NCBI GenBank assembly: GCA_964347045.1
Contig: CAYFXC010000009.1
Coordinates: 1 to 64,000, forward strand
Reading direction: 5' to 3'
DNA length: 64,000 bases
Origin: an uncultured archaeon
GTDB taxonomy: Archaea; Asgardarchaeota; Hermodarchaeia; Hermodarchaeales; Hermodarchaeaceae
Below, in pieces: positions 1-64,000 of the stretch. The notes beneath the pieces are model-generated. The model made no database searches, was not told the DNA's origin, and saw only the letters and a list, made by a program, of their open reading frames with translations. The position numbers and the translations under genes were made by a program. Within the stretch, counting starts at the first letter, position 1; every line of letters begins with the position of its first letter.

Positions 1-162
1 CCTGGACCACTGGCGCGAACGCCGTGCGATTCGAATCCGGACCGCTCTGACCGAAGCCCGATATCGAACACATGATGATCCGCGGATTGGCCCGCCGGAT
101 TTGCGGATAGTCGAGGCCGAGCCGCGCCATCACTCCCGGCGAGAAATTTTCGACAACGATGT
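1..162 (-). other. Foreign high-GC fragment of a CaiB/BaiF (family III) CoA-transferase gene; probable chimeric contig end
   Basis: Reverse complement translates without stops to IVVENFSPGVMARLGLDYPQIRRANPRIIMCSISGFGQSGPDSNRTAFAPVVQ, carrying the VENFxPG..RLGLDY..NP.II..SISGFGQ.GP motif. GC is about 60% versus about 40% for the rest of the window. Confidence 0.85.
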
Positions 163-928
163 TAGGCTCTTTGAAGAACAGCGCCAAAGTGACAGCGCCA
201 TCGACGATGTAGGTCCTCTCCTCGGTACGAATCGAGAATCCACTCACATCGTCGCAAGTGCCAAAGGCACTGTTTTAGGTCGGGTGGTTCTTGATGATAG
301 TGGTGATCGCATTGACTGTACTCGACTAGGAACTGGTGGATGGTCCATCACGCCCTTTCTAGATCGTGTGAAAATAGTTGAATCTGATGCTGAGTTTCTT
401 CTTATTGTCGAAAAAGATGCAGCTATGCTTCGTCTAAGCGAAGCCAAGTGGTGGAACAATTATCCATGCATTATAATGACGGCGAAGGGTTCACCTGATA
501 TTGCTAGTCGAATCTTTGCTCGGCGTCTAACAAAAGAACTTAAAATTCCCGCTTTTACACTTGTCGATGCAGATCCATTTGGACATTACATTCATAGTGT
601 ATACCTTCGGGGCAGTAAGCGCTTAAGCTATGAAAGTCCCTTTTTAGCCACACCTGACCTTCGCCTGTTAGGTGTTCTTGGTCGTGATTTAGACCGATAT
701 AATATTCCAAAAGAATGTCGCCTCCGCATGACTCCTGAGGATATTAAACGTGCCAAAGCCGTACTGACTGAACCTTTCGTCGCTCAAAACCCAAAGTGGG
801 TTGCAGATATCCGCTTGATGGTTAAACGGAAAGAAAAAGCAGAAATCCAAGCACTCAGCAGTCACGGATTTGAATTCCTCGCTGAAACCTATCTCCCAAC
901 GAAACTTGAAACTGGTGATTGGATCTAG
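152..928 (+). CDS. top6A: DNA topoisomerase VI subunit A (Spo11 family), 5'-truncated
   Basis: TOPRIM motifs LIVEKDA, TAKGSPD, DADPFG and KAEIQAL. The N-terminal winged helix with the catalytic Tyr is missing, and the first ~17 codons of the listed ORF (101..) come from the foreign fragment. Confidence 0.92.
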   Translation, partial: DNDVRLFEEQRQSDSAIDDVGPLLGTNRESTHIVASAKGTVLGRVVLDDSGDRIDCTRLGTGGWSITPFLDRVKIVESDAEFLLIVEKDAAMLRLSEAKWWNNYPCIIMTAKGSPDIASRIFARRLTKELKIPAFTLVDADPFGHYIHSVYLRGSKRLSYESPFLATPDLRLLGVLGRDLDRYNIPKECRLRMTPEDIKRAKAVLTEPFVAQNPKWVADIRLMVKRKEKAEIQALSSHGFEFLAETYLPTKLETGDWI

Positions 929-968
929 GCTTAACATTCTCATCTTTCTCTTCATTACCTTTGTATTG

Positions 969-3062
969 CTAAATTGTAGAACTAAAAAGCGATTCAAGGA
1001 GCGTTGGTGAACATATCCACTCTTGTCCAACAGTTTTGAAGAGCGCTATAGGTAATTCATGAATTTGAGGGAGTTGTTTGGATGCAATAAGCGGGATAGA
1101 TTCAACCGCCTCATAGAAGTCCGTCACCTCATGTAATGCATTTGTGAAAGGTACCAGACCGCCTATGGGAAGATTCACTGTGATAAGAAGGGTTGAGCGT
1201 TCTTCGTTTTTCAAATCTGTAAGTTGCCAGATTTGGAAAGATGGCAGTAAACGAATTCCTGCGATTAATTGGTTACAAGATTCCTCGGAAGAACAGTTTA
1301 CTAGATTAATGATGCCTTCCGGCAGGGGTGGTCTAGAGAATTTGATGTACGGTGTAATAATCTCAGGGATTAATCGACCATACTGATTTGCCGCAGTAGT
1401 TAGCGAAGTTTCTGCAATCTTAGCTAGTTGACGTTGACTTATTCGCGTATTTTTTTGGAGAATAAGTAGAACTCGTAACGCTTCTCGCGTCAGTTTGATG
1501 GAGGGCTTTTCATAATCTAATGATGTTGTGACACTAGATTCTGAACCTCCTAGTCGAAGATTACTGCTTGCGAGAATTTTCCATTCGATGGGATTGAATT
1601 CTTCCCAATAATTGAAATCCCATCCCCATTCGAATTGATTAATTCGATATACTTTGGTTGATAATCTAAGATCTTCCTTCCATCGATCCAAATAGTGAAG
1701 AAAATCAGAGATAACACTCTCAGGAAGTGCCAAAATTGCATACAGGATAGTGTTTGTCGCCGACAAAGGTGCGTGTAATCGAAAACAATAGGGAAACGTT
1801 CTGAGCTGTTGGCTAAGGTCAAAGAGCTTGGAATGTCCAGTTTGCGTAGCGATAGGAGAAAATAATGCTAGTAGAAAAGGTGAAAGGCCAATTTTTTGGT
1901 AATTGATTTCTCCAGGAACGGAAAGGCCAAACTGTTTTTGTAATGACATAAGATTACGATTGACTGTTCCTCGTGCAAATTGAGTTGCTTTTGCCAGTTG
2001 GCGTTCACTTGCCATTGGCGCCTTAGCTAAACTGAGAAGAATCTTTTGTTGGAGTTTTGTGATGATTTGTGTAGGTTTTATATCCGTTAGCTCTTGCTGC
2101 GCAATAATTGTAAATGAGCCTGTCGGAACTTTGGAAACGAATCTATCGACTCGCTTCAAACGTTTGTAAAGGGACGGGAGGCTGTTTTTTTCAATAAGTG
2201 TCGGTGTCAAGCTTGATATTGTTGAGACCCATTGCAGTTGTTCTGGTGTTGGTTGGGAACCATTCCATTTGATCTGTGACCAAAGCTGGCGTTCGGAGGG
2301 GTTAAGAAGTTCTGTTACTACGACATTAGCAAATTCTTGTACATCTGTGGCACTTTGAAAACTAGTTGGAAGAAATACCCGGACAGCATCACGAAGTACT
2401 AAATTCTTACTAACTACCGGAAGGAAAAGGAATGGAGGATGAACATTCACAATATTGACTTCATTATGATAAGTAGTCCCCCACCATTCATGTTCAGTAA
2501 CAAAAAATGAGGTTAAATTAGGGATCTGTTTCACGCTTTTTTTTACTTTGAAGAGAGTACGAAGAACATGCAGCCCCTCATTGAAATGTTGTGCTAGATT
2601 TCTTATTTCGTATTGCCAAAAGGTGGTAGGATCAAATGCTTCTCGGATAAGTTTCTTTACGTGAGTCTGGAGCGAATCTGGTAATGGTTTATGAAGGAGA
2701 ATATCAGGATTTTGAAAAAAACTAAACTCATGAAGTATAGATGTGAGCTGGGATGGATTTGGGTTCATGTTATTAATTGCCCGTGCTATCAGGCAAGCGC
2801 TATAGCGAGCGCTTGCTCTCTGTTGTCCCATTGCATCAGGAATTTCTAGTGGGCGTTTGAGTAATTCCTCTAATATTTGGGGCTCTCCTTGAAATGTGTC
2901 TGGAGCGACTGCTGAAGCCCAAAGCATAGTATTACTCGGTTGAATGGAATTTTTAAACCAGCTTCGAAGCATTATTTCTAAAGACATGGGGGACTCACTC
3001 ATTACCTTATCATGGCATCGAAAAGCGTAAAAAGGGAAGAGGTCAGGGCGATTAACTACCAA
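969..3062 (-). CDS. Large protein with two tandem Lrp/AsnC-type winged-helix modules and an unknown N-terminal domain
   Basis: QQKILLSLAKAPMASERQLAKATQFARGTVNRNLMSL..INYQKIGL and LRVLLILQKNTRISQRQLAKIAETSLTT resemble the AsnC HTH. Confidence 0.6.
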   Translation of the reverse strand: MVVNRPDLFPFYAFRCHDKVMSESPMSLEIMLRSWFKNSIQPSNTMLWASAVAPDTFQGEPQILEELLKRPLEIPDAMGQQRASARYSACLIARAINNMNPNPSQLTSILHEFSFFQNPDILLHKPLPDSLQTHVKKLIREAFDPTTFWQYEIRNLAQHFNEGLHVLRTLFKVKKSVKQIPNLTSFFVTEHEWWGTTYHNEVNIVNVHPPFLFLPVVSKNLVLRDAVRVFLPTSFQSATDVQEFANVVVTELLNPSERQLWSQIKWNGSQPTPEQLQWVSTISSLTPTLIEKNSLPSLYKRLKRVDRFVSKVPTGSFTIIAQQELTDIKPTQIITKLQQKILLSLAKAPMASERQLAKATQFARGTVNRNLMSLQKQFGLSVPGEINYQKIGLSPFLLALFSPIATQTGHSKLFDLSQQLRTFPYCFRLHAPLSATNTILYAILALPESVISDFLHYLDRWKEDLRLSTKVYRINQFEWGWDFNYWEEFNPIEWKILASSNLRLGGSESSVTTSLDYEKPSIKLTREALRVLLILQKNTRISQRQLAKIAETSLTTAANQYGRLIPEIITPYIKFSRPPLPEGIINLVNCSSEESCNQLIAGIRLLPSFQIWQLTDLKNEERSTLLITVNLPIGGLVPFTNALHEVTDFYEAVESIPLIASKQLPQIHELPIALFKTVGQEWICSPTLLESLFSSTI

Positions 3063-3106
3063 GTATTTGTTCTTGATCGGTTACTCGCCCCAGATTAGCT
3101 GATTTT

Positions 3107-3859
3107 CTAGTCGATATCTACTTCTATGCGTCTAAGCAGATGAAGAATTTTTATCTCAACAGTATTGATGTTAGGAATGTTATCAAGTAGAATGGCAGTC
3201 TTTCGTCCAGGAATTGTAAAAGTCAACCTACCTGAACGCATAAGAAGATATTCAAATAGATCTCGAATCTCTTTGTGAACCATGACGTTGGAGGTTCCAT
3301 AACGCTCTACGTCGCCCAGGATTCCTTTCTTGTAAATAATTTCATTTGGTGTAATTCTGAAGTAGTACATCCGCGTCTTCAGCCATGAAAGGAAGATGAC
3401 GAATACGAAGACAATGAAAAAGGCGAGATAAGCCTCGACGCTTATGAACAATCTAAGACTCGACGGATTGAGTATAAATAAGTAGCCATAATATGTGAAG
3501 ACAAGTGCCACTATCAATACGATAATGACAAGAATGAGCGCCAGAGCAACGACAATGGATTTTCCAAATTCGAATGTTACAATGAGTAAATTGAAAAAGA
3601 ATAACACAAACCAAATGAAAGCGATGGTGAATAGGAGACTTTCACTAAGTGTTGGATCTATAATCAAGAACGGCACAAGGTAGCTTGCTAGGGCAATAAT
3701 GAGTGATACAAAGAGCATTGGATAGAAGAGAACGGTTTTTGGGTATTCGCGTACTGTAACATCTTGAATTTCCATGCTCTCTTCAATTTTCGTGGGCTCT
3801 TCAGTCGGCGTAGTTTGATCTGTTTCCCAAGTTTCTTCAGACATTGTTATTTTCACCAA
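3107..3859 (-). CDS. Membrane protein (about 4 TM) with a C-terminal bacterial-PH-like domain
   Basis: Hydrophobic helices followed by YFRITPNEIIYKKGIL...GRLTF...LDNIPNI. Confidence 0.55.
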   Translation of the reverse strand: MVKITMSEETWETDQTTPTEEPTKIEESMEIQDVTVREYPKTVLFYPMLFVSLIIALASYLVPFLIIDPTLSESLLFTIAFIWFVLFFFNLLIVTFEFGKSIVVALALILVIIVLIVALVFTYYGYLFILNPSSLRLFISVEAYLAFFIVFVFVIFLSWLKTRMYYFRITPNEIIYKKGILGDVERYGTSNVMVHKEIRDLFEYLLMRSGRLTFTIPGRKTAILLDNIPNINTVEIKILHLLRRIEVDID

Positions 3860-3951
3860 GAACTATTCTGTGCGTTATTGGTGTTCCTAGCGCTAATCCT
3901 CTAGATACTACTTAATCTTTACTCCAGATATTTTGATTATACCTATCTAGT

Positions 3952-5028
3952 CTATTCGCCCACATCTTTTTCTTCATTTTTTTCAGTTCTAGACAGTCGA
4001 GAGTCAACTATACGTTTAGCTGCGGCATCAGTAGTGATATGGTCATATTTAGCCAGTTGAAAAACTTGCAGCATTGTTTGCTTAATTGAGTTTACTTTCG
4101 CTCGGGCTTCATCCAATGACCAACCCATTTTCTCTAATCCAATGATTGCCATGGCTCCACCAATGCTGATTATATAATCTGGTGCATACAAGATATTTCT
4201 CTTCACTAGCCTTTCGGCATCGGCCGGTCCAGCGAGTTGGTTGTTGGCGGCTCCAGCTATTGCGGTGCATTTCAGACGAGGAATCGTATCCTGGTTAAGA
4301 ATTCCACCCAAGGCACAGGGCGAAAATATGTCACAGGGAGTATCATAAACGCGTTCAGGGGGGACAAATGGTAACTTGAGTTTATCGCGGAAATGTTGAA
4401 TAGCTGTCTGGTTTACTTCGCTAAACAATACCTCAGCTCCGTCCTTCAACAATAGCTCAATCAATGGATAGCCAACACTACCCGTTCCCTGAACCAATAC
4501 GACTCGCCCCCTAAGCGATTCATTGTCAAAAAGCTGTTTACATACAGCTTGCATGCCACTATAGACGCCTAGAGCGGTCCATTTTCCCGAACCTCCAGCT
4601 CCCCCTTTTTCGAGTGTTCGACAAAAAACAAATGGTGCCCCGGTTTCTGCGATAATATCCATATCAGCAGGAGAGGTTCCCACATCTGGTCCAGCTTGAA
4701 ACAACCCGCCCAATTGCTTCAGCAATGTCCCATAATGACGCAATAAACTTGGTCTCTCATTTATATCGAAAGAGGAAGGGAGCGCGATGACTGCTTTACC
4801 ACCGCCAGAAGGGAAATCAGCGGCTGCAAATTTGTAAGTCATGCTGGCTGCTAATTGAAGAGCATCCTCTAGGGCTGCTTTAAGATTCGGATAAGACTTC
4901 ATACGCGTGCCACCTGTTGCGGGTCCTAGAAAAGTCGAATGAATAGCGATGATTATCCAAGCGCCTGAAGGTCGATCAAAGCGGATAATTACGCTCTCCC
5001 CATTCCAATTTCTTAGCAGCGACTCCAT
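3952..5028 (-). CDS. ldh: Glu/Leu/Phe/Val dehydrogenase (leucine dehydrogenase-like)
   Basis: AIHST.LGPATGGTRM, MTYKFA, GGGKAVI, GPDVGT, VQGTGSVG, PCALGG, GAANNQL, YAPDY. Confidence 0.92.
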   Translation of the reverse strand: MESLLRNWNGESVIIRFDRPSGAWIIIAIHSTFLGPATGGTRMKSYPNLKAALEDALQLAASMTYKFAAADFPSGGGKAVIALPSSFDINERPSLLRHYGTLLKQLGGLFQAGPDVGTSPADMDIIAETGAPFVFCRTLEKGGAGGSGKWTALGVYSGMQAVCKQLFDNESLRGRVVLVQGTGSVGYPLIELLLKDGAEVLFSEVNQTAIQHFRDKLKLPFVPPERVYDTPCDIFSPCALGGILNQDTIPRLKCTAIAGAANNQLAGPADAERLVKRNILYAPDYIISIGGAMAIIGLEKMGWSLDEARAKVNSIKQTMLQVFQLAKYDHITTDAAAKRIVDSRLSRTEKNEEKDVGE

Positions 5029-5181
5029 ATAATCACCCTAGTATCAATTACTAATTCGAACCATTATACACAGCTTAATTCACTTTATAGGAAAGAACCA
5101 CCGTTATTGAATTTATTTTCTATTGTTGAGGTTGGAATGTATTGACAGAAGCGCTCAAGTTTCAGTGTTGTGAATACACCC

Positions 5182-5832
5182 TTAGCATGAGATCGAATTC
5201 TTTCTCCACTCCCTCTTCTTAAATGACACAAAACTAATTATGTTACACCTAAAAGCTGCCATTATAATTCTTTCAAGCTTCCTGTTCATTCTCCGGTATC
5301 TAAACAAAATTGGTTCGATTAGTCCTTGAGTTAGAAATAATGCGACGATAACCCAGATTCCTGCTTGTACTGCGTCAATAATTGCCGTTAAAGCCGCGAT
5401 ATACAGAGGAATCCCCAAAATGAGTATTTCTATTGAGAAGGTGGGTAAAAAACCTCCAATTACGATAGCGGAGAAAATACAAAGGATTATCCAAGATACA
5501 TTGTTGAGTTTTTGACGATAATATGTTGGAATCCCGGTACTTAATCCAAGAGCAACATTGCCTACTAGAGGAATTAAGATTGGTTCCCAAAAAGCTCCAC
5601 TTATCCCAACAAAGGCTCCGCAAAGAATTCCCCCAAGAGGACCCAAAACAAGTCCTACTAGAAGGGGCATGGCAAACCCCGGGGTAATTGTGACAAAGGG
5701 GGAAAAAGTAGGAATTGTTAGTTGACGAAGTACAATGCCTACTGCCGAAAAAATCGCTAAAATCGTGACCCAAAGTGAAAGAGGGAGTTTTCCTTCATAT
5801 AAAGGTTGGAAGGTCAGATTAGTAGAGACCAA
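5182..5832 (-). CDS. ECF transporter S-component-like membrane protein
   Basis: 5-6 TM helices with a GLVLGPLGGILCG pattern. The 3' end is uncertain. Confidence 0.6.
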   Translation of the reverse strand: MVSTNLTFQPLYEGKLPLSLWVTILAIFSAVGIVLRQLTIPTFSPFVTITPGFAMPLLVGLVLGPLGGILCGAFVGISGAFWEPILIPLVGNVALGLSTGIPTYYRQKLNNVSWIILCIFSAIVIGGFLPTFSIEILILGIPLYIAALTAIIDAVQAGIWVIVALFLTQGLIEPILFRYRRMNRKLERIIMAAFRCNIISFVSFKKREWRKNSISC

Positions 5833-5855
5833 TACTTACTCCTCTTAGAAGGCAA

Positions 5856-6614
5856 TCAAGTATCCTTTAGAATGATTTCTTTATCAGATTCGAATAGTTC
5901 TTTGGCTGTCATGACAACTTTATCAAATTCGTCAATAGGAAAAGATTCCTTCTCTTCATCACACACTTGGATTTCGAGGTTTTCTTCTCCTAAATAAAGA
6001 AAGGCAGAGTAATATCCCCAAGCTGAAACGAAAACAAAACTCAATGAAGGCTCTTGAAGGTGAAGGTTACCATCACGATAAATTACAAAAAACTCGTTGC
6101 CCTCCAATCCTCGACCTCCATGTTCACGAAGAGCGGCATCAAGAGCGGTTAAGAATCGTGTGACGGAATTAAGCGAGTATCTAAGACCGTAGTTCATTTT
6201 CCAGCTGTAGACCTCTGCGGTGGTAGTCTCGGTCTCGATTGATTCGCCCTCATATTTGAATTTTACACGTCGTTTAGATGGTCCAAGTGTTGCCTCTGCC
6301 TTGGTTTTAAGTTGATCAATCACTTCTCCAAGTAGCTCTATTTGAGATGAAATGACAGGGAGATCAATATATGCCCACAGGGCTTTTCCTGAAGACACGA
6401 AAAGGTTCAGTATTAGAGGCTCCATGTTTTGCCCTGCGCCAATTCGCATCTCAACCATATCACCAAGCGGGTGCATATGGACTTCCCATTTATCGGTTAA
6501 CGCTTGATGAATATTCGCAAGAAGCTTACCGGTTTTCCAGACAAAAAGAGGACATTGGTAGTTGTTTGCCAATTGTTTTCGCCTCGAGATAATATTGCAT
6601 CTGCAATCGTTCAA
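5856..6614 (-). CDS. Hypothetical protein
   Basis: 252-codon ORF with protein-like composition. The real start is probably downstream of 6614. Confidence 0.6.
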   Translation of the reverse strand: MNDCRCNIISRRKQLANNYQCPLFVWKTGKLLANIHQALTDKWEVHMHPLGDMVEMRIGAGQNMEPLILNLFVSSGKALWAYIDLPVISSQIELLGEVIDQLKTKAEATLGPSKRRVKFKYEGESIETETTTAEVYSWKMNYGLRYSLNSVTRFLTALDAALREHGGRGLEGNEFFVIYRDGNLHLQEPSLSFVFVSAWGYYSAFLYLGEENLEIQVCDEEKESFPIDEFDKVVMTAKELFESDKEIILKDT

Positions 6615-7413
6615 ATAGATTTGATAGAATTTATCTGTCCGTTTCTATTTGAACGGGATGTCAGCAACATCTTCTGTTCTTCGGACTTTATCACTTTCCT
6701 TAATAATGTTTCATATTCTTCATTCGGTGCAAGGGGATGTAAAAAAACGATCTGTCATTCATCGATGTCTAGTTGAAGTTTCTGTTCAAATCCCCCAACT
6801 AGGATAACTGATTTACCTAATTATAGGTTATATAATCCGGACGACACGCGATAAAATTGGAATCATCGCTATTATAGTAGGTGTCCTTTTGATGATTTGA
6901 GATTTTCTTAGTCTAGCATTCCAATTCGTGGAATATGGGCTACCCCTATCAATCTTGACTCAAATCTGGCTTGCAGGTTACGCTAACCTCTGGCTCTTTG
7001 TATTCATCTACTTCATCATGGCCATTCGAGCCTAAACGTGAATTTAGTCTCAAATCTCAATTTAAAAATCATTCACATCGGATTTGCATACTTTGTTCAA
7101 TTTCATTGAATAAAATCTCACACAATCCAAACCTCAGTTTAGAAAGTGCGTGTGCATTTAGGTGTACAAGCGTGAACGGAATTCAAAACTAAATCATCGG
7201 ATGACATGTATCACATCCATTGGTCCCTCAAGTCCTATGATGTGGTCGAAGAGAATCTCATCACCAGAAGCTTTCCGCTCCTCAATAAATAGCATCCTCC
7301 TAAAATAATATCTATAACACCTAGGCGAGTATTGGGATTTGAAAGATATTTCGAAATCGCAGAATCTTCGAAATCCTACCAGATAACGGTATTATATTCA
7401 ACTCTGCATTCTG

Positions 7414-8151
7414 CTAGGTACTTTGTGAATGCGCGGCGATTAGGTCATCATGAGTTTTATTAAATCGCTTTACGAGTTCAGCGATGATACCATCTAGAAA
7501 TACTGCAGCGGCGATTTCAAATTGAGTGCCTTCTGGAGTTAAACTCGCATCTTCACCTTTTTCTTTTCGGACAACATCAACTTTGGTTCGTCCTTGAAGG
7601 TTGATAACAAAGTCACTCATTCGGCCAATCCAACTTTCTGGATAACTGGTTATTGAAATGATGCGTGGGTTCTGATCAAGATAGCTTTCAATAATGGCTT
7701 TCACGATTGCAGTTCGCCCACTACCTGAGATTACGATAATAAGATCGCCCTTATCGAGGTGTGGAACTGACCGACTATTTGTTATGAAATATACTGGAAC
7801 ATTCAGGTGCTCTAAGCGTGTCTGGAACATTTGTCCAACCATTGCTGACCGGCCGCTACCAACAACGAATATGCAATGACCATCCCTTGCAGTTTTTTCA
7901 ATTGCGCTAACGAATTTCGTAACATTCTTTTTGTTTTTTCGGAGGAAATCAATATTCTTCTGAATATTATCAGTTATTAGTTGCATAGCTCGAAGAAATG
8001 TTCCGTCTTTATTACTTCCCGGTTTCGTTGGCAAGGGACTAGTCACCATTGCCCTCAAAGATGTTCTCTTATAAAAGCGCTTGTTTTTTGATTTTGTGTC
8101 AAGGATACTCCTTGGGGTGTGGAAGGGTAGAGGGGTAAGATCATTATTCAT
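7414..8151 (-). CDS. hxlB: SIS-domain protein, 6-phospho-3-hexuloisomerase-like (likely start at 8049)
   Basis: IFVVGSGRS, GDLIIVISGSGRT, ITSYPES.IG..SD, P.GTQFE. Confidence 0.8.
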   Translation of the reverse strand: MNNDLTPLPFHTPRSILDTKSKNKRFYKRTSLRAMVTSPLPTKPGSNKDGTFLRAMQLITDNIQKNIDFLRKNKKNVTKFVSAIEKTARDGHCIFVVGSGRSAMVGQMFQTRLEHLNVPVYFITNSRSVPHLDKGDLIIVISGSGRTAIVKAIIESYLDQNPRIISITSYPESWIGRMSDFVINLQGRTKVDVVRKEKGEDASLTPEGTQFEIAAAVFLDGIIAELVKRFNKTHDDLIAAHSQST

Positions 8152-8947
8152 TTAGTAGTGGTTCAATAAATTGACGTGTGGATTCAACAATCAAGTCATC
8201 TGATAGTGTGATAGAAATTGGGCTGATGACGATTTTTTTCTCTCTCACAGATAAATAGACATCACATGTTTTGAGTGGTCGTGGTCTTTCTTTGCCAACT
8301 ATCCAATGGTATTCCATTCCATGGGGATCTCTTCGTGATCTTAAAATGTTGGTGAATCGAATCCTATCAGGTTTGGCTACAACGATAGGCGTCGTTTCAT
8401 TTACTGTAGATGGAAAGCTCACATTTAGAAAATCTATTCCTGCAGGTAATCCCTGTGTTACTACTAGGTCAATTATCTTCTGAGTTCTTCGGGCGGCTTC
8501 CTGATAATTTGCCCCTGAATCTCCTGGAATGAACCAGGTATTACTTGGTGTATCAATTGAAAAAGCGATGGCTGGTATTTTCCATAGTGCCGCTTCAATA
8601 GCAGCCCCCACTGTACCGCTAGTTAGAATACTATGGGCGCTCACGTTCAACCCTAAATTAGGACCGGACATCACCAGATTAACTTCTGGGGAATACGTTC
8701 GACACCACGTTACAGCATCTCCGGGTGTTCCAGTGGTTTCAATGATTGGCTGGTCGTCGATAGTTGGACCCTCAGTGAATCTAATTGGTTCATTAAAAGA
8801 GATTGCCTTTGATATTCCACTTCTGGGACGATCTGGAACAACAACTGTAAGTTTGTAATGGGGCCGTAACACCTTGATGAAATGCCGCAGTGCTGGTGAA
8901 CGAACACTATCATCGTTTGTGTAAAAGATGTGAGGACGAGTTGTCAA
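8144..8947 (-). CDS. surE: 5'/3'-nucleotidase SurE
   Basis: TNDD, RSGIS, GTPGDAV, SGPNLGLN, SGTVGAAIEA, IPAIAFS, DPHG..YHW. Confidence 0.92.
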   Translation of the reverse strand: MTTRPHIFYTNDDSVRSPALRHFIKVLRPHYKLTVVVPDRPRSGISKAISFNEPIRFTEGPTIDDQPIIETTGTPGDAVTWCRTYSPEVNLVMSGPNLGLNVSAHSILTSGTVGAAIEAALWKIPAIAFSIDTPSNTWFIPGDSGANYQEAARRTQKIIDLVVTQGLPAGIDFLNVSFPSTVNETTPIVVAKPDRIRFTNILRSRRDPHGMEYHWIVGKERPRPLKTCDVYLSVREKKIVISPISITLSDDLIVESTRQFIEPLLNE

Positions 8948-9085
8948 TTTAAATAACAGCTCCGATTATTTGGCTCATTCCGCGCTGTAAATTACTGAAC
9001 TAGTAAAAAAAGAATGTTAAATTCCATAAAAACTTGAAACGAACTGGGAAAGAACTAGACAATTCGCATCCTAAACTTACATCTC

Positions 9086-9958
9086 TCATTTGAAAGTTGG
9101 CTGGATATCAAACTCTTGTACTATTATTTCCATTTCCTCATCAGCTGGTTGCTTCTCAAAACGATGTGCCGCATCTAAAAACTTTGGCAAAAGTCGAATA
9201 TCACCAGCTGTGATCACAAAGCTGTCTTGAAAACCTAAAGCCCAATGCACTCCTTTATCAATGGCTTCTTGAGTCGCTAATGGTTCATAGAAATATGTAT
9301 TGAAAGTCTTGGGGCGTTTCCCCCACGGTCGCCGCGCTATGGATTTGATGGTTTGTACTGCAACATTTCGCTTTTGGCATAGCCCCATTAATTCGTTAAA
9401 GTCAACTGCATATTGAGGATTCTGCATCAGTGAATAATTGTACGGTAATAAAATGGTTTCAAAATCAAATCGCTCCAAGCTATGTTGGTGCATTGTTGGC
9501 ACTTTAATACCGTGACCTGTTACACCCAGAAATCGCACAAAACCCTTATCACGTGCTTCAATAAAAGCCTCTAAGGCGCCCCCAGGTCCCATTGCCTTTT
9601 CCCAACCAGGTGGACTTGTCAAACCATGCATTTGCCAGAGATCAATATAATCAACGCGTAACCTGTCTAATGATCGCTTCAAATCATCCATGGCACCTTG
9701 GTATCCGCGTTTTCGGGTTTTAGTAGCAACAAAAAACTCATCTCGATAATTAGTCAACCATGGTCCGATGACCTTCTCTGCGTTGCCATACATTGGTGCA
9801 GTATCGATGTGATTGATTCCGTATTCTTGCAAAAGTACCAATGTTTTATCTGCTTCTTCCTGATTGGCTTTATTTAACGCCCAAGCGCCGAAGATGACGC
9901 GGGTGCTTTGATGTCCTGTCCGTCCAAATTTCTGTGTCAAAATCATCTCTATCTTCAT
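9086..9958 (-). CDS. Aldo/keto reductase
   Basis: FGRTG, GINHIDTAPMYG, VATKT, SLDRLRVDYIDLWQMH, RFLGVTGH. Confidence 0.92.
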   Translation of the reverse strand: MKIEMILTQKFGRTGHQSTRVIFGAWALNKANQEEADKTLVLLQEYGINHIDTAPMYGNAEKVIGPWLTNYRDEFFVATKTRKRGYQGAMDDLKRSLDRLRVDYIDLWQMHGLTSPPGWEKAMGPGGALEAFIEARDKGFVRFLGVTGHGIKVPTMHQHSLERFDFETILLPYNYSLMQNPQYAVDFNELMGLCQKRNVAVQTIKSIARRPWGKRPKTFNTYFYEPLATQEAIDKGVHWALGFQDSFVITAGDIRLLPKFLDAAHRFEKQPADEEMEIIVQEFDIQPTFK

Positions 9959-10611
9959 CCAGTTAATCTTAGTTGAATTGGTTCAATTGGTAGTGCTGTA
10001 GTCCTTATAATGTGTCACAAAATGGTTGCCTTTGTGTTGATAGTAGCGTTTCCACTTTCTGGTATCTTCATCTTGATCATCAATCATTAACTACTCTCTG
10101 CTTCGTTATGGTTCGTTAATGCGTCCAATGCATTAAGTCAAAGTAAAAGTAACACCCAACCAAACCTCAACACTACAAAGCCATTCTGATTACAACGACC
10201 GCATGAACCAACCACCCTATCTTCTCTCTTTTTTAAGTGATCCTTTGTCTCCATTCAACAAAAATGAACACAAAGCACATTCAAACCTACGGGTCACACA
10301 ACTCAGCTATTTCCACAGCTCAACCTACATCACTATCTGCTTTTTTTCCTATAGTATCTTCAGAGGTGGCCATATGGTGGGGGTAGTTGGTCTTCTAGGA
10401 AGACTCGAATATTGTCTAAACAGTTGTGTTCAAGGTTAAGGCAATGAGTACACTACTTTTTTTTCAAATAATCGACTTAGTTGACCAAGTATATCTCGTC
10501 CATGATACAAAGTTGACATCTACTTTGGGTAAATTAGAAACGTCTAGTAAAATTGAAAGGGGATTACCTATAAACCGAAGCATAAATTAAATTCCGAAGA
10601 GATGCCCAATC

Positions 10612-11469
10612 GTGAAGTTCTTTTTAGGAGGATTAAGTAATTTATTCACTGAATTTACGCTTATTGAGAACCCAGTTAAAGAAGCCGACACACTTGACTT
10701 TTATGGAATATTAATGCCTGATCATTATATGTGGGGACAAATGGAATGGGCGCGACGCGCTGATACCAATACAACACTAGAAACATAGGTTGCCCTATCA
10801 TATCTTGCCGCAAAAACTGAAAGCATCAAATTAGGTACACTTGTTACACCAATTCCTTTTCGTCCACCCAGTCTTTTAGCAAAGATGGTTTCAACCCTTG
10901 ATGTCATTTCCAATGGTAGAGTTGTGTTAGGAGTTGGAGCAGGATGGTCACAGGTGGAATTTGAAGGGTACAGTGAATGGAATGAGGCTAAAATTCGTGT
11001 AGATAAAACCGCTGAGGGTCTTGATCTTGTGATTAAATTGTGGACAAAGAATGAAGTTTCTTTTAAAGGAGATTTTTAACAAACGAAAAAAGCCGTATTA
11101 GAACCGAAACCAGTTCAGAAACCTTACCCCCAACTCCTCTTTGGAGGAACAAAACACCGTATGCTTCGTCTCGCGGCTAAATATGGAGATATTATCTACA
11201 TCGCTCAATTTGGTGAAAGCGAATCCTATTTTGAGATGAAAAAGATTGTAATGACAGCAGCAAAGAAGGCAAAGCGTGAAAATAAGATTGCCTTTATGGT
11301 AGGTCCCTTGTACACAACTGATCCGTACAATTCTAAAGACTTTATCAAGCATGTTGAATCAGCAAAAGAAGCAGGGGCGAGTTATTTTTTAACATCTATA
11401 CCGCGAAACGCGAAATTCATTGATTCAGTCCACAGTTTTGCACAGGAAATAATTCCGTCATTCAGATGA
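10612..11469 (+). pseudogene. LLM-class (luciferase-like, possibly F420-dependent) oxidoreductase with two in-frame stops
   Basis: One frame from GTG 10612 reads MKFFLG..MPDHY..LET*VALSYLAAKTESIKLGTLVTP..RPPSLLAKMVSTLDVISNGRVVLGVGAGW..GDF*QT..PKPVQKPYP. Stops are TAG at 10786-10788 and TAA at 11077-11079. Confidence 0.88.
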
Positions 11470-11738
11470 ATGAATCAATATGCTATTAGCTACCCCATTC
11501 AGCAACAGCGAGAAAAAAGCTTGATTTTTTCGAATTCACTAATTTGACAAATTATTTGATAAAATACTCGAAATATGAGTAAAATTATTTCTGAGTTTAT
11601 ACTTCAAAATATTTTGATGGACGCTTGAGGTTTTTAGGATAATCTGCAATCTAGATTGTATTTGGTTTTGTTTTAGTTTTATTGAAATGAAGAGTATTAA
11701 GGCATTGAGACATCGAAGTTATGGGGTAATAGAATTCT

Positions 11739-12356
11739 ATGTCGCATTACTCAGGTATTGTTGAACGTCCAGAAACCAGTCAAAAGGTCTTAGCCTGTCT
11801 TGCTGAACATGTTAATGCACAAATGCATCAAGGTAGTTTTATGACCATAATTCACGTTGGTAATAGTGATTATATTCGCTTACTCCATATTTTGATAATC
11901 CAGCTACTTTTAAAAAAACGTCGAGTGTATGTTTTTGATTATCATCGTCGCATTAAAACGGTATATCTCCAGCAATTGCTTAGGCAACAGAACGCAAGTA
12001 GCACTAAGATTCTTCAAAACCTTCGACTACGAATCATTCTCGATGAGAACCATGCACTAGATGAACTTGTTCAATTACAACGCCGGACACCTTCTAAACG
12101 TAAACCACCTGTCTTCTTTGTTATTGATCCATCAGGTCTATTCGGACGGCTTAGAGGGGGCGTAAAACAATCTGCGGAAGCACTTCAATTCCAATATGAT
12201 GCTGCAAAAGTATTCGCCCAGAAGGGTTATGCTGTGGTTGTATCAGATTTTGGTGGTCGCCAATTTCATCGAATTGAATCAGTAGTCCCTGCTCAACTTG
12301 CCGAACCATCAACTATGATTCTTCAATTTCTCCCTCGGAGAATCATTCTCTATTGA
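11739..12356 (+). CDS. Hypothetical protein, possibly a degenerate RecA/RadA-like fold without Walker A
   Basis: VYVFD, FFVIDP (Walker B-like strand) and AVVVSD follow the RecA core strand order. There is no GKT. Confidence 0.45.
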   Translation: MSHYSGIVERPETSQKVLACLAEHVNAQMHQGSFMTIIHVGNSDYIRLLHILIIQLLLKKRRVYVFDYHRRIKTVYLQQLLRQQNASSTKILQNLRLRIILDENHALDELVQLQRRTPSKRKPPVFFVIDPSGLFGRLRGGVKQSAEALQFQYDAAKVFAQKGYAVVVSDFGGRQFHRIESVVPAQLAEPSTMILQFLPRRIILY

Positions 12357-12372
12357 AATTAATTTTCAGATA

Positions 12373-13401
12373 TTAGTCTTTGGTTGGTTGGCCACATTGT
12401 GTGCAAAAAACCAAATGTGGTTTCAATGGGTTGCCACAGTACTGGCAAAGGTTTCGATTTCCTTGCATAGTTCCATCTAATGGAATGTATCGATAGCGGG
12501 AAGGTTGGTGTTGACGACTCATGAATTGTTGGTGTTGTTTCTCACGGTAAGCACCACGTGCACCTGCAAAGAATGCCACAGAGAAAAGTGGGACTAAGGG
12601 AGCTACCATAGCTACAGGAACCTGGGTTAGAAAACTGAGTAAAACTGGACCGATAAACCCAAGGGAAATTCCATACAAACTTAGGACCACTTCAATATTC
12701 AAATAGATCGTAAGTCCTAGTACACCTGCAAAAAGGATCAAGAGATATCCCGTAACATGAGTGCTAAGAATGCGAATCCAGTGTTTAACTCGAAAGCCAA
12801 TGCTTAATGAAAATGCTTGAGTGAATGGAAAAGTACCTAAAACCAAAAGTAAGGGGAGAAAAAAGAAGAGAACCTGTATGAAAGGAACGATAATTGGAAT
12901 AACACTGACTAGGGTCAAAATCATGGATGTTACGAAGGCTGCGACAATGGTTGAACCAAGAGGAAAACGAATCTCATTCATTTCAGATGCGATTACACGT
13001 AATGAAGGCACAGTTTTGAAAACGTGATGTATCGCAATCGTCCCCAAAACGAAGGTTCCAAAGAAGACCACGAATTTCTGTACTAGACCCCAAATTGCGC
13101 TTGCAATTAGCAGGTCAAAGATTGATATCAAATCTGGGATTGGGGCGAAGAGTTCGTTGGTTATCAATATCTCTGCAGATGCTATCATTGAATTGACTGG
13201 GATCAATATCAATGATAATGTGAATCCTCCCAAGAAGAATACGAGTATAAGAAATCGAAATTCGTGACGTAAAAGGTAAATACTACGTTGAAATGCTTCA
13301 CCAAATGAGGCACTTGCATACCATTCTTCGACTCGGAAGGGCACCTCTACATTCGAGCTAATTATGGGCTTCTCGTCTTGTATGAGATTTGTGTCTGACA
13401 T
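12373..13401 (-). CDS. Polytopic membrane protein with a C-terminal zinc ribbon
   Basis: About 6 TM helices; C-terminal CQYCG...FCTQCG. Confidence 0.75.
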   Translation of the reverse strand: MSDTNLIQDEKPIISSNVEVPFRVEEWYASASFGEAFQRSIYLLRHEFRFLILVFFLGGFTLSLILIPVNSMIASAEILITNELFAPIPDLISIFDLLIASAIWGLVQKFVVFFGTFVLGTIAIHHVFKTVPSLRVIASEMNEIRFPLGSTIVAAFVTSMILTLVSVIPIIVPFIQVLFFFLPLLLVLGTFPFTQAFSLSIGFRVKHWIRILSTHVTGYLLILFAGVLGLTIYLNIEVVLSLYGISLGFIGPVLLSFLTQVPVAMVAPLVPLFSVAFFAGARGAYREKQHQQFMSRQHQPSRYRYIPLDGTMQGNRNLCQYCGNPLKPHLVFCTQCGQPTKD

Positions 13402-13570
13402 ATTGATGCCTTATTTGAGATTATGTTTGGTATCTGCGAATGAGAACATCTTAAACTTGATGGTCTCGCCCTAGCGTTCTTGAGAAACTCGGAAATCAAA
13501 AAGAATAAGATATAGCGTTGTCAATTTCTCAATCAACCTGTGTAATTGATTCATGATTTGAGAGCGGATC

Positions 13571-15127
13571 TTGATGTCAAAACGTCTTATGATTAATGAT
13601 TCATGGGTTCTTGAAAGAGAAGGATCGTTCAGCCCCAGTTTTTCTGGATTTATATCAGGAATTATTGGTGGCGCAAAATTAACTGACACAATAAAGACAG
13701 GCTTGAATGTTGCACGTGCAGCGACTGATTTTGGAGATACTGGGTTTCTAAAACCAATGCTCGATATAATACAGAGCACTTTAGGCCTTGAGCTCACAGC
13801 GAAAGCGCGAGCAAAACAGCAAAGGAAACTTACCAAGGCACAGGAACTAGCCAGTAAAAAAATCGATGCCATTGAACAACGCCAACAAAAAAAGTTAGAG
13901 GAAAAGCTTCGAGAGAAGATAGGCAAATTAGACATTTTAGAAAAACGAATGGTTCAAATGGAAGCAAATATAGGCGATATAGAAAACACAATTGGACAAC
14001 GCCTCGCCCAGCAATTGTTTAGCACAAATATGGATTCGTTAGTGGAGGCTCTCTATTCGGTTGCTAAAGAACGTGGAATTACCAACAAGGAAATTCTCAA
14101 TATTATTCGTGCGCTTCCTGAATTTGAAGCATTAATGTATATCATGAACGTTCGCAAATTCTACCGCGATCACACTGCCCATTCTCTTCGCGTTGCTGCT
14201 TTGGGTGATTTCCTTCTTGATAAGAAAGGATTGGCTGGTGGAATAGAAGGCTTCATTATGGACAAACTACAGTTCACCAAAGAAGAAGTCCGAACTACAT
14301 GGTGGTTCACTGGGTTGCTTCATGACATTGGTACACCCTTAGCTAAATTGTCCACTTCACTCAATTGGTCATTAATCAATGAAATGACCCGCTGCTATTC
14401 ACCTCTTGGCATTGACTTCTATCCACTTCAAATTAGTGTGGAACATCCTGACCTAGGGAACCGGAGCTATCTAAAACTCCTTAGTGAGGGATTTCCCAAG
14501 GGTTGGCAAAAAATAATATCAAATGGTTTGGGAGACACTCAAAGAATTCCCAGTTCTTTTAGGTATTTAACTCGAAAACGAAAACGAACTGAATACCAAC
14601 CTACTTCTTCAGGACTAGATCATGGCGTTATTGCCGCTGTAACATTACTTCGTTCATTGGGTTCGCCAGAAGATGTCAAAGAAAAATACTCTGAGAATCG
14701 ACCATTAATAGAAGCTGCTCGTGCAATCGCATTACATGATAACATTGAAAAATTAAAGCCACTTCCCTTTGAGGAGTATCCACTTCTCTTTCTACTCGCA
14801 GTTTGTGATGAATTACAGGAATGGAGTCGACCAATTCCTGTTACTACAGAAGATAGCTATTTCACAACGGCCCTCCAAAAGGTGACATTAACGGATGCGA
14901 TTTTCCATAACATCGACCTCGAATTATGGGATATTCCCTTTATGAATGCTCATGCAAAATCTCTCATGAAATTTAATTTCAAGCGAATACATACAGAAAA
15001 AGAAACGAAACTTAAGGGACTTGATTGTACTGAACAATTTCCTGAAACGGATATGCTTCTAGTAGATTTTAACAAGGAAAAGTCTGAAGTCATCGATAAA
15101 TGGGAAATTAAAATTCAATCTCGCTAG
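13571..15127 (+). CDS. HD-domain phosphohydrolase (HD-CE-like) with an N-terminal coiled coil
   Basis: YRDHTAHSLRV, GLLHDIG, DHG, AIALHD, LLAVCDELQEW. Confidence 0.75.
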   Translation: MMSKRLMINDSWVLEREGSFSPSFSGFISGIIGGAKLTDTIKTGLNVARAATDFGDTGFLKPMLDIIQSTLGLELTAKARAKQQRKLTKAQELASKKIDAIEQRQQKKLEEKLREKIGKLDILEKRMVQMEANIGDIENTIGQRLAQQLFSTNMDSLVEALYSVAKERGITNKEILNIIRALPEFEALMYIMNVRKFYRDHTAHSLRVAALGDFLLDKKGLAGGIEGFIMDKLQFTKEEVRTTWWFTGLLHDIGTPLAKLSTSLNWSLINEMTRCYSPLGIDFYPLQISVEHPDLGNRSYLKLLSEGFPKGWQKIISNGLGDTQRIPSSFRYLTRKRKRTEYQPTSSGLDHGVIAAVTLLRSLGSPEDVKEKYSENRPLIEAARAIALHDNIEKLKPLPFEEYPLLFLLAVCDELQEWSRPIPVTTEDSYFTTALQKVTLTDAIFHNIDLELWDIPFMNAHAKSLMKFNFKRIHTEKETKLKGLDCTEQFPETDMLLVDFNKEKSEVIDKWEIKIQSR

Positions 15128-15699
15128 GATGCAAAAGATGAATAAATGAACGGATGTAGTTTTTCTCGAAGTTCAGCTAATCGATTGTATATTAATAGAC
15201 GTGTTACCTGATCAAACAATTCGCCAACGTTTTCTCCTGATCGAGCTGAGGTTTCAAAGTAGTTGTCAAATTCTAAGTTGATGTGCCGTTGATATGCTTC
15301 AGCTACGGATATCATACGTTTAGAGGCTAAATCAACCTTATTGCCGACCAAAACGCTGGGGGCCTCGTCAGGTACTGCTTGACGGAAGGCTTGCAACCAG
15401 CCTTCAACATTATCAAAAGTATCTGCTCGTGTTAAATCGAAGGTTACAACTACTGCATCGCTTCCTAACAAGAACAACTTTCGAACACTTTCGAATCGAG
15501 GTTGACCCGCCAAATCCCAGATTATTAATCGAATTAGCACATCACCCACGATAATCTCGGAACAATTGAGTTGTGTTCCGAGTGTCTGGTGATATGAATG
15601 CTCAAAGGTTTTTGCGATGAAGCGGTTAATGATGCTGGTTTTGCCGACCATCGGGTCCCCAATGATTACTAACTTGAAGGTGTGTTCATTTAGTGACAT
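15124..15699 (-). CDS. Rab/Ras-superfamily small GTPase
   Basis: G1 GDPMVGKT, G3 WDLAGQ, G4 NKVD, G5 ETSAR. Confidence 0.92.
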   Translation of the reverse strand: MSLNEHTFKLVIIGDPMVGKTSIINRFIAKTFEHSYHQTLGTQLNCSEIIVGDVLIRLIIWDLAGQPRFESVRKLFLLGSDAVVVTFDLTRADTFDNVEGWLQAFRQAVPDEAPSVLVGNKVDLASKRMISVAEAYQRHINLEFDNYFETSARSGENVGELFDQVTRLLIYNRLAELREKLHPFIYSSFAS

Positions 15700-15970
15700 G
15701 GGGAGTCGCCTGGCTTTTACGCATTCTTTTTCTAGTCGTCTTGATTGGAAATTTAAATTATGTTAATACGTGCTACCAAACAAGCAACGTTCCCTAAATG
15801 GCTTTTCCTCGCCTAATGAACTACTTTTACGCATTTTGGCTTTGGTTTGAATACATTCCAAAAGAGATGTGATGTAAGTTAGTGGCGCAAAAACATGTAA
15901 GGGGTATTGGACCTATCACTGCGATATATTTAAGCTGAAAAAGTCGTAGTGCCTTGCAGGAGTTTCGATA

Positions 15971-17299
15971 GTGACTATCCAAATTGATGATGCTGGCTGG
16001 GGTGATCCCATTGGTGGTGTACTCATCGGTATATATCGAGTTGAAACTAGTGAGTATGTCGTTAAAGAGATTGAAGTCACCTATTTCCAAGAACCGAATT
16101 TTGCTGAAAAAACCTTCTTAATCCGTGGTCTTGAATTAGTCTTGGAAGCTCTGACCTGTATGCGTGTATCCAAAGATGAGTCAATTCAGGTGTGTCGTGG
16201 TATAGTATTAGACGGAGTTCGGGATGGGTTAAAAGCTCATGGATATGAGGTAATTCCCACAAAGATTGAGGGACAACTTCAAGAATTGGTTGAAGCAAAT
16301 TTAGTGACCTCCTTAGAAAAGCTTGGACTTTATGATGTTCCACGAGTCAGTGGGAAAGAACGCTTCTTTCTACAACTTGAATGGATACAAGACGACTTAG
16401 AACATCGTGAAAAATTTGTAAAAACAGGTTGGAAAAACTGGTCTAAGAAACTTCGAAATTGGCGACCAAAATGGCGACAATCGCAGCAAAGAATTCATGT
16501 TCCTCCCATTATTATCAAATTGGGTGGCAGCATCATTTCGGATAAGACAAAACGCTCAACAGCTCGTATAGATACGATAAAGCAATTGGTTAAGGAGATA
16601 TCTTCAATAAAATCCCATCCAATCGTGGTTGTGCATGGTGGTGGGTCCTTTGGTCATTTTCCTGCAAAAGCATATGAAATACATCGTGGAGGCCGGAGCC
16701 GGAAAAAGAAAGTGGGTGTCACTGAAACGGCATTAGAAATGACCAATCTTGGGAACCTTATCCATTCCGCCTTCCTTGAATTTCAGCAACCTGCCATTCC
16801 CATCCGGTCCTCTTCTATCATTGTATCGCTCGATGGGAGAATTTCCCATATGGATCTTCAAGCGTTGCAAGAATTCTTACGCCAAGGATTTATACCAATT
16901 CTATCTGGTGATGTTGCTGCAGATACGGTAACAGGTTTCACTATTGTGAGCGGGGATCAGATCTCAATGTATCTGGCCCGGTTATTAAATGCTAAAAAAG
17001 TAATTTTCGCGACAGACGTTGAAGGTCTGTATACTGCTGATCCAAAAGAGGACCCTAGGGCTCGTCGATTTGATCTTATTACTTCTGAAATTCTTCAGGA
17101 GGTACTGGATGAAATTGCCGTAGGTGAGGCTTCAGATGCTACAGATGTTACGGAAGGAATGCGTGGAAAACTCTCTGAAATATTCAAAGGTCTTCCTAAA
17201 GGATGTGAAGTCATTATCACAGATATTCGCAAACCTGGTACATTGAAACGAATTATTGCTGGAAAATCTGTGCCTGCTACACGGCTTCGTCAGAGTTGA
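15971..17299 (+). CDS. ipk: Fusion of an RNase HII-like N-terminal domain and isopentenyl phosphate kinase
   Basis: N-terminus IQIDDAGWGDPIGG resembles the RNase HII DEAGRG motif. C-terminal half has IKLGGSIISDK, VVHGGGSFGH, SGDQI, TDVEGLY and DVTEGMRGKL. Confidence 0.8.
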   Translation: MTIQIDDAGWGDPIGGVLIGIYRVETSEYVVKEIEVTYFQEPNFAEKTFLIRGLELVLEALTCMRVSKDESIQVCRGIVLDGVRDGLKAHGYEVIPTKIEGQLQELVEANLVTSLEKLGLYDVPRVSGKERFFLQLEWIQDDLEHREKFVKTGWKNWSKKLRNWRPKWRQSQQRIHVPPIIIKLGGSIISDKTKRSTARIDTIKQLVKEISSIKSHPIVVVHGGGSFGHFPAKAYEIHRGGRSRKKKVGVTETALEMTNLGNLIHSAFLEFQQPAIPIRSSSIIVSLDGRISHMDLQALQEFLRQGFIPILSGDVAADTVTGFTIVSGDQISMYLARLLNAKKVIFATDVEGLYTADPKEDPRARRFDLITSEILQEVLDEIAVGEASDATDVTEGMRGKLSEIFKGLPKGCEVIITDIRKPGTLKRIIAGKSVPATRLRQS

Positions 17300-17378
17300 T
17301 CCTCTTCTTCTTTAAGTGGGGAAAATGTATAAACTCTAAAACCTTTCACAAGAACTGGTCCATGAGGTGAATCTCTAA

Positions 17379-18035
17379 ATGTTTTCTTTCACCTATTATG
17401 GTTATGCGGCAATTCTTTTACACTTAGAGAAGCACATCCTTTTCGACCCAGGAATTATTGAAAACGTACCTCTGATTGATGTAGAAAAAATCAATGCCTC
17501 CTATGTGCTCGTTACTCATACGCCCATTGAGCACTTTGGAAATGCTGTTACTTTAGCAAATGATAAGGGAAGTGTTCTAATTGGAAATAATGCTGTTTGT
17601 GATCAAGCTCGAAAAGATGGTATCTACGGATACGCGATTTTGGAGCTTGATACAAATCAATCCATAGAGGTTGGTGCCAACATCCAAATAACTGGCTATG
17701 ATCTACCACGGAGTGGATTTCTCGCACCAAAGAACACAGCGTTCTTCGTAAGAAGTGTACAAGGTTCGGTTCTCCATCTGGGACATCCAAAAGAAGTGGG
17801 TCCAGTAGCTGAAATAAGACCCGATCTACTCTGTGTACCAGTAGCTGGTAAGAAACGCGGAACATTTTCACCTGAAGCTGCAGTTGAAGCAACTATGGCA
17901 ATTCATCCACGTTACGCCTTGCCTATTAGCGGAACACCAAGTCAAACCAATCAGTTCTCGGAGCAACTTGGTAATAAGGAAATTGACATTATCCCAGTAA
18001 CATTGTCTGTTGGTCAATCATATACGCTAGTTTAG
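17379..18035 (+). CDS. Metallo-beta-lactamase-fold protein (UPF0173-like) with degenerate metal ligands
   Basis: ILFDP; VTHTPIEH in place of THxHxDH; LHLGH in place of HxGD. Confidence 0.65.
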   Translation: MFSFTYYGYAAILLHLEKHILFDPGIIENVPLIDVEKINASYVLVTHTPIEHFGNAVTLANDKGSVLIGNNAVCDQARKDGIYGYAILELDTNQSIEVGANIQITGYDLPRSGFLAPKNTAFFVRSVQGSVLHLGHPKEVGPVAEIRPDLLCVPVAGKKRGTFSPEAAVEATMAIHPRYALPISGTPSQTNQFSEQLGNKEIDIIPVTLSVGQSYTLV

Positions 18036-18051
18036 TCAAATGTACAGTCTA

Positions 18052-18864
18052 TTAGGGCTTTAATAACCGGCTGTATAAATCCACACGTCGATCTTCGATG
18101 ATGTGGTTAGTTTTGGTAAAAAACTTATTACGCGCTTGTTTGGGGTCTATTTCTATGATGATAAGCCCAGTACGGTTTGTTCCGCTCCGAGTAAGTACTA
18201 AGCCCTTAGTATCTGTGATTTGACTTCGCCCAGTAAATGTCAAGTTTCGTTCAGTACCAATTCGGTTTGCTAGAATTGTAAAAATTCGGTTTTCAATGCT
18301 TCTTGCAATCATTGTCCTTTGAGCGTATGGCAGAACAAGATTAGCTGGTAGACAAAGAATCTCACACCCTTCTAAAGTAAGAATACGTGAAGCTTCGGGA
18401 AATACCCAATCGAAACAAACCAAACAGCCGATTGTCGCTTTAGGAGTTTTCCACACTTTAGGTGGTTTTTCTCCTGGTTGAAACCATTCTTTTTCGCGAG
18501 CGAACAAGTGGATTTTACGATATTGTCCCAAATAACCTTTAGGGCTCACTATCACTGCTGAATTGTATATCTGATTCATAGGACCAAGTTCTGGGATACC
18601 TGCGACAAGCGTCATATCATGTTGATTAGCAAGGTCAATCAACAGTGTTGTAGTAGGACCATCAGGGACATGTTCGGCAAGAAACCGAACCTGATTTTTT
18701 GACGTAAAGTTATAACCAGATACACACAGTTCAGGAAATACTAACAAATCCGTTTCTTGAGTAGCTGCTTTTTTACAATAACGTTTGAGCAAGCTTCGGT
18801 TTTTTTCGGGCTGAGCGAATCGAGGATAAATTTGTGCTGCTGCGACTTTCAAATTGCTCACCAT
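18052..18864 (-). CDS. Nitrilase-family carbon-nitrogen hydrolase
   Basis: Catalytic triad motifs LVFPEL, YRKIHLF, VCFDW.FPE. Confidence 0.92.
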   Translation of the reverse strand: MVSNLKVAAAQIYPRFAQPEKNRSLLKRYCKKAATQETDLLVFPELCVSGYNFTSKNQVRFLAEHVPDGPTTTLLIDLANQHDMTLVAGIPELGPMNQIYNSAVIVSPKGYLGQYRKIHLFAREKEWFQPGEKPPKVWKTPKATIGCLVCFDWVFPEASRILTLEGCEILCLPANLVLPYAQRTMIARSIENRIFTILANRIGTERNLTFTGRSQITDTKGLVLTRSGTNRTGLIIIEIDPKQARNKFFTKTNHIIEDRRVDLYSRLLKP

Positions 18865-19240
18865 CCTAAATTTCTACTCAGATGTATTTCAGGGTTCCTC
18901 CACGTAATTGGAAAGAGCTAGACAATTTCTTGGCGAATGTCATCGTAATTGATGAGTTCTAAACTGAAATGTTCTTTGACCTAAGAAAGGACTTCATCTG
19001 TCAGATGTATTTCCTACAAAGATGGTTTCAAATAGAAATGAATAGAGTTATAGGGCACGCAATTGGTTGCACGAAATTTTACTGCCCACATAACCTTTAT
19101 GTGCATCTTCGTGTGAGCTAAAACTTGCATCCTTGCATAAGCAATCCTTGTAATTGCAATAACAGGTTGATTAGGTAGATTCCTTGATAGGGGAAAACGA
19201 AAACTGAACCCTAAACTGCGGAAAATAAGAGGCAGTAACA

Positions 19241-19792
19241 GTGATTGGGGTACTAAAAATTGTCCTTGTTGGCGAAGGTGGAGTGGGTAAAACAAGTCTT
19301 CTCAAAAGGTATACGTGGAACACTTTTGATGAAAGCATGAAACTCACCGTAGGAGTTGACTTTGCTGCTAAGAATATCCAAAAGGATGATTGGGTTGCAA
19401 CATTGCAAATATGGGACTTGGGAGGTCAGATACGTTTCAGGGATCTTGCGATTTCGTATTTTCGAGGGGCGCGATTGGGTATAGCAGTTTTCGATATATC
19501 AAGCCGGTATACAATGGAACGGTTGAATGATTGGATTATCAGTCTTTATGAATCCGTACGCAATTGTCCATTAGTTATTGTCGGTAATAAAAGCGATTTA
19601 CGCGATACGCTTGGAAGAACAAGACCCTTAGTCACACTTCAAGAAGGAATTGAATATGCTGCACAATACAATGCTCCTTTTGTCGAGGCTTCTGCAAAAG
19701 ATGGTCGCGGAGTTCAGGAAGTATTTGATACGGTCACACAAATTTTAGCTGAACGGTATCCCAATCGAGAAGCTGCAGGTATGGCATTTTAA
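19241..19792 (+). CDS. Rab-like small GTPase
   Basis: GEGGVGKTS, TVGVDF, LQIWDLGGQ.RF, SYFRGA, GNKSD, EASAK. Confidence 0.93.
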   Translation: MIGVLKIVLVGEGGVGKTSLLKRYTWNTFDESMKLTVGVDFAAKNIQKDDWVATLQIWDLGGQIRFRDLAISYFRGARLGIAVFDISSRYTMERLNDWIISLYESVRNCPLVIVGNKSDLRDTLGRTRPLVTLQEGIEYAAQYNAPFVEASAKDGRGVQEVFDTVTQILAERYPNREAAGMAF

Positions 19793-19949
19793 TCATCATT
19801 GTTTTGTAGCAAATTGAAAAAAGAAAAAGAATTGAACAAAAACCGTGTATTCTGAGTGTGACTATACATCAAAATGAGAGAACAAGTGACAAATATTCTG
19901 AACACCTTTGAAAACTTTCTTTGATACTTTCGCAACCATATTATGAAAG

Positions 19950-22544
19950 TTGCAAAGATATTTAGCGAAAGCGGAGTTCTTTTTGAAAGAAATGGTGGTG
20001 GCAGTTATCGCAAAAGCAAAGCAACCTATTGAAAAGAAACCTCGTATTGGTGTATTTGTTTGTGAGTGTGGTCGCAACATCGCCGGTGTCGTCGACTGTA
20101 ACGCCCTAGCCAAAGGCGCCGAAAACCTTGATGGCGTCGTTGCGACAAAGGTCAATAGATTCACATGTGCTGACCCAGGACAGGAAGAAATCAAACGCAT
20201 TGTAAAAGAAGAAAGTCTTGATCGAGTCGTTGTTGCGGCTTGTACTCCACGTTTGCATGAACCTACTTTTCGGCGATGCACCGAAGATGCTGGGTTAAAC
20301 CAGTTCTTCTTTGAAATGGCTAACATTCGCGATCAAGGCACATGGTGTCATGCAAGTAACCCCCAAGGATGCCAAGAAAAAGCTGCCGACCTCATTGCTA
20401 GTGCCGTTGCAAAAGCCCACCATCTCCAACCCCTTGAAGTTCCAAAAGTTCCAGTTACTCACACCGCACTTGTCATTGGTGGAGGTGTTTCAGGTATCCA
20501 TGCCGCCCTAGATATTGCCGATGCTGGGTACAAAGTATACCTTGTTGAACGCTCTCCAACAATTGGAGGCATTATGGCGCTCCTCGATAAGACATTTCCG
20601 ACTTTGGACTGTTCAATTTGTATTTTGGGTCCGAAGATGGCAGAAGCAGCTCGTCATCCAAATATTGAGTTAATTACAAACGCAGAGGTTACGAAGGTTG
20701 AGGGGTTCGTGGGAAACTTCAAGGTACAAGTTACACAGCGTCCGCGCTATGTAGATATTGACAAATGTAATAGTTGTGAGGATTGCCAAAAGGTTTGCCC
20801 TGTTCTTGTTCCCAATAACTTCGATGCAAATCTTAGCTGGCGTCATGCCATTTACATTCCTTATCCTCAAGCTGTACCCGCTGCCTACATGATTGATCCC
20901 GATCATTGCTTAGGACTTACCCCAAAAGAATGTATGATGTGTTATGAAGCCTGCAATAAAGCAGGGCAGGAAGCCATTATTCCTGATGACACAGAAAAAA
21001 TTCATGAATTAGATATTGGGACAATCATCGTTGCCACTGGGTACGAGCCTTATGATCCAACACCCATTACCGAATATGGATACGGCATCTATCCTAATGT
21101 AATAACAGCCATGGAGCTAGAACGTCTCATCAATGCCGCGGGACCCACTGAAGGCAATGTCATCCGCCCTTCAGATAAGACCAAACCCCACCGATTCGCC
21201 TTTATCCAATGTGTTGGCAGCCGCGATGAACGTACCAACATCTACTGTTCAGGGTTCTGCTGTATGTACACGATAAAAAATGCCCTCCTCCTCCACGAAA
21301 AATACCCTGATGCTGAAATCACTATTTACTACATGGATATCCGTTCTAACTTTAAAGATTATGAGGAATTCTACCAACGCGCCCGGCGTGCAGGAATACG
21401 CTTCCAACAAGGACGCCCTGCAAATATCTCTGAAGACTCCCAAACGCACAATCTTTTCGTCCAAGCTGAAGACATGGCTACGGGCAAATTCACTAAACGT
21501 GAATTCGATATGGTCATCCTCAGCACTGCTGCTGTTCCTAGCAAAGGAACCCAAGACCTAGCCCGTGTTCTCAACGTACCAATTGGGCCATCTGGGTTTT
21601 ACATGGAAGCACATCCTAAACTTAAACCCGTTGACGCTGCTACTGAAGGCGTTTTCTTCTGTGGTTCCGCACAAGGACCTAAAGATATCCCTGCCAGCGT
21701 TGCTCAGGGCAGCGCCGCTGCCTCAAGGGCGCTTCGCATCATTACTCAAGACGAATGGGAAATTGAACCTATCGTCGCTGTTGTTAATCCCGAACTTTGC
21801 CGAAGTGCCACTGGTAAATGTGGTATTTGTGTGACCCGCTGCGCCTATGGTGCTATCTCAGCAGAACCTGGATCTGCGGCATTGGTCACTCCCGCAAAAT
21901 GCCACGGGTGTGGGACATGTGTTGCTGAGTGTCCTACTGGTGCAATTGAGCAATTTCACTTTAATGACATACAGATTATGGACCAAATACGTGCGTTATT
22001 AAAGGATAATCCAGAGGACAAGATTTTCGCTATGTTATGTAATTGGTGTAGTTATGCCGGAGCAGATTTAGCTGGAATTAGTCGATATGATTATCCCACA
22101 AATGTACGTGGAATCCGCGTGATGTGTTCTGGAAGGATGTCTGACAAATTCATTTTGGAGGCATTTCGATTAGGTGCAGGAATGGTGCTCATGTCAGGCT
22201 GTCGGTTAACGGAGACTGGTAGTGATTGTCACTACATTTCAGGTAATGTGTGGGCTGAGAAACGGGCCAAACGAATGTCGGCATATCTTGAACGGATTGG
22301 AATGGACTCGAGGAGGTTCCGGCTTGAATGGGTATCAGCAGCTGAAGGCGACAGATGGGCGGCTATTATTACTGAAATGGCACAACAGCTCAACGAAATG
22401 GGACGCGATTTTATTATCGAAGAAAATGCGCGAATACGTCCTGCAATTGAAGAACGGCTTGATAAATTGATGAAAAGAGAGAAGCCGAAACCCAAGGCGA
22501 AAAAGAAATCTAAATCTAAGGCAGCTAAGGTGAAGGTGAAATGA
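19950..22544 (+). CDS. hdrA: Heterodisulfide reductase subunit A fused to a C-terminal MvhD domain
   Basis: RIGVFVCECG, VVAACTP..HE, ANIRDQ, GGGVSG, DKTFPTLDCSIC, QCVGSRD, CSGFCC, GPKDIP. The MvhD part has CNWCSY.GAD, RVMCSGR and CHYISGN. Confidence 0.96.
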   Translation: MQRYLAKAEFFLKEMVVAVIAKAKQPIEKKPRIGVFVCECGRNIAGVVDCNALAKGAENLDGVVATKVNRFTCADPGQEEIKRIVKEESLDRVVVAACTPRLHEPTFRRCTEDAGLNQFFFEMANIRDQGTWCHASNPQGCQEKAADLIASAVAKAHHLQPLEVPKVPVTHTALVIGGGVSGIHAALDIADAGYKVYLVERSPTIGGIMALLDKTFPTLDCSICILGPKMAEAARHPNIELITNAEVTKVEGFVGNFKVQVTQRPRYVDIDKCNSCEDCQKVCPVLVPNNFDANLSWRHAIYIPYPQAVPAAYMIDPDHCLGLTPKECMMCYEACNKAGQEAIIPDDTEKIHELDIGTIIVATGYEPYDPTPITEYGYGIYPNVITAMELERLINAAGPTEGNVIRPSDKTKPHRFAFIQCVGSRDERTNIYCSGFCCMYTIKNALLLHEKYPDAEITIYYMDIRSNFKDYEEFYQRARRAGIRFQQGRPANISEDSQTHNLFVQAEDMATGKFTKREFDMVILSTAAVPSKGTQDLARVLNVPIGPSGFYMEAHPKLKPVDAATEGVFFCGSAQGPKDIPASVAQGSAAASRALRIITQDEWEIEPIVAVVNPELCRSATGKCGICVTRCAYGAISAEPGSAALVTPAKCHGCGTCVAECPTGAIEQFHFNDIQIMDQIRALLKDNPEDKIFAMLCNWCSYAGADLAGISRYDYPTNVRGIRVMCSGRMSDKFILEAFRLGAGMVLMSGCRLTETGSDCHYISGNVWAEKRAKRMSAYLERIGMDSRRFRLEWVSAAEGDRWAAIITEMAQQLNEMGRDFIIEENARIRPAIEERLDKLMKREKPKPKAKKKSKSKAAKVKVK

Positions 22545-23098
22545 ACGTGGATGAAAATCTCGAAGAAATTTCATCAAAACTAGCAAAACGCGTTGATACT
22601 AAAAGTTGTTTTGCATGCGGAACTTGTGTAGCTGCCTGCCCTATTTCTCGTTTGACTGGATCGGATACTTATCATCCACGGCGCGTTGTGAAAGCCACAC
22701 TTGAAGGTGAAGCTGCTGCTCTTCTTGAAGAACCAGCTTTGTGGTTATGTACAAGTTGTCATGCGTGTCTAGAGCATTGTCCACAGAAGGTGCCTGTTTC
22801 TGAATTGATTAAGGATTTACAAAACCTTGCGAGTTCGATGGGGATTACACCAAGCGATATAGTAGCCGAAGTGGATACTATTCTTGCAACGGGATGGGCT
22901 TTGGCTCCAAGTGAGCAAACGAATAAGAAACGCGCTGAGCTAGGATTACCACCCATACCATTGGACACGGATGGTTGCAAGGACCTTCAAAAGATTTCAA
23001 AGGTAACCAATCTTTTCGAGCGTCTAGAGAAGATAAAACAACGAAATTTAGAAAAAGCCCAAGCTGCTGCAGCTGCTGAAGAGGGAGGTGAAGCGTAA
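22541..23098 (+). CDS. hdrC: Heterodisulfide reductase subunit C
   Basis: CFACGTCVAACP and LWLCTSCHACLEHCP; start overlaps the hdrA stop (ATGA). Confidence 0.92.
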   Translation: MNVDENLEEISSKLAKRVDTKSCFACGTCVAACPISRLTGSDTYHPRRVVKATLEGEAAALLEEPALWLCTSCHACLEHCPQKVPVSELIKDLQNLASSMGITPSDIVAEVDTILATGWALAPSEQTNKKRAELGLPPIPLDTDGCKDLQKISKVTNLFERLEKIKQRNLEKAQAAAAAEEGGEA

Positions 23099-23985
23099 TG
23101 TCCGACTCTGTTTGGGCACTTTATATGGGATGTGTGATTCCGAATCGGCTTCCCCATATGGAGGTAGCAATGCGCGAAACATTACGCCACTTCGAAATCA
23201 AAACTCACGATATAGAAGGGTTTACGTGTTGTCCTAATCCCCTTACGCTTCAACATATTGATCATCATGCGTCATTAGCCATTTCAGCTCGTAATCTTGC
23301 AATTGCTGAAGAACAAGGGATGGACATCCTTACTCCCTGTAATGGTTGTTTTGAAATGCTCAAAAGCGCTGCAGTGTGTCTGCAGAATGACAAGGAACTC
23401 CTAGAAAAGACTAATGTAATTCTAGCAAAGACTGGACATGAATACAAAGGGATAACAAAAGTGAAGCATTTTATCCAACTCCTCTTCGAAGATATTGGAC
23501 TTGGAACTATCGCTGAATCAGTCGTTCATCCACTTACTGATTTGACAGTGGCGGTTCATGTTGGGTGTCATATCCTTCGCCCCAGCAACCTACTCAACGT
23601 TGATGATGCTAAACGACCATCTATTCTTCATCAACTTGTTCATGCTTTAGGAGCCAAAACAGTATCATATCCCGATGAAATGGATTGTTGCGGATATGGG
23701 ACACGCCCTGCTGATCGAGATCTTCCACTGAAAATGACAGGAATAAAGCTTGAAAACATGAAGCGGGCTGGAGCCCAAGCTCTGGTTTTAATATGTCCGG
23801 CTTGTTCGCTTCAATTTGATTTAATGCAACGTCTTGCAATGCGAGACTCTGATGATAAAACACCACTCCCGGTTTTTTACTATCCTGAGATCCTAAATCT
23901 TGCATTAGGAACCCCGCCTGAACGACTTGGATTTGAACACCATCGTGTTAATGTTGATCCAGTGCTCTCAAAACTGATTTCCTAA
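23098..23985 (+). CDS. hdrB: Heterodisulfide reductase subunit B
   Basis: CCG motifs FTCCP, TPCNGC, HVGCH, CCGYG, CPACSLQFD; TAATG coupling to hdrC. Confidence 0.93.
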   Translation: MSDSVWALYMGCVIPNRLPHMEVAMRETLRHFEIKTHDIEGFTCCPNPLTLQHIDHHASLAISARNLAIAEEQGMDILTPCNGCFEMLKSAAVCLQNDKELLEKTNVILAKTGHEYKGITKVKHFIQLLFEDIGLGTIAESVVHPLTDLTVAVHVGCHILRPSNLLNVDDAKRPSILHQLVHALGAKTVSYPDEMDCCGYGTRPADRDLPLKMTGIKLENMKRAGAQALVLICPACSLQFDLMQRLAMRDSDDKTPLPVFYYPEILNLALGTPPERLGFEHHRVNVDPVLSKLIS

Positions 23986-24023
23986 TCCTCAAAGTTGAAT
24001 CATCTAATTATTTTTCACTGGGC

Positions 24024-25067
24024 CTATGAAATAGGAAATAATACTGGAAAAAAAGGAACAAGCCATGCATATAGAAAGAATAATCCAAGCGCAAATATCG
24101 CAGATATAGGCACCGTTAACACTGATGCAATGGCGATCTTTCTTACGGCTGTTCCTCCTATGGGAGTTCGGTTTGCCAGACCGACACCAATCACTGCAGT
24201 CACGAGTACATGAGTTCCTGATAGGGGAAGGCCCATTAAAGTACCAATTAACATTACAATGGCTACACCGGTTTCAGCAGCAAAGCTCGAACTTGGTCGT
24301 AGTTCCGTTAGTTCTCTTCCCACTGTTGCAACAACACGGCGTCCTATGAGAAATAACCCAAATGCTATGCCAGCCCCCCCAAGAAGTAGAAACCATCGAA
24401 TCATTGGAATTCCGTAAAGGGTTTCCGTTGGATCAGGAAATGCCATAACTAAGATTCCCACAGCTTTTGACACATCATTGCCACCTCGGCTCAATGCAGT
24501 GATGATTACTACAACTAATAATGCGACAGAAAAAATTCGCTCCAATCGTTGAACTTGATCCAACCCAGTTGCACGGGGTAACACGGTTTTTCGTATCAGA
24601 AATTGAATTCCAAAAGCTATGCCTAATCCAAATAGGGGGCTTAAGACCCAACCCAGGACAATCAGTCCAATTTCTTCCCAATTAATTACTGGCGTAACCA
24701 AGACTAGTTGTAACCAAAGTCCAATACCTAGTACACAACCCACAATACTATGAGTTGTTGAAATAGGATATCCTCTCAAGGATACCAATAGCAGCCAGCA
24801 GGTCATCGCAATCGCAATAATAATGACAATATCAAGTGGAAGATCAATCAATAGCATATCTTCGCCAATAGTTTTAGAAACTCCCACTCCCAGGAGTTGA
24901 GCCCCAATAATGACAAGGAATCCGCCAAGCATTATAGCTGCATTTAATGTCAAGACTTTTGCGCCTACTACGCCTGCCATGGTCTCGTCGTTGGCTCCAA
25001 TGGCCATGGCGACAATAAACACTAAGACAATGAGGAAAAGGACTGCAAATAGAAGCTCTGTGGACAT
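24024..25067 (-). CDS. pit: Inorganic phosphate transporter (PiT family)
   Basis: GAND, PISTTHSIVG, GGNDV, PLSGTH signature repeats. Confidence 0.92.
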   Translation of the reverse strand: MSTELLFAVLFLIVLVFIVAMAIGANDETMAGVVGAKVLTLNAAIMLGGFLVIIGAQLLGVGVSKTIGEDMLLIDLPLDIVIIIAIAMTCWLLLVSLRGYPISTTHSIVGCVLGIGLWLQLVLVTPVINWEEIGLIVLGWVLSPLFGLGIAFGIQFLIRKTVLPRATGLDQVQRLERIFSVALLVVVIITALSRGGNDVSKAVGILVMAFPDPTETLYGIPMIRWFLLLGGAGIAFGLFLIGRRVVATVGRELTELRPSSSFAAETGVAIVMLIGTLMGLPLSGTHVLVTAVIGVGLANRTPIGGTAVRKIAIASVLTVPISAIFALGLFFLYAWLVPFFPVLFPIS

Positions 25068-25187
25068 GGTTTATTATACTCCTGTTTGTCTTAGCAAAAA
25101 GATTCGGCATTTTATTTTAAGAAAACATATTCTCTATAGATTCTATAGACTAAGAAAAAAACGATTACTCCCAAAAGAATCTTACGC

Positions 25188-25955
25188 ATGAACCCCCTAT
25201 TTTTCATCATATTTTTACAGGGAGGAATTTCATTGCAAGCCTCCATTGCTGTTGAAATGCGTGAAATGCTTAATAAATGGGGGGCTGATATTGTTGGCTT
25301 TGCCCCAGTAACTCGCTTTAGTCGGTTTGCCCCAGAAAATCGACCAACTTTTTCATTCCCAGAAACCCGTTCAGTAATAGTACTTGGGATTCAGATGGTT
25401 GACCCTCTTATGGATCTTTGGCTCCATGCTCCTCCAACAACAGGGGCTGGACGAGTACCTTCAGGTCGAGCCTTTGAAGATGAAATCCTAAAAGCAATTG
25501 GATATCGTTTTGTATTGAATATGTATCGTAGGGGATTTGGTGCAAAGCTTCTACCCTATGGTCCAACTCCTGATTCCACGCGGGAGGGCTTCATCTTCCT
25601 CAAAGATGCCGCTGTCTTGGCTGGGTTGGGTGTTATTGGAAAAAATAACTTATTATTAACCCCTGAGTTTGGTCCACGTGTTCGACTTCGCGCTATTGCC
25701 ATCGGAAAAGAACTTCCACCAAGCCGCATGATGACTGAAAATCCTTGGTGCAAGGACTGTGATCGTTGCATTAAGGTTTGCCCGGTTAATGCCTTAGAGG
25801 GTGGAAAATATGATCGTGACAAGTGTTTGACTAGTCCGTTTCACAAACGGGGCCTTTCTCCTGGTGCAGAGCTCTGGTGTACGCGTTGTTCTTGTGTATG
25901 CCCTGTAGGAAGTCGTGTTCCTTGTGATGACGTACTTAAGATTCATCCGCTTTAA
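25188..25955 (+). CDS. QueG/reductive dehalogenase-like cobalamin and 2x[4Fe-4S] protein
   Basis: GADIVGFA, SVIVLG, AAVLAGLGVIGKNNLLLTPEFGPRVRL, CKDCDRCIKVCP, CTRC..VCP. Confidence 0.82.
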   Translation: MNPLFFIIFLQGGISLQASIAVEMREMLNKWGADIVGFAPVTRFSRFAPENRPTFSFPETRSVIVLGIQMVDPLMDLWLHAPPTTGAGRVPSGRAFEDEILKAIGYRFVLNMYRRGFGAKLLPYGPTPDSTREGFIFLKDAAVLAGLGVIGKNNLLLTPEFGPRVRLRAIAIGKELPPSRMMTENPWCKDCDRCIKVCPVNALEGGKYDRDKCLTSPFHKRGLSPGAELWCTRCSCVCPVGSRVPCDDVLKIHPL

Positions 25956-26018
25956 TGTCACAGGTGAGGTTTTAAGTACCTCTTCTGTTGATGAAAACAT
26001 AATCAAGGAGGAACCTTT

Positions 26019-27383
26019 GTGACCCAACATGACCTGATAATTGTTGGCGCTGGACCCGCTGGTGCCCATCTAGCAAAAGAAGCGGCACAGCTAGGACTGG
26101 ATGTGTTGCTCTTGGAACGTTTTCCTCGAGAACGTGTGGGTGACAAAGTTTGCGGTGAAGGCATCGCGCTTCATCATCTCAAAAATGCTGGTATTCCTTA
26201 CCCTAAAGGGAAGGAACTAGGTAACACTATCAATGGTATCGATATCTATCCTCCTAGCATGAAAAATTACATTACCATAAGTCAACGAATGGAAGGAGAA
26301 CCCTGTGATGGCTGGACAATCAATCGAATTTATTTTGGACAACGGCTCCTTGGGTACGCTGAAAAAGCAGGAGCTACGATTCAAGACCACGCGCATGTTT
26401 TAGAACCCATTTTTGAGAATGGAGCAGTCATCGGAGTAAAATACAAAGACACTATTTCAAACACTTTGAAGAAAGTTTTTGCCAAGGTTACTGTTGATGC
26501 AAGTGGAATGTCTGCAAGTCTTCGCCGAAAAATGAAAGATCCTCTGATTGAGCAGACTATTGCATTAAAAGATCAAGCGGTTTGTTATCGTGAAATTTTA
26601 GAACTTCATGAACCTTTTGAGCCAGCTGATCGATGCTGGATTATCATGGATGATCGCTTTAGCCCTGGAGGTTATACATGGATATTTCCACGTGGAAAAA
26701 ACATTGCTAATGTCGGCCTTGGTACACAAGGCGGTCAAGGTCATCGACCGAAGGAACTTTTCAAACAATTTCTAGCATCCACTCCCCTCTTCAAAGCTTC
26801 AAAGGTTATACATGGTGGAGGCGGTGCAGCTCCAATTCGAAGACCACTTTGGAGTTATGTTGCAGATGGAATTGTTTTTATTGGTGATAGTGGATGCCAT
26901 GTAAATCCGATTCATGGTGGTGGAATTGGATCAGCCATTGAAGCTGGACATGTAGTGGCTCCAATTATTAGACAAGCTATTGAAACCAATGACACGTCAA
27001 CGAGTGGGCTTTGGCAGTTCAATGTTGAGTATAATCAGAAACACTATGGACAAAAAATTGCTTCATTAGACTTAATGCGTCATCTTCTCCAGGAGGTTGG
27101 GAACGAGGAGTTTGATTTTGTTATCAATAATCGGATTCTTACTACGGATGATATGCTTAGAGCTAACGCAGGTGAAGGTATCCACATATCTGCTCTGGAT
27201 AAGGCAGGACGAATGATTCGTGGATTAAGGAAACTCGGACTTCTTCGGAGGATTCAAAATGTGTCAAGGGCAATGAGTGAAATGCTATCCCTTTATCGGA
27301 ATTTCCCTGAATCCTTAGATACTTTTGAGTCTTGGAAAAAACGAGTTTCAAAGCTCTATCATGATTTGGGGTATCAGCCCTAA
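26019..27383 (+). CDS. Geranylgeranyl reductase family (digeranylgeranylglycerophospholipid reductase)
   Basis: IVGAGPAG, KVCGEG, PGGYTWIFPRG, NVGLG, IGDSG..VNPIHGGGI. Confidence 0.9.
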   Translation: MTQHDLIIVGAGPAGAHLAKEAAQLGLDVLLLERFPRERVGDKVCGEGIALHHLKNAGIPYPKGKELGNTINGIDIYPPSMKNYITISQRMEGEPCDGWTINRIYFGQRLLGYAEKAGATIQDHAHVLEPIFENGAVIGVKYKDTISNTLKKVFAKVTVDASGMSASLRRKMKDPLIEQTIALKDQAVCYREILELHEPFEPADRCWIIMDDRFSPGGYTWIFPRGKNIANVGLGTQGGQGHRPKELFKQFLASTPLFKASKVIHGGGGAAPIRRPLWSYVADGIVFIGDSGCHVNPIHGGGIGSAIEAGHVVAPIIRQAIETNDTSTSGLWQFNVEYNQKHYGQKIASLDLMRHLLQEVGNEEFDFVINNRILTTDDMLRANAGEGIHISALDKAGRMIRGLRKLGLLRRIQNVSRAMSEMLSLYRNFPESLDTFESWKKRVSKLYHDLGYQP

Positions 27384-27487
27384 AGCCCCTGAACTCTTCA
27401 GAGTTATCCCTCGTTACGTTTTTTATTTCGCTCAGAGTAAGAATAATTAAAATCACATTCTTGAAGTAATAGGAATGTGAATGTCGA

Positions 27488-28393
27488 GTGAATGTCATGG
27501 AACTTCCTATAGTTATTGATGCACACGCTCGTCATGTTGCTAGAGTGATTTTTTCACCTGATAATACTGCTTTACTCTCCTCAGGTATGGATAACCTTGT
27601 CCAAGTATGGGCAGTAAAAGAGTGGACACAACAACACACATTTTTTGGTCATACAAATAGCGTAAATGCCATTGCTTTAACACCTTTAGGAGACTTTCTA
27701 GTGAGTGGATCAACTGATACGACGGTAAAAGTATGGAGTTATCAAACAGGGGATCTTGAATACACATTAAGTGGGCATAAAAAAACAGTATCAACGGTGG
27801 CGATCTCTCCATCAGGTGAATATATCGCTTCAGGATCTTATGACGGGCTTGTGAAAATATGGAATCTTGCATCTGGTGAAGAAATCCGCTCAATAACCAA
27901 TATTGGACGAAATATTGCATCAGTAGATTTTTCTCCGGACGGTAAATATTTAGTTGCTGGCGGTTTGGGCGATGACATCTACCTTTGGGCAACACCAACT
28001 GGCGAGCTTATCCAACAAATCAAAGGTCACGAAACAGCAGTAAATTCAGTCACCTTCTCACCTGACGGTAAATGGCTTGGTTCAATTGGATATGAAGAAA
28101 CCCTGAAAGTTTGGGCAACAAGATCCTGGGAACAAGTACGTTCAATTAACCTTGAATCACGGGCAAGCGATCTAAGCTTTACTTCAGATAGCAAAAAGAT
28201 TGTTGCCGCGATCGATTACGGAGTCCGAATATGGAACCTACGTACAGGTGAAATTGACAAACAGTTTGAATTACCCGTTAAAGGAGTCTATACTGTTGCC
28301 GTCTCACCTACAAGACGATGGCTTGCTGTGGGATCTGCTGATGGTAAAGTTAGAATCTGGGAAATTCGTAAACCATCAAAAAAATCCGAATAA
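27488..28393 (+). CDS. WD40-repeat beta-propeller protein (about 7 blades)
   Basis: Repeated GH..V..V..SP.G...SGS.D..VKIW units. Confidence 0.95.
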   Translation: MNVMELPIVIDAHARHVARVIFSPDNTALLSSGMDNLVQVWAVKEWTQQHTFFGHTNSVNAIALTPLGDFLVSGSTDTTVKVWSYQTGDLEYTLSGHKKTVSTVAISPSGEYIASGSYDGLVKIWNLASGEEIRSITNIGRNIASVDFSPDGKYLVAGGLGDDIYLWATPTGELIQQIKGHETAVNSVTFSPDGKWLGSIGYEETLKVWATRSWEQVRSINLESRASDLSFTSDSKKIVAAIDYGVRIWNLRTGEIDKQFELPVKGVYTVAVSPTRRWLAVGSADGKVRIWEIRKPSKKSE

Positions 28394-28395
28394 TA

Positions 28396-28404
28396 TTTTA
28401 TAAA
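28396..28404 (+). promoter_or_regulatory. Archaeal TATA box (TTTTATAAA) of the putative ncRNA
   Basis: Lies about 21-29 nt upstream of the first base of the terminal helix (28425) and is preceded by purine-rich GAATAA. Confidence 0.5.
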
Positions 28405-28424
28405 CTTGAAGAAGTTGAATTGAT

Positions 28425-28653
28425 GGAGTGCCTCACCATCCTTAAGTCACGACGGATCATCGGTACTCCCCCGGATGCTTCCCAGGCATCTGCTGCTGTT
28501 ACAAATCGGAAAAGGAGCGAGGGCGTCGGAGGTTAAACGGCGCCCTCCGCCAAGAGGCAAACGCTAAGAGTATTGCCTTATAGAATCCTTCGTAACAAGT
28601 AGCTAAGGGCAATGCCTGCTTTTTATAGTGCTTGTGTAAAGAAAGGCACATCC
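28425..28653 (+). ncRNA. Putative structured non-coding RNA (about 230 nt), family not recognised
   Basis: Terminal helix GGA-GTGCCT (28425-33) with AGGCAC-A-TCC (28644-53). Hairpins at 28472-92, 28519-47 and 28554-79. Enclosing helices 28492-502/28592-603 and 28512-16/28586-90. TATA box upstream and T-rich tract at 28662-70. Confidence 0.6.
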
Positions 28654-28673
28654 TAAACTCATTCTTTTTCCTG

Positions 28674-29882
28674 CTAATAGGCTGTTACGATATTGTTTTT
28701 GAGGGGTTTGACCAATCGCTGTAGAATTGTTACTCGTATGTCAGTCCAACTCATTGCAACAAGAAGTGAGAATCCCACGTAGGAAGCGCCAAACCATCGC
28801 CAAATCGCATAATCCATCCAATATAAAGCAAAATTGTTGATGTGCGAAGTGGCTGCAAATATGATGGGAACGAGCCAAAGCGTGATTGCAAGGCTCAGAA
28901 GTGGAATTGATATTGCTTGTCGCCTTCGAGCAATTCTGATTATCCACCAACTGATTGTCCCCCAAACCACAATGACTTGGAATAATAAAACAACATAGAA
29001 AAGGGGAAGGGGAAGAAATGGCGGAACTGGGTTTGTTGGGTAGTATCCATTAAATGTTACTGGTGCTAATACATTGTAAGCAAGGACTCCAAACCCAAAC
29101 CAAATGAAACCACTCAGATTACGAACAAATTCAGGTAGGTTTGCCGTCAGCATCATAGATGGATCTGGAATCGGCTGGGCAATGATAGTGTGTACCAGAT
29201 ACAGTCCGAAGGCTGTAATAAATATGCCTAAAATAATGCCAACTGAAAGATATCGACTTCGTAGGATGAAAAAAACTAGAATCGCAGGAAAGGCGAAAAT
29301 GAAAGTCTCTTTGATAAGAAATGCAATTGCTATGAATCCACCAGCCAACCAGGGATGATCCGTCCAAGCCCAATACACGGCGATAATTACGAATGGCATC
29401 GCAAATAAAGCAATTTGAAACAGTGGAATAACATTAAAGAAAAAGGCATATTGAGCGAAGGTAGCAGCTAATCCTGCCCAACCGGATCCAATTATTTGGT
29501 AAACTACCCAAAAGGTTAGTGTAAGATTTAGTGCTGCCACAACAACACACAGAAAACTAAGTGGGAAAACAAAGCCGGGTCCTGCCCAACCTGTTAGGAA
29601 AACTACTGGATAGAAAACCAATGGAGTACGATAGATGCGCAGGTCGCCAAGATCTCCAGTTACCATCGCTGCATGTCGCCATGCAGTGTAGAAGTCCTCT
29701 CCATGTAACATGTAATAAATAACTGTTTTGTGCATCGTATCATCGTCAAGAGCAAGCCGAGGAACAAAGTCAATTCCCCAAGAATGTGAAAGAAAAATCA
29801 CCCAAATTATGCTACAAACTGACAGGAAAGCGATGAACGCGGCAACCCCTTCTTTATGAAGGAGGTCTGAAATTGATGGCAC
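28674..29882 (-). CDS. Polytopic membrane protein, GT-C-fold glycosyltransferase-like
   Basis: About 10 TM helices; acidic DDD after TM1; YRTPL..YP; AFLIKETF. Confidence 0.55.
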   Translation of the reverse strand: MPSISDLLHKEGVAAFIAFLSVCSIIWVIFLSHSWGIDFVPRLALDDDTMHKTVIYYMLHGEDFYTAWRHAAMVTGDLGDLRIYRTPLVFYPVVFLTGWAGPGFVFPLSFLCVVVAALNLTLTFWVVYQIIGSGWAGLAATFAQYAFFFNVIPLFQIALFAMPFVIIAVYWAWTDHPWLAGGFIAIAFLIKETFIFAFPAILVFFILRSRYLSVGIILGIFITAFGLYLVHTIIAQPIPDPSMMLTANLPEFVRNLSGFIWFGFGVLAYNVLAPVTFNGYYPTNPVPPFLPLPLFYVVLLFQVIVVWGTISWWIIRIARRRQAISIPLLSLAITLWLVPIIFAATSHINNFALYWMDYAIWRWFGASYVGFSLLVAMSWTDIRVTILQRLVKPLKNNIVTAY

Positions 29883-29966
29883 CGAGATTTGGTCACCTAT
29901 TCATAGAGATATTATTCTATTCTCTTTGTTGTGCTCTATTCAAAAGACTTAGGCTCTATAACAGTT

Positions 29967-30404
29967 TCAAGTGTGAGCGCAATTTGAGCATTCTTCTGAG
30001 GTTTCCGCACCACAAATCGCACAGGAATCTCGTACTTGTTGGCAGATATCACAAACCTTCTGTGTTATCTGGTCATTGGCAAAGGCGCCAGTGCTGATTC
30101 TATTGGCTAATGTTTCAATAGCATCTTGAATATGTTGTCCCAAAACGACCGATGAACCCCGCTCTCCTTTCATGTAATGTGATATCGTTGCTTCTGTGGT
30201 TCCCAAAATTTTAGATACTTGGACTTGGGTCATTCCCTCTTTGACTAGAGCTCGGGCTAGCGATGATTTGATTGCTGGAAGCGCCTTCCAGACCACAGTT
30301 TCACAGGGGAATGCCATGTCTAAAAACTCCATTTCGTTTACGGGTCGTTTGTTAACATTGTTAAGTTTTGAGTCTTGCATGGAATTTAAGTCTTGGGTAC
30401 TCAC
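29967..30404 (-). CDS. Archaeal HTH transcriptional regulator with a Cys-rich tail
   Basis: PCE.....LPAIKSSLARALV..GMTQ.QVSKILGTTEATISHYMKGERG. Confidence 0.85.
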   Translation of the reverse strand: MSTQDLNSMQDSKLNNVNKRPVNEMEFLDMAFPCETVVWKALPAIKSSLARALVKEGMTQVQVSKILGTTEATISHYMKGERGSSVVLGQHIQDAIETLANRISTGAFANDQITQKVCDICQQVRDSCAICGAETSEECSNCAHT

Positions 30405-30473
30405 TAATCTACTTCTTTTTAAGGGGCTGTTTTATTTCATCCAAACGGTTTTCTGAAAAAATTTAAAGCAGAA

Positions 30474-32273
30474 TTGAAACCGCCAGTTAATTGTCAACAC
30501 AAGGTGTCTAAGTTGGCAGATGATCTGAATCTTGTAGCACGCCTGTATCAACTCAATGCAAGAGACCAAATCATGAGGACTCTTGAAACCAGTGATAAAC
30601 GAGTGTTTGTAGTACTTCTACCTACAGGAATGGGTAAAACTTTCATTTCAACTCTGACTCTAGAAATGCTGTTTGAACGTCGCATTTTGGATGAAGATGA
30701 CAAAGTACTCTTTCTTGTTCAGGATCGTAAACTTAAACATCAATTATATGAAATGGCCAAAACATACAGGCTCACGGATCATGGATATCTCTTCCTTTTA
30801 GATGATCAAAAGACTCTTCCAGCCCAAATGACTAGGCAACATGCTGCAATGGCTAAATTTATTTTTGCTACACCAATTTTGCTGATGAATGCTGTCATTG
30901 GGAAAACAAAACGCATCAATAAAGAAACCCTTGACAAAGTAAAAGTAGTAATCATTGACGAAATACTCGATATTTTTGCTCAAAGCTACGGGAAGAAACG
31001 TCCACGCACTGAAACTATTGCATACATCGAGAAAAGATTTGGAAATGGTCGGTCCTTCAATCAAATCATAATTGACTTAAAAAACGAACTCGAAGCATCT
31101 AATAGCATTAACTACAAAATCGACGAAACGCGTATAGCAGATAAAGTGATTCCAGAGTTCTCATATCAACACTACCGCTTGAATAAGACATACGAGCCAA
31201 TTCTTCAGTTTCTTAACCTTTTGAATTCACATTCGGAACGCATCATAATCGGATTAACCGCATCTCTCTCCCAAGATGTGAAGCTGGATCTCTTGAAGAA
31301 AACCTTTGGTGGCGACGAACATGTGTCTGAGATTCGTCCTATCGGTGATGATTTCGAAAATTATCAACCCGCATACGAATTGAAACGAATTCGTGTTTTT
31401 GACGAATGGATTAGAGTTATTGATAATTTGGTTTCAGTAATTAAACGCACACAACAAAAACAGTTGAATAGTGCCTATCATATTATAACCGGTACGCAGA
31501 AAATTCCCAGCGATCGGATTCTCCTTTTTATCACTGACTTATTAAGTAAAAAGGCACCTCAAAAGAAGCTCCTTGAACACTACGATGGAAACGAACAAAA
31601 CGTCATGTACATTCTTGGTAGCGCTCGTGCTTATTTGTTGATGACTGTTGCTCGCCAACATCTACTTGAAGGAACCTTTTCTTCTTTCAGTTTATTCATC
31701 AACAAAATTACGAATAAAATCCTACTCTCTAATACTGAATTCATAATTATCAAAGAAAAAGTGGATGAAAGAACTCAAAATGGAGTTCTTGATCAGAAAG
31801 AACAGCGCCTCTTCTACTGGTTAGAACGATTTGCTAGCCAAGGAAAAAGGATTCTCATTCTATGTCGCTTTGTAGATATGACTCGGTACCTAGCCAATCG
31901 TGCAATACAGAATGGGATACCTAGCTCATATGTTCATGGCAAAATGAGTGGTTCAAGACAATACGAGAAGATTAAATCATTTAAAACCGGTGAAACAATT
32001 GCACTATTTGCGTCAGAGCGATTGATAGAGAAGGGCACTGATTTACCAGAAGCAGATGTGGGAATCTATTATGGGACAACCTTGTCACTAGCTCGGTACG
32101 AACAAAGTTTGGGGCGAATCCGTAGTAATGTGCAAACCATCAAAACGCTGTATACTTTGAGTTATGATCAGACTATTGAAGCGGAGAAATCGTTGAAACG
32201 CGATACAATGTTCCTTGAACTCATGGGTAAACGACTGAACGCGATTAGTTCTAAGAATCGCGCAAATGGCTAG
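30474..32273 (+). CDS. SF2 helicase, divergent Hef/FANCM-like, without a nuclease domain
   Basis: LPTGMGKT, FATP, IIDEIL, GLTAS, EKGTDLPEAD, YEQSLGRI. Confidence 0.75.
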   Translation: MKPPVNCQHKVSKLADDLNLVARLYQLNARDQIMRTLETSDKRVFVVLLPTGMGKTFISTLTLEMLFERRILDEDDKVLFLVQDRKLKHQLYEMAKTYRLTDHGYLFLLDDQKTLPAQMTRQHAAMAKFIFATPILLMNAVIGKTKRINKETLDKVKVVIIDEILDIFAQSYGKKRPRTETIAYIEKRFGNGRSFNQIIIDLKNELEASNSINYKIDETRIADKVIPEFSYQHYRLNKTYEPILQFLNLLNSHSERIIIGLTASLSQDVKLDLLKKTFGGDEHVSEIRPIGDDFENYQPAYELKRIRVFDEWIRVIDNLVSVIKRTQQKQLNSAYHIITGTQKIPSDRILLFITDLLSKKAPQKKLLEHYDGNEQNVMYILGSARAYLLMTVARQHLLEGTFSSFSLFINKITNKILLSNTEFIIIKEKVDERTQNGVLDQKEQRLFYWLERFASQGKRILILCRFVDMTRYLANRAIQNGIPSSYVHGKMSGSRQYEKIKSFKTGETIALFASERLIEKGTDLPEADVGIYYGTTLSLARYEQSLGRIRSNVQTIKTLYTLSYDQTIEAEKSLKRDTMFLELMGKRLNAISSKNRANG

Positions 32274-32369
32274 AGAAAATGAATAACTAGCACAAAGGCT
32301 TTGAGAGGAAGTTTCATTTAGGTCAGGAATTATATGAGACGCTGCTATTCCATTTTCTGGAGGTCTTAA

Positions 32370-33644
32370 ATGAAGCCTGAAGATATGCGCCGTGATTTAC
32401 CAATCACCCAGCAATATATCTATCTTGATAATGCTGCGACAACTCCCGTTCCTAATCCAGTCATCGATGCAATGATCGAATACTTCGAGGAATACTGTGC
32501 TAATGTCGAAAGAGGTGCCTACTCCATTGCGATAAAAGCCTCCGATGTTTGTGATGCTGCCCGCGAAGAGATAGCTAATCATTTACTACATTGTGATGTT
32601 GAAGAATTCATCTTTACCAGAAATCAAACTCAAGCGGCTAACCATGTTGCATATGCCTTGGAACATCCTTTTCTCAATCGCTGGAGTACAGGCTTTAAAT
32701 TTGCACCACCATTAGTAAAATGGACCTCTAAGAGTAAAATTCTGACCACGCTCATAGAACACCATTCGAATTTCTTGCCTTGGATGAGATTGGCGAAACA
32801 TGTCAAAGCCCAATTCCAGACTATACCCCCCACAAAGGAAGGTCGGTTGCTCCCTGAAATGTTTGCTGAAGTTGTGGATGAAAACACAGAGTTTGTGGCT
32901 TTTCAACATGCTTCAAATGCGATAGGAACTAAACATGATGTCCGTGCCATTATTAACTCAATCAAATCAGCAAATCCAAACTGCCTAGTTTTTATTGATG
33001 GCGCTCAAGCCGCAGGACACCTACCACTCGATGTTAAAGCTTTGGGATGTGATTTCTATTCTTTTTCTGGTCACAAGGGTCCTCTTGGACCACCTGGAAC
33101 AGGTGGATTATATGTCCGTGATGAACTTTTACAACGAATGGCACCAACTGAAGTTGGTGGAGGTGCAATTGCTTCTGTAACTGAAAATGATTACATGCTA
33201 CGGAGCGATCATCGGGCACGGCGGTGGGATACTGGAACACCGAATATTATAGGCTTAATCGCCTTGGGGGCATCGGTCAGATATCTAAACCGCATTGGAA
33301 TTGAACGAGTAGCGGAACATGAATACAAATTGACCAAACATCTCTTAGATGAAATTAGAGATATTCCGAATCTCATTATATATGGTCCAAAGGAGGATAT
33401 GACTTGGAAAGTAGGAGCTGTTTGTTTTAATATTAAGGGGTGGGTATCCTCTGATGTAAGTCTAGCTTTGGATTCTCAATGGCAAATCCTTACGCGTGCT
33501 GGTCACCATTGTTGTCAACCGCTAATGCAATTCCTAGGTGTAATGGATCAATTCGGTGGAAATGTTCGAGCGAGTTTTCATTATTTCAATTTACTTGAAG
33601 AAGTAGAAACTCTAATTCAAGCTCTCAAGACCTTGGCAAGATAG
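32370..33644 (+). CDS. sufS: Cysteine desulfurase, SufS type
   Basis: YLDNAATT, EHHSN, HASN, DGAQA, FSGHK, GTPN, RAGHHCCQP, RASF. Confidence 0.93.
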   Translation: MKPEDMRRDLPITQQYIYLDNAATTPVPNPVIDAMIEYFEEYCANVERGAYSIAIKASDVCDAAREEIANHLLHCDVEEFIFTRNQTQAANHVAYALEHPFLNRWSTGFKFAPPLVKWTSKSKILTTLIEHHSNFLPWMRLAKHVKAQFQTIPPTKEGRLLPEMFAEVVDENTEFVAFQHASNAIGTKHDVRAIINSIKSANPNCLVFIDGAQAAGHLPLDVKALGCDFYSFSGHKGPLGPPGTGGLYVRDELLQRMAPTEVGGGAIASVTENDYMLRSDHRARRWDTGTPNIIGLIALGASVRYLNRIGIERVAEHEYKLTKHLLDEIRDIPNLIIYGPKEDMTWKVGAVCFNIKGWVSSDVSLALDSQWQILTRAGHHCCQPLMQFLGVMDQFGGNVRASFHYFNLLEEVETLIQALKTLAR

Positions 33645-33658
33645 GTTCATCACTAAGA

Positions 33659-34400
33659 TTACCTTCCCTCACAAACTGGACAATCTTCACGAGGTGTAAT
33701 GGGGAATTGTTCAAATCTACGATTATTGAAATCAATAAATAAGAGATGACCTACGCACCATGCTGGTAATCCTAAAAGAATCCGGAGCACTTCATGGACT
33801 TGAATATTGTTCACAACTTCAAGAAGGGTTTGATAGACTCTAACGGTTTCACATGTTGGTTGTTTTGAATCATTCACGCCACTATAAACACACTCTACAC
33901 ATGTGGTTTTACCTGGTAAAATTGTAGTCAGATTTCCCGTAGCTCCTAAAGCTCCGCAAGGACATATGGGACTTCCTTTCTACCGCAGGCTGCATTAAGG
34001 AGATTCCGTGGTATGAACTAATCCAGGCCATTAACAACACCGTCCATGCCTTAATTATGTCATCAACAGTATCATCTGAGAGTTGAAAATCAATAGGTTC
34101 AATTTGCATGTTCGAATTCAAAAACTGCAGTCGTTGAGCGGCAAGGTTAATCCTAGGTTTTCCAATGTTTTTCTCTCGATAAAGAAATTGGCTTTGGAGG
34201 TTTGATGCCTCAACAATATCTGAATCTACAATTCGAAGGAATTTTTCACCTAACGTTACAAGTTTAGTTGAGGAGCTGCTTCTCAAACCACTAATTCCGA
34301 CAAATAAATCCATAGCGTTTCCGGATTTTTTGTAATCCTTTTCTCCGATTTCACTGAGTACAACAAAACGTGAATAGCGGTTAAGGATAGCTGGTATTGA
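33659..34400 (-). pseudogene. ThiF/MoeB (E1-like adenylyltransferase) pseudogene
   Basis: Remnants NRYSRF..EIG, LRIVDSDIVEASNLQSQFLY, PTCET and C-terminal CPVC. GxGGLG is eroded to GISGLR, the sequence is split over frames, and there is no start codon. Confidence 0.8.
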
Positions 34401-34417
34401 TAGCTCTCCGAGAAGGG

Positions 34418-36094
34418 CTAGAGGGCTGCCTTCTGTTTTGCTTCTTCAAAAAGCTGTCTCCCATTTTTTGTGACCTCTATGTTAGCTGAAGGGAGACCTC
34501 GTCCTGCCGTTCTGTGTATAGTCACAAGCTCCTCCTCTTGGAGGTCGAGGAAGAATTTGTCTAACCATGCTGCCAAAGAAATCCCAAGTGAGGGACTAAA
34601 TCCAAGTTCTTTTGCGGAAACAATGTACTTACCCTCAACAATCTTGGTCGCAAACGCTGTTAAAACAATATAGTGTTGGTCTTTCTTGAGGAGTATATCC
34701 TGAATTTGGCTCCGCGCTTCTAACGCTTGAAGTCGATCCCGAACCTCAGCAAACCGCGCAAAATCTTCTTTCATTTTTTCAAGTTCAATTTGAGTCTTCT
34801 CAAGTTGTTTTTCTAGATTTTCTTTTTCTTTACTTAGTGTATCACGATCTTCAGAAACTGCCCTAAGACCTTTTTGCTCTTCTTCCAGCTCTGAAATCTT
34901 TACTTCCTGAGTTTCTTTCAGGCTAGACAATTCTTCGAGCTGGGACTCAAGTTTTGCAATCTGCTTTGAAGCTTCAGCCGTTTCCTTTTTAGCCGCTTTC
35001 AATTCCTCTTGCATTTCAGCAAATTGCTCTGTATCTACTTCTGCCTGTGCTTTTATTTCTTCAAGGCTCTCTACAGACTGTTTTAATGCCACAACGTCTT
35101 TTTGCGCAGTCTGAAGTTTAGTCTCTGATGTTTGGAGCTTCTCAGTTGATGCCTGGAGTTGCTGTTCTGCTACAGCATATTTCTCTTCCAAAGTCTTAGA
35201 TTTCGCTTCAAAATCTTGAAGTTGAGCACGGGCAGCATTCCTTTCAGATTCCATCTGCTGCAAATTGGTTTTCACTTCTTCCAGATTCGAGGATAATGAT
35301 GTTGCTTCCCTTTTTACTGCTAATTCAGCTTCACGGGCTTGCTGAAGCTCGGTTGTTATCGATTTTACTTGATCCTCAAGTTTCTTCTTTGAAGCAGATG
35401 CGGCTGCCGTAGCTGTTGCAGCAGCTGCTGTTGCAGCAGCTAGCTTCGCGTTTACTTCATCAACTTGCTTCACTGCGGCATTCCGTTCAATAACTGCTTT
35501 TTTACTTTCTTCTTGAACTTTGAGTAGTTCTGCTTCCGCTTGTTTGAGAGACTCTGATAACTGCTTGTTCGTTTCCCGTAGTTTGTCAATTCGGCGAGCA
35601 TCTCTTGTTGATCTTGATTGCATTTGCTTCTCTAAATCTGCAATCTTCACGCGGGCATCCGCCAACTCTTTCTCCAGTTCTTCACGAGTTTTTTGAGACG
35701 CCGCAATCTCATCTTGTAGACGTTTTCGAAGTTCCTCACGCTCAGACTCAGTCATCGAAGCCAAAGCACTTAATTCATTAGCAGCTCCTGACAACCCTGC
35801 TTTTGCCTGTGTAATTTCTTGAATCTTTGCCCGAGCCTGTTCGCTAAATCGTTTCGATTCTGAGGTAACGCCTTCCCGAACATCATTGACAATTGGTCCA
35901 CTTAAGCGTCCAAAACCAATCTGTTCCATACGCTGTTCTACACGATCAGCAATCATCATGAGGCTGCGCTGAAGATCTCGAACAAGAACATCGAAGGCAT
36001 CGACAAGTGAAGTAGTTAATGCTTCGATTTGGCGTTTGAGCTCTTCTGAGCGTTGGGCTTTATCTGGAGCTTCTTGCATCATTTTTTTCACCAT
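34418..36094 (-). CDS. Long coiled-coil protein with a C-terminal winged-helix-like domain
   Basis: About 350 aa of E/K/Q/L heptads, an Ala-rich hinge, and a C-terminal LQEEELVTI...IEVTKNGRQLFE. Confidence 0.75.
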   Translation of the reverse strand: MVKKMMQEAPDKAQRSEELKRQIEALTTSLVDAFDVLVRDLQRSLMMIADRVEQRMEQIGFGRLSGPIVNDVREGVTSESKRFSEQARAKIQEITQAKAGLSGAANELSALASMTESEREELRKRLQDEIAASQKTREELEKELADARVKIADLEKQMQSRSTRDARRIDKLRETNKQLSESLKQAEAELLKVQEESKKAVIERNAAVKQVDEVNAKLAAATAAAATATAAASASKKKLEDQVKSITTELQQAREAELAVKREATSLSSNLEEVKTNLQQMESERNAARAQLQDFEAKSKTLEEKYAVAEQQLQASTEKLQTSETKLQTAQKDVVALKQSVESLEEIKAQAEVDTEQFAEMQEELKAAKKETAEASKQIAKLESQLEELSSLKETQEVKISELEEEQKGLRAVSEDRDTLSKEKENLEKQLEKTQIELEKMKEDFARFAEVRDRLQALEARSQIQDILLKKDQHYIVLTAFATKIVEGKYIVSAKELGFSPSLGISLAAWLDKFFLDLQEEELVTIHRTAGRGLPSANIEVTKNGRQLFEEAKQKAAL

Positions 36095-36271
36095 ACTCTA
36101 GGGAGCCCTTCTAGCTCTAGTTGAGCTATCGAACCTAGATAAGGTTTGCTGCCTCTACAAAAAATGTCCTTCTGTTCCTGAAGCCTACGCAGTTCTTCTC
36201 GATATAATAAACCACAGCGTTTTTAGGCTAGCTCACCTTCGGAACAATGATCCTCCAAGGAGCTGATTACT

Positions 36272-36631
36272 ATGGAACCTGAAGATGTAATTAATATCCT
36301 CCGACGTGTACTTGATCCAGAACACCCTGTTAGCGTCATTGAGATGGGTTTAGTGAAAGAAGAAGATGTAACTATCACAGGTGACGAAATTCATATCCAA
36401 TTTTCACCAACCGTTCCTCAATGTCCAATGGGTGCTGTGATTGGTATTGTAATAAGAAAAGCAGTAGAGGATGAATTCCCAGACAATAAAGTTTTAGTCA
36501 AAGTGAAGCCTGGCACACATATGCGAGAAGAAGCTTGTAACAGAATGATCAATAATGATGAGCAATATAATTCTGCTATTGAGAAATTGAACGCTTCAGG
36601 AGCTCTAGATCGTCTTATTGTAAAAGAATAA
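36272..36631 (+). CDS. DUF59 / CIA2 (FAM96)-like Fe-S cluster assembly protein
   Basis: DPEHPVSV.EMGLV, FSPTVPQCPMG..IG, PGTH..EEACNRMIN. Confidence 0.85.
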   Translation: MEPEDVINILRRVLDPEHPVSVIEMGLVKEEDVTITGDEIHIQFSPTVPQCPMGAVIGIVIRKAVEDEFPDNKVLVKVKPGTHMREEACNRMINNDEQYNSAIEKLNASGALDRLIVKE

Positions 36632-36795
36632 GTCAATAATCAAAATACTAGGCTTCCGAATCTTTTGTATTTGCCTTGAGATAATATCAAATTCACTGCA
36701 TATAATTTGTTTTTTTCGCAATAATGCCCCCTCTTTTTTTTGGTTTGATAAAATCTTAAGAATTGAAAGCGTCTTGATTTATTTGCTGGGTAGGC

Positions 36796-37479
36796 GTGCC
36801 GAAATTGCGAGCATCGAGTCTTAAGAAGGAACCGGAATCAGTAACGGTTCCTAAGAACATGATAGACAAATTCATAAAAGCTGAGGATTTCGTTACCAAA
36901 TATTTTGATACATCTCGTCGTCTTCCCAAAGAAGGTAAATATCTTATCGGCAATCAGCGTTACATAGCTCTTCCAGCAGAATTTGTCACCGTAATGCGTG
37001 AACGGATTGCTTTGTCAGGTAGTGAGGAGCTAGCTGATTTGATTATCTATGAGGTTGCAAAGTATTTTGGGCAATTAGATGCTCGTGATTATCAACAACG
37101 GATGAATGTACAAGACCCTGTTGAGATGCTATCTGCAGGACCAATTCAATTCAGTTTTCGTGGATTTGCCCATGTGAACATTTTCCCAATTAGCAAACCA
37201 ATTCCCGATGAAAATTATCTCCTCGTCTTTGAGAATTTAAATTCTTTTGAAGTTGAAGCCTCTGTTAAGAAAAATGAACATACCCATTCTCCGCGTTGCT
37301 ATTTTAACGCAGGCTATTCAGCTGGTTGGTGCGAGGAAAGTTTTGGAATTCCCTTGCAGGTTCGCGAGATAACCTGTCAGGCCATGGGCGACTCTTCTTG
37401 CCGGTTTATAATGGCCCACAAGAACCACATTTTGAAACATATCACTAGCAGTGAAGTTGAGAAATACAAATTACTCTAA
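36796..37479 (+). CDS. V4R (4-vinyl reductase) domain protein
   Basis: NSFE, CYFNAGYSAGW, VREITCQAMGDSSCRF. Confidence 0.85.
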   Translation: MPKLRASSLKKEPESVTVPKNMIDKFIKAEDFVTKYFDTSRRLPKEGKYLIGNQRYIALPAEFVTVMRERIALSGSEELADLIIYEVAKYFGQLDARDYQQRMNVQDPVEMLSAGPIQFSFRGFAHVNIFPISKPIPDENYLLVFENLNSFEVEASVKKNEHTHSPRCYFNAGYSAGWCEESFGIPLQVREITCQAMGDSSCRFIMAHKNHILKHITSSEVEKYKLL

Positions 37480-37568
37480 GTTACCTTTTTTTAGTCTCCC
37501 AGACAAAAAATTGCTGGAATCGTAAGTCTTTTTGACGGTTTACCCTATGCTTTGCGAGAGTTGATGAA

Positions 37569-39257
37569 ATGGGAATGATCCCTCGGATAGCTGTCCTCGC
37601 AATAATCTGTTGTTTTCTAATAGTATCAATTCCTATGCTACCTTCAATTCCCCTATTGCCATCAGATTTGTCTGCAAATCTTGTTATAAAGGAAAACGAA
37701 TTATCACAACCAACCCTCAGCACTTTCTCTATCAAGAATGCTGGAAACGTCTCATGGATTTGGGATGAGTATGCCAATGCAACTGGTCCTCTTCAAGGGG
37801 ATGACGTTCTGCACTGGGGACCAACTTTAGGACCATTCCATAATTACTCCGAGATCCTTGCTCATATTGATGATCGGGTAACAGAATTCCCTGAGTTCCT
37901 TGATGTATTCAATATTGGAGTCAGTTATCATGGATTACCAATTCCCTGTATTCAAATTACTGCTCCTGGAGATTACTCGCATCGACGGGGATTTCTTATT
38001 GTTGCACACCACCATGGTCGTGAAGCCATCACAGTTGAAAATGCTCTCTATTTTTTAGATTATATTCTTGTAAATTCCAGTCAACCAGCAGTGCAACAGA
38101 TTCTTAGCACTTTTGTATTCTATCTAATCCCAACCTTAAACCCAGATACATTAGAAATACTCCACATCAATCCTTGGCAACGAAGAAACCTACGTCCTGT
38201 CGACGATGATGGTGACGGTCTTGCAGACGAATGGGAGATACAAGACGTTAACGGAGACTATGTTGTTGACTTCTATGAGACAGAAGAGGAATGGTATTAC
38301 ACCTTTGAAGGGATAGATTTAGATGGAGATGGCAATACTGGTGAGGATAAGCCTGGAGGGGTCGACCTGAATCGTAACTATCCCATCGCCTTTGCATATG
38401 GCGTCGATGAGCCCCGTGCAGAGATCTATCATGGACAAGCGCCTTTCAGTGAACCTGAAACTCAAGCAATGCGAAATTTCACAGTACAATATTCTGAGAA
38501 TCTTGTATTTGCACTATCTTTGCATAGTGGGATTGAGGTGTTAGCAACACCATGGGGTCACACTGACGAACCAAGTCACCATGAACCCTTCTTCGCAAAT
38601 CTAGGAGCCGCTGTTGAAGCCGCTTCAGGTTATGAATGGTTGACTGCCATCCAATTATATCCCATATTTGGGTCATGGATGGATTGGATGTATGGTGAGT
38701 ACGGAATCCCCGCAGTGGGATTGGAAACCTATGGCAATGAATCTGCTTGGGGACATAGCATTTGGGACTATTTCAACCCCAGTGCTAATGAAGTACTCTC
38801 ATTCTGTGTTCGGGTCAAAGATGCAATCTTTGCGATGGTTGATGTGCTTTTAGATGAGCCCGGTGATCCAGTGATTGTTGTTCCTAGTGTAGTTTCAAGC
38901 GTGATATCCACACTTGTTTCTGTATATATCGATTCGAGTCTAAGTGGATTTGAAATTCTTTTGCTTGAGTATCGTTACGATCCTGCTAATAATTTCAATT
39001 GGATTGGAATCCCATTAATACATCAAGGAGGAAATCGATATGACGCCATGGTTCCTGCCCCATTACTTGGTGGAATTATGGAACTCCACGTTTATGGTCA
39101 AGACTTCGCAGGACATGTAATCTACTCGGATTCAGTTTCTTATTCAATATCCGCCTCGCTATTCATTGGGCTTGTCTCAATTAGTATTCTCCTCATTTTT
39201 ATCATTGTGGTCATTATAGGAATTGTAATTCGTCGACAGCTTCGTAAAAGAACCTAG
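37569..39257 (+). CDS. Secreted, membrane-anchored M14 zinc carboxypeptidase
   Basis: Signal peptide; HGRE, NPD, RRN, GVDLNRNY, PFSEPET, SLHS, LETYG; C-terminal TM helix followed by RRQLRKR. Confidence 0.9.
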   Translation: MGMIPRIAVLAIICCFLIVSIPMLPSIPLLPSDLSANLVIKENELSQPTLSTFSIKNAGNVSWIWDEYANATGPLQGDDVLHWGPTLGPFHNYSEILAHIDDRVTEFPEFLDVFNIGVSYHGLPIPCIQITAPGDYSHRRGFLIVAHHHGREAITVENALYFLDYILVNSSQPAVQQILSTFVFYLIPTLNPDTLEILHINPWQRRNLRPVDDDGDGLADEWEIQDVNGDYVVDFYETEEEWYYTFEGIDLDGDGNTGEDKPGGVDLNRNYPIAFAYGVDEPRAEIYHGQAPFSEPETQAMRNFTVQYSENLVFALSLHSGIEVLATPWGHTDEPSHHEPFFANLGAAVEAASGYEWLTAIQLYPIFGSWMDWMYGEYGIPAVGLETYGNESAWGHSIWDYFNPSANEVLSFCVRVKDAIFAMVDVLLDEPGDPVIVVPSVVSSVISTLVSVYIDSSLSGFEILLLEYRYDPANNFNWIGIPLIHQGGNRYDAMVPAPLLGGIMELHVYGQDFAGHVIYSDSVSYSISASLFIGLVSISILLIFIIVVIIGIVIRRQLRKRT

Positions 39258-39330
39258 ATACGCTTGAAAGTAAGGCTTTTTGGGTACATCTAGCCAAGAC
39301 CAAATGACTTTCTTATTAGGAGATTCATCA

Positions 39331-40794
39331 ATGACGAAACAACAAGACCAACTTATTGCAGTTGTTGACCTTGGCACAACAGGAAGCCGTTGTGTACTAT
39401 TTAATCTTCAAGGTCAGGAAATAGTCAAAGCGTACCGTGAATTTCCCACGATAACTGAGGAACCCGAGCAAGCTGAACAAGATGCCGAGGATTGGTGGCG
39501 AACCACACGGGAGTCTATGCAAGAAGCACTCAAACACAAACAAATTGATCTCAAGAAAATCGCTGCGGTCTCAGTTGTTACTCAACGAGCCACACTCGTA
39601 CCCCTAGATAAGAATAATAACCCCCTCACTCGGGCAGTTACCTGGATGGATGTACGGATTTCCCCATCAGCCGAACAGTTCGAAGCGATTGTGAAACACC
39701 GAACAAGTGTTCGACGTGCATTATGGTTTAGGGATATGCAACCCAAAATCTACAATCAGGTGCACAAATTCGCCACACCTGACGCATTCTTATATCAACG
39801 CCTAACAGGAAATCTCTCTTCTGATTTAACCAATCATAGATTCGGAATTTTAAACCTCGAAACCTTTACACTTGACAAAAAGCTAGGCGACGAATTGGAA
39901 CTACCTACTTCAATTTGGCCTGACTTGGTTCACTCTGGGTCAATCGTTGGCGAAATCTCTAGAGAAGCTTCCAAGCAAACTGGAGTACCTTCTGGAATAC
40001 CAGTTGTGGTTGGTGGAGGAGATCAACAGTGTTCGACAATCGGATTAGGTGTACTAAACAAAGGAGAAGCAAAGCTCACAACAGGTTCTGGCTCCTTCTT
40101 AGTAACACCCGTCGATGAAATCATGCAAGATCCTATGGGCATTCTTTTCATCCATCCACATGTTATACCAAAACAGTATGTCTTAGAAGGTGTTGTTCCA
40201 GGCACTGGAACAATTCTTCGTTGGTTCCGTGATGAATTTGGACACGTTGAATGTGCCGTTGCCGAACGCCTCGGAACGGATCCCTACAAATACATCGTCG
40301 CAGAAGCCGCACAAGCTCCCCCCGGATGTGATGGAATCGTTCTCTTTCCATTTTTCATCTTTGGAATTGGGCAGATCCATGGGCTGGGATTTCAACACAC
40401 ACGTGCACACATTGCCCGAGCCATTCTAGAAGGCGTAGCCTATATTACCCGGTTTTTCATTGATACGATGTCATCAATAGGTGTTGCAATAGATAATATC
40501 CGTATGGATGGAGGAGGGTCTCGGTCTCCTCTTTGGCGACAAATTCAAAGTGATATAAGTGGGAGACCAGGGATTTACACAGGTGTTGATGAAGGAACTG
40601 CTTTAGGTGCTGCGATTCTATCAGCAGTAGGGCTTAATATTTTTCCCACTGTTGAGAAAGCAATTAAGGAGATGGTACATCAACAACAAACTCATATTCC
40701 CAATCCTGATAACAATGAAGTTTATGCTCAAAACTATTCAAAATATCAACAAATCCTAATGAGTAATTTGCAAGAACTGGCAAAACACATCTAA
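39331..40794 (+). CDS. FGGY-family carbohydrate kinase (xylulokinase-like)
   Basis: VDLGTTGSR, AEQD..DWW, QRAT, WMD.R, GGGDQQ, AILEGVA, GGGSRS.LW.QI. ATG 39331 follows AGGAGA. Confidence 0.9.
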   Translation: MTKQQDQLIAVVDLGTTGSRCVLFNLQGQEIVKAYREFPTITEEPEQAEQDAEDWWRTTRESMQEALKHKQIDLKKIAAVSVVTQRATLVPLDKNNNPLTRAVTWMDVRISPSAEQFEAIVKHRTSVRRALWFRDMQPKIYNQVHKFATPDAFLYQRLTGNLSSDLTNHRFGILNLETFTLDKKLGDELELPTSIWPDLVHSGSIVGEISREASKQTGVPSGIPVVVGGGDQQCSTIGLGVLNKGEAKLTTGSGSFLVTPVDEIMQDPMGILFIHPHVIPKQYVLEGVVPGTGTILRWFRDEFGHVECAVAERLGTDPYKYIVAEAAQAPPGCDGIVLFPFFIFGIGQIHGLGFQHTRAHIARAILEGVAYITRFFIDTMSSIGVAIDNIRMDGGGSRSPLWRQIQSDISGRPGIYTGVDEGTALGAAILSAVGLNIFPTVEKAIKEMVHQQQTHIPNPDNNEVYAQNYSKYQQILMSNLQELAKHI

Positions 40795-40812
40795 GAATGA
40801 TGAATTGAAAAA

Positions 40813-41337
40813 ATGGATGCTCTTGAAAAAATAAAAACTAGGAAGTCAATTCGTGCATTTACAAATCAAGAAGTATCAAAAGATCAGGTTAAAACGCTAC
40901 TTAATGCAATGATCGCAAGCCCAAGTGCCGGTAATAGACAGCCATGGCGGATCTATGTTGTTCGTGATGAGACTGTTAAAAAGAACTTGGCCTCTGGTGC
41001 TTATAACCAAGAATTCATCACAGAGGCTTCAGTGGTTTTTGTAGTATGCCGCATTCCGGAAGAATCGGGTGCAAGGTAAAAAGATCGTGGACGCAACTTC
41101 TATTCTATTCAAGATACAGCAGCAATGACTCAAAACTTGTTATTGGTTGTGAATGCCTTGGGACTTAGGGCTTGTTGGGTTGGGGCATTTAATGACCAGG
41201 CCATAGCTGCAGCTATTGATTGTCCAGAAGGTGTACAACCAGCGGCAATTATACCGGTTGGTTATCCGGATGAGTTCCCTCCTTATCGCCCTCGACGATC
41301 AATCGAGTCAATTGTTCACTTTATTCCGCCAACATAG
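40813..41337 (+). pseudogene. Nitroreductase family gene with one in-frame TAA
   Basis: RKSIRAF, SPSAGNRQPW, then GAR*KDRGRNFYSIQDTAAMTQNLLL..GL.ACWVGAF in the same frame. Stop at 41077-41079. Confidence 0.85.
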
Positions 41338-41345
41338 AATTAGAC

Positions 41346-42035
41346 TTACATTTGTTTCTGTAAGATCAACAGGATACAGAGGGGATAGACCCAGATAATC
41401 GCAGTCACTGCGGAGATAATTTCGGGTATTGCAACACCCGTGAAAGGTAGGAAATTCAGGTAGTATGCTACCCAGATTAGTGCACTAATCAATGCTAGGA
41501 TAAATGCCATAGCACCAATTAAGCGAAGGTGTTTCTCTTGCATTAAACGAATCCCGTAGATTATTCCGGCTAACAAAAGCGTAAGGAAGAACCCTACTGA
41601 AACCACAAAATGGGTATATCCAAATCCTTCATGAAAGACCCCAATACCGATGAGGAAAAACTGGGCAATTGTCAAAAGAATCGCTGCAATTACTCCAATA
41701 ACTGAGCCTTCAAACACTTGGTGACGGATCAACCAAAAGGTTAGAATTAATACGAAAAGCCCCGCGAGTATCAAGCTGGTGTTGAAAATGGGGGCCGCAG
41801 AATTACTGGGGTGTCCTAAGTCACTGAGTGCATCAGTGAACCAATTGAACCATGGCGATAAATAAATTGCCAAGACTATTCCAATCAAAGCGGTAAATGG
41901 TCCAATTATTCCACACAATCCAGCAAACCGTGATGAAAGAATAAATTCAACAATAGGATGGCGGTCTTTTTGCTCCTTCTTTTCGGTAATAAAAATACAC
42001 CCCTCATTTTTCGATTGATTACACTTGCTAAGCAT
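41346..42035 (-). CDS. DUF998-like membrane protein
   Basis: PWFNWFTDALSDLG, FN.SLI..G, GIGVF.E...H, AIPEI. Confidence 0.8.
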   Translation of the reverse strand: MLSKCNQSKNEGCIFITEKKEQKDRHPIVEFILSSRFAGLCGIIGPFTALIGIVLAIYLSPWFNWFTDALSDLGHPSNSAAPIFNTSLILAGLFVLILTFWLIRHQVFEGSVIGVIAAILLTIAQFFLIGIGVFHEGFGYTHFVVSVGFFLTLLLAGIIYGIRLMQEKHLRLIGAMAFILALISALIWVAYYLNFLPFTGVAIPEIISAVTAIIWVYPLCILLILQKQM

Positions 42036-42266
42036 TGAGGAAGAAGAAAAGACTTGTGCCTTAACAGCATTTTAAACTAAATTATAATTCAGAGCCAAAA
42101 CGATACATCGTCTTGGGACCACGAATACCATAGATAGCTCCAAGTTGTGGAGAGATTAGATAGGATTGCCCCTTGTGACCTTGATTATGAGTCTTTGAAG
42201 ACATAACAAAAACTCACTTGAAAGTTTTGTAGACAATACTTTGAATGTCCATAGCAGTCTGTAGAA

Positions 42267-42914
42267 TTATTTGTTTTGTTTTTGTACGAAGGGACGAAGC
42301 TCTATGGGCAGCGGTTCACCGATGGCTGTGAACTCTGAAGCCAAAGTTGTCATGAATTTAACAAGTAACTGGTGTCTAGGTTTTGCGAGTTGTTTTCCCG
42401 TATTCGTCAGCATTCGGTCACAGAGATTCAACAACTTTTGTTTTATGTGTTCAATCGTTCCTTGGAGTCCCCGTTGTTGGACAAGACTTTCTGCGATAGT
42501 TCGAGCTAGTCCCAATGCTCCAATGGCATCAAGTTTATCGGCGTCACTTAGGATTTCACCTTCTAACGATTCTGGCATCTCATTCTCACTATATCGGTGT
42601 GTCCGAATTGCACTAGCTACAACTGGTAATTTCTCACTAGGAAAGGAGGTCGTAGCTAAAAACGCCACAGCCATATTGGCGCCGACCTTAGCATGGGATT
42701 CTCTTGTCACCTCTTCTTCAGGGCGCCCAATATCATGAAGTAGGGCTGCTGCTTCAAGTATTTCCAAATCCGCTTTTTCTTTTTCTCCTATTAGCAAACA
42801 TAATTGACGTACTCGCAGTGTGTGTTCATAAGAATGCGCACCACGTTTACCAAGGCGAATAGCATTGTAGGCAAACTTTTCAATGGTTCCCACGAGTGTA
42901 CTGTCCATTGGCAC
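42267..42914 (-). CDS. HD-domain phosphohydrolase
   Basis: AHSYEHTLRV, AALLHDIGR, HA..GA, IRTHRY, DADKLDAIGA. Confidence 0.9.
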   Translation of the reverse strand: MPMDSTLVGTIEKFAYNAIRLGKRGAHSYEHTLRVRQLCLLIGEKEKADLEILEAAALLHDIGRPEEEVTRESHAKVGANMAVAFLATTSFPSEKLPVVASAIRTHRYSENEMPESLEGEILSDADKLDAIGALGLARTIAESLVQQRGLQGTIEHIKQKLLNLCDRMLTNTGKQLAKPRHQLLVKFMTTLASEFTAIGEPLPIELRPFVQKQNK

Positions 42915-43083
42915 TCACCAAATTATTAATTTTCCATTCTTCTAATTTCTATCAGCTTCCTCCGGTGATAAAAAATTAGTCTAATTTCCAAATTGAGGAA
43001 GTAGAGAAATTTACTATCTTTCAAGAGAGAAGGCGTAAACTATAAGGGTGCTATCCTTGGGAGAATAGTTACCATATTTATGG

Positions 43084-43575
43084 ATGTTGAATGTTATGGG
43101 TTTGTTTGGCTTTCTTTTACTGATAATCGGTGGTGGACTTCTCCTTTATTCAGGGCTGGATCTTGCTCTTGATGCTTCCTTAGCTGTTCTACTTTCAGCG
43201 TTTCTTGATTCAATTCTAGGTTCACCCTTAGGAACTCAGATTGCGCATGCCCTTGTGATTATTACCAGCCTTGGTGGTGTCTTCGTCATTGTTGGGGCTA
43301 TTATTTGGTATGCTGCAGGTTCTGGTATCTTTGCTACGATTGGTCGAATTATCGTCTCGCTCGCGACCTTTACTGCTTTCTATTATATTGTTAATCAGGT
43401 TCTGATAGCCTTTGGTGCGGGTTTATTCAGTCAGCCCATTGAAGTTATTCTAGCCTATTTCTTAGGGCTAGGAATTGGCTTTGCCAGTATCATAATGATT
43501 CTAGTGGGGAACTTCATCGGAGCAGGGCGTAAGAAAAAAGTCCCTGCATCTTATGAAGATACTCAAGGCGCATAG
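43084..43575 (+). CDS. Small membrane protein (4 TM)
   Basis: Hydrophobic helices and a basic C-terminal tail. Confidence 0.7.
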   Translation: MLNVMGLFGFLLLIIGGGLLLYSGLDLALDASLAVLLSAFLDSILGSPLGTQIAHALVIITSLGGVFVIVGAIIWYAAGSGIFATIGRIIVSLATFTAFYYIVNQVLIAFGAGLFSQPIEVILAYFLGLGIGFASIIMILVGNFIGAGRKKKVPASYEDTQGA

Positions 43576-43584
43576 TTGCCAATC

Positions 43585-44835
43585 TTATGTTTCATCTTTT
43601 ATCTTTCTTTGTCGAAGGGTCTCCGGAACGAGAAGTACGACGACGAAAAAGGCAATAGTATTCATAATCATCGCAAAGAGCATGTTACCTCTAAATGTTA
43701 GGAATAAAAATTGGACTAATGCGCCGCCAATAATTGGTCCGATAGCCATTCCCAGAGAATTTGCTGTTGCAATCGTCGACATAGCTCGCGCCCTTTGCTC
43801 AATCTTACTCAGATCTGCTGCGGCTGCATAGCTTGCAGTAGATAATAAGGGGTAAAGTGGAATAAACCACAGAAGCATCGCAACCAACGGATTAACTATG
43901 AACAGATACACCAACATGAATAGGGTATACCCGACAAATCCAAGCAGGATAATAGGTTTGCGTCCTATCCGATCACTGCTAAATCCTGCGGCAAGAGTCA
44001 CCCCTAATCCGAAAAATGCTGCAAAGCCATTGGCTACTCCTATCATCAAGGGTGTTCCACCAATTTCTGACACTAAATAGACTCCAAAAAAATAAGCGAA
44101 AGCATTAACCCCAATACTACCAATTGCTATGGCTACTGCGAGTATCAATAAAATCCAAAGGTGGGGTTTCCACCAGGGTTTCGATGAGGGAGTTGATTTT
44201 CGTTGATTTTTCGTAGGCCCAATTTGCTCGGATGAATTGGGGATTTCTCGAACAAAGATGAGGATAATCAGAGCTCCTGCAAGAAACGCGAAACATCCGA
44301 GGAAGAATAAACCTGTCATTCCAATGAAAGAAAATAAGAATCCGCCGGTAAATGCTCCAATAGCCCAACCAATACTGCTGGTAGCCAGAAGGAGTCCCAC
44401 AGCTTCTCCCTTGAAAGTACGGGCTTCTGTGAGATATGCGTTGGCCATTGGTACCGCTGCAACCGAGAAGAGATATGCGGCACAAGTAACAATGAGGAAT
44501 GTTAGACTATCTTGGATTAGAATATACAAAAAGAAACTGATGGCTTGAGCAAGGAATCCCGCTATTATAAAGGGAAGTCGACGGTGCCACCGGTCAGACA
44601 ACGACCCCCATAAGTACACACCTGTTAGGCCAATAAGAACAGGTAGTCCTCCAATCAAACCGATTAGGAAAAAAGCAGTTTCACCAATCCCTGCGAATAG
44701 ATAGAAGCTCCCAAATTGCCAGAAAATGGACTGCGAAAAGTGAAACAGTGAAAATCCAAGTAGAATTCCCCATATGTAACGACGGAGCACGATAGATGCA
44801 GAGCTTCGGCCATCATTTTCTACTGGTATAACCAT
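43585..44835 (-). CDS. MFS transporter
   Basis: 12 TM helices; motif A variants WGSLSDRWHRR and GFSSDRIGRK. Confidence 0.9.
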   Translation of the reverse strand: MVIPVENDGRSSASIVLRRYIWGILLGFSLFHFSQSIFWQFGSFYLFAGIGETAFFLIGLIGGLPVLIGLTGVYLWGSLSDRWHRRLPFIIAGFLAQAISFFLYILIQDSLTFLIVTCAAYLFSVAAVPMANAYLTEARTFKGEAVGLLLATSSIGWAIGAFTGGFLFSFIGMTGLFFLGCFAFLAGALIILIFVREIPNSSEQIGPTKNQRKSTPSSKPWWKPHLWILLILAVAIAIGSIGVNAFAYFFGVYLVSEIGGTPLMIGVANGFAAFFGLGVTLAAGFSSDRIGRKPIILLGFVGYTLFMLVYLFIVNPLVAMLLWFIPLYPLLSTASYAAAADLSKIEQRARAMSTIATANSLGMAIGPIIGGALVQFLFLTFRGNMLFAMIMNTIAFFVVVLLVPETLRQRKIKDET

Positions 44836-44944
44836 GAGCAGCCATGTCTACATCCAATTGAAAAAGCTATGCTTGTTGACATAAAGACTCAATAGGATTC
44901 AGCTTTCCAATGATTTTTTATTATTTCACCACCGCCAAAACTTT

Positions 44945-45661
44945 GTGAAAGTTCAACAACAAAACAACCAGGACATCCAAATCGGCGCTCTTCCTTTCGC
45001 TACCCCTTCGCGGATTCGAAGTTTTCAAAAATATATTCTTCGCTGGTATCAGAAATATGGTCGCGATCTTCCTTGGCGACACACCCGTGATCCCTATAAG
45101 ATTCTTGTGTCAGAAATTATGCTTCATCAAACCCAAGTGGACCGAGTGATTCCAAAATACCATGAATTCCTCAAAATGTATCCCGATTTCGAAACACTTG
45201 CTGTTGCCCGAGCTAAAGACTTACAAGAGCTCTGGCGTCCACTTGGCTATAATTTTCGGCCAGGGCGGCTCCAGCAGATTGCAAAATTGGTTGCTACTAA
45301 ATTCAATGGACAGCTCCCTGACACAGTCGAAGAACTCATGGCTTTACCCGGAATTGGTCGTTACACTGCAGGGGCAATCCTTAGCTTTGCGTTTCACAAG
45401 AATGCACCAATTCTTGATACTAATGTGCAGCGGCTAATTCAACGATATTTTGAAGTTAAAGGGAATCCACAACGCATTCCAGCAAAAAAACAGCTATGGC
45501 ACTTAGCAGAGATTGTAATTCCACGTGGGAAGGCATTTCTGTTCAATCAGGCACTTCTTGATTTTGGTGCTCTTGTATGTACAGCACGAAACCCCTTGTG
45601 TCAGACTTGTCCTCTCAATCAATTATGTCCGTATGGAATGGCACGCATGGCAATTATTTGA
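44945..45661 (+). CDS. HhH-GPD mismatch DNA glycosylase, MutY/MIG-like, short form without the C-terminal MutT-like domain
   Basis: RDLPWR, VSEIML.QT.V, LPGIGRYTA.A, DTNV.R, C..RNPLC..CPL...C [4Fe-4S] motif. Confidence 0.9.
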   Translation: MKVQQQNNQDIQIGALPFATPSRIRSFQKYILRWYQKYGRDLPWRHTRDPYKILVSEIMLHQTQVDRVIPKYHEFLKMYPDFETLAVARAKDLQELWRPLGYNFRPGRLQQIAKLVATKFNGQLPDTVEELMALPGIGRYTAGAILSFAFHKNAPILDTNVQRLIQRYFEVKGNPQRIPAKKQLWHLAEIVIPRGKAFLFNQALLDFGALVCTARNPLCQTCPLNQLCPYGMARMAII

Positions 45662-45662
45662 C

Positions 45663-46601
45663 TCATTGTTCATGTTTTTCTTCATGGGTTTCAAGTTCGG
45701 CAGTCGGCTTTTTGCTTGGATAATTGATTAACAGGATTCCAATGATTACAAGAACTAAACCAATGATAAAGGTCGGATAGATGGGTTCTTGTAATAATAT
45801 GAACGAGAAGAGGGTTCCGAAGACCGGGACGAGAGCAATGAAGACGGCTGATTTGCTCGCTCCAACGTTTTTTATTGCTAAAAAGTAGAATAGGAATCCC
45901 AATACCGTTACAATGATGCCCAAATAGAGAATGTTTAGCCAAAAGGTGAGGTCATACATCAAGGGGAGGGTCCAAAATTGTTCGAATAAGGCTCCGACAA
46001 AGAAGAGGAGGGTTCCAAAGAAAATACCCATCGCCGTGGCTTCAAGGGATGAGCGACCTCTCATAATAGATTTCCCAATAATGGAATATAAGCCCCAAGT
46101 AAACATTGCACAAATCAAAATGAGATTTCCGATAAGGTATTCGAATTGAAAATCAAGTACGGCTTGAATACCAACAACAAATACAATTCCCATGAAACTA
46201 AAGAAGAACCCGATATATCGCCATTTGGGTGTCAGTCGTTCGTGAAGGAAGAGAAATGCCAGTAGGCTAACAGTTACCGGGTTAATACCTGCGATGATAG
46301 ATCCTTGTGCGGCTGTTGTAAACTGCATACCTATTAGAAACAAGATTCCGTAACCAAAGATACCGATTAATCCGATAACAAAGAAGAGACTGAGATCTCG
46401 TGATGTATATGCTTTAATCGAATCACGTTGGGTTGCTATTAAAATGGGAAGATAAATGAGGCTCGCAGTGAAGAAGCGAAAGAAACCTACAGTCATTGGT
46501 GGACCCACGGAGACCACGATTTGTGCGGAAACCCAGCTTCCGCCCCAGAATACCATTGCTAGAATCAGCAAGGTGAAATATTTGATTGCTCTGAACGTCA
46601 T
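45663..46601 (-). CDS. EamA/DMT-family transporter
   Basis: 10 TM helices in two repeats; FWGGSW, FFRF, LHER, L.PVFG. Confidence 0.9.
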   Translation of the reverse strand: MTFRAIKYFTLLILAMVFWGGSWVSAQIVVSVGPPMTVGFFRFFTASLIYLPILIATQRDSIKAYTSRDLSLFFVIGLIGIFGYGILFLIGMQFTTAAQGSIIAGINPVTVSLLAFLFLHERLTPKWRYIGFFFSFMGIVFVVGIQAVLDFQFEYLIGNLILICAMFTWGLYSIIGKSIMRGRSSLEATAMGIFFGTLLFFVGALFEQFWTLPLMYDLTFWLNILYLGIIVTVLGFLFYFLAIKNVGASKSAVFIALVPVFGTLFSFILLQEPIYPTFIIGLVLVIIGILLINYPSKKPTAELETHEEKHEQ

Positions 46602-46707
46602 AGATCAAGGGCTCCAAGTTAAACGAGCACCCTTGACCTATTGAGCTAAAAATGAATGCATTAGCCAACTTATGCATTGTTATACAAATAACCCATTCAA
46701 TTGGAGT

Positions 46708-47478
46708 CTATTCTTTGAACAGTGTCGTCTGATACGCGCTGCGAAGGCGTCGCGATCGAGATTTTATGGTGCTCCGCTGCATCCACGGACGGCTGGGGTG
46801 TTTTTCCAATGTGAAGGTTTCAATGGTGTCTTGACGTGCATGATGGATAAGAACGTGGAACCTATGGCGAGCAGCTTGACCAATTCGAAGTGGTGATTCT
46901 GATGACCGTTTCGGAGCATCAGCGCTGGCCACGACAGCAACCTGATGAGTAAAAGCGAGTTGCTTCAGATACGCCGCTAACTGTGCACGACGGAAGATAC
47001 GTGAGTCAGTTAGACCATTTGGTGCTGTGAGTGTTTTTGTCTCTTCTTTCTCTTCTTCTTGGACGAGGTGCGTAAGGCCATTCACAAAAAGTATTGGAAT
47101 ATCTATCTTGAAGAGTGTGTTGGGTGCCTGGTCGAGGAGTGAGAGCAACTGATCTGTGGTGAACGCACGGGCGACATGAAGTCGATGCAGATGGGCTGCA
47201 GGAGGTTCAGGTAAGAATGATGCCCGTATGTGGGAGAGTATAGTGTCAGGGCGGATTGCATTGTTTGCATCGATGACGGCGACACCTCGGTGTAGGTCAT
47301 AGTGAAGCAGTGCGGTGCCTATAGACTGTTGCAGCAAACTTGTACAGTGGGGGCTTCCAAAAATGAGGTAGCTTAGACCTCCTTCGAAGCCACCCCCTAG
47401 AAGGTCATCAAGGAGTGTAATGCCCGTTGGACATTTCAGTTCTTGCTGCTGTACCATCGAAAACGCCGTTTGGAACAT
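46708..47478 (-). CDS. Inactivated RadA/RecA-superfamily protein
   Basis: TGITLLDDLLGGGF.GG...IFG followed by a broken Walker A (SPHCTS); VIDANN, VARAFT..QL, LKQLA....VAVV. Confidence 0.8.
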   Translation of the reverse strand: MFQTAFSMVQQQELKCPTGITLLDDLLGGGFEGGLSYLIFGSPHCTSLLQQSIGTALLHYDLHRGVAVIDANNAIRPDTILSHIRASFLPEPPAAHLHRLHVARAFTTDQLLSLLDQAPNTLFKIDIPILFVNGLTHLVQEEEKEETKTLTAPNGLTDSRIFRRAQLAAYLKQLAFTHQVAVVASADAPKRSSESPLRIGQAARHRFHVLIHHARQDTIETFTLEKHPSRPWMQRSTIKSRSRRLRSAYQTTLFKE

Positions 47479-47575
47479 CGTCTTCTTCCTTCGGATGCAG
47501 TGTAACTGGCATCAATCAATGGTGTGAAACACACTGATAGACTAGTGATAACAACCCTCAAAAACCCGCAAACCT

Positions 47576-47601
47576 ACACTCATATGAGTGTGACTAAGTC
47601 A
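47576..47601. promoter_or_regulatory. Palindromic candidate operator(s) in the divergent promoter region
   Basis: Perfect 16-bp palindrome ACACTCATATGAGTGT (47576-91) abutting TGACT-A-AGTCA (47591-601). Confidence 0.4.
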
Positions 47602-47602
47602 G

Positions 47603-48355
47603 ATGACGTATCGAGCTAGTGCACAGTTCTATGATCTGTTCGCGCTAGGAAAGGAAGAGGAAAAGTCATTTTACCGAATGTTGGCTCAAGAAGCTGGTTC
47701 TCCTGCTCTAGAGCTAGGTGTAGGAACAGGAATTTTCGCGTTTTCCCTTGCTGAAGAAGGAATTACTGTAGTTGGACTTGAAAAGTCGCGAGAAATGTTA
47801 CAAGAAGCCCGAAAAAAGCTCCAACAAGCACCTCCAGAAATTGCTCGTCGCCTCCTCTTCATCGCTGGTGATATAAGTAATTTTCATCTTGACCAACAAT
47901 TTCGAATCATCTACATTCCTTCTGGAAGTTTTCAATACCTAGTTACTCGTAGACAGCAATTGGGCTGTTTGCGAAGTGTCAAGGCGCATCTTCACAAAGA
48001 AGGTTCTTTTGTTTTTGATATTTGGGTTGGTGAATCTGACACAAGCGGAATATGGCGGCGGTTAGAAACAGTATCTTTACCTGAAGGGGGTTCTGTAACT
48101 CGGTCTATTTCAACACACCTTCAAGAATCAGAGAATCTCATTGACATAGTTCTTCGGTTTGATATCCAAAATGATGATGGCCGTATCACTGATACGTTTT
48201 ATGATTGGTCTAAACTAGCTGTGTTAACCGTTGAAGATGTTAAATTTCTGCTTGCTGAATCCCATTTTCAAGTTGAGACCATATATTCGGATTTTTCTCG
48301 AAAGCCTTGGAAAGCTGAATCGAACCGTGCCATATTTGTTACTGAGCCACTTTAG
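47603..48355 (+). CDS. Class I SAM-dependent methyltransferase
   Basis: ALELGVGTG, VVGLEKS..ML, GDI..F, HL..EG.FVFD. Confidence 0.9.
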   Translation: MTYRASAQFYDLFALGKEEEKSFYRMLAQEAGSPALELGVGTGIFAFSLAEEGITVVGLEKSREMLQEARKKLQQAPPEIARRLLFIAGDISNFHLDQQFRIIYIPSGSFQYLVTRRQQLGCLRSVKAHLHKEGSFVFDIWVGESDTSGIWRRLETVSLPEGGSVTRSISTHLQESENLIDIVLRFDIQNDDGRITDTFYDWSKLAVLTVEDVKFLLAESHFQVETIYSDFSRKPWKAESNRAIFVTEPL

Positions 48356-48784
48356 CTTATAGACGCAGTATTAATCAACAAGTCAATAAACTTTGAATCA
48401 TAAGAACTGATTAACATTTGTCACGAAAGAAAGAGTGTTGCGATTATTCGGTATGCGAGTCCAATGAAGAGCACCCCTTTTTCCACGAAGTTGCTAAGTG
48501 CTGCTCTCGGAATTCCATGAGCCAATGGACAAAGCCATGTCCAATTTGTGAGTATTAACAAAATAGCATCAATTATGAAGGTTGGAGCTAGAATAGATAA
48601 TACTACTTTTTTACACCTTAAGATAAAGAACTGAAATGTTTGGGCTACTTCTTGTTTAAGCGTTGTACCTCCCCTATGGAACGTAGATTATGGTTTCACA
48701 AGGTTTTTTTTATGAATGGGAACCGAATAGTACCTGCTAATATGGAAATGCTACATTAGTGCCCTTTCTAAGAACTCAACAAAA

Positions 48785-50239
48785 GTGGTGTTAGATTTGT
48801 CTAAGGCTTCGACGGCGTTCAATGTAAATCGTGTAAAGCGTCAACTGGAAGTTTGGCTTGGTAAAGAAAATGTGTCTGCAGCCGAAATCGATAAAATCTG
48901 CTATTCACGAGATGCTTGGCCTCTTCGTCTATTACGCCTTGGACGGTTAGTACTAGAATCACAACCTGATTTGATCGTGTGGCCACGTACAGTTGAACAG
49001 ATTCAAAAAATTGTACAATTAGCGAACCAAGAGCAAATTCCTTTGATACCGGTTTCTGGAGCAGGAGGAGTTGCAGGGGGCACTTTAGCAATTACTGGAG
49101 GGATCATAGTTGATCTCAAGAAGATGAATCGCGTGCTCAAGCTTGATGAAGACTCTCTAACGGTCACCATTGAACCTGGAATCTTGGGCCAAGAGCTTGA
49201 GGAATATTTGGAGGCACGAGGGTACACTTCTGGACACTTTCCCTCTTCTGTCTTTAGTTCTGCATATGGCGGCTTTGCTGCAACTCGGTCTGCAGGTGTA
49301 CTTTCATCTAAATATGGTAAGATCGAAGACATGATAGCCGGGCTAGAAGTAGTACTACCAAATGGAGAACTACTCAGAACCAAAGCTGTTCCGCGTTCTT
49401 CAATGGGACCTGATCTCAAACAATTATTTATTGGATCCGAAGGCACATTCGGAATTATCACAGAAATCATCCTTCGTATCTCCCCAATCCCTCAAACCAC
49501 ACATTTTGAATCTTTTCTGTTTCGTGATCTAGCTTCAGGGTTGTCGGCGGTGAAACAAATATTTCGTCATGATCTAAAACCTGCCTTAATTCGTTTATAT
49601 GATGAAAGTGAAACCCGGTTCGTTTTAGGACGCTTTAAATCGCCACCCGAAGGTGCATGCGTTCTCAATCTTATGTACAGTGCTACTAGGTCGCTTGTAC
49701 GCTTAGAAAAACGGACTATATCCAGAATTTGTCTTGATTCAGGAAGTGAAGCCCTAGGGCCAAAACCGTCCAAACATTGGTGGGAAAATCGTTTCGACCT
49801 CTTCTATCCTTCTAGTCTGAATCTTGGTCCGGGAATGCTATACGATGTCCTTGATGTCGCGGCAAGCTATACGAATCTAGAAAAAATGTATTGGGCTATG
49901 CGCAAGGCAATAGAAGCTACGGGAATGAGCACCATGAGTCACTTTTCGCATTTCTACCCGGATGGTGGTAACATATACGTTATTTTCATTGGTCATGAAG
50001 CATCGCCTAAAGAAGTGGAAGCAAAATATGAGCAGGTCTGGAAGGTTGGATTGGAAGCAGCCCATAAGGCAGGTGGAACACTCAGCCATCAGCATGGTGT
50101 AGGTCTACTCAAGGCACCTTGGATGCCTAAAGAACATGGTTCCTCTGGATTTGCTCTGCTCCAGGCTATCAAACAATATCTGGATCCAAACAACATTTTG
50201 AATCCCGGAAAACTGGGTCTTGGGCCTAATCTAGATTGA
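48785..50239 (+). CDS. FAD-linked oxidoreductase, VAO/GlcD family, alkyl-DHAP-synthase-like
   Basis: GHFPSS, GGFAATRSAG..S.KYGKIED, PRSSMGPDL, GSEGTFGIITE, RLYD, SHFSHFY, SHQHGVG, DPNNILNPGKL. Confidence 0.88.
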   Translation: MVLDLSKASTAFNVNRVKRQLEVWLGKENVSAAEIDKICYSRDAWPLRLLRLGRLVLESQPDLIVWPRTVEQIQKIVQLANQEQIPLIPVSGAGGVAGGTLAITGGIIVDLKKMNRVLKLDEDSLTVTIEPGILGQELEEYLEARGYTSGHFPSSVFSSAYGGFAATRSAGVLSSKYGKIEDMIAGLEVVLPNGELLRTKAVPRSSMGPDLKQLFIGSEGTFGIITEIILRISPIPQTTHFESFLFRDLASGLSAVKQIFRHDLKPALIRLYDESETRFVLGRFKSPPEGACVLNLMYSATRSLVRLEKRTISRICLDSGSEALGPKPSKHWWENRFDLFYPSSLNLGPGMLYDVLDVAASYTNLEKMYWAMRKAIEATGMSTMSHFSHFYPDGGNIYVIFIGHEASPKEVEAKYEQVWKVGLEAAHKAGGTLSHQHGVGLLKAPWMPKEHGSSGFALLQAIKQYLDPNNILNPGKLGLGPNLD

Positions 50240-50240
50240 A

Positions 50241-50702
50241 TTATAACTCTCCAATATCTTCTTGCCATAGCTCTGGTTTTTCTTTAATGAAATGGTTCAT
50301 CATTTCTCTACATTCATCCAAGTTCAGGTTTACAACCTCAACGCCATGTTTCTCCATAAATTCCTTTGCTCCAGGAAATGTTGAAGCCTCTCCTACAATA
50401 ACTCGTTTAATTTTAAATTGAACCACAGCCCCAGCACAAAGGTAGCACGGCATTAACGTCGAATAAAGTGTCGTCCCTGTGTAACTCCTCATTCGTCCAG
50501 CATTCCGAAGACAATCAATTTCCGCATGAGTTATTGGATCATTATCTTGTACTCGTTTGTTGTGACCTCGTCCAAGTATTTTCCCTTCCTTAACAAGTAC
50601 AGATCCAATGGGAATCCCTCCTTCCTTTAAACCACGTTTTGCCTCTTTTATGGCTTCCTGCATAAAGGTTTCCATGATAATCACTATCCTCGATAATGTC
50701 AA
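50241..50702 (-). CDS. Zinc-dependent nucleoside deaminase, yeast Fcy1-type cytosine deaminase-like
   Basis: EGGIPIG, GHN.RVQ, HAEIDC, PCYLC, PELWQEDIGE. Confidence 0.9.
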   Translation of the reverse strand: MTLSRIVIIMETFMQEAIKEAKRGLKEGGIPIGSVLVKEGKILGRGHNKRVQDNDPITHAEIDCLRNAGRMRSYTGTTLYSTLMPCYLCAGAVVQFKIKRVIVGEASTFPGAKEFMEKHGVEVVNLNLDECREMMNHFIKEKPELWQEDIGEL

Positions 50703-50793
50703 CGATGAAAAATCTATTGAATTCGTTCATTAAATCGTTTTTTTTACCCTGTACTGTTATTAAACTCATTAACTCTTCAAAGAGAGAACTTAG

Positions 50794-51996
50794 ATGACGA
50801 CAAAACAACTAACAAATTTACCTAATACGCTTAACGACTATGCCAAAATCAGTCGGCTTTGTAGCCTATGCAGTCGAATGTGTCGTCATTCTTGCCCTAC
50901 TCATCTTGTAACCCGTTCTGACGCTTGCAGTCCCGTGGGTCGAGCACTAATTATCGAACTGTACCGTGGGAGGAAACGCGCCCTTACAGAAGCAGCCGTA
51001 GATCGACTTTTCCAATGCAATCTGTGTGGTGCTTGTAAAGCTTGGTGTAAACCCAAGCATGAACTTCCCCATATAATTGAGCTTGCCCGAGAACGTGTTA
51101 TTGAGGAACATCGCGCTCCTAAAGGAACATTGGAACTTGACCAGAATGTCATACAATTCTATAATGTTTATGCTGAACCACATAACAAACGCTTCGCCCA
51201 AATCAAAAATGCTCAAAAAATCGCATCATCCCGCGCAGCTCTCACCTATTTCGTTGGGTGCACTACTGCCTATCGGCATCCCGAGATTGCCAATGCAACT
51301 CAACAAATCCTTTCAAAACTAGGACTCGAGCACAGCCTCTTAGCTGGAACTGAAGGAGAAGTGTGTTGTGGATCTCCTCTCATTCGAGCAGGATTCACTC
51401 GAAGCGCTAAATTGGTGGCAAAGCAAAACGTTGCAGCCATCAAGCGTTCAAACGCCCAGACTGTAATTGCTACCTGTCCAGGATGTACACGAACTCTTAG
51501 AGAAGATTATCCCAAACTTGGTATTGCGCTTCCCAAGAGGATTCAAGTTTATCATATTACTGAGTTTCTTGCAAAGTATAAGAAAAAGCTCGCACCCTTG
51601 CTTACAAGCTTTTCATCGAATAATCAATCAGTATTTGTTTATCATGATCCATGCCATCTTGGCCGTGAACTCGGCGTCTATGATCAACCTCGTCAGTTGC
51701 TTAATCTGATTCCAAATAGTCGGCTGGTGGAAATGTCTCATAAAAGGGAACATTCTGATTGTTGTGGCGGCGGAGGAGCATTACCGAAAACCTTCCCTGA
51801 CCTTGCCGAAGAAATCACCAGACGGCGTCTGGTTGATGTTCAAAGAACTTCTGTCCATTATCTAGTGTCTGCATGTCCCAACTGCAAATTTCATTTCTCT
51901 GAGGCTCAGTCAATGAACGATGATTGGGGAATAGAGGTTCTTGATGTCATGGACTTACTGGCAAAAGCTCTTAAAGTCCAAGTGCCGGAAAGATGA
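50794..51996 (+). CDS. Fe-S oxidoreductase with CCG domains (GlcF/HdrD-like)
   Basis: CSLCSRMC..SCP, CNLCGAC...C, YFVGC, CCGSP, CPGC, YHDPCHLGR, CCGGGG, SACPNC. Confidence 0.9.
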   Translation: MTTKQLTNLPNTLNDYAKISRLCSLCSRMCRHSCPTHLVTRSDACSPVGRALIIELYRGRKRALTEAAVDRLFQCNLCGACKAWCKPKHELPHIIELARERVIEEHRAPKGTLELDQNVIQFYNVYAEPHNKRFAQIKNAQKIASSRAALTYFVGCTTAYRHPEIANATQQILSKLGLEHSLLAGTEGEVCCGSPLIRAGFTRSAKLVAKQNVAAIKRSNAQTVIATCPGCTRTLREDYPKLGIALPKRIQVYHITEFLAKYKKKLAPLLTSFSSNNQSVFVYHDPCHLGRELGVYDQPRQLLNLIPNSRLVEMSHKREHSDCCGGGGALPKTFPDLAEEITRRRLVDVQRTSVHYLVSACPNCKFHFSEAQSMNDDWGIEVLDVMDLLAKALKVQVPER

Positions 51997-52540
51997 ACAC
52001 AAGTGCGATAACGACAAACGCGACAAGGGCTAGTGCATTTCCAATGAGCCAGCCTTTTTCATACTGTTTAGGAACATAGGTGATATTTCCTGGTGGCGCT
52101 ATCATCCCCTTTTCTATATATTCCACAGCCTCCAACGGGTTTTTCATCCAACGATTGAGTACTGATCGAGTGCTTGGAGCGAGGTCAAGAAAGAAGTGAC
52201 AAGCACAGCCCAGTAAAAAGAGAGCAACGAAATATCTGTCAACAAGCGTCCACCAACCAAGGAAGTACACAGGAATGAAGAAGAGTCCTACTATGACCAG
52301 TGGTGCTAGCACACTATGGGTTATGATTGATCGGTGACCAAGAAGAGGTTTCCAGTGAATATCGAAATCAGGAAATAATCCACCCACCCACGCTACTAGG
52401 AAAAACCAGAAGCTAAGGGTCGCAGGTAATATCCATCCAAAGAAGGAAACAATCCATCCAAGGACAATCCAACCTATAACGAAGATTACTGTTGTAAAAA
52501 AAACATGGTCCCAGCCATTCATGGATTCACACCACCACAT
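51971..52540 (-). CDS. Membrane-bound metal-dependent hydrolase (YdjM-like)
   Basis: M.G..H, GGLFPDFD, HRS..THS, HFFLD. Confidence 0.75.
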   Translation of the reverse strand: MWWCESMNGWDHVFFTTVIFVIGWIVLGWIVSFFGWILPATLSFWFFLVAWVGGLFPDFDIHWKPLLGHRSIITHSVLAPLVIVGLFFIPVYFLGWWTLVDRYFVALFLLGCACHFFLDLAPSTRSVLNRWMKNPLEAVEYIEKGMIAPPGNITYVPKQYEKGWLIGNALALVAFVVIALVFIFPALGL

Positions 52541-52956
52541 TCCGGAAATGAACTTCCCTAAAAATGTTCAATTTCTTGTAAAAATGAACCTCGATTAAAC
52601 AGTCTGCTATTTATCGGCATTCATTAGTTCAGAAATTATTTTTGTAGCACCAAAGTACAAACCATTAAATGCCTTAGCATAAAGGTAGCTAACGTTTTTT
52701 CCTGTTTGTTGAGCTGATATTGTTATCAAAGCGTGAAAGACGTCTTGCCATTCCCCATTCTCTAGAAATGGAATTGATAAATCTGCTTTAAGAACTCGTT
52801 GCTTAGTTTCTTGTAAGAGCATCTGCATGTATTTTTTTCAGCTGAAGCTGAAGTGTCCTAAAAAATGTTCGACCAATCAAAATTGTATTCAAAGAGACTT
52901 AAATTGCCACCATCCCAGTAGATAAGATACACGCAAATTATTCGGGAGGCACTTTC

Positions 52957-53892
52957 ATGGTTAAACAAGGAATACATGTAGAACCAAAAACTGTACAAAT
53001 TGGAGATGTTACTATAGGTGGACGTCGTGGTGAATATCCCACTGTGCTCGTGCTTTCTATATTTCATCGGGGAGATCGTCTAGTTACAAATCCCAAACAT
53101 GGGGAATTTGATATGAAACGTGCAAAGCGCTACCTCACACGGGCGAAGAAACTCACTATGGCGACGGGCACACCCTTCATTTTGGATGTCCTTGCAGAAA
53201 CTCCCGACGCAATGAGTAAATATCTAAAATTTCTAGCGGAAAACGCTGCATCTATTCCATTCTTAATTGATAGTAGTTCTCGAGATGCCCGATTCGCGGG
53301 TATTGAAACTGCTGTGGACACTGGGCAAACACATCTAGCAGTCTTTGATGCAATTGGTCACCACACCACACCGGAAGAACTCAAAGCCCTAAAGGCTGCT
53401 AAAATCAATGCTGCGATAATCCTTGCACACAACCCACTGGATATCCGTCCCCAAGGACGCCTTGAAACGCTTAAGGGCACACCCGATTCTGAAGGGCTCT
53501 TGGCTAAAGCCAAAACGGCTAAGATTTCTAAGATTCTCATTGATACAGTAGCTCTCGACCTTGCTGGACTCAGCATCGCCGCAACTGCAATGCAGTTTGT
53601 GAAAAATGAATTGGGATTTCCTGTGGGAGCTGGTTCAGCAAATAGTGTTGCGCTTTGGCGTCACGCATCTGATATCTCACCAGCTGCAAAACGATATCTT
53701 GCTCCAGCATTATGCACCTACTTACAATGCCATGGCGCCGATTTCATACTGGCAGGGCCTCTTCGTAGGGCTCCACGATTCTTTACGGCTGTCTCAACTA
53801 CTGATGCACTCTTAGCTTATACTTCCCCTGATGGCGCCTACCCTGCTCCAACTCCAAAATTACGAACTCATCCTCGTTACAAAGTCTTATAG
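52957..53892 (+). CDS. mtrH: MtrH-family pterin-dependent methyltransferase
   Basis: IGDV.IGG.RGEYPTVL..SIF, PFLIDS, LIDT, G.PVG.G..N, GADF...GP. Confidence 0.85.
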   Translation: MVKQGIHVEPKTVQIGDVTIGGRRGEYPTVLVLSIFHRGDRLVTNPKHGEFDMKRAKRYLTRAKKLTMATGTPFILDVLAETPDAMSKYLKFLAENAASIPFLIDSSSRDARFAGIETAVDTGQTHLAVFDAIGHHTTPEELKALKAAKINAAIILAHNPLDIRPQGRLETLKGTPDSEGLLAKAKTAKISKILIDTVALDLAGLSIAATAMQFVKNELGFPVGAGSANSVALWRHASDISPAAKRYLAPALCTYLQCHGADFILAGPLRRAPRFFTAVSTTDALLAYTSPDGAYPAPTPKLRTHPRYKVL

Positions 53893-53903
53893 TGATGAAC
53901 AAC

Positions 53904-54158
53904 TCACTTCGTTCTTTTCGAATATTCCGCTAGACTCTTTTGATGTCCTTTTTTCTTTCTCGTTTGCACATCGAGATCGGTTTCCTTTTCTTTATAATCA
54001 GAAATCAGAACTTGTCGCTCTCTGACCAATCGGGGTCGATGACAGCACATCTGCATACCAGTTGGCAAAATCAGTTTTGAGGTAAGCTTACCATGAACAC
54101 GAATTTTTTCACTACAATTCTTACATCTATAAATCGTGTAGTACTTGAATCGCGTCAC
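53904..54158 (-). CDS. Small basic zinc-ribbon-like protein
   Basis: YRCKNC...CC..P followed by a basic tail. Confidence 0.55.
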   Translation of the reverse strand: MTRFKYYTIYRCKNCSEKIRVHGKLTSKLILPTGMQMCCHRPRLVRERQVLISDYKEKETDLDVQTRKKKGHQKSLAEYSKRTK

Positions 54159-54324
54159 AATAAACCCATCTTATAGCATCTGATATTACTAGCCTCTATT
54201 TGGGGAACTCGGGCTTTCTTAAACTGTTGGGTTAGCTGCATAAGTGTCAACATTGATTTGCATAAGCTTTTAACCTTCGACATGTTCCGGTGATTTAGCA
54301 GCAAAGGTAGTAAGTGTATCCATT

Positions 54325-55572
54325 ATGAATGAAAATCTTGGTAATGGTCTCATCCTCCGAACTGGCACCGAATTTGATGTTAATGCCATCAAAGCCCACG
54401 TCAAAGCGGTTCATGGCAAGAATGTAACATCCATGATTGATCGACTGTTTAAGCTACACCCGAATTTCCCTCCTTCTGATAATTTCATTATCGAAGACAC
54501 AAAAACAAGTAAAGTGGTTGCTTACTACTGCCTGAAACTCAATGTGGGTGTACTCGATGGTATACAACTTCCAGTAGGACAAATGGAAATCGTTGGAACA
54601 CTGGAAGATTACAGGAACCGAGGTCTGATACGCAAACTGAATGAAGCTTTCGAACAACGTGTTGAAGAATATAAGTTACCCATGATTATCATCGCGGGAA
54701 TTCCCTATTATTATCGGAAACTAGGCTATGAATACGCCATAAAAATGGGCGGTTCTCTCACCTTTCCGCTAGAACAAATACCTAAGCTGAAAAAAAGCGA
54801 AAAAGAACCGATTTCTATAGAAGAGGTCACCGAAAACACCTTCCATGAGTATCTTCAAGCTCGTGAAAAACGCAATGCCTATCTTGATTTCTATCGGCTC
54901 ATATCTGAAAGTGAGTTTAGTTATCTCTCAAGCGGAAAGCTAAGCGAAGAGGCGGTCTACAAATTCCATATCGTCCGTCAAAATCAGAAGGTTGTGGGTA
55001 TTTTCATTCTTGCAATAGATTGGGGAGCTCTCGAAATTAGTGAATTATGGGTCGAAGATATTAATCACTTAATATCTATACTCCGTTTTTTGAAGAAAAT
55101 TGCTAAACGAAAGCAACTGCCTCTTCGAATTTATCCTCCATCACGACCGGCCATTGCCCAAACTCTTGAAGCGCTCAGTCGATCAAAATTTGGTCGCCCT
55201 TATGCATGGTATGTGAAGATTCCTTCTATCAAACGTTTTCTAAACATCATCAAATCTGTTATCGAACAGCGTTTGGCACAATCCGAATTTAAGCATTTGA
55301 CAGATTCGATACGTATTAGTTGGTATCAGGAAGGCATTGAACTGGTTTTTAAGAAAGGAAAACTTATGGCGATAAACGAGATACCTCGTGATGAAGTAAA
55401 AGACATGCACGTCGCATTACCCTTTCCGACTATTTACCAGCTTCTCCTAGGTCATCGTTCCATCGACGAACTTCATCAAATATACCCCGATGCTGGTGGG
55501 CGCCCCACAAAAACACCTATCATTCGAGTAATCTTTCCCAAAATACGTGCCCTCTTTACTCCCGAATTTTGA
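54325..55572 (+). CDS. GNAT acetyltransferase, Eis-like
   Basis: VGT..DYRNRGLIR.L and GIPYYYRKLGYEYA; about 415 aa. Confidence 0.85.
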   Translation: MNENLGNGLILRTGTEFDVNAIKAHVKAVHGKNVTSMIDRLFKLHPNFPPSDNFIIEDTKTSKVVAYYCLKLNVGVLDGIQLPVGQMEIVGTLEDYRNRGLIRKLNEAFEQRVEEYKLPMIIIAGIPYYYRKLGYEYAIKMGGSLTFPLEQIPKLKKSEKEPISIEEVTENTFHEYLQAREKRNAYLDFYRLISESEFSYLSSGKLSEEAVYKFHIVRQNQKVVGIFILAIDWGALEISELWVEDINHLISILRFLKKIAKRKQLPLRIYPPSRPAIAQTLEALSRSKFGRPYAWYVKIPSIKRFLNIIKSVIEQRLAQSEFKHLTDSIRISWYQEGIELVFKKGKLMAINEIPRDEVKDMHVALPFPTIYQLLLGHRSIDELHQIYPDAGGRPTKTPIIRVIFPKIRALFTPEF

Positions 55573-55588
55573 CCACCACTCTTTCGTT

Positions 55589-58228
55589 TCAAATCAACGG
55601 TTCTTCCGAAAGCTCAGGGCTTGTCTCAGTGATCACTTTTTTACCATTCAAAATGAGCTGGGCTGCCTCCATTGCCCCATCTTTAAAAAGCGGGTAGTTG
55701 TTGTTGCCACATTGATACGAAAAAGTACAAGCCGGACAGCCTTCAAGAGCATCACAGGCACATTCTTTGATAATGAGGGTCACTCGCCGCATTGCTTCTT
55801 CTAAACGATCAAAGAGCAACTTGGCCAGACCACTTCCACCAGGGCTTCCGTCATATATGAAAATGAGCCCTGATGACCCCATTGAAACACCACCAATGGC
55901 TTTCCGCCCTCCCCCTGTTAACATATCACTACTTTCAATGAGGGTATGCTCAAGTGCATGAAATCCCCCAATAATAAGTTCTTCTTCAGCAATCACTTCA
56001 TCGTCACTAGATGGGACATTTGGCTTGGTATGTGTTTTGATTTTTTTCACAGCTTTAATTGGATGTGGTGCTGTAAAAAAGAAGCCTTTCGTGGGATATG
56101 TAAATTGTAAGGGTTGGTCTAGTTCCTTAGTTTTTACAAGTTTGTCAGTATAGATGTCTTTGATGGCATATCCGGTGATGACCTCTGTCATTCGTAGATC
56201 TGCATAGTGCACTGTCATTCCAAAAACTTGACGTGAATCAAGTACCCGTATAATTTCTGGGTTTACATGGCGTATGGGTTGAGTCATTTCACGATGACCA
56301 CGTGAAAGCTTTCTCATAACCGCTCTGCCAACCCCATGTCGATATTCAAATTCCAACGACTCATATGTGGATCCAGCATGCAGATAATAAGCACCGGGGT
56401 GTAATTCTCCCATGGCTACAGGCATCTGCCGTTCACCGATTATTTCTCCTTCATGGATAATTTTCACATTATCACCAATACCTCGAATCGAATACCGAGT
56501 AAGAATACGACGTGCTTCAATGATATTTGGTCTCAATCTCTTCTTCGATTCAGTCAGTAACCCCTCTCTTTGAAGTTCTTGTAAAATGGACTTAAATTCT
56601 CCGAATTCATCTTCAGTAATTGGCGAATCGAGGGCAGCCGCTATTAGTTGATGATAGGCGACCAACTCATTATGTGGTTCTACATATGCAGGGTCAATAT
56701 CAGTGAAATAATCATCTGGGTGTTCCCGATAATATGTACTGATTGCATCGTTTTGACGCAGTGCTAGTACAGCAATACTTTCTTGTCCTTTTCTTCCAGC
56801 CCGTCCAATGCGTTGTGTTAAGCGTGTAATGCCCACGAGCATCGATACCACACTCTCAAGATCCCCGATATCGATCCCCAATTCCAAGGTGGGAGTAGAG
56901 ACTAATAGGTCTAGTTCTCCACACCGGAAATCATCTTCAACCTTCCGACGATAAGTCATCGGAAGTCCTGCACGATGAACTGCGCTCTTCAATTGAGTTC
57001 GTCGTGCAATGAGATTAATCACTTCTGCATTCTTGTGGGTATTAGCAAATACAAGCGTCTTCAAATCATGACGGACCAATTCCCGTGCCACACCTGCAAT
57101 CATCGTGCTCTGGCTTACATGCTCGGGATACAGCATCAGAAAATGAATTATTCCTTTTTTTCCCGTTTCACAATGGATTGATTCTACTGATCGACCAAAC
57201 AACAACTCTGCAAATTCTTTGGCATTAGCTACAGTTGCAGATGCACCTATAAGTTGAAGTGGCGGGCAAATACGTTCTAAGCGACGTAGAAGAAAATGTA
57301 CATTCGAACCAAAGGCGCCCACATAAACATGCAACTCATCTAAAACAACATGCTGTGCTGTTCGCACTAGCCGTCGAATTGGGTCCCTTGGGCGAATTAG
57401 ATGGATATGAAGCATATCTGGGTTCGTAATCAGAATATCAGGTGGTTGACGAAAAATTGTAGTCCGTTCGGATTTTGGGGTGTCTCCATCAAGTACTGCA
57501 ACATCCAATCCAACACTAGCTGCTAATACAGCTAGTTTCCCCGCTTGATCACGGGCTAATGCTTTCGTAGGATAGATGAAAATGGCTTGGACAGTGCGTT
57601 TTTCTGCAGCGCGAAGGGGTCCCCAACCAATCTGGCGCTCTAGTATTTGTTGGATTATTGGCAGAGCAAAGGCTTCTGTCTTCCCTGTTGCTGTGGGTGC
57701 AGAAACCACTACATCACGCCCTTCAAGAACATATTTTATCGCTTCTTCTTGAAACTTAAATAGTTGGGTGAGCCCTTGGCGCTTAAGGACGGACTTTAGT
57801 TCATCGTCTAATGGAGCCTTATCAATGGCATAGCCTGGTTCTGGAATGGTTTCTGAGAATCGTCGATATTTTACTAGTCGGTATGCTGAATCCGAAATTA
57901 TTCGTTGAACAATGTCAGGTAATGTTTCGAAAGAGGTGACGCCTGCCTGCCCTAATTGCGTTTCCCATTCTTCTTTCGATCCTAGTGGTATTCGCTTTTC
58001 ATGTGCTCCACTTCGTGTTTGAGGCTTTCCCTTTCTTGTGGCTTGCTGAGCGGGTTCTCCTTCTTCCATTATATCCATAAATTGAAAATATGCCGCTACT
58101 TGATCGTTCACTTCCCCCGGAATTGTCTGGTGACTGGCGCCGCAGTGTGTACACTGGATCTTGAAATGCTTCCCTAGCCGTCGAACCTCGACATATCCTG
58201 AGCATCGCGGGCAAATCCGGTGTGACAT
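55589..58228 (-). CDS. DEAD/DEAH helicase with C-terminal DUF1998 (Hrq1/MrfA/YprA family) and an N-terminal zinc finger
   Basis: PTATGKT, YPTKALARDQ, TNPDMLH, DELH, SAT, TLELGIDIG, QRIGRAGR, HALEH, YDG.PGGSG, C.C..GCPAC...QC. Confidence 0.93.
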   Translation of the reverse strand: MSHRICPRCSGYVEVRRLGKHFKIQCTHCGASHQTIPGEVNDQVAAYFQFMDIMEEGEPAQQATRKGKPQTRSGAHEKRIPLGSKEEWETQLGQAGVTSFETLPDIVQRIISDSAYRLVKYRRFSETIPEPGYAIDKAPLDDELKSVLKRQGLTQLFKFQEEAIKYVLEGRDVVVSAPTATGKTEAFALPIIQQILERQIGWGPLRAAEKRTVQAIFIYPTKALARDQAGKLAVLAASVGLDVAVLDGDTPKSERTTIFRQPPDILITNPDMLHIHLIRPRDPIRRLVRTAQHVVLDELHVYVGAFGSNVHFLLRRLERICPPLQLIGASATVANAKEFAELLFGRSVESIHCETGKKGIIHFLMLYPEHVSQSTMIAGVARELVRHDLKTLVFANTHKNAEVINLIARRTQLKSAVHRAGLPMTYRRKVEDDFRCGELDLLVSTPTLELGIDIGDLESVVSMLVGITRLTQRIGRAGRKGQESIAVLALRQNDAISTYYREHPDDYFTDIDPAYVEPHNELVAYHQLIAAALDSPITEDEFGEFKSILQELQREGLLTESKKRLRPNIIEARRILTRYSIRGIGDNVKIIHEGEIIGERQMPVAMGELHPGAYYLHAGSTYESLEFEYRHGVGRAVMRKLSRGHREMTQPIRHVNPEIIRVLDSRQVFGMTVHYADLRMTEVITGYAIKDIYTDKLVKTKELDQPLQFTYPTKGFFFTAPHPIKAVKKIKTHTKPNVPSSDDEVIAEEELIIGGFHALEHTLIESSDMLTGGGRKAIGGVSMGSSGLIFIYDGSPGGSGLAKLLFDRLEEAMRRVTLIIKECACDALEGCPACTFSYQCGNNNYPLFKDGAMEAAQLILNGKKVITETSPELSEEPLI

Positions 58229-58344
58229 TGTTCGCTACCACCAGCGAATTCTCTATTCTGGGATTTAAAGCCTTCAGGAGAGCCTATGATAAATATAAAG
58301 AAATAACCAATAGTCAATAGTTCAGTGAAAGATAGAAACAGAAA

Positions 58345-58824
58345 TCAATCAAGATAATTTTCGATGAGGTAAAGGAGTTCTTCTTCCAACGTTGGAAGAA
58401 TTTGAGGATTCTCAACGATTCGTGCAACTTCTGTACCATCCGGAGTATACAGAAGAATGGTTGGAATCGCAATTATGTTGAGAGAGTCTACTTCTGGAGG
58501 ACTAGGCGGGACAGCCCAACGCCTATTCGAATTTAGAGGATCGGATTTGACTCCACCAAGGACATAGATACGCATTCCTGTTGCTTCGGAGATGATATCT
58601 AACACTGGGATATTGACTATACAATCCTTACACCAATCTGCCCCAATCGCGACCACAATAAATTGATCTGCACTTCTTTTGATGGCTTCAAGAATATCGT
58701 GTTTGGGAGTGTATTCTGTACGTCTTGCTTCGTATTTAGAGCGAAAGTCTTTCGAACTAGTCTGCATGTACTCATCAATCGGTTTTGCACGTTCCAGCAT
58801 TTCTGCAAATTGCTGAGTGTTCAT
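58345..58824 (-). CDS. Thioredoxin-family protein
   Basis: GADWCKDC, IPT, RIVENP...LEE.L. Confidence 0.85.
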   Translation of the reverse strand: MNTQQFAEMLERAKPIDEYMQTSSKDFRSKYEARRTEYTPKHDILEAIKRSADQFIVVAIGADWCKDCIVNIPVLDIISEATGMRIYVLGGVKSDPLNSNRRWAVPPSPPEVDSLNIIAIPTILLYTPDGTEVARIVENPQILPTLEEELLYLIENYLD

Positions 58825-58857
58825 CTGTCACTCATCCACTAAAGGTCCAATCGGTAG

Positions 58858-59667
58858 TTATAACGTGATAATCTGAGTATCGCGGGGAACAATGATTTTG
58901 CCTGAGAATGAAGCTCGAATGCTCCGGAGAGCGTCACCCAGCTCTTCATCAAGTTCGGGGTACAAGTGCATGATAACTAATGTTTTTACTTCTGCCTCAG
59001 TTGCTAATCTTCCAAGGTCACTTGGAGTTGTATGAGTGGTTGCTATTTCTTTCAAACGATCGGGAAAAGAACACTCATGAATTAGCAAATCGGCTCCTTT
59101 CGCCGCTTTGACAACTTCTTTGGATGGGGCAGTATCTCCGGAATAAACAACGCGTTTACCCTCGGCTTCAATGTGAAATCCGTATGCTTCAAAATCACCA
59201 TGATCTACTGGGAAGGTTAAAACGTTCCAGTTCTTCGTTTTCACTTGAAAACCAGGCTCTAGTTGATGATATTTGAACTTTATCTTATCTGATAGATACG
59301 GAAAAACTTCGTTAGTTACTTCAATTATTTTTTGCATGATTGAAGGAGCATAGATGTTCAAAGTCTTATCATAACCGGAAAGCCAGAGGCTCTGGATGAG
59401 GGGAAAGATATCTGAAACGTGATCGACATGTAAATGACTTATGAAGATGTGTTCAATTTTAGTAATTTCCTGTAAGCTACAAGAAAGACGGTGAAGCACA
59501 CCAGATCCTATGTCAAAAATAAGGGGTTCTCCAGCAATTTCCACCATTAATCCAGATGACACACGGTCAGGAGAAAGCAGCGAAGCCCCGCTGCCTAGAA
59601 TCGTTACTTCCATTGGACTCGACCCCACACAGCTTGAAGTACTCACCCTTTTATCAACTTTGCCCAA
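58858..59667 (-). CDS. MBL-fold hydrolase, RNase Z/BN-like (likely start at 59613)
   Basis: ILGSG, DIGSG, SHLHVDH, YSGDT, LIHEC, HTT, HLYP. Confidence 0.88.
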   Translation of the reverse strand: MGKVDKRVSTSSCVGSSPMEVTILGSGASLLSPDRVSSGLMVEIAGEPLIFDIGSGVLHRLSCSLQEITKIEHIFISHLHVDHVSDIFPLIQSLWLSGYDKTLNIYAPSIMQKIIEVTNEVFPYLSDKIKFKYHQLEPGFQVKTKNWNVLTFPVDHGDFEAYGFHIEAEGKRVVYSGDTAPSKEVVKAAKGADLLIHECSFPDRLKEIATTHTTPSDLGRLATEAEVKTLVIMHLYPELDEELGDALRSIRASFSGKIIVPRDTQIITL

Positions 59668-59768
59668 AAGTAAAAAATTACCAATCTATTGAGATTAACT
59701 ACGCAAAGTTGAAATAGCCTCGACTCGGATTAACAAAGGTAAGCGGAAGCTACCCTCAGGGGATCCGG

Positions 59769-60617
59769 ATGATACACTACGTCTATATCATCGACGCACG
59801 CGATGAAATTGTAGTCCAGAAAAAATTCTGGATTATCAATGTTAATGTCAAGGAAATGCAAGATTTTGCCAGCCGTGTAAAGGAAGCACAAGACACCATC
59901 ATTGAAGAAATCGGCCCAATCAAATATATCGGCAAACCTCTGGGACGAGGAATTGTCGTTCTCTGTGCTGAAGGTGTCGACGATGACGATACTCTTCGGG
60001 AAAAACTTGATCGCGTCCATTATGAATTCCGTCGTGTTATCAGTTATGAAGTTGAATACGAAGCCTTTATGGACAAAGTTGATGACTACGTCACAACAAC
60101 TCTTAAAGTCAGTATTATCGGTTATGGGGGTGTTGGGAAAACAACCCTTGTTACTCTTCTCAATGGCGGAGTCCCTCCAACAAGCTATGTTCCAACAATA
60201 GCTATTGACATTCAAAAAATCGAAGGTGCCCGTATCGGAACCTATGAAGTGAGTACTTGGGACTTTGCTGGGCAAGACCGATTCCGGAAACTTTGGGAAC
60301 TCTATTTTCGTGGTAGCCGAATTATCCTTCTAGTTACGGATTCAACATTAGAAAACGTGCTAAATAGCAAAGACATTATAGACTTGATTCGGCGAAAGGA
60401 TATCGCTGCTCAGTTACTTGCGATTGCGAATAAACAAGACCTTCCTGGCGCGTTATCTCCTCAACTAGTGCAGCGAATTTTAGGTATCAAAGCCTATGGC
60501 ATGGTTGCCATTGATCCAAATAACCGCCAGAAGGCATTGGATATTATCAAGGAAGCTTTGAAGCTAGCTGCTCCTAGAGAACCGGTTGCACCGAAACCTG
60601 AAATGGTTTTTGAGTAA
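59769..60617 (+). CDS. Longin-like domain fused to an Arf-like small GTPase
   Basis: N-terminus MIHYVYIID...VVQKKF; G1 GYGGVGKT, YVPTI, WDFAGQDRFRKLW..YFRG, ANKQDLPGALS. Confidence 0.85.
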   Translation: MIHYVYIIDARDEIVVQKKFWIINVNVKEMQDFASRVKEAQDTIIEEIGPIKYIGKPLGRGIVVLCAEGVDDDDTLREKLDRVHYEFRRVISYEVEYEAFMDKVDDYVTTTLKVSIIGYGGVGKTTLVTLLNGGVPPTSYVPTIAIDIQKIEGARIGTYEVSTWDFAGQDRFRKLWELYFRGSRIILLVTDSTLENVLNSKDIIDLIRRKDIAAQLLAIANKQDLPGALSPQLVQRILGIKAYGMVAIDPNNRQKALDIIKEALKLAAPREPVAPKPEMVFE

Positions 60618-60679
60618 ATTCTTTCTCAAGCCTCCTATTCATAGGATGATAAACATTTTCTCAAGCTCAAGTTTTTCTT

Positions 60680-61675
60680 CTATCCTTTTTCTGTTTTAGT
60701 GTCGAAAAACTGTGTTAATGATGGTCGAGCAGGAGAATACTCCTTATCAATCTGTTTACTTTCAATAAATTTCTTGATTTGGTTGGCTTCTTCTACGCGA
60801 AAATCTAGCCCGCTACGGTCAAAAGATTTCGATTCACAGATAATGCTCACCTTTTCCAAAAATCGTTGTTCACGAAGCACTGATAAAAACAGCTTCCAAG
60901 GAACCTTACTTCCACCATTTAATGGGGCATGGCGTACTTCTCCGCGCCGATTCGCATAGATACCCGAAATGTGTACTGGCAATCGCCATCGTGATAGGTC
61001 AATTGATTGCTCAATAAGTTCAAGCCGTCGAAGAATACCGTCTTCAGAAGTAACATCTCCGCCACGAGCGAAGTCATGAGCAAAATCCCAACAGAATAAA
61101 CATCCAACATCACCTGCAACTGAACTTATTTCTTCAAAGCTCCCAAATCCAGCTGTTTTACCAGCTACTTCAGGTGCAGGTACAGCAGATATTCCATCAT
61201 TATCAATCTTGGCCATAATCTCTTTCAATCGCTGGGTTACTAGCTCTTTTACAATCGTTCCACGTTGTCGTGAACCAGGATGGAAGGTTACATGGGTTGC
61301 TCCAACCAAATCAGCCATATGTAAACAGCGCGTCAAATGAGCGCGACTGGTTCGGAGTTTTCCTTTTTCTTTTGTGGTTAAAGAAATAACATAGGGTCCA
61401 TGAATGCTGACATGAAATTGTTTCAGTTGGTTCCCGATACTGGTCGCTCGTTCCTTTGCAGGATAACCAGGTAGACCTCCCCGGGGATTTCCTAATACAT
61501 TCGAAAGGCATAGAAGTTCAGCTGCACTGAGTTTTTCTGATTGTAGAAGCGTTGTTACCTTGCTAATTACAACATCTGACGTGAAGGTGTTTAAAGGAAA
61601 GGCGGCCATTCCAACTATTACTCGTGGGGATTTAATCACTTTATTCTCGCCTAGTTTTGCCTTGTACAAAAGCAC
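60680..61675 (-). CDS. nfo: Endonuclease IV-like (AP endonuclease family 2, TIM barrel)
   Basis: SIHGPY.ISL, TFHPG, PEVAGK...FGS.EE, DFAH.FAR, HISG, GE.RH, ICES. Confidence 0.85.
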   Translation of the reverse strand: MLLYKAKLGENKVIKSPRVIVGMAAFPLNTFTSDVVISKVTTLLQSEKLSAAELLCLSNVLGNPRGGLPGYPAKERATSIGNQLKQFHVSIHGPYVISLTTKEKGKLRTSRAHLTRCLHMADLVGATHVTFHPGSRQRGTIVKELVTQRLKEIMAKIDNDGISAVPAPEVAGKTAGFGSFEEISSVAGDVGCLFCWDFAHDFARGGDVTSEDGILRRLELIEQSIDLSRWRLPVHISGIYANRRGEVRHAPLNGGSKVPWKLFLSVLREQRFLEKVSIICESKSFDRSGLDFRVEEANQIKKFIESKQIDKEYSPARPSLTQFFDTKTEKG

Positions 61676-61740
61676 CTTTAAGTGTGCGGAATGTGCTTTA
61701 GCCTCTTGTTAGTTGAATACACTAACCTCTAATTAAATTC

Positions 61741-61755
61741 GAAAGGTTTATATTT
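61741..61755 (+). promoter_or_regulatory. BRE/TATA-like promoter for the ArsR-like regulator operon
   Basis: GAAAGG-TTTATAT in the AT-rich intergenic region upstream of 61920. Confidence 0.4.
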
Positions 61756-61919
61756 GTGAACGATAATATTCTAATTCAGAACGAAAAAATTCTATCGTTT
61801 AGAAAACGTCTCTAATCGTAATTTAACCGAGTGGAGTCGGATAAAATGAAAAAAATGGAAAACACTGAATGTTGCATCAAAGAAAAGATGTATGCTGAAA
61901 TTTATCGATATCGACGAAT

Positions 61920-62663
61920 ATGTTAGGGGTTGGATTCAAGATGTCTTGGTTTGGTAGAAGGAAAGACAAAGATGAGAAAACAAAAGAGGAAATCCGCAAA
62001 AAGATGGAACGGCTCGAAGAACAAATGCAGGATTTGCGTAGACGTTTAGAGAAAGAAGGAAGAACACCTCCTCGCGAAGAATATTCAACGGATTCTGATT
62101 CTCCTAAATCCTCCAAACGTTCTAAAGGTGTAAGGATTGAGTTTGATGAACAGGCATTTGGTGAGGAAATGGCTGAGTTTGGTCGGAATGTGGGTGCTGC
62201 CGGGAAAGAAATCGGGGAATACATAAAACTAGTTGTATCAGACGCTATGCGGGGAGCCAACCGGGCAATGCGGAGTGTTTTCATTGGTCCTGATGGAGCC
62301 GGTCTCAAAATAGATGAGAATGGTATTTCAATCGGTAAGTCTGCGGCAGAGGCGGTACAAAAAGTACCAGCTATGGATGCCGAACGATTACTGGCTCCTC
62401 TTGCGAGCGCTGAACGAATTGATATTCTCTATTTGCTTGCAGAAGAACCCCGTTACCATCAAGATCTCATGGAGTTATCAGGGTTAAAACCGGGAACTCT
62501 TCCTCATCATCTTAAACAATTAGAAGAAGCTGGATATGTAACACAAGAAAGAGTTCGTGGGAGATATCTCATCACTATCCCTGGTCGGATGGCACTAAAA
62601 CTAGCAGAGTATCTTCATAACCAAATGGTATCAGGTATCGGAAAAGATACTAACGAAGCATAA
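61920..62663 (+). CDS. ArsR-family winged-helix regulator with a helical N-terminal extension
   Basis: LAS.ERI.IL..L, GTL.HHLKQLEEAGYV.....GRY.IT..G. Confidence 0.82.
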   Translation: MLGVGFKMSWFGRRKDKDEKTKEEIRKKMERLEEQMQDLRRRLEKEGRTPPREEYSTDSDSPKSSKRSKGVRIEFDEQAFGEEMAEFGRNVGAAGKEIGEYIKLVVSDAMRGANRAMRSVFIGPDGAGLKIDENGISIGKSAAEAVQKVPAMDAERLLAPLASAERIDILYLLAEEPRYHQDLMELSGLKPGTLPHHLKQLEEAGYVTQERVRGRYLITIPGRMALKLAEYLHNQMVSGIGKDTNEA

Positions 62664-62678
62664 CGAGTGTGATCTAGA

Positions 62679-63317
62679 ATGAGTTTTTGTTCACCATGTG
62701 GTTATCGAAAAAAGGAGCTAGTGCTTGGCGCTTTAGCAGGTAAGGTTACCCATTCTACGGATATTGCGCGATCAGAGAAAGCCTTGCTTATTGTCAATGA
62801 AGGCACACTTTATTTTCCAATTTTTTATCAGAATAGGGAAGTAGGTGGGGTTTTCATTGGATCCGGGCAGGCCATCATTGATGCGATTGCTGAAACCCGA
62901 CGGGGCGCCGTCGGGCAAAGTCATGATTTCCATTGGAATGGCAGTCTTCTCTTCTTTAGCGAAGACGGTGAATGGGCACCGCCTAGCACCACCCTCATCA
63001 AAGATAAGGAATTACAAAAATTCTACCTAGATTCTATTGAAGACGCCGATCGCCGGGCAAATGAAATTTTCACCAAGTTCTTAGAAAATAACCAAAACTG
63101 GTTTACTGATACATTTATCCAACGTCAGCATGGTTGGGTCGCAACTATCCTAGATACTCAGCATGGTAAATGTGGAGTTATTACGAGTGAAGATCGACTA
63201 ATCTTTAAGAAAGGCGATTTAAAAGTCGTGATTAGTGGAAGCAAATTAGTTCAAATTGAAGGTCGTAAGAAAATCTTTGTCGCTGGAAGAGCTGGAAAAA
63301 TTGTCCGCTTCGGATAA
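62679..63317 (+). CDS. Hypothetical beta-rich protein
   Basis: 212-codon ORF 15 nt after the ArsR-like gene on the same strand. Confidence 0.65.
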   Translation: MSFCSPCGYRKKELVLGALAGKVTHSTDIARSEKALLIVNEGTLYFPIFYQNREVGGVFIGSGQAIIDAIAETRRGAVGQSHDFHWNGSLLFFSEDGEWAPPSTTLIKDKELQKFYLDSIEDADRRANEIFTKFLENNQNWFTDTFIQRQHGWVATILDTQHGKCGVITSEDRLIFKKGDLKVVISGSKLVQIEGRKKIFVAGRAGKIVRFG

Positions 63318-63512
63318 ATGTGCGTAGGCCCGGAGCGGACGCTCTTCCAATTTTTAACTTTTTACTAGTTCTTTTCATAAAGTAGTACTACTAATGACTT
63401 CTCGCTTATTAGTGGAAGAGCTTTTGAGGAGGTACATCCATGAACAGACAAATTTCGTCTGCGCTTCTTTACTATATGTGTTGGCGAGTCGAGACTATAG
63501 GAGTATTACATT

Positions 63513-64000
63513 ATGGCGTCATTGGATCATCATAGCTTAGTGAAAGCATATCTTACGCTTTTTCAAGTCGCTCGGAATGACCTTGAAGAAATATCGAAGC
63601 ATCTAACAAAAACAAAGGGGCAAGGTATTCAAGACATCTTGGAGCAAATTGCAGAATTACTCCAACGAATTGAATCCGCATCAGAGTCCCCACAACTTGA
63701 AATTGAGGTTGCTCGATCAATTGCTCGAGACTTTGAAACCGTTGCCCAACGGTGGCGTGAACTTGAGCAATACTTTGCCGATGAGATTCATTATGATGAT
63801 TATGTTTATCGTTCAGATGAAGAACGTGCTAAAGCCGCTGAGAATGCTTTGAGTATTATTCATGAGCAAGCACTAGAAGCGCTTGATGCGGCTGGAACAA
63901 TGTTTGGTATTGCTCGTGAATGGCGACGTGCAGCAAAATGCTTTAGTACAGTGGTTCAGGTCCGAAAGGCAGAGGATTCTCCTCTTGCTGCATTACCAGC
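63513..64000 (+). CDS. Alpha-helical (TPR/SNAP-like) protein, runs off the window end; not in the ORF track
   Basis: ATG 63513 after AGGAG; open to the end: MASLDHHSLVKAYLTLFQVARNDLEE...ALEALDAAGTMFGIAREWRRAAKCF. Confidence 0.75.
   Translation, partial: MASLDHHSLVKAYLTLFQVARNDLEEISKHLTKTKGQGIQDILEQIAELLQRIESASESPQLEIEVARSIARDFETVAQRWRELEQYFADEIHYDDYVYRSDEERAKAAENALSIIHEQALEALDAAGTMFGIAREWRRAAKCFSTVVQVRKAEDSPLAALP

Follow-up and report, generated by a model that had tools for sequence, protein, structure and literature searches.

The gap between the stop codon of a WD40 gene (28393, + strand) and that of a convergent 402-aa ORF (28674, − strand), positions 28394-28673 of the 64,000-nt stretch of Asgard archaeal DNA analyzed here (the window), raises the question of whether a structured RNA is encoded between the two genes and, if so, from which strand it is made, where it ends and what it might do. 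An earlier note, made from the letters alone, had proposed a new, independently transcribed Asgard RNA at this place, and all of the strings that it quoted were found at their positions when rechecked. Our comparative analysis bears out the core of that proposal: positions 28420-28654 are a non-coding locus that is single copy and conserved in an Asgard lineage, with covarying helices and the conservation pattern of a folded RNA. The sequence family has no Rfam entry and was seen in the class Thorarchaeia only.

A DNA search of the genome found the element once in the 2.58-Mb assembly. The + strand of 28420-28672 has a minimum free energy (MFE) of −84.2 kcal/mol and a z-score of −2.9, with 1 of 200 shuffled sequences folding as well; the z-score of the − strand against shuffles is −0.4. 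An AT-rich gap elsewhere in the window (61676-61919), also checked for structured RNA, gave z-scores of +0.5 and −0.7, and none was found there. The element does exceed its flanks in GC content, but the rise is modest (0.505 vs 0.41-0.45), and the earlier description of a GC-rich island holds only to that extent.

The element is present in 11 of the 14 genomes of its own genus and in one of the four genomes of the sister genus by DNA search. A covariance model (R1) matched it in 14 of the 19 genomes that make up the entire family, order and class within our genome set, with scores of 108-258 bits; for the remaining five, the assembly either breaks off within the syntenic locus at a contig end or lacks that locus. 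Seven further metagenome or MAG contigs (L172, L173, L174, L176, L185, L188 and L187) also match, among which one duplicates G018, one is weak and one is partial. These loci were retrieved via homologues (52-57% identical) of the convergent 402-aa protein, whose homologues belong to PF09594, one being named a glycosyltransferase 87 family protein (GT87). With R1, L172, L173, L174 and L176 score 58-79 bits and L185 scores 103 bits; L188 is very divergent (22 bits), yet full length, and at L187 a contig end cuts the locus, leaving a partial match. The names of the neighbor-protein homologues place the lineage in Thorarchaeota or Promethearchaeota.

Neither R1 nor its rebuilt version, R2, found anything credible in 132 other Asgard genomes. 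The matches in other Asgard classes are 38-68 nt long, score 14-22 bits, resemble the AT-rich 3´ block of the element and lie mostly inside ORFs of AT-rich genomes, and were therefore not taken as homologues. A second match in G001 (contig C37, 21 bits), which contains GCUUCCCAGGCAC, was considered as a paralogue and rejected, as it is antisense to a coding region that is 70-92% conserved in 8 genomes. A metagenome pattern scan with TTCCCANGCATNTGCTG returned more than 120 matches, mostly due to chance, and 1 of 80 loci was a true homologue.

Within the genus, the element is 72-85% identical, compared to 91-96% for the SRP RNA, which is still 84-87% identical between the two genera. Because it evolves faster than the SRP RNA, the element is less constrained than the core RNP RNAs. 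It is clearly constrained, however, since the flanking intergenic DNA does not align while the neighboring proteins are only 62-82% identical.

Evidence that this constraint acts on an RNA comes from the helices (Table 1). Across 19 sequences, in an alignment fitted to the covariance model, a caveat that applies to each of our covariation figures, 86% of the cells are paired and 15 of the 38 pairs have changed on both sides. None of 500 shuffles attained the observed value on any of five measures, and the covariation score of 0.224 compares with at most 0.096 for slid partners. A similar picture was obtained with the 16 sequences left when the insert-bearing ones (see below) were removed. The covariation that the earlier note proposed looking for is thus present.

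Table 1. Positions in the window of the conserved element, its parts and its neighbors
Feature	Positions	Strand	Description
WD40 propeller gene (Pfam WD40)	27488-28393	+	Neighbor, not part of the element
TATA-like box TTTTATAAA	28396-28404	+	Fits the consensus of local promoters; ~30 nt ahead of P1
5´ domain	28419-28469	+	Variable hairpin P2 and asymmetric internal loop UC/CAUC (conserved), both within P1
P1	28425-28429 with 28465-28469	+	GGAGU with ACUCC; 94% paired; two pairs changed on both sides
H1 hairpin	28473-28491	+	GAUGC/GCAUC, loop UUCCCAG; 79% paired
Conserved block UUCCCAGGCAUCUGCUGC	28479-28496	+	Sequence conserved rather than helix
Core junction domain	28498-28596	+	Closed by H2, GUUACAAA (28498-28505) with UUCGUAAC (28589-28596)
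Purine-rich junction strand UCGGAAAAGGAGC	28506-28518	+	GGAG invariant in the 13-sequence two-genus alignment
H3 hairpin	28519-28547	+	GAGGGCGUCG/CGGCGCCCUC; 91% paired
Junction strand CGCCAAGAG(G)	28548-28556	+	CAAGAGG nearly invariant
H4 hairpin, optional	28555-28578	+	AGGCAA/UUGCCU; present in the window's genus
H6 hairpin	28608-28616	+	Short GC hairpin directly before the U run; sequence varies by lineage
Invariant UUUUUAUA	28620-28627	+	U5 invariant in all sequences
3´ block GUGCUUGUGUAA..AAAGGCACAUC	28628-28653	+	Possible hairpin GUGU/GCAC; conserved as strongly as the core
Second U-rich tract UUCUUUUUC	28662-28670	+	Candidate final terminator
402-aa GT87-like membrane protein gene	28674-29882	−	Convergent; sole constant neighbor

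P1, P2, H2 and H3 keep their pairing despite quite different sequences among lineages. P1 reads GGAGC/GCUCC in M172, GUGGGG/CCCCAC in M173 and GGGCGC/GCGCCC in M188, and the sequence of P2 differs in nearly every lineage with pairing always present. H2, in which 5 of 8 pairs have changed on both sides, is GUUACUAA/UUAGUAAC in most of the genus, with CUAA/UUAG, CUGG/CCAG and CCGG/CCGG as variants within it, and GCGUAU/AUGCGC (M174), GCGUG/UACGU (M176) and UCGGC/GCCGA (M188) in the divergent sequences. The long helix drawn by the earlier note thus survives in its inner part (GUUAC.../...GUAAC, our H2), but the outer GCUGCU/AGUAGC is specific to this genome. H3, also proposed earlier, is kept with compensatory changes; its top pair turns from G-C to A-U in 5 sequences, and M188 has GAGAGAG/CUCUUUU. 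The sequence of the short H6, 3-6 bp in length, varies among GGC/GCC, GGC/GCU, GCG/CGC, GCGC/GCGC, GCG/UGC and, in M188, AAGGAU/AUCCUU, with C(UUCG)G loops in G004 and G014.

Other pairings are more local. H4, the earlier note's hairpin at 28554-28579, is present in the window's genus; it is deleted in the sister genus (G018, G015) and in four of the divergent metagenome sequences (M172-M176). H1 (28472-28492 in that note) shows no variation inside the genus, yet its pairing is disrupted in G007, in the sister genus and in the divergent group M172/174/176, and it does not rank among the conserved helices. The AAGGA/UCCUU pairing turned out to be specific to this genome, with relatives reading UCGUU there, as did the suggested switch pairing CAGGCAU/AUGCCUG, the 3´ partner of which lies in the variable H6 region. 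Pairing between the two ends amounts to 9 bp here, but only 65% of it is paired across 16 sequences; three compensatory changes in GCCU/AGGC that had been seen by eye did not hold, and the same nucleotides also belong to P1. For P1b (NCC/GGN), the covariation stemmed from insert-derived sequences, hence we did not rely on it. A 5´ hairpin, GAUGG/CCAUC, has 86% pairing, and both sides have changed in two of its pairs; it may be an alternative to P1.

The unpaired strands behave differently: GGUCAUCGG, GGAAAAGGAG, CCAAGAGG, CUUUUUAU and GCUGGUG...CAC are fixed or nearly so. The first of these, GGUCAUCGG in the 5´ domain, is nearly invariant. UUCC(C/U) of the H1 loop is the only part of the linker that is universal across lineages. 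In the junction, the sister genus has GGAA one position on from GGAG, and the UCGGAAAAGGAGC strand is replaced in the G006 clade; CAAGAGG is found in all full-length sequences except G008, which has one G-to-A change. Two candidate pseudoknots, AAGAGG/CUUUUU and UUCC/GGAG, are compatible with the sequences, both sides of each being invariant, and pairing of CAAGAGG with CUUUUU is 100% compatible. The UUUUUAUA segment could be a terminator, one strand of a pseudoknot or a site at which a protein binds single-stranded RNA. The 3´ block is unique in the genome, and since its GUGU/GCAC stem never covaries, its status as RNA is only that of a candidate. Because the helices vary freely while the unpaired strands are fixed, we infer that the RNA is recognized by a protein or adopts a tertiary fold, with the fixed strands pointing to a specific partner or fold.

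To which class of RNA could the element belong? Searched against Rfam 15 covariance models, a check foreseen by the earlier note, the whole window has no match at the gathering score and the element nothing at E ≤ 10; two homologous loci had no match at E ≤ 5. The archaeal SRP RNA (RF01857; C1:223253-223592, 119 bits) and RNase P RNA (RF00373; C1:6379-6756, 177 bits) of this genome both lie on another contig, and the element matches neither model. A search with RF02357 (type T RNase P RNA) found no match, although this was likewise true of the positive control. ARAGORN detected no tRNA or tmRNA in 27000-30000. These results agree with the earlier note, which had set aside SRP RNA, RNase P RNA and tRNA, as well as C/D sRNA.

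For the last of these, boxes C and D are not kept across homologues: the 5´ AUGAUGG is found in part of the genus only, with GUGUUGG, AUGGUGG or AAGUGUGG in the others, there is no 3´ CUGA, and the internal CUGAUG is CGGAUG here and CGCGUAC in M172. An H/ACA sRNA was considered on account of the UAACA after H2, which is invariant in the two-genus alignment; it is lost in M172, M176 and M188, and instead of a pocket topped by one stem, the region closed by H2 is a junction of two or three helices. Among the aligned homologues, there is no conserved G·A tandem indicative of a k-turn. A riboswitch or other cis-regulatory leader is excluded on the + strand, since the next gene is convergent at every locus and there is thus no downstream gene to regulate. 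Dispersed copies, which would suggest a MITE, were not found; there is one copy per genome, always in the same syntenic place. The element is also not a protein-coding gene or small ORF, as the longest open frames shift strand and frame among homologues, indels such as the H4 deletion are not multiples of three, and over-extended GT87 ORFs traverse the element in differing frames. The C-terminal extensions of the GT87 ORFs called in GC-rich relatives are consequently annotation artefacts.

The neighborhood gives a further clue. The earlier note had speculated about an RNP formed with the adjacent WD40 propeller. The gene order across the window's genus is geranylgeranyl reductase (GGR) - WD40 - RNA - GT87 (convergent) - HTH, and WD40 occupies the upstream position in this genus only. 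The sister genus and M185/M188 lack a WD40 gene at this place, their RNA coming directly after the GGR gene, and at L172-L176 the gene on the WD40 side has the reverse orientation. With WD40 as a neighbor in just one genus, a link between it and the RNA does not hold; GT87 instead adjoins the element at every locus examined.

The constancy of GT87 bears on the question of strand. We consider it likely that the RNA corresponds to the + strand, with a start near 28420-28430 and an end at U5 or the second U tract. H6 followed by U5 is found on the + strand only, in every lineage, many of its pairs being G-U. Junctions and loops are A/G-rich on the + strand and would be U/C-rich on the other. Helices of M188 (two G-U pairs in H3), M174 and M176 contain G-U pairs, which would be lost on the − strand. 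The MFE is lower on the + strand in 13 of 16 sequences.

The opposite reading, which we regard as unlikely, places the functional RNA on the − strand, where the mRNA of the GT87-like glycosyltransferase would have a long, structured 3´ UTR or would be processed to release the RNA. This would explain why GT87 is the sole constant neighbor, always in the same relative orientation, while the other flank varies. It would also fit the sister genus, where H2 and H3 together contain four A·C mismatches on the + strand that turn into G-U on the − strand, and where the MFE of the core is −27 kcal/mol on the − strand vs −15 kcal/mol on the +. RNAalifold showed no preference for the + strand, and the energy for the MAFFT alignment was lower on the − strand. 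Two measures barely separate the strands: mean shuffle z-scores are −1.5 on + and −1.4 on −, and events of the G-U and A-C types in well-aligned helices number roughly 10 each. Against an mRNA 3´ UTR, however, no stop codon separates the GT87 frame from the element in M172, M174 and M176, all GC-rich relatives, such that ribosomes would enter the element, and if TATAAAAAG were a promoter for the − strand, transcription in M174 and M176 would begin only past the H2 strand.

A + strand RNA leaves the question of its ends. In this genome, promoters conform to an SSTTTTTAA-like consensus located 36-45 nt before the mature 5´ ends of tRNAs and SRP RNA. The promoter box proposed in the earlier note, TTTTATAAA, fits in both consensus and spacing here, but it is not conserved in relatives, in which only loosely placed AT-rich stretches are found at no conserved position. 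The U-rich tract at 28662-28670, which that note took as the terminator, fares better, having a T-rich counterpart 10-25 nt past CACAUC in most relatives. The 3´ end of the RNA is likely to be at either the invariant U5 (about 28625, for an RNA of ~205 nt) or this second U tract (about 28670, ~245 nt); judged by the conserved element, the RNA is likely ~200-235 bases long.

The combination of H6 and U5 looks like a terminator for an RNA of ~205 nt, since the stable RNAs of this genome tend not to contain T5 internally and terminate at T4-T6, making an internal invariant T5 unusual for such an RNA, and since archaeal terminators are U4-U7 tracts, two of which outperform one while a single tract gives incomplete termination (PMC8716108). 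A terminator at U5 conflicts with the invariant length of U5AU, and with the conserved 30-nt block and second U-rich tract that follow. To judge from its sequence, the 3´ block could be the 3´ hairpin of the RNA, which would leave U5 as an internal single-stranded site, or it could be a + strand promoter with a CA start ~30 nt downstream.

The latter possibility underlies a second alternative, which we think rather improbable, in which the RNA ends at H6 and U5, and the box TTTTTATA together with the 3´ block serves as the promoter of a short transcript antisense to the end of GT87. This promoter would consist of a TATA followed by an AT-rich −10 region and, ~30 nt downstream, a CA initiator, and the locus would be a convergent terminator/antisense module that tunes GT87. 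In its favor are the behavior of T tracts just described, the fit of GCTTTTTATA to the local promoter consensus on the + strand, CACA at the expected start distance, and the sister genus, in which conserved sequence runs ~70-95 nt past CACAAC to a T5. In the window's genus, however, such a transcript would meet the T-rich tract after ~20 nt. The stretch between TATA and start, GCUKGUGUA, is also far more conserved than in usual promoters, and the block is unique in the genome. Incomplete termination at single U tracts would further fit read-through from U5 to the second tract (PMC8716108).

What might a + strand RNA do? The reading that we favor, and hold to be probable, is a lineage-specific folded RNA that acts in trans and is probably bound by protein. 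It is suggested by helices that covary, strands that are fixed, a single copy, class-wide presence and the lack of a downstream gene. The 5´ part would be P1/P2, an irregularly paired hairpin whose asymmetric loop is conserved, followed by a linker carrying the near-invariant UUCC(C/U). In the junction domain, H2 would close H3, the optional H4 and the purine-rich strands GGAAAAGGAG and CCAAGAGG. The 3´ part would comprise the short GC hairpin, UUUUUAUA and then the conserved 30-nt block. An RNA built in this way may act in trans as an RNP scaffold, protein binding being suggested purely by the pattern of fixed and variable sequence.

Alternatively, the RNA could be a base-pairing regulatory sRNA, in which the C-rich UUCCC within UUCCCAGGCAUCUGCUGC pairs with G-rich sites such as ribosome-binding sites. 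UUCC(C/U) is kept in all lineages and presented in a hairpin loop in this genus, and conserved sequence without pairing is typical of seed regions. A genome-wide search for antisense matches to UUCCCAGGCAUCUGCUGC with at most 2 mismatches over its 18 nt found none, however, and a search of the genome for antisense targets of six conserved blocks gave nothing beyond chance. Most of the invariant positions are found outside this motif, namely in the junction strands, U5 and the 3´ block, and a 200-nt multi-domain fold exceeds the needs of a seed carrier. We find a role of this kind distinctly doubtful.

Some relatives carry an interrupted version of the gene. In G010, G005 and the metagenome relative L097, P1 is separated from the following UGAUGC by an insertion of 185-240 nt. 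The core of the insert, 130-165 nt, is a repeat that is absent from this genome but has at least 6-10 copies in each of four relatives. Because two copies of the core overlap the 3´ ends of OrfB_IS605/TnpB ORFs of 409 and 421 aa, the insert is a TnpB omega-RNA/right-end remnant. The copy inside the RNA gene is antisense to the RNA and without TnpB; both halves of the gene are still conserved, and the end of the insert contributes a new hairpin abutting the 3´ half, plus a TATA-like box. The likeness to TnpB omega-RNA and to IS605 right ends concerns the insert in these relatives only, not the RNA under study. That the element itself is no functional RNA at all, but a mobile-element relic (MITE) or a DNA element conserved, for instance, for the binding of a protein, is hardly credible, for although an omega-RNA remnant lies inside the gene in three relatives, the multi-copy part is this insert alone and the element is single copy and syntenic with covarying helices.

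Taking the trans-acting RNA as our working model, comparisons with known systems can be drawn. In size, and as a single-copy structured archaeal RNA gene, the element resembles archaeal SRP RNA and RNase P RNA, but it scores against neither and evolves faster than the former. It is closest in kind to orphan lineage-specific structured ncRNA genes known from comparative genomics, being likewise single copy, free-standing, on a 200-nt scale, multi-helical and found in one class, with covarying helices, invariant unpaired strands and no Rfam family. Its variable GC hairpin followed by U5 in every lineage recalls hairpin-plus-U-run terminators (bacterial intrinsic ones, and archaeal ones with aCPSF1; PMC8716108); it differs in its stem of just 3-6 bp, the invariance of U5AU and the conserved 30-nt block that comes after.

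The same U5 tract, lying near the 3´ end between a short hairpin and a possible 3´ hairpin, invites comparison with the Sm-class RNAs, namely U1/U2/U4/U5 and yeast telomerase RNA. The consensus for an Sm site is RAU(4-6)GR. In the element, U5 is instead flanked by C...AUA, the 3´ hairpin is without covariation, and there is no similarity to any snRNA in Rfam. Archaeal Sm-like proteins (SmAPs) bind low-GC stretches of ncRNAs (bioRxiv 10.1101/2025.07.28.667248). By analogy, UUUUUAUA is a candidate site for an archaeal Sm-like (SmAP/LSm) ring, which would make the transcript an Sm-class RNP RNA, an idea that we consider a long shot. If true, it would mean that the plan of an snRNP, with a structured body, an Sm site and a terminal hairpin, exists in an Asgard archaeon, giving snRNP architecture a prokaryotic counterpart, open to testing, in the lineage nearest to eukaryotes.

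A new RNA family has been gained, with a covariance model, around 20 sequences and a map of its helices. Of all known relatives of eukaryotes, the Asgard archaea are the closest, and, to our knowledge, their repertoire of non-coding RNAs is almost uncharted. By splitting the gene, the insertions of TnpB remnants in relatives offer a test, set up by nature, of which parts of the RNA need to be contiguous. If the partner were a partner of another kind, the RNA would be one more lineage-specific small RNA; if it were an Sm-like ring or a eukaryote-like RNA-binding protein, the family would bear on the origin of eukaryotic RNPs.

The gene for the candidate structured RNA is interrupted at an identical site by a 185-240-nt insert in three relatives, the genomes G010 and G005 and the metagenome locus L097. 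The core of this insert is a multi-copy repeat, and since the repeat overlaps the 3´ ends of TnpB (OrfB_IS605) ORFs at two loci, L020 and L025, we identify the insert as an omega-RNA/right-end remnant. Solo copies of the repeat precede unrelated genes, such as a Nop5-like gene (L021) and an inositol monophosphatase gene (L022), and have a GGTTTTTATAC-like box lying ~30 nt before the point where the omega-RNA begins. For the genome that contains the window, the local promoter consensus derived from DNA upstream of the tRNA genes detected by ARAGORN and of the SRP RNA gene takes the form SSTTTTTAA and lies 36-45 nt ahead of the mature 5´ ends. ARAGORN found only 18 tRNA genes in the whole 2.58-Mb assembly (89% complete), a low count that suggests many tRNAs are intron-bearing or unassembled.

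In divergent GC-rich relatives, gene calls extend the convergent GT87-like glycosyltransferase ORF by 70-110 aa, across the RNA gene on the opposite strand. Because the frame of these extensions differs from genome to genome, they appear to be artefacts of gene calling and not genuine C-termini.

Coordinates of inserts in the RNA gene and of extended GT87-like ORFs
Feature	Locus	Position	Genome	Strand
Insert in RNA gene	L005	1256-1496	G010	
Insert in RNA gene	L013	1313-1498	G005	
Insert in RNA gene	L097	~2410-2560		-
Extended GT87-like ORF	L172	2501-3925		
Extended GT87-like ORF	L174	2501-4027		
Extended GT87-like ORF	L176	2501-4000		

The neighborhood varies as well. The WD40 propeller gene (27488-28393 of the window, 301 aa) occupies its place between the geranylgeranyl reductase gene and the RNA in the window's genus only. 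It terminates in a Lys-Lys stretch, creating an A5-A7 run (T5-T7 on the minus strand) ~40 nt ahead of the RNA. On the P0028 contig of JGI sample 3300042731, a convergent methyltransferase gene follows the GT87 homolog after only 26 nt, a gap too small to hold the RNA, and this lineage may thus lack the RNA or have it elsewhere.

The spacer between the element and the GT87 stop codon is about 200 nt long in the sister genus (G018, locus L038, and G015, locus L039). The first 70-95 nt of this spacer, up to about 95 nt downstream of CACAAC, are conserved in both species and form a hairpin, GGAAAAGG.UC.AGAAU...UUAGAGCC; in G018, the conserved stretch closes with T5. Possibly the RNA extends at its 3´ end into this stretch, or the stretch gives rise to another small transcript.
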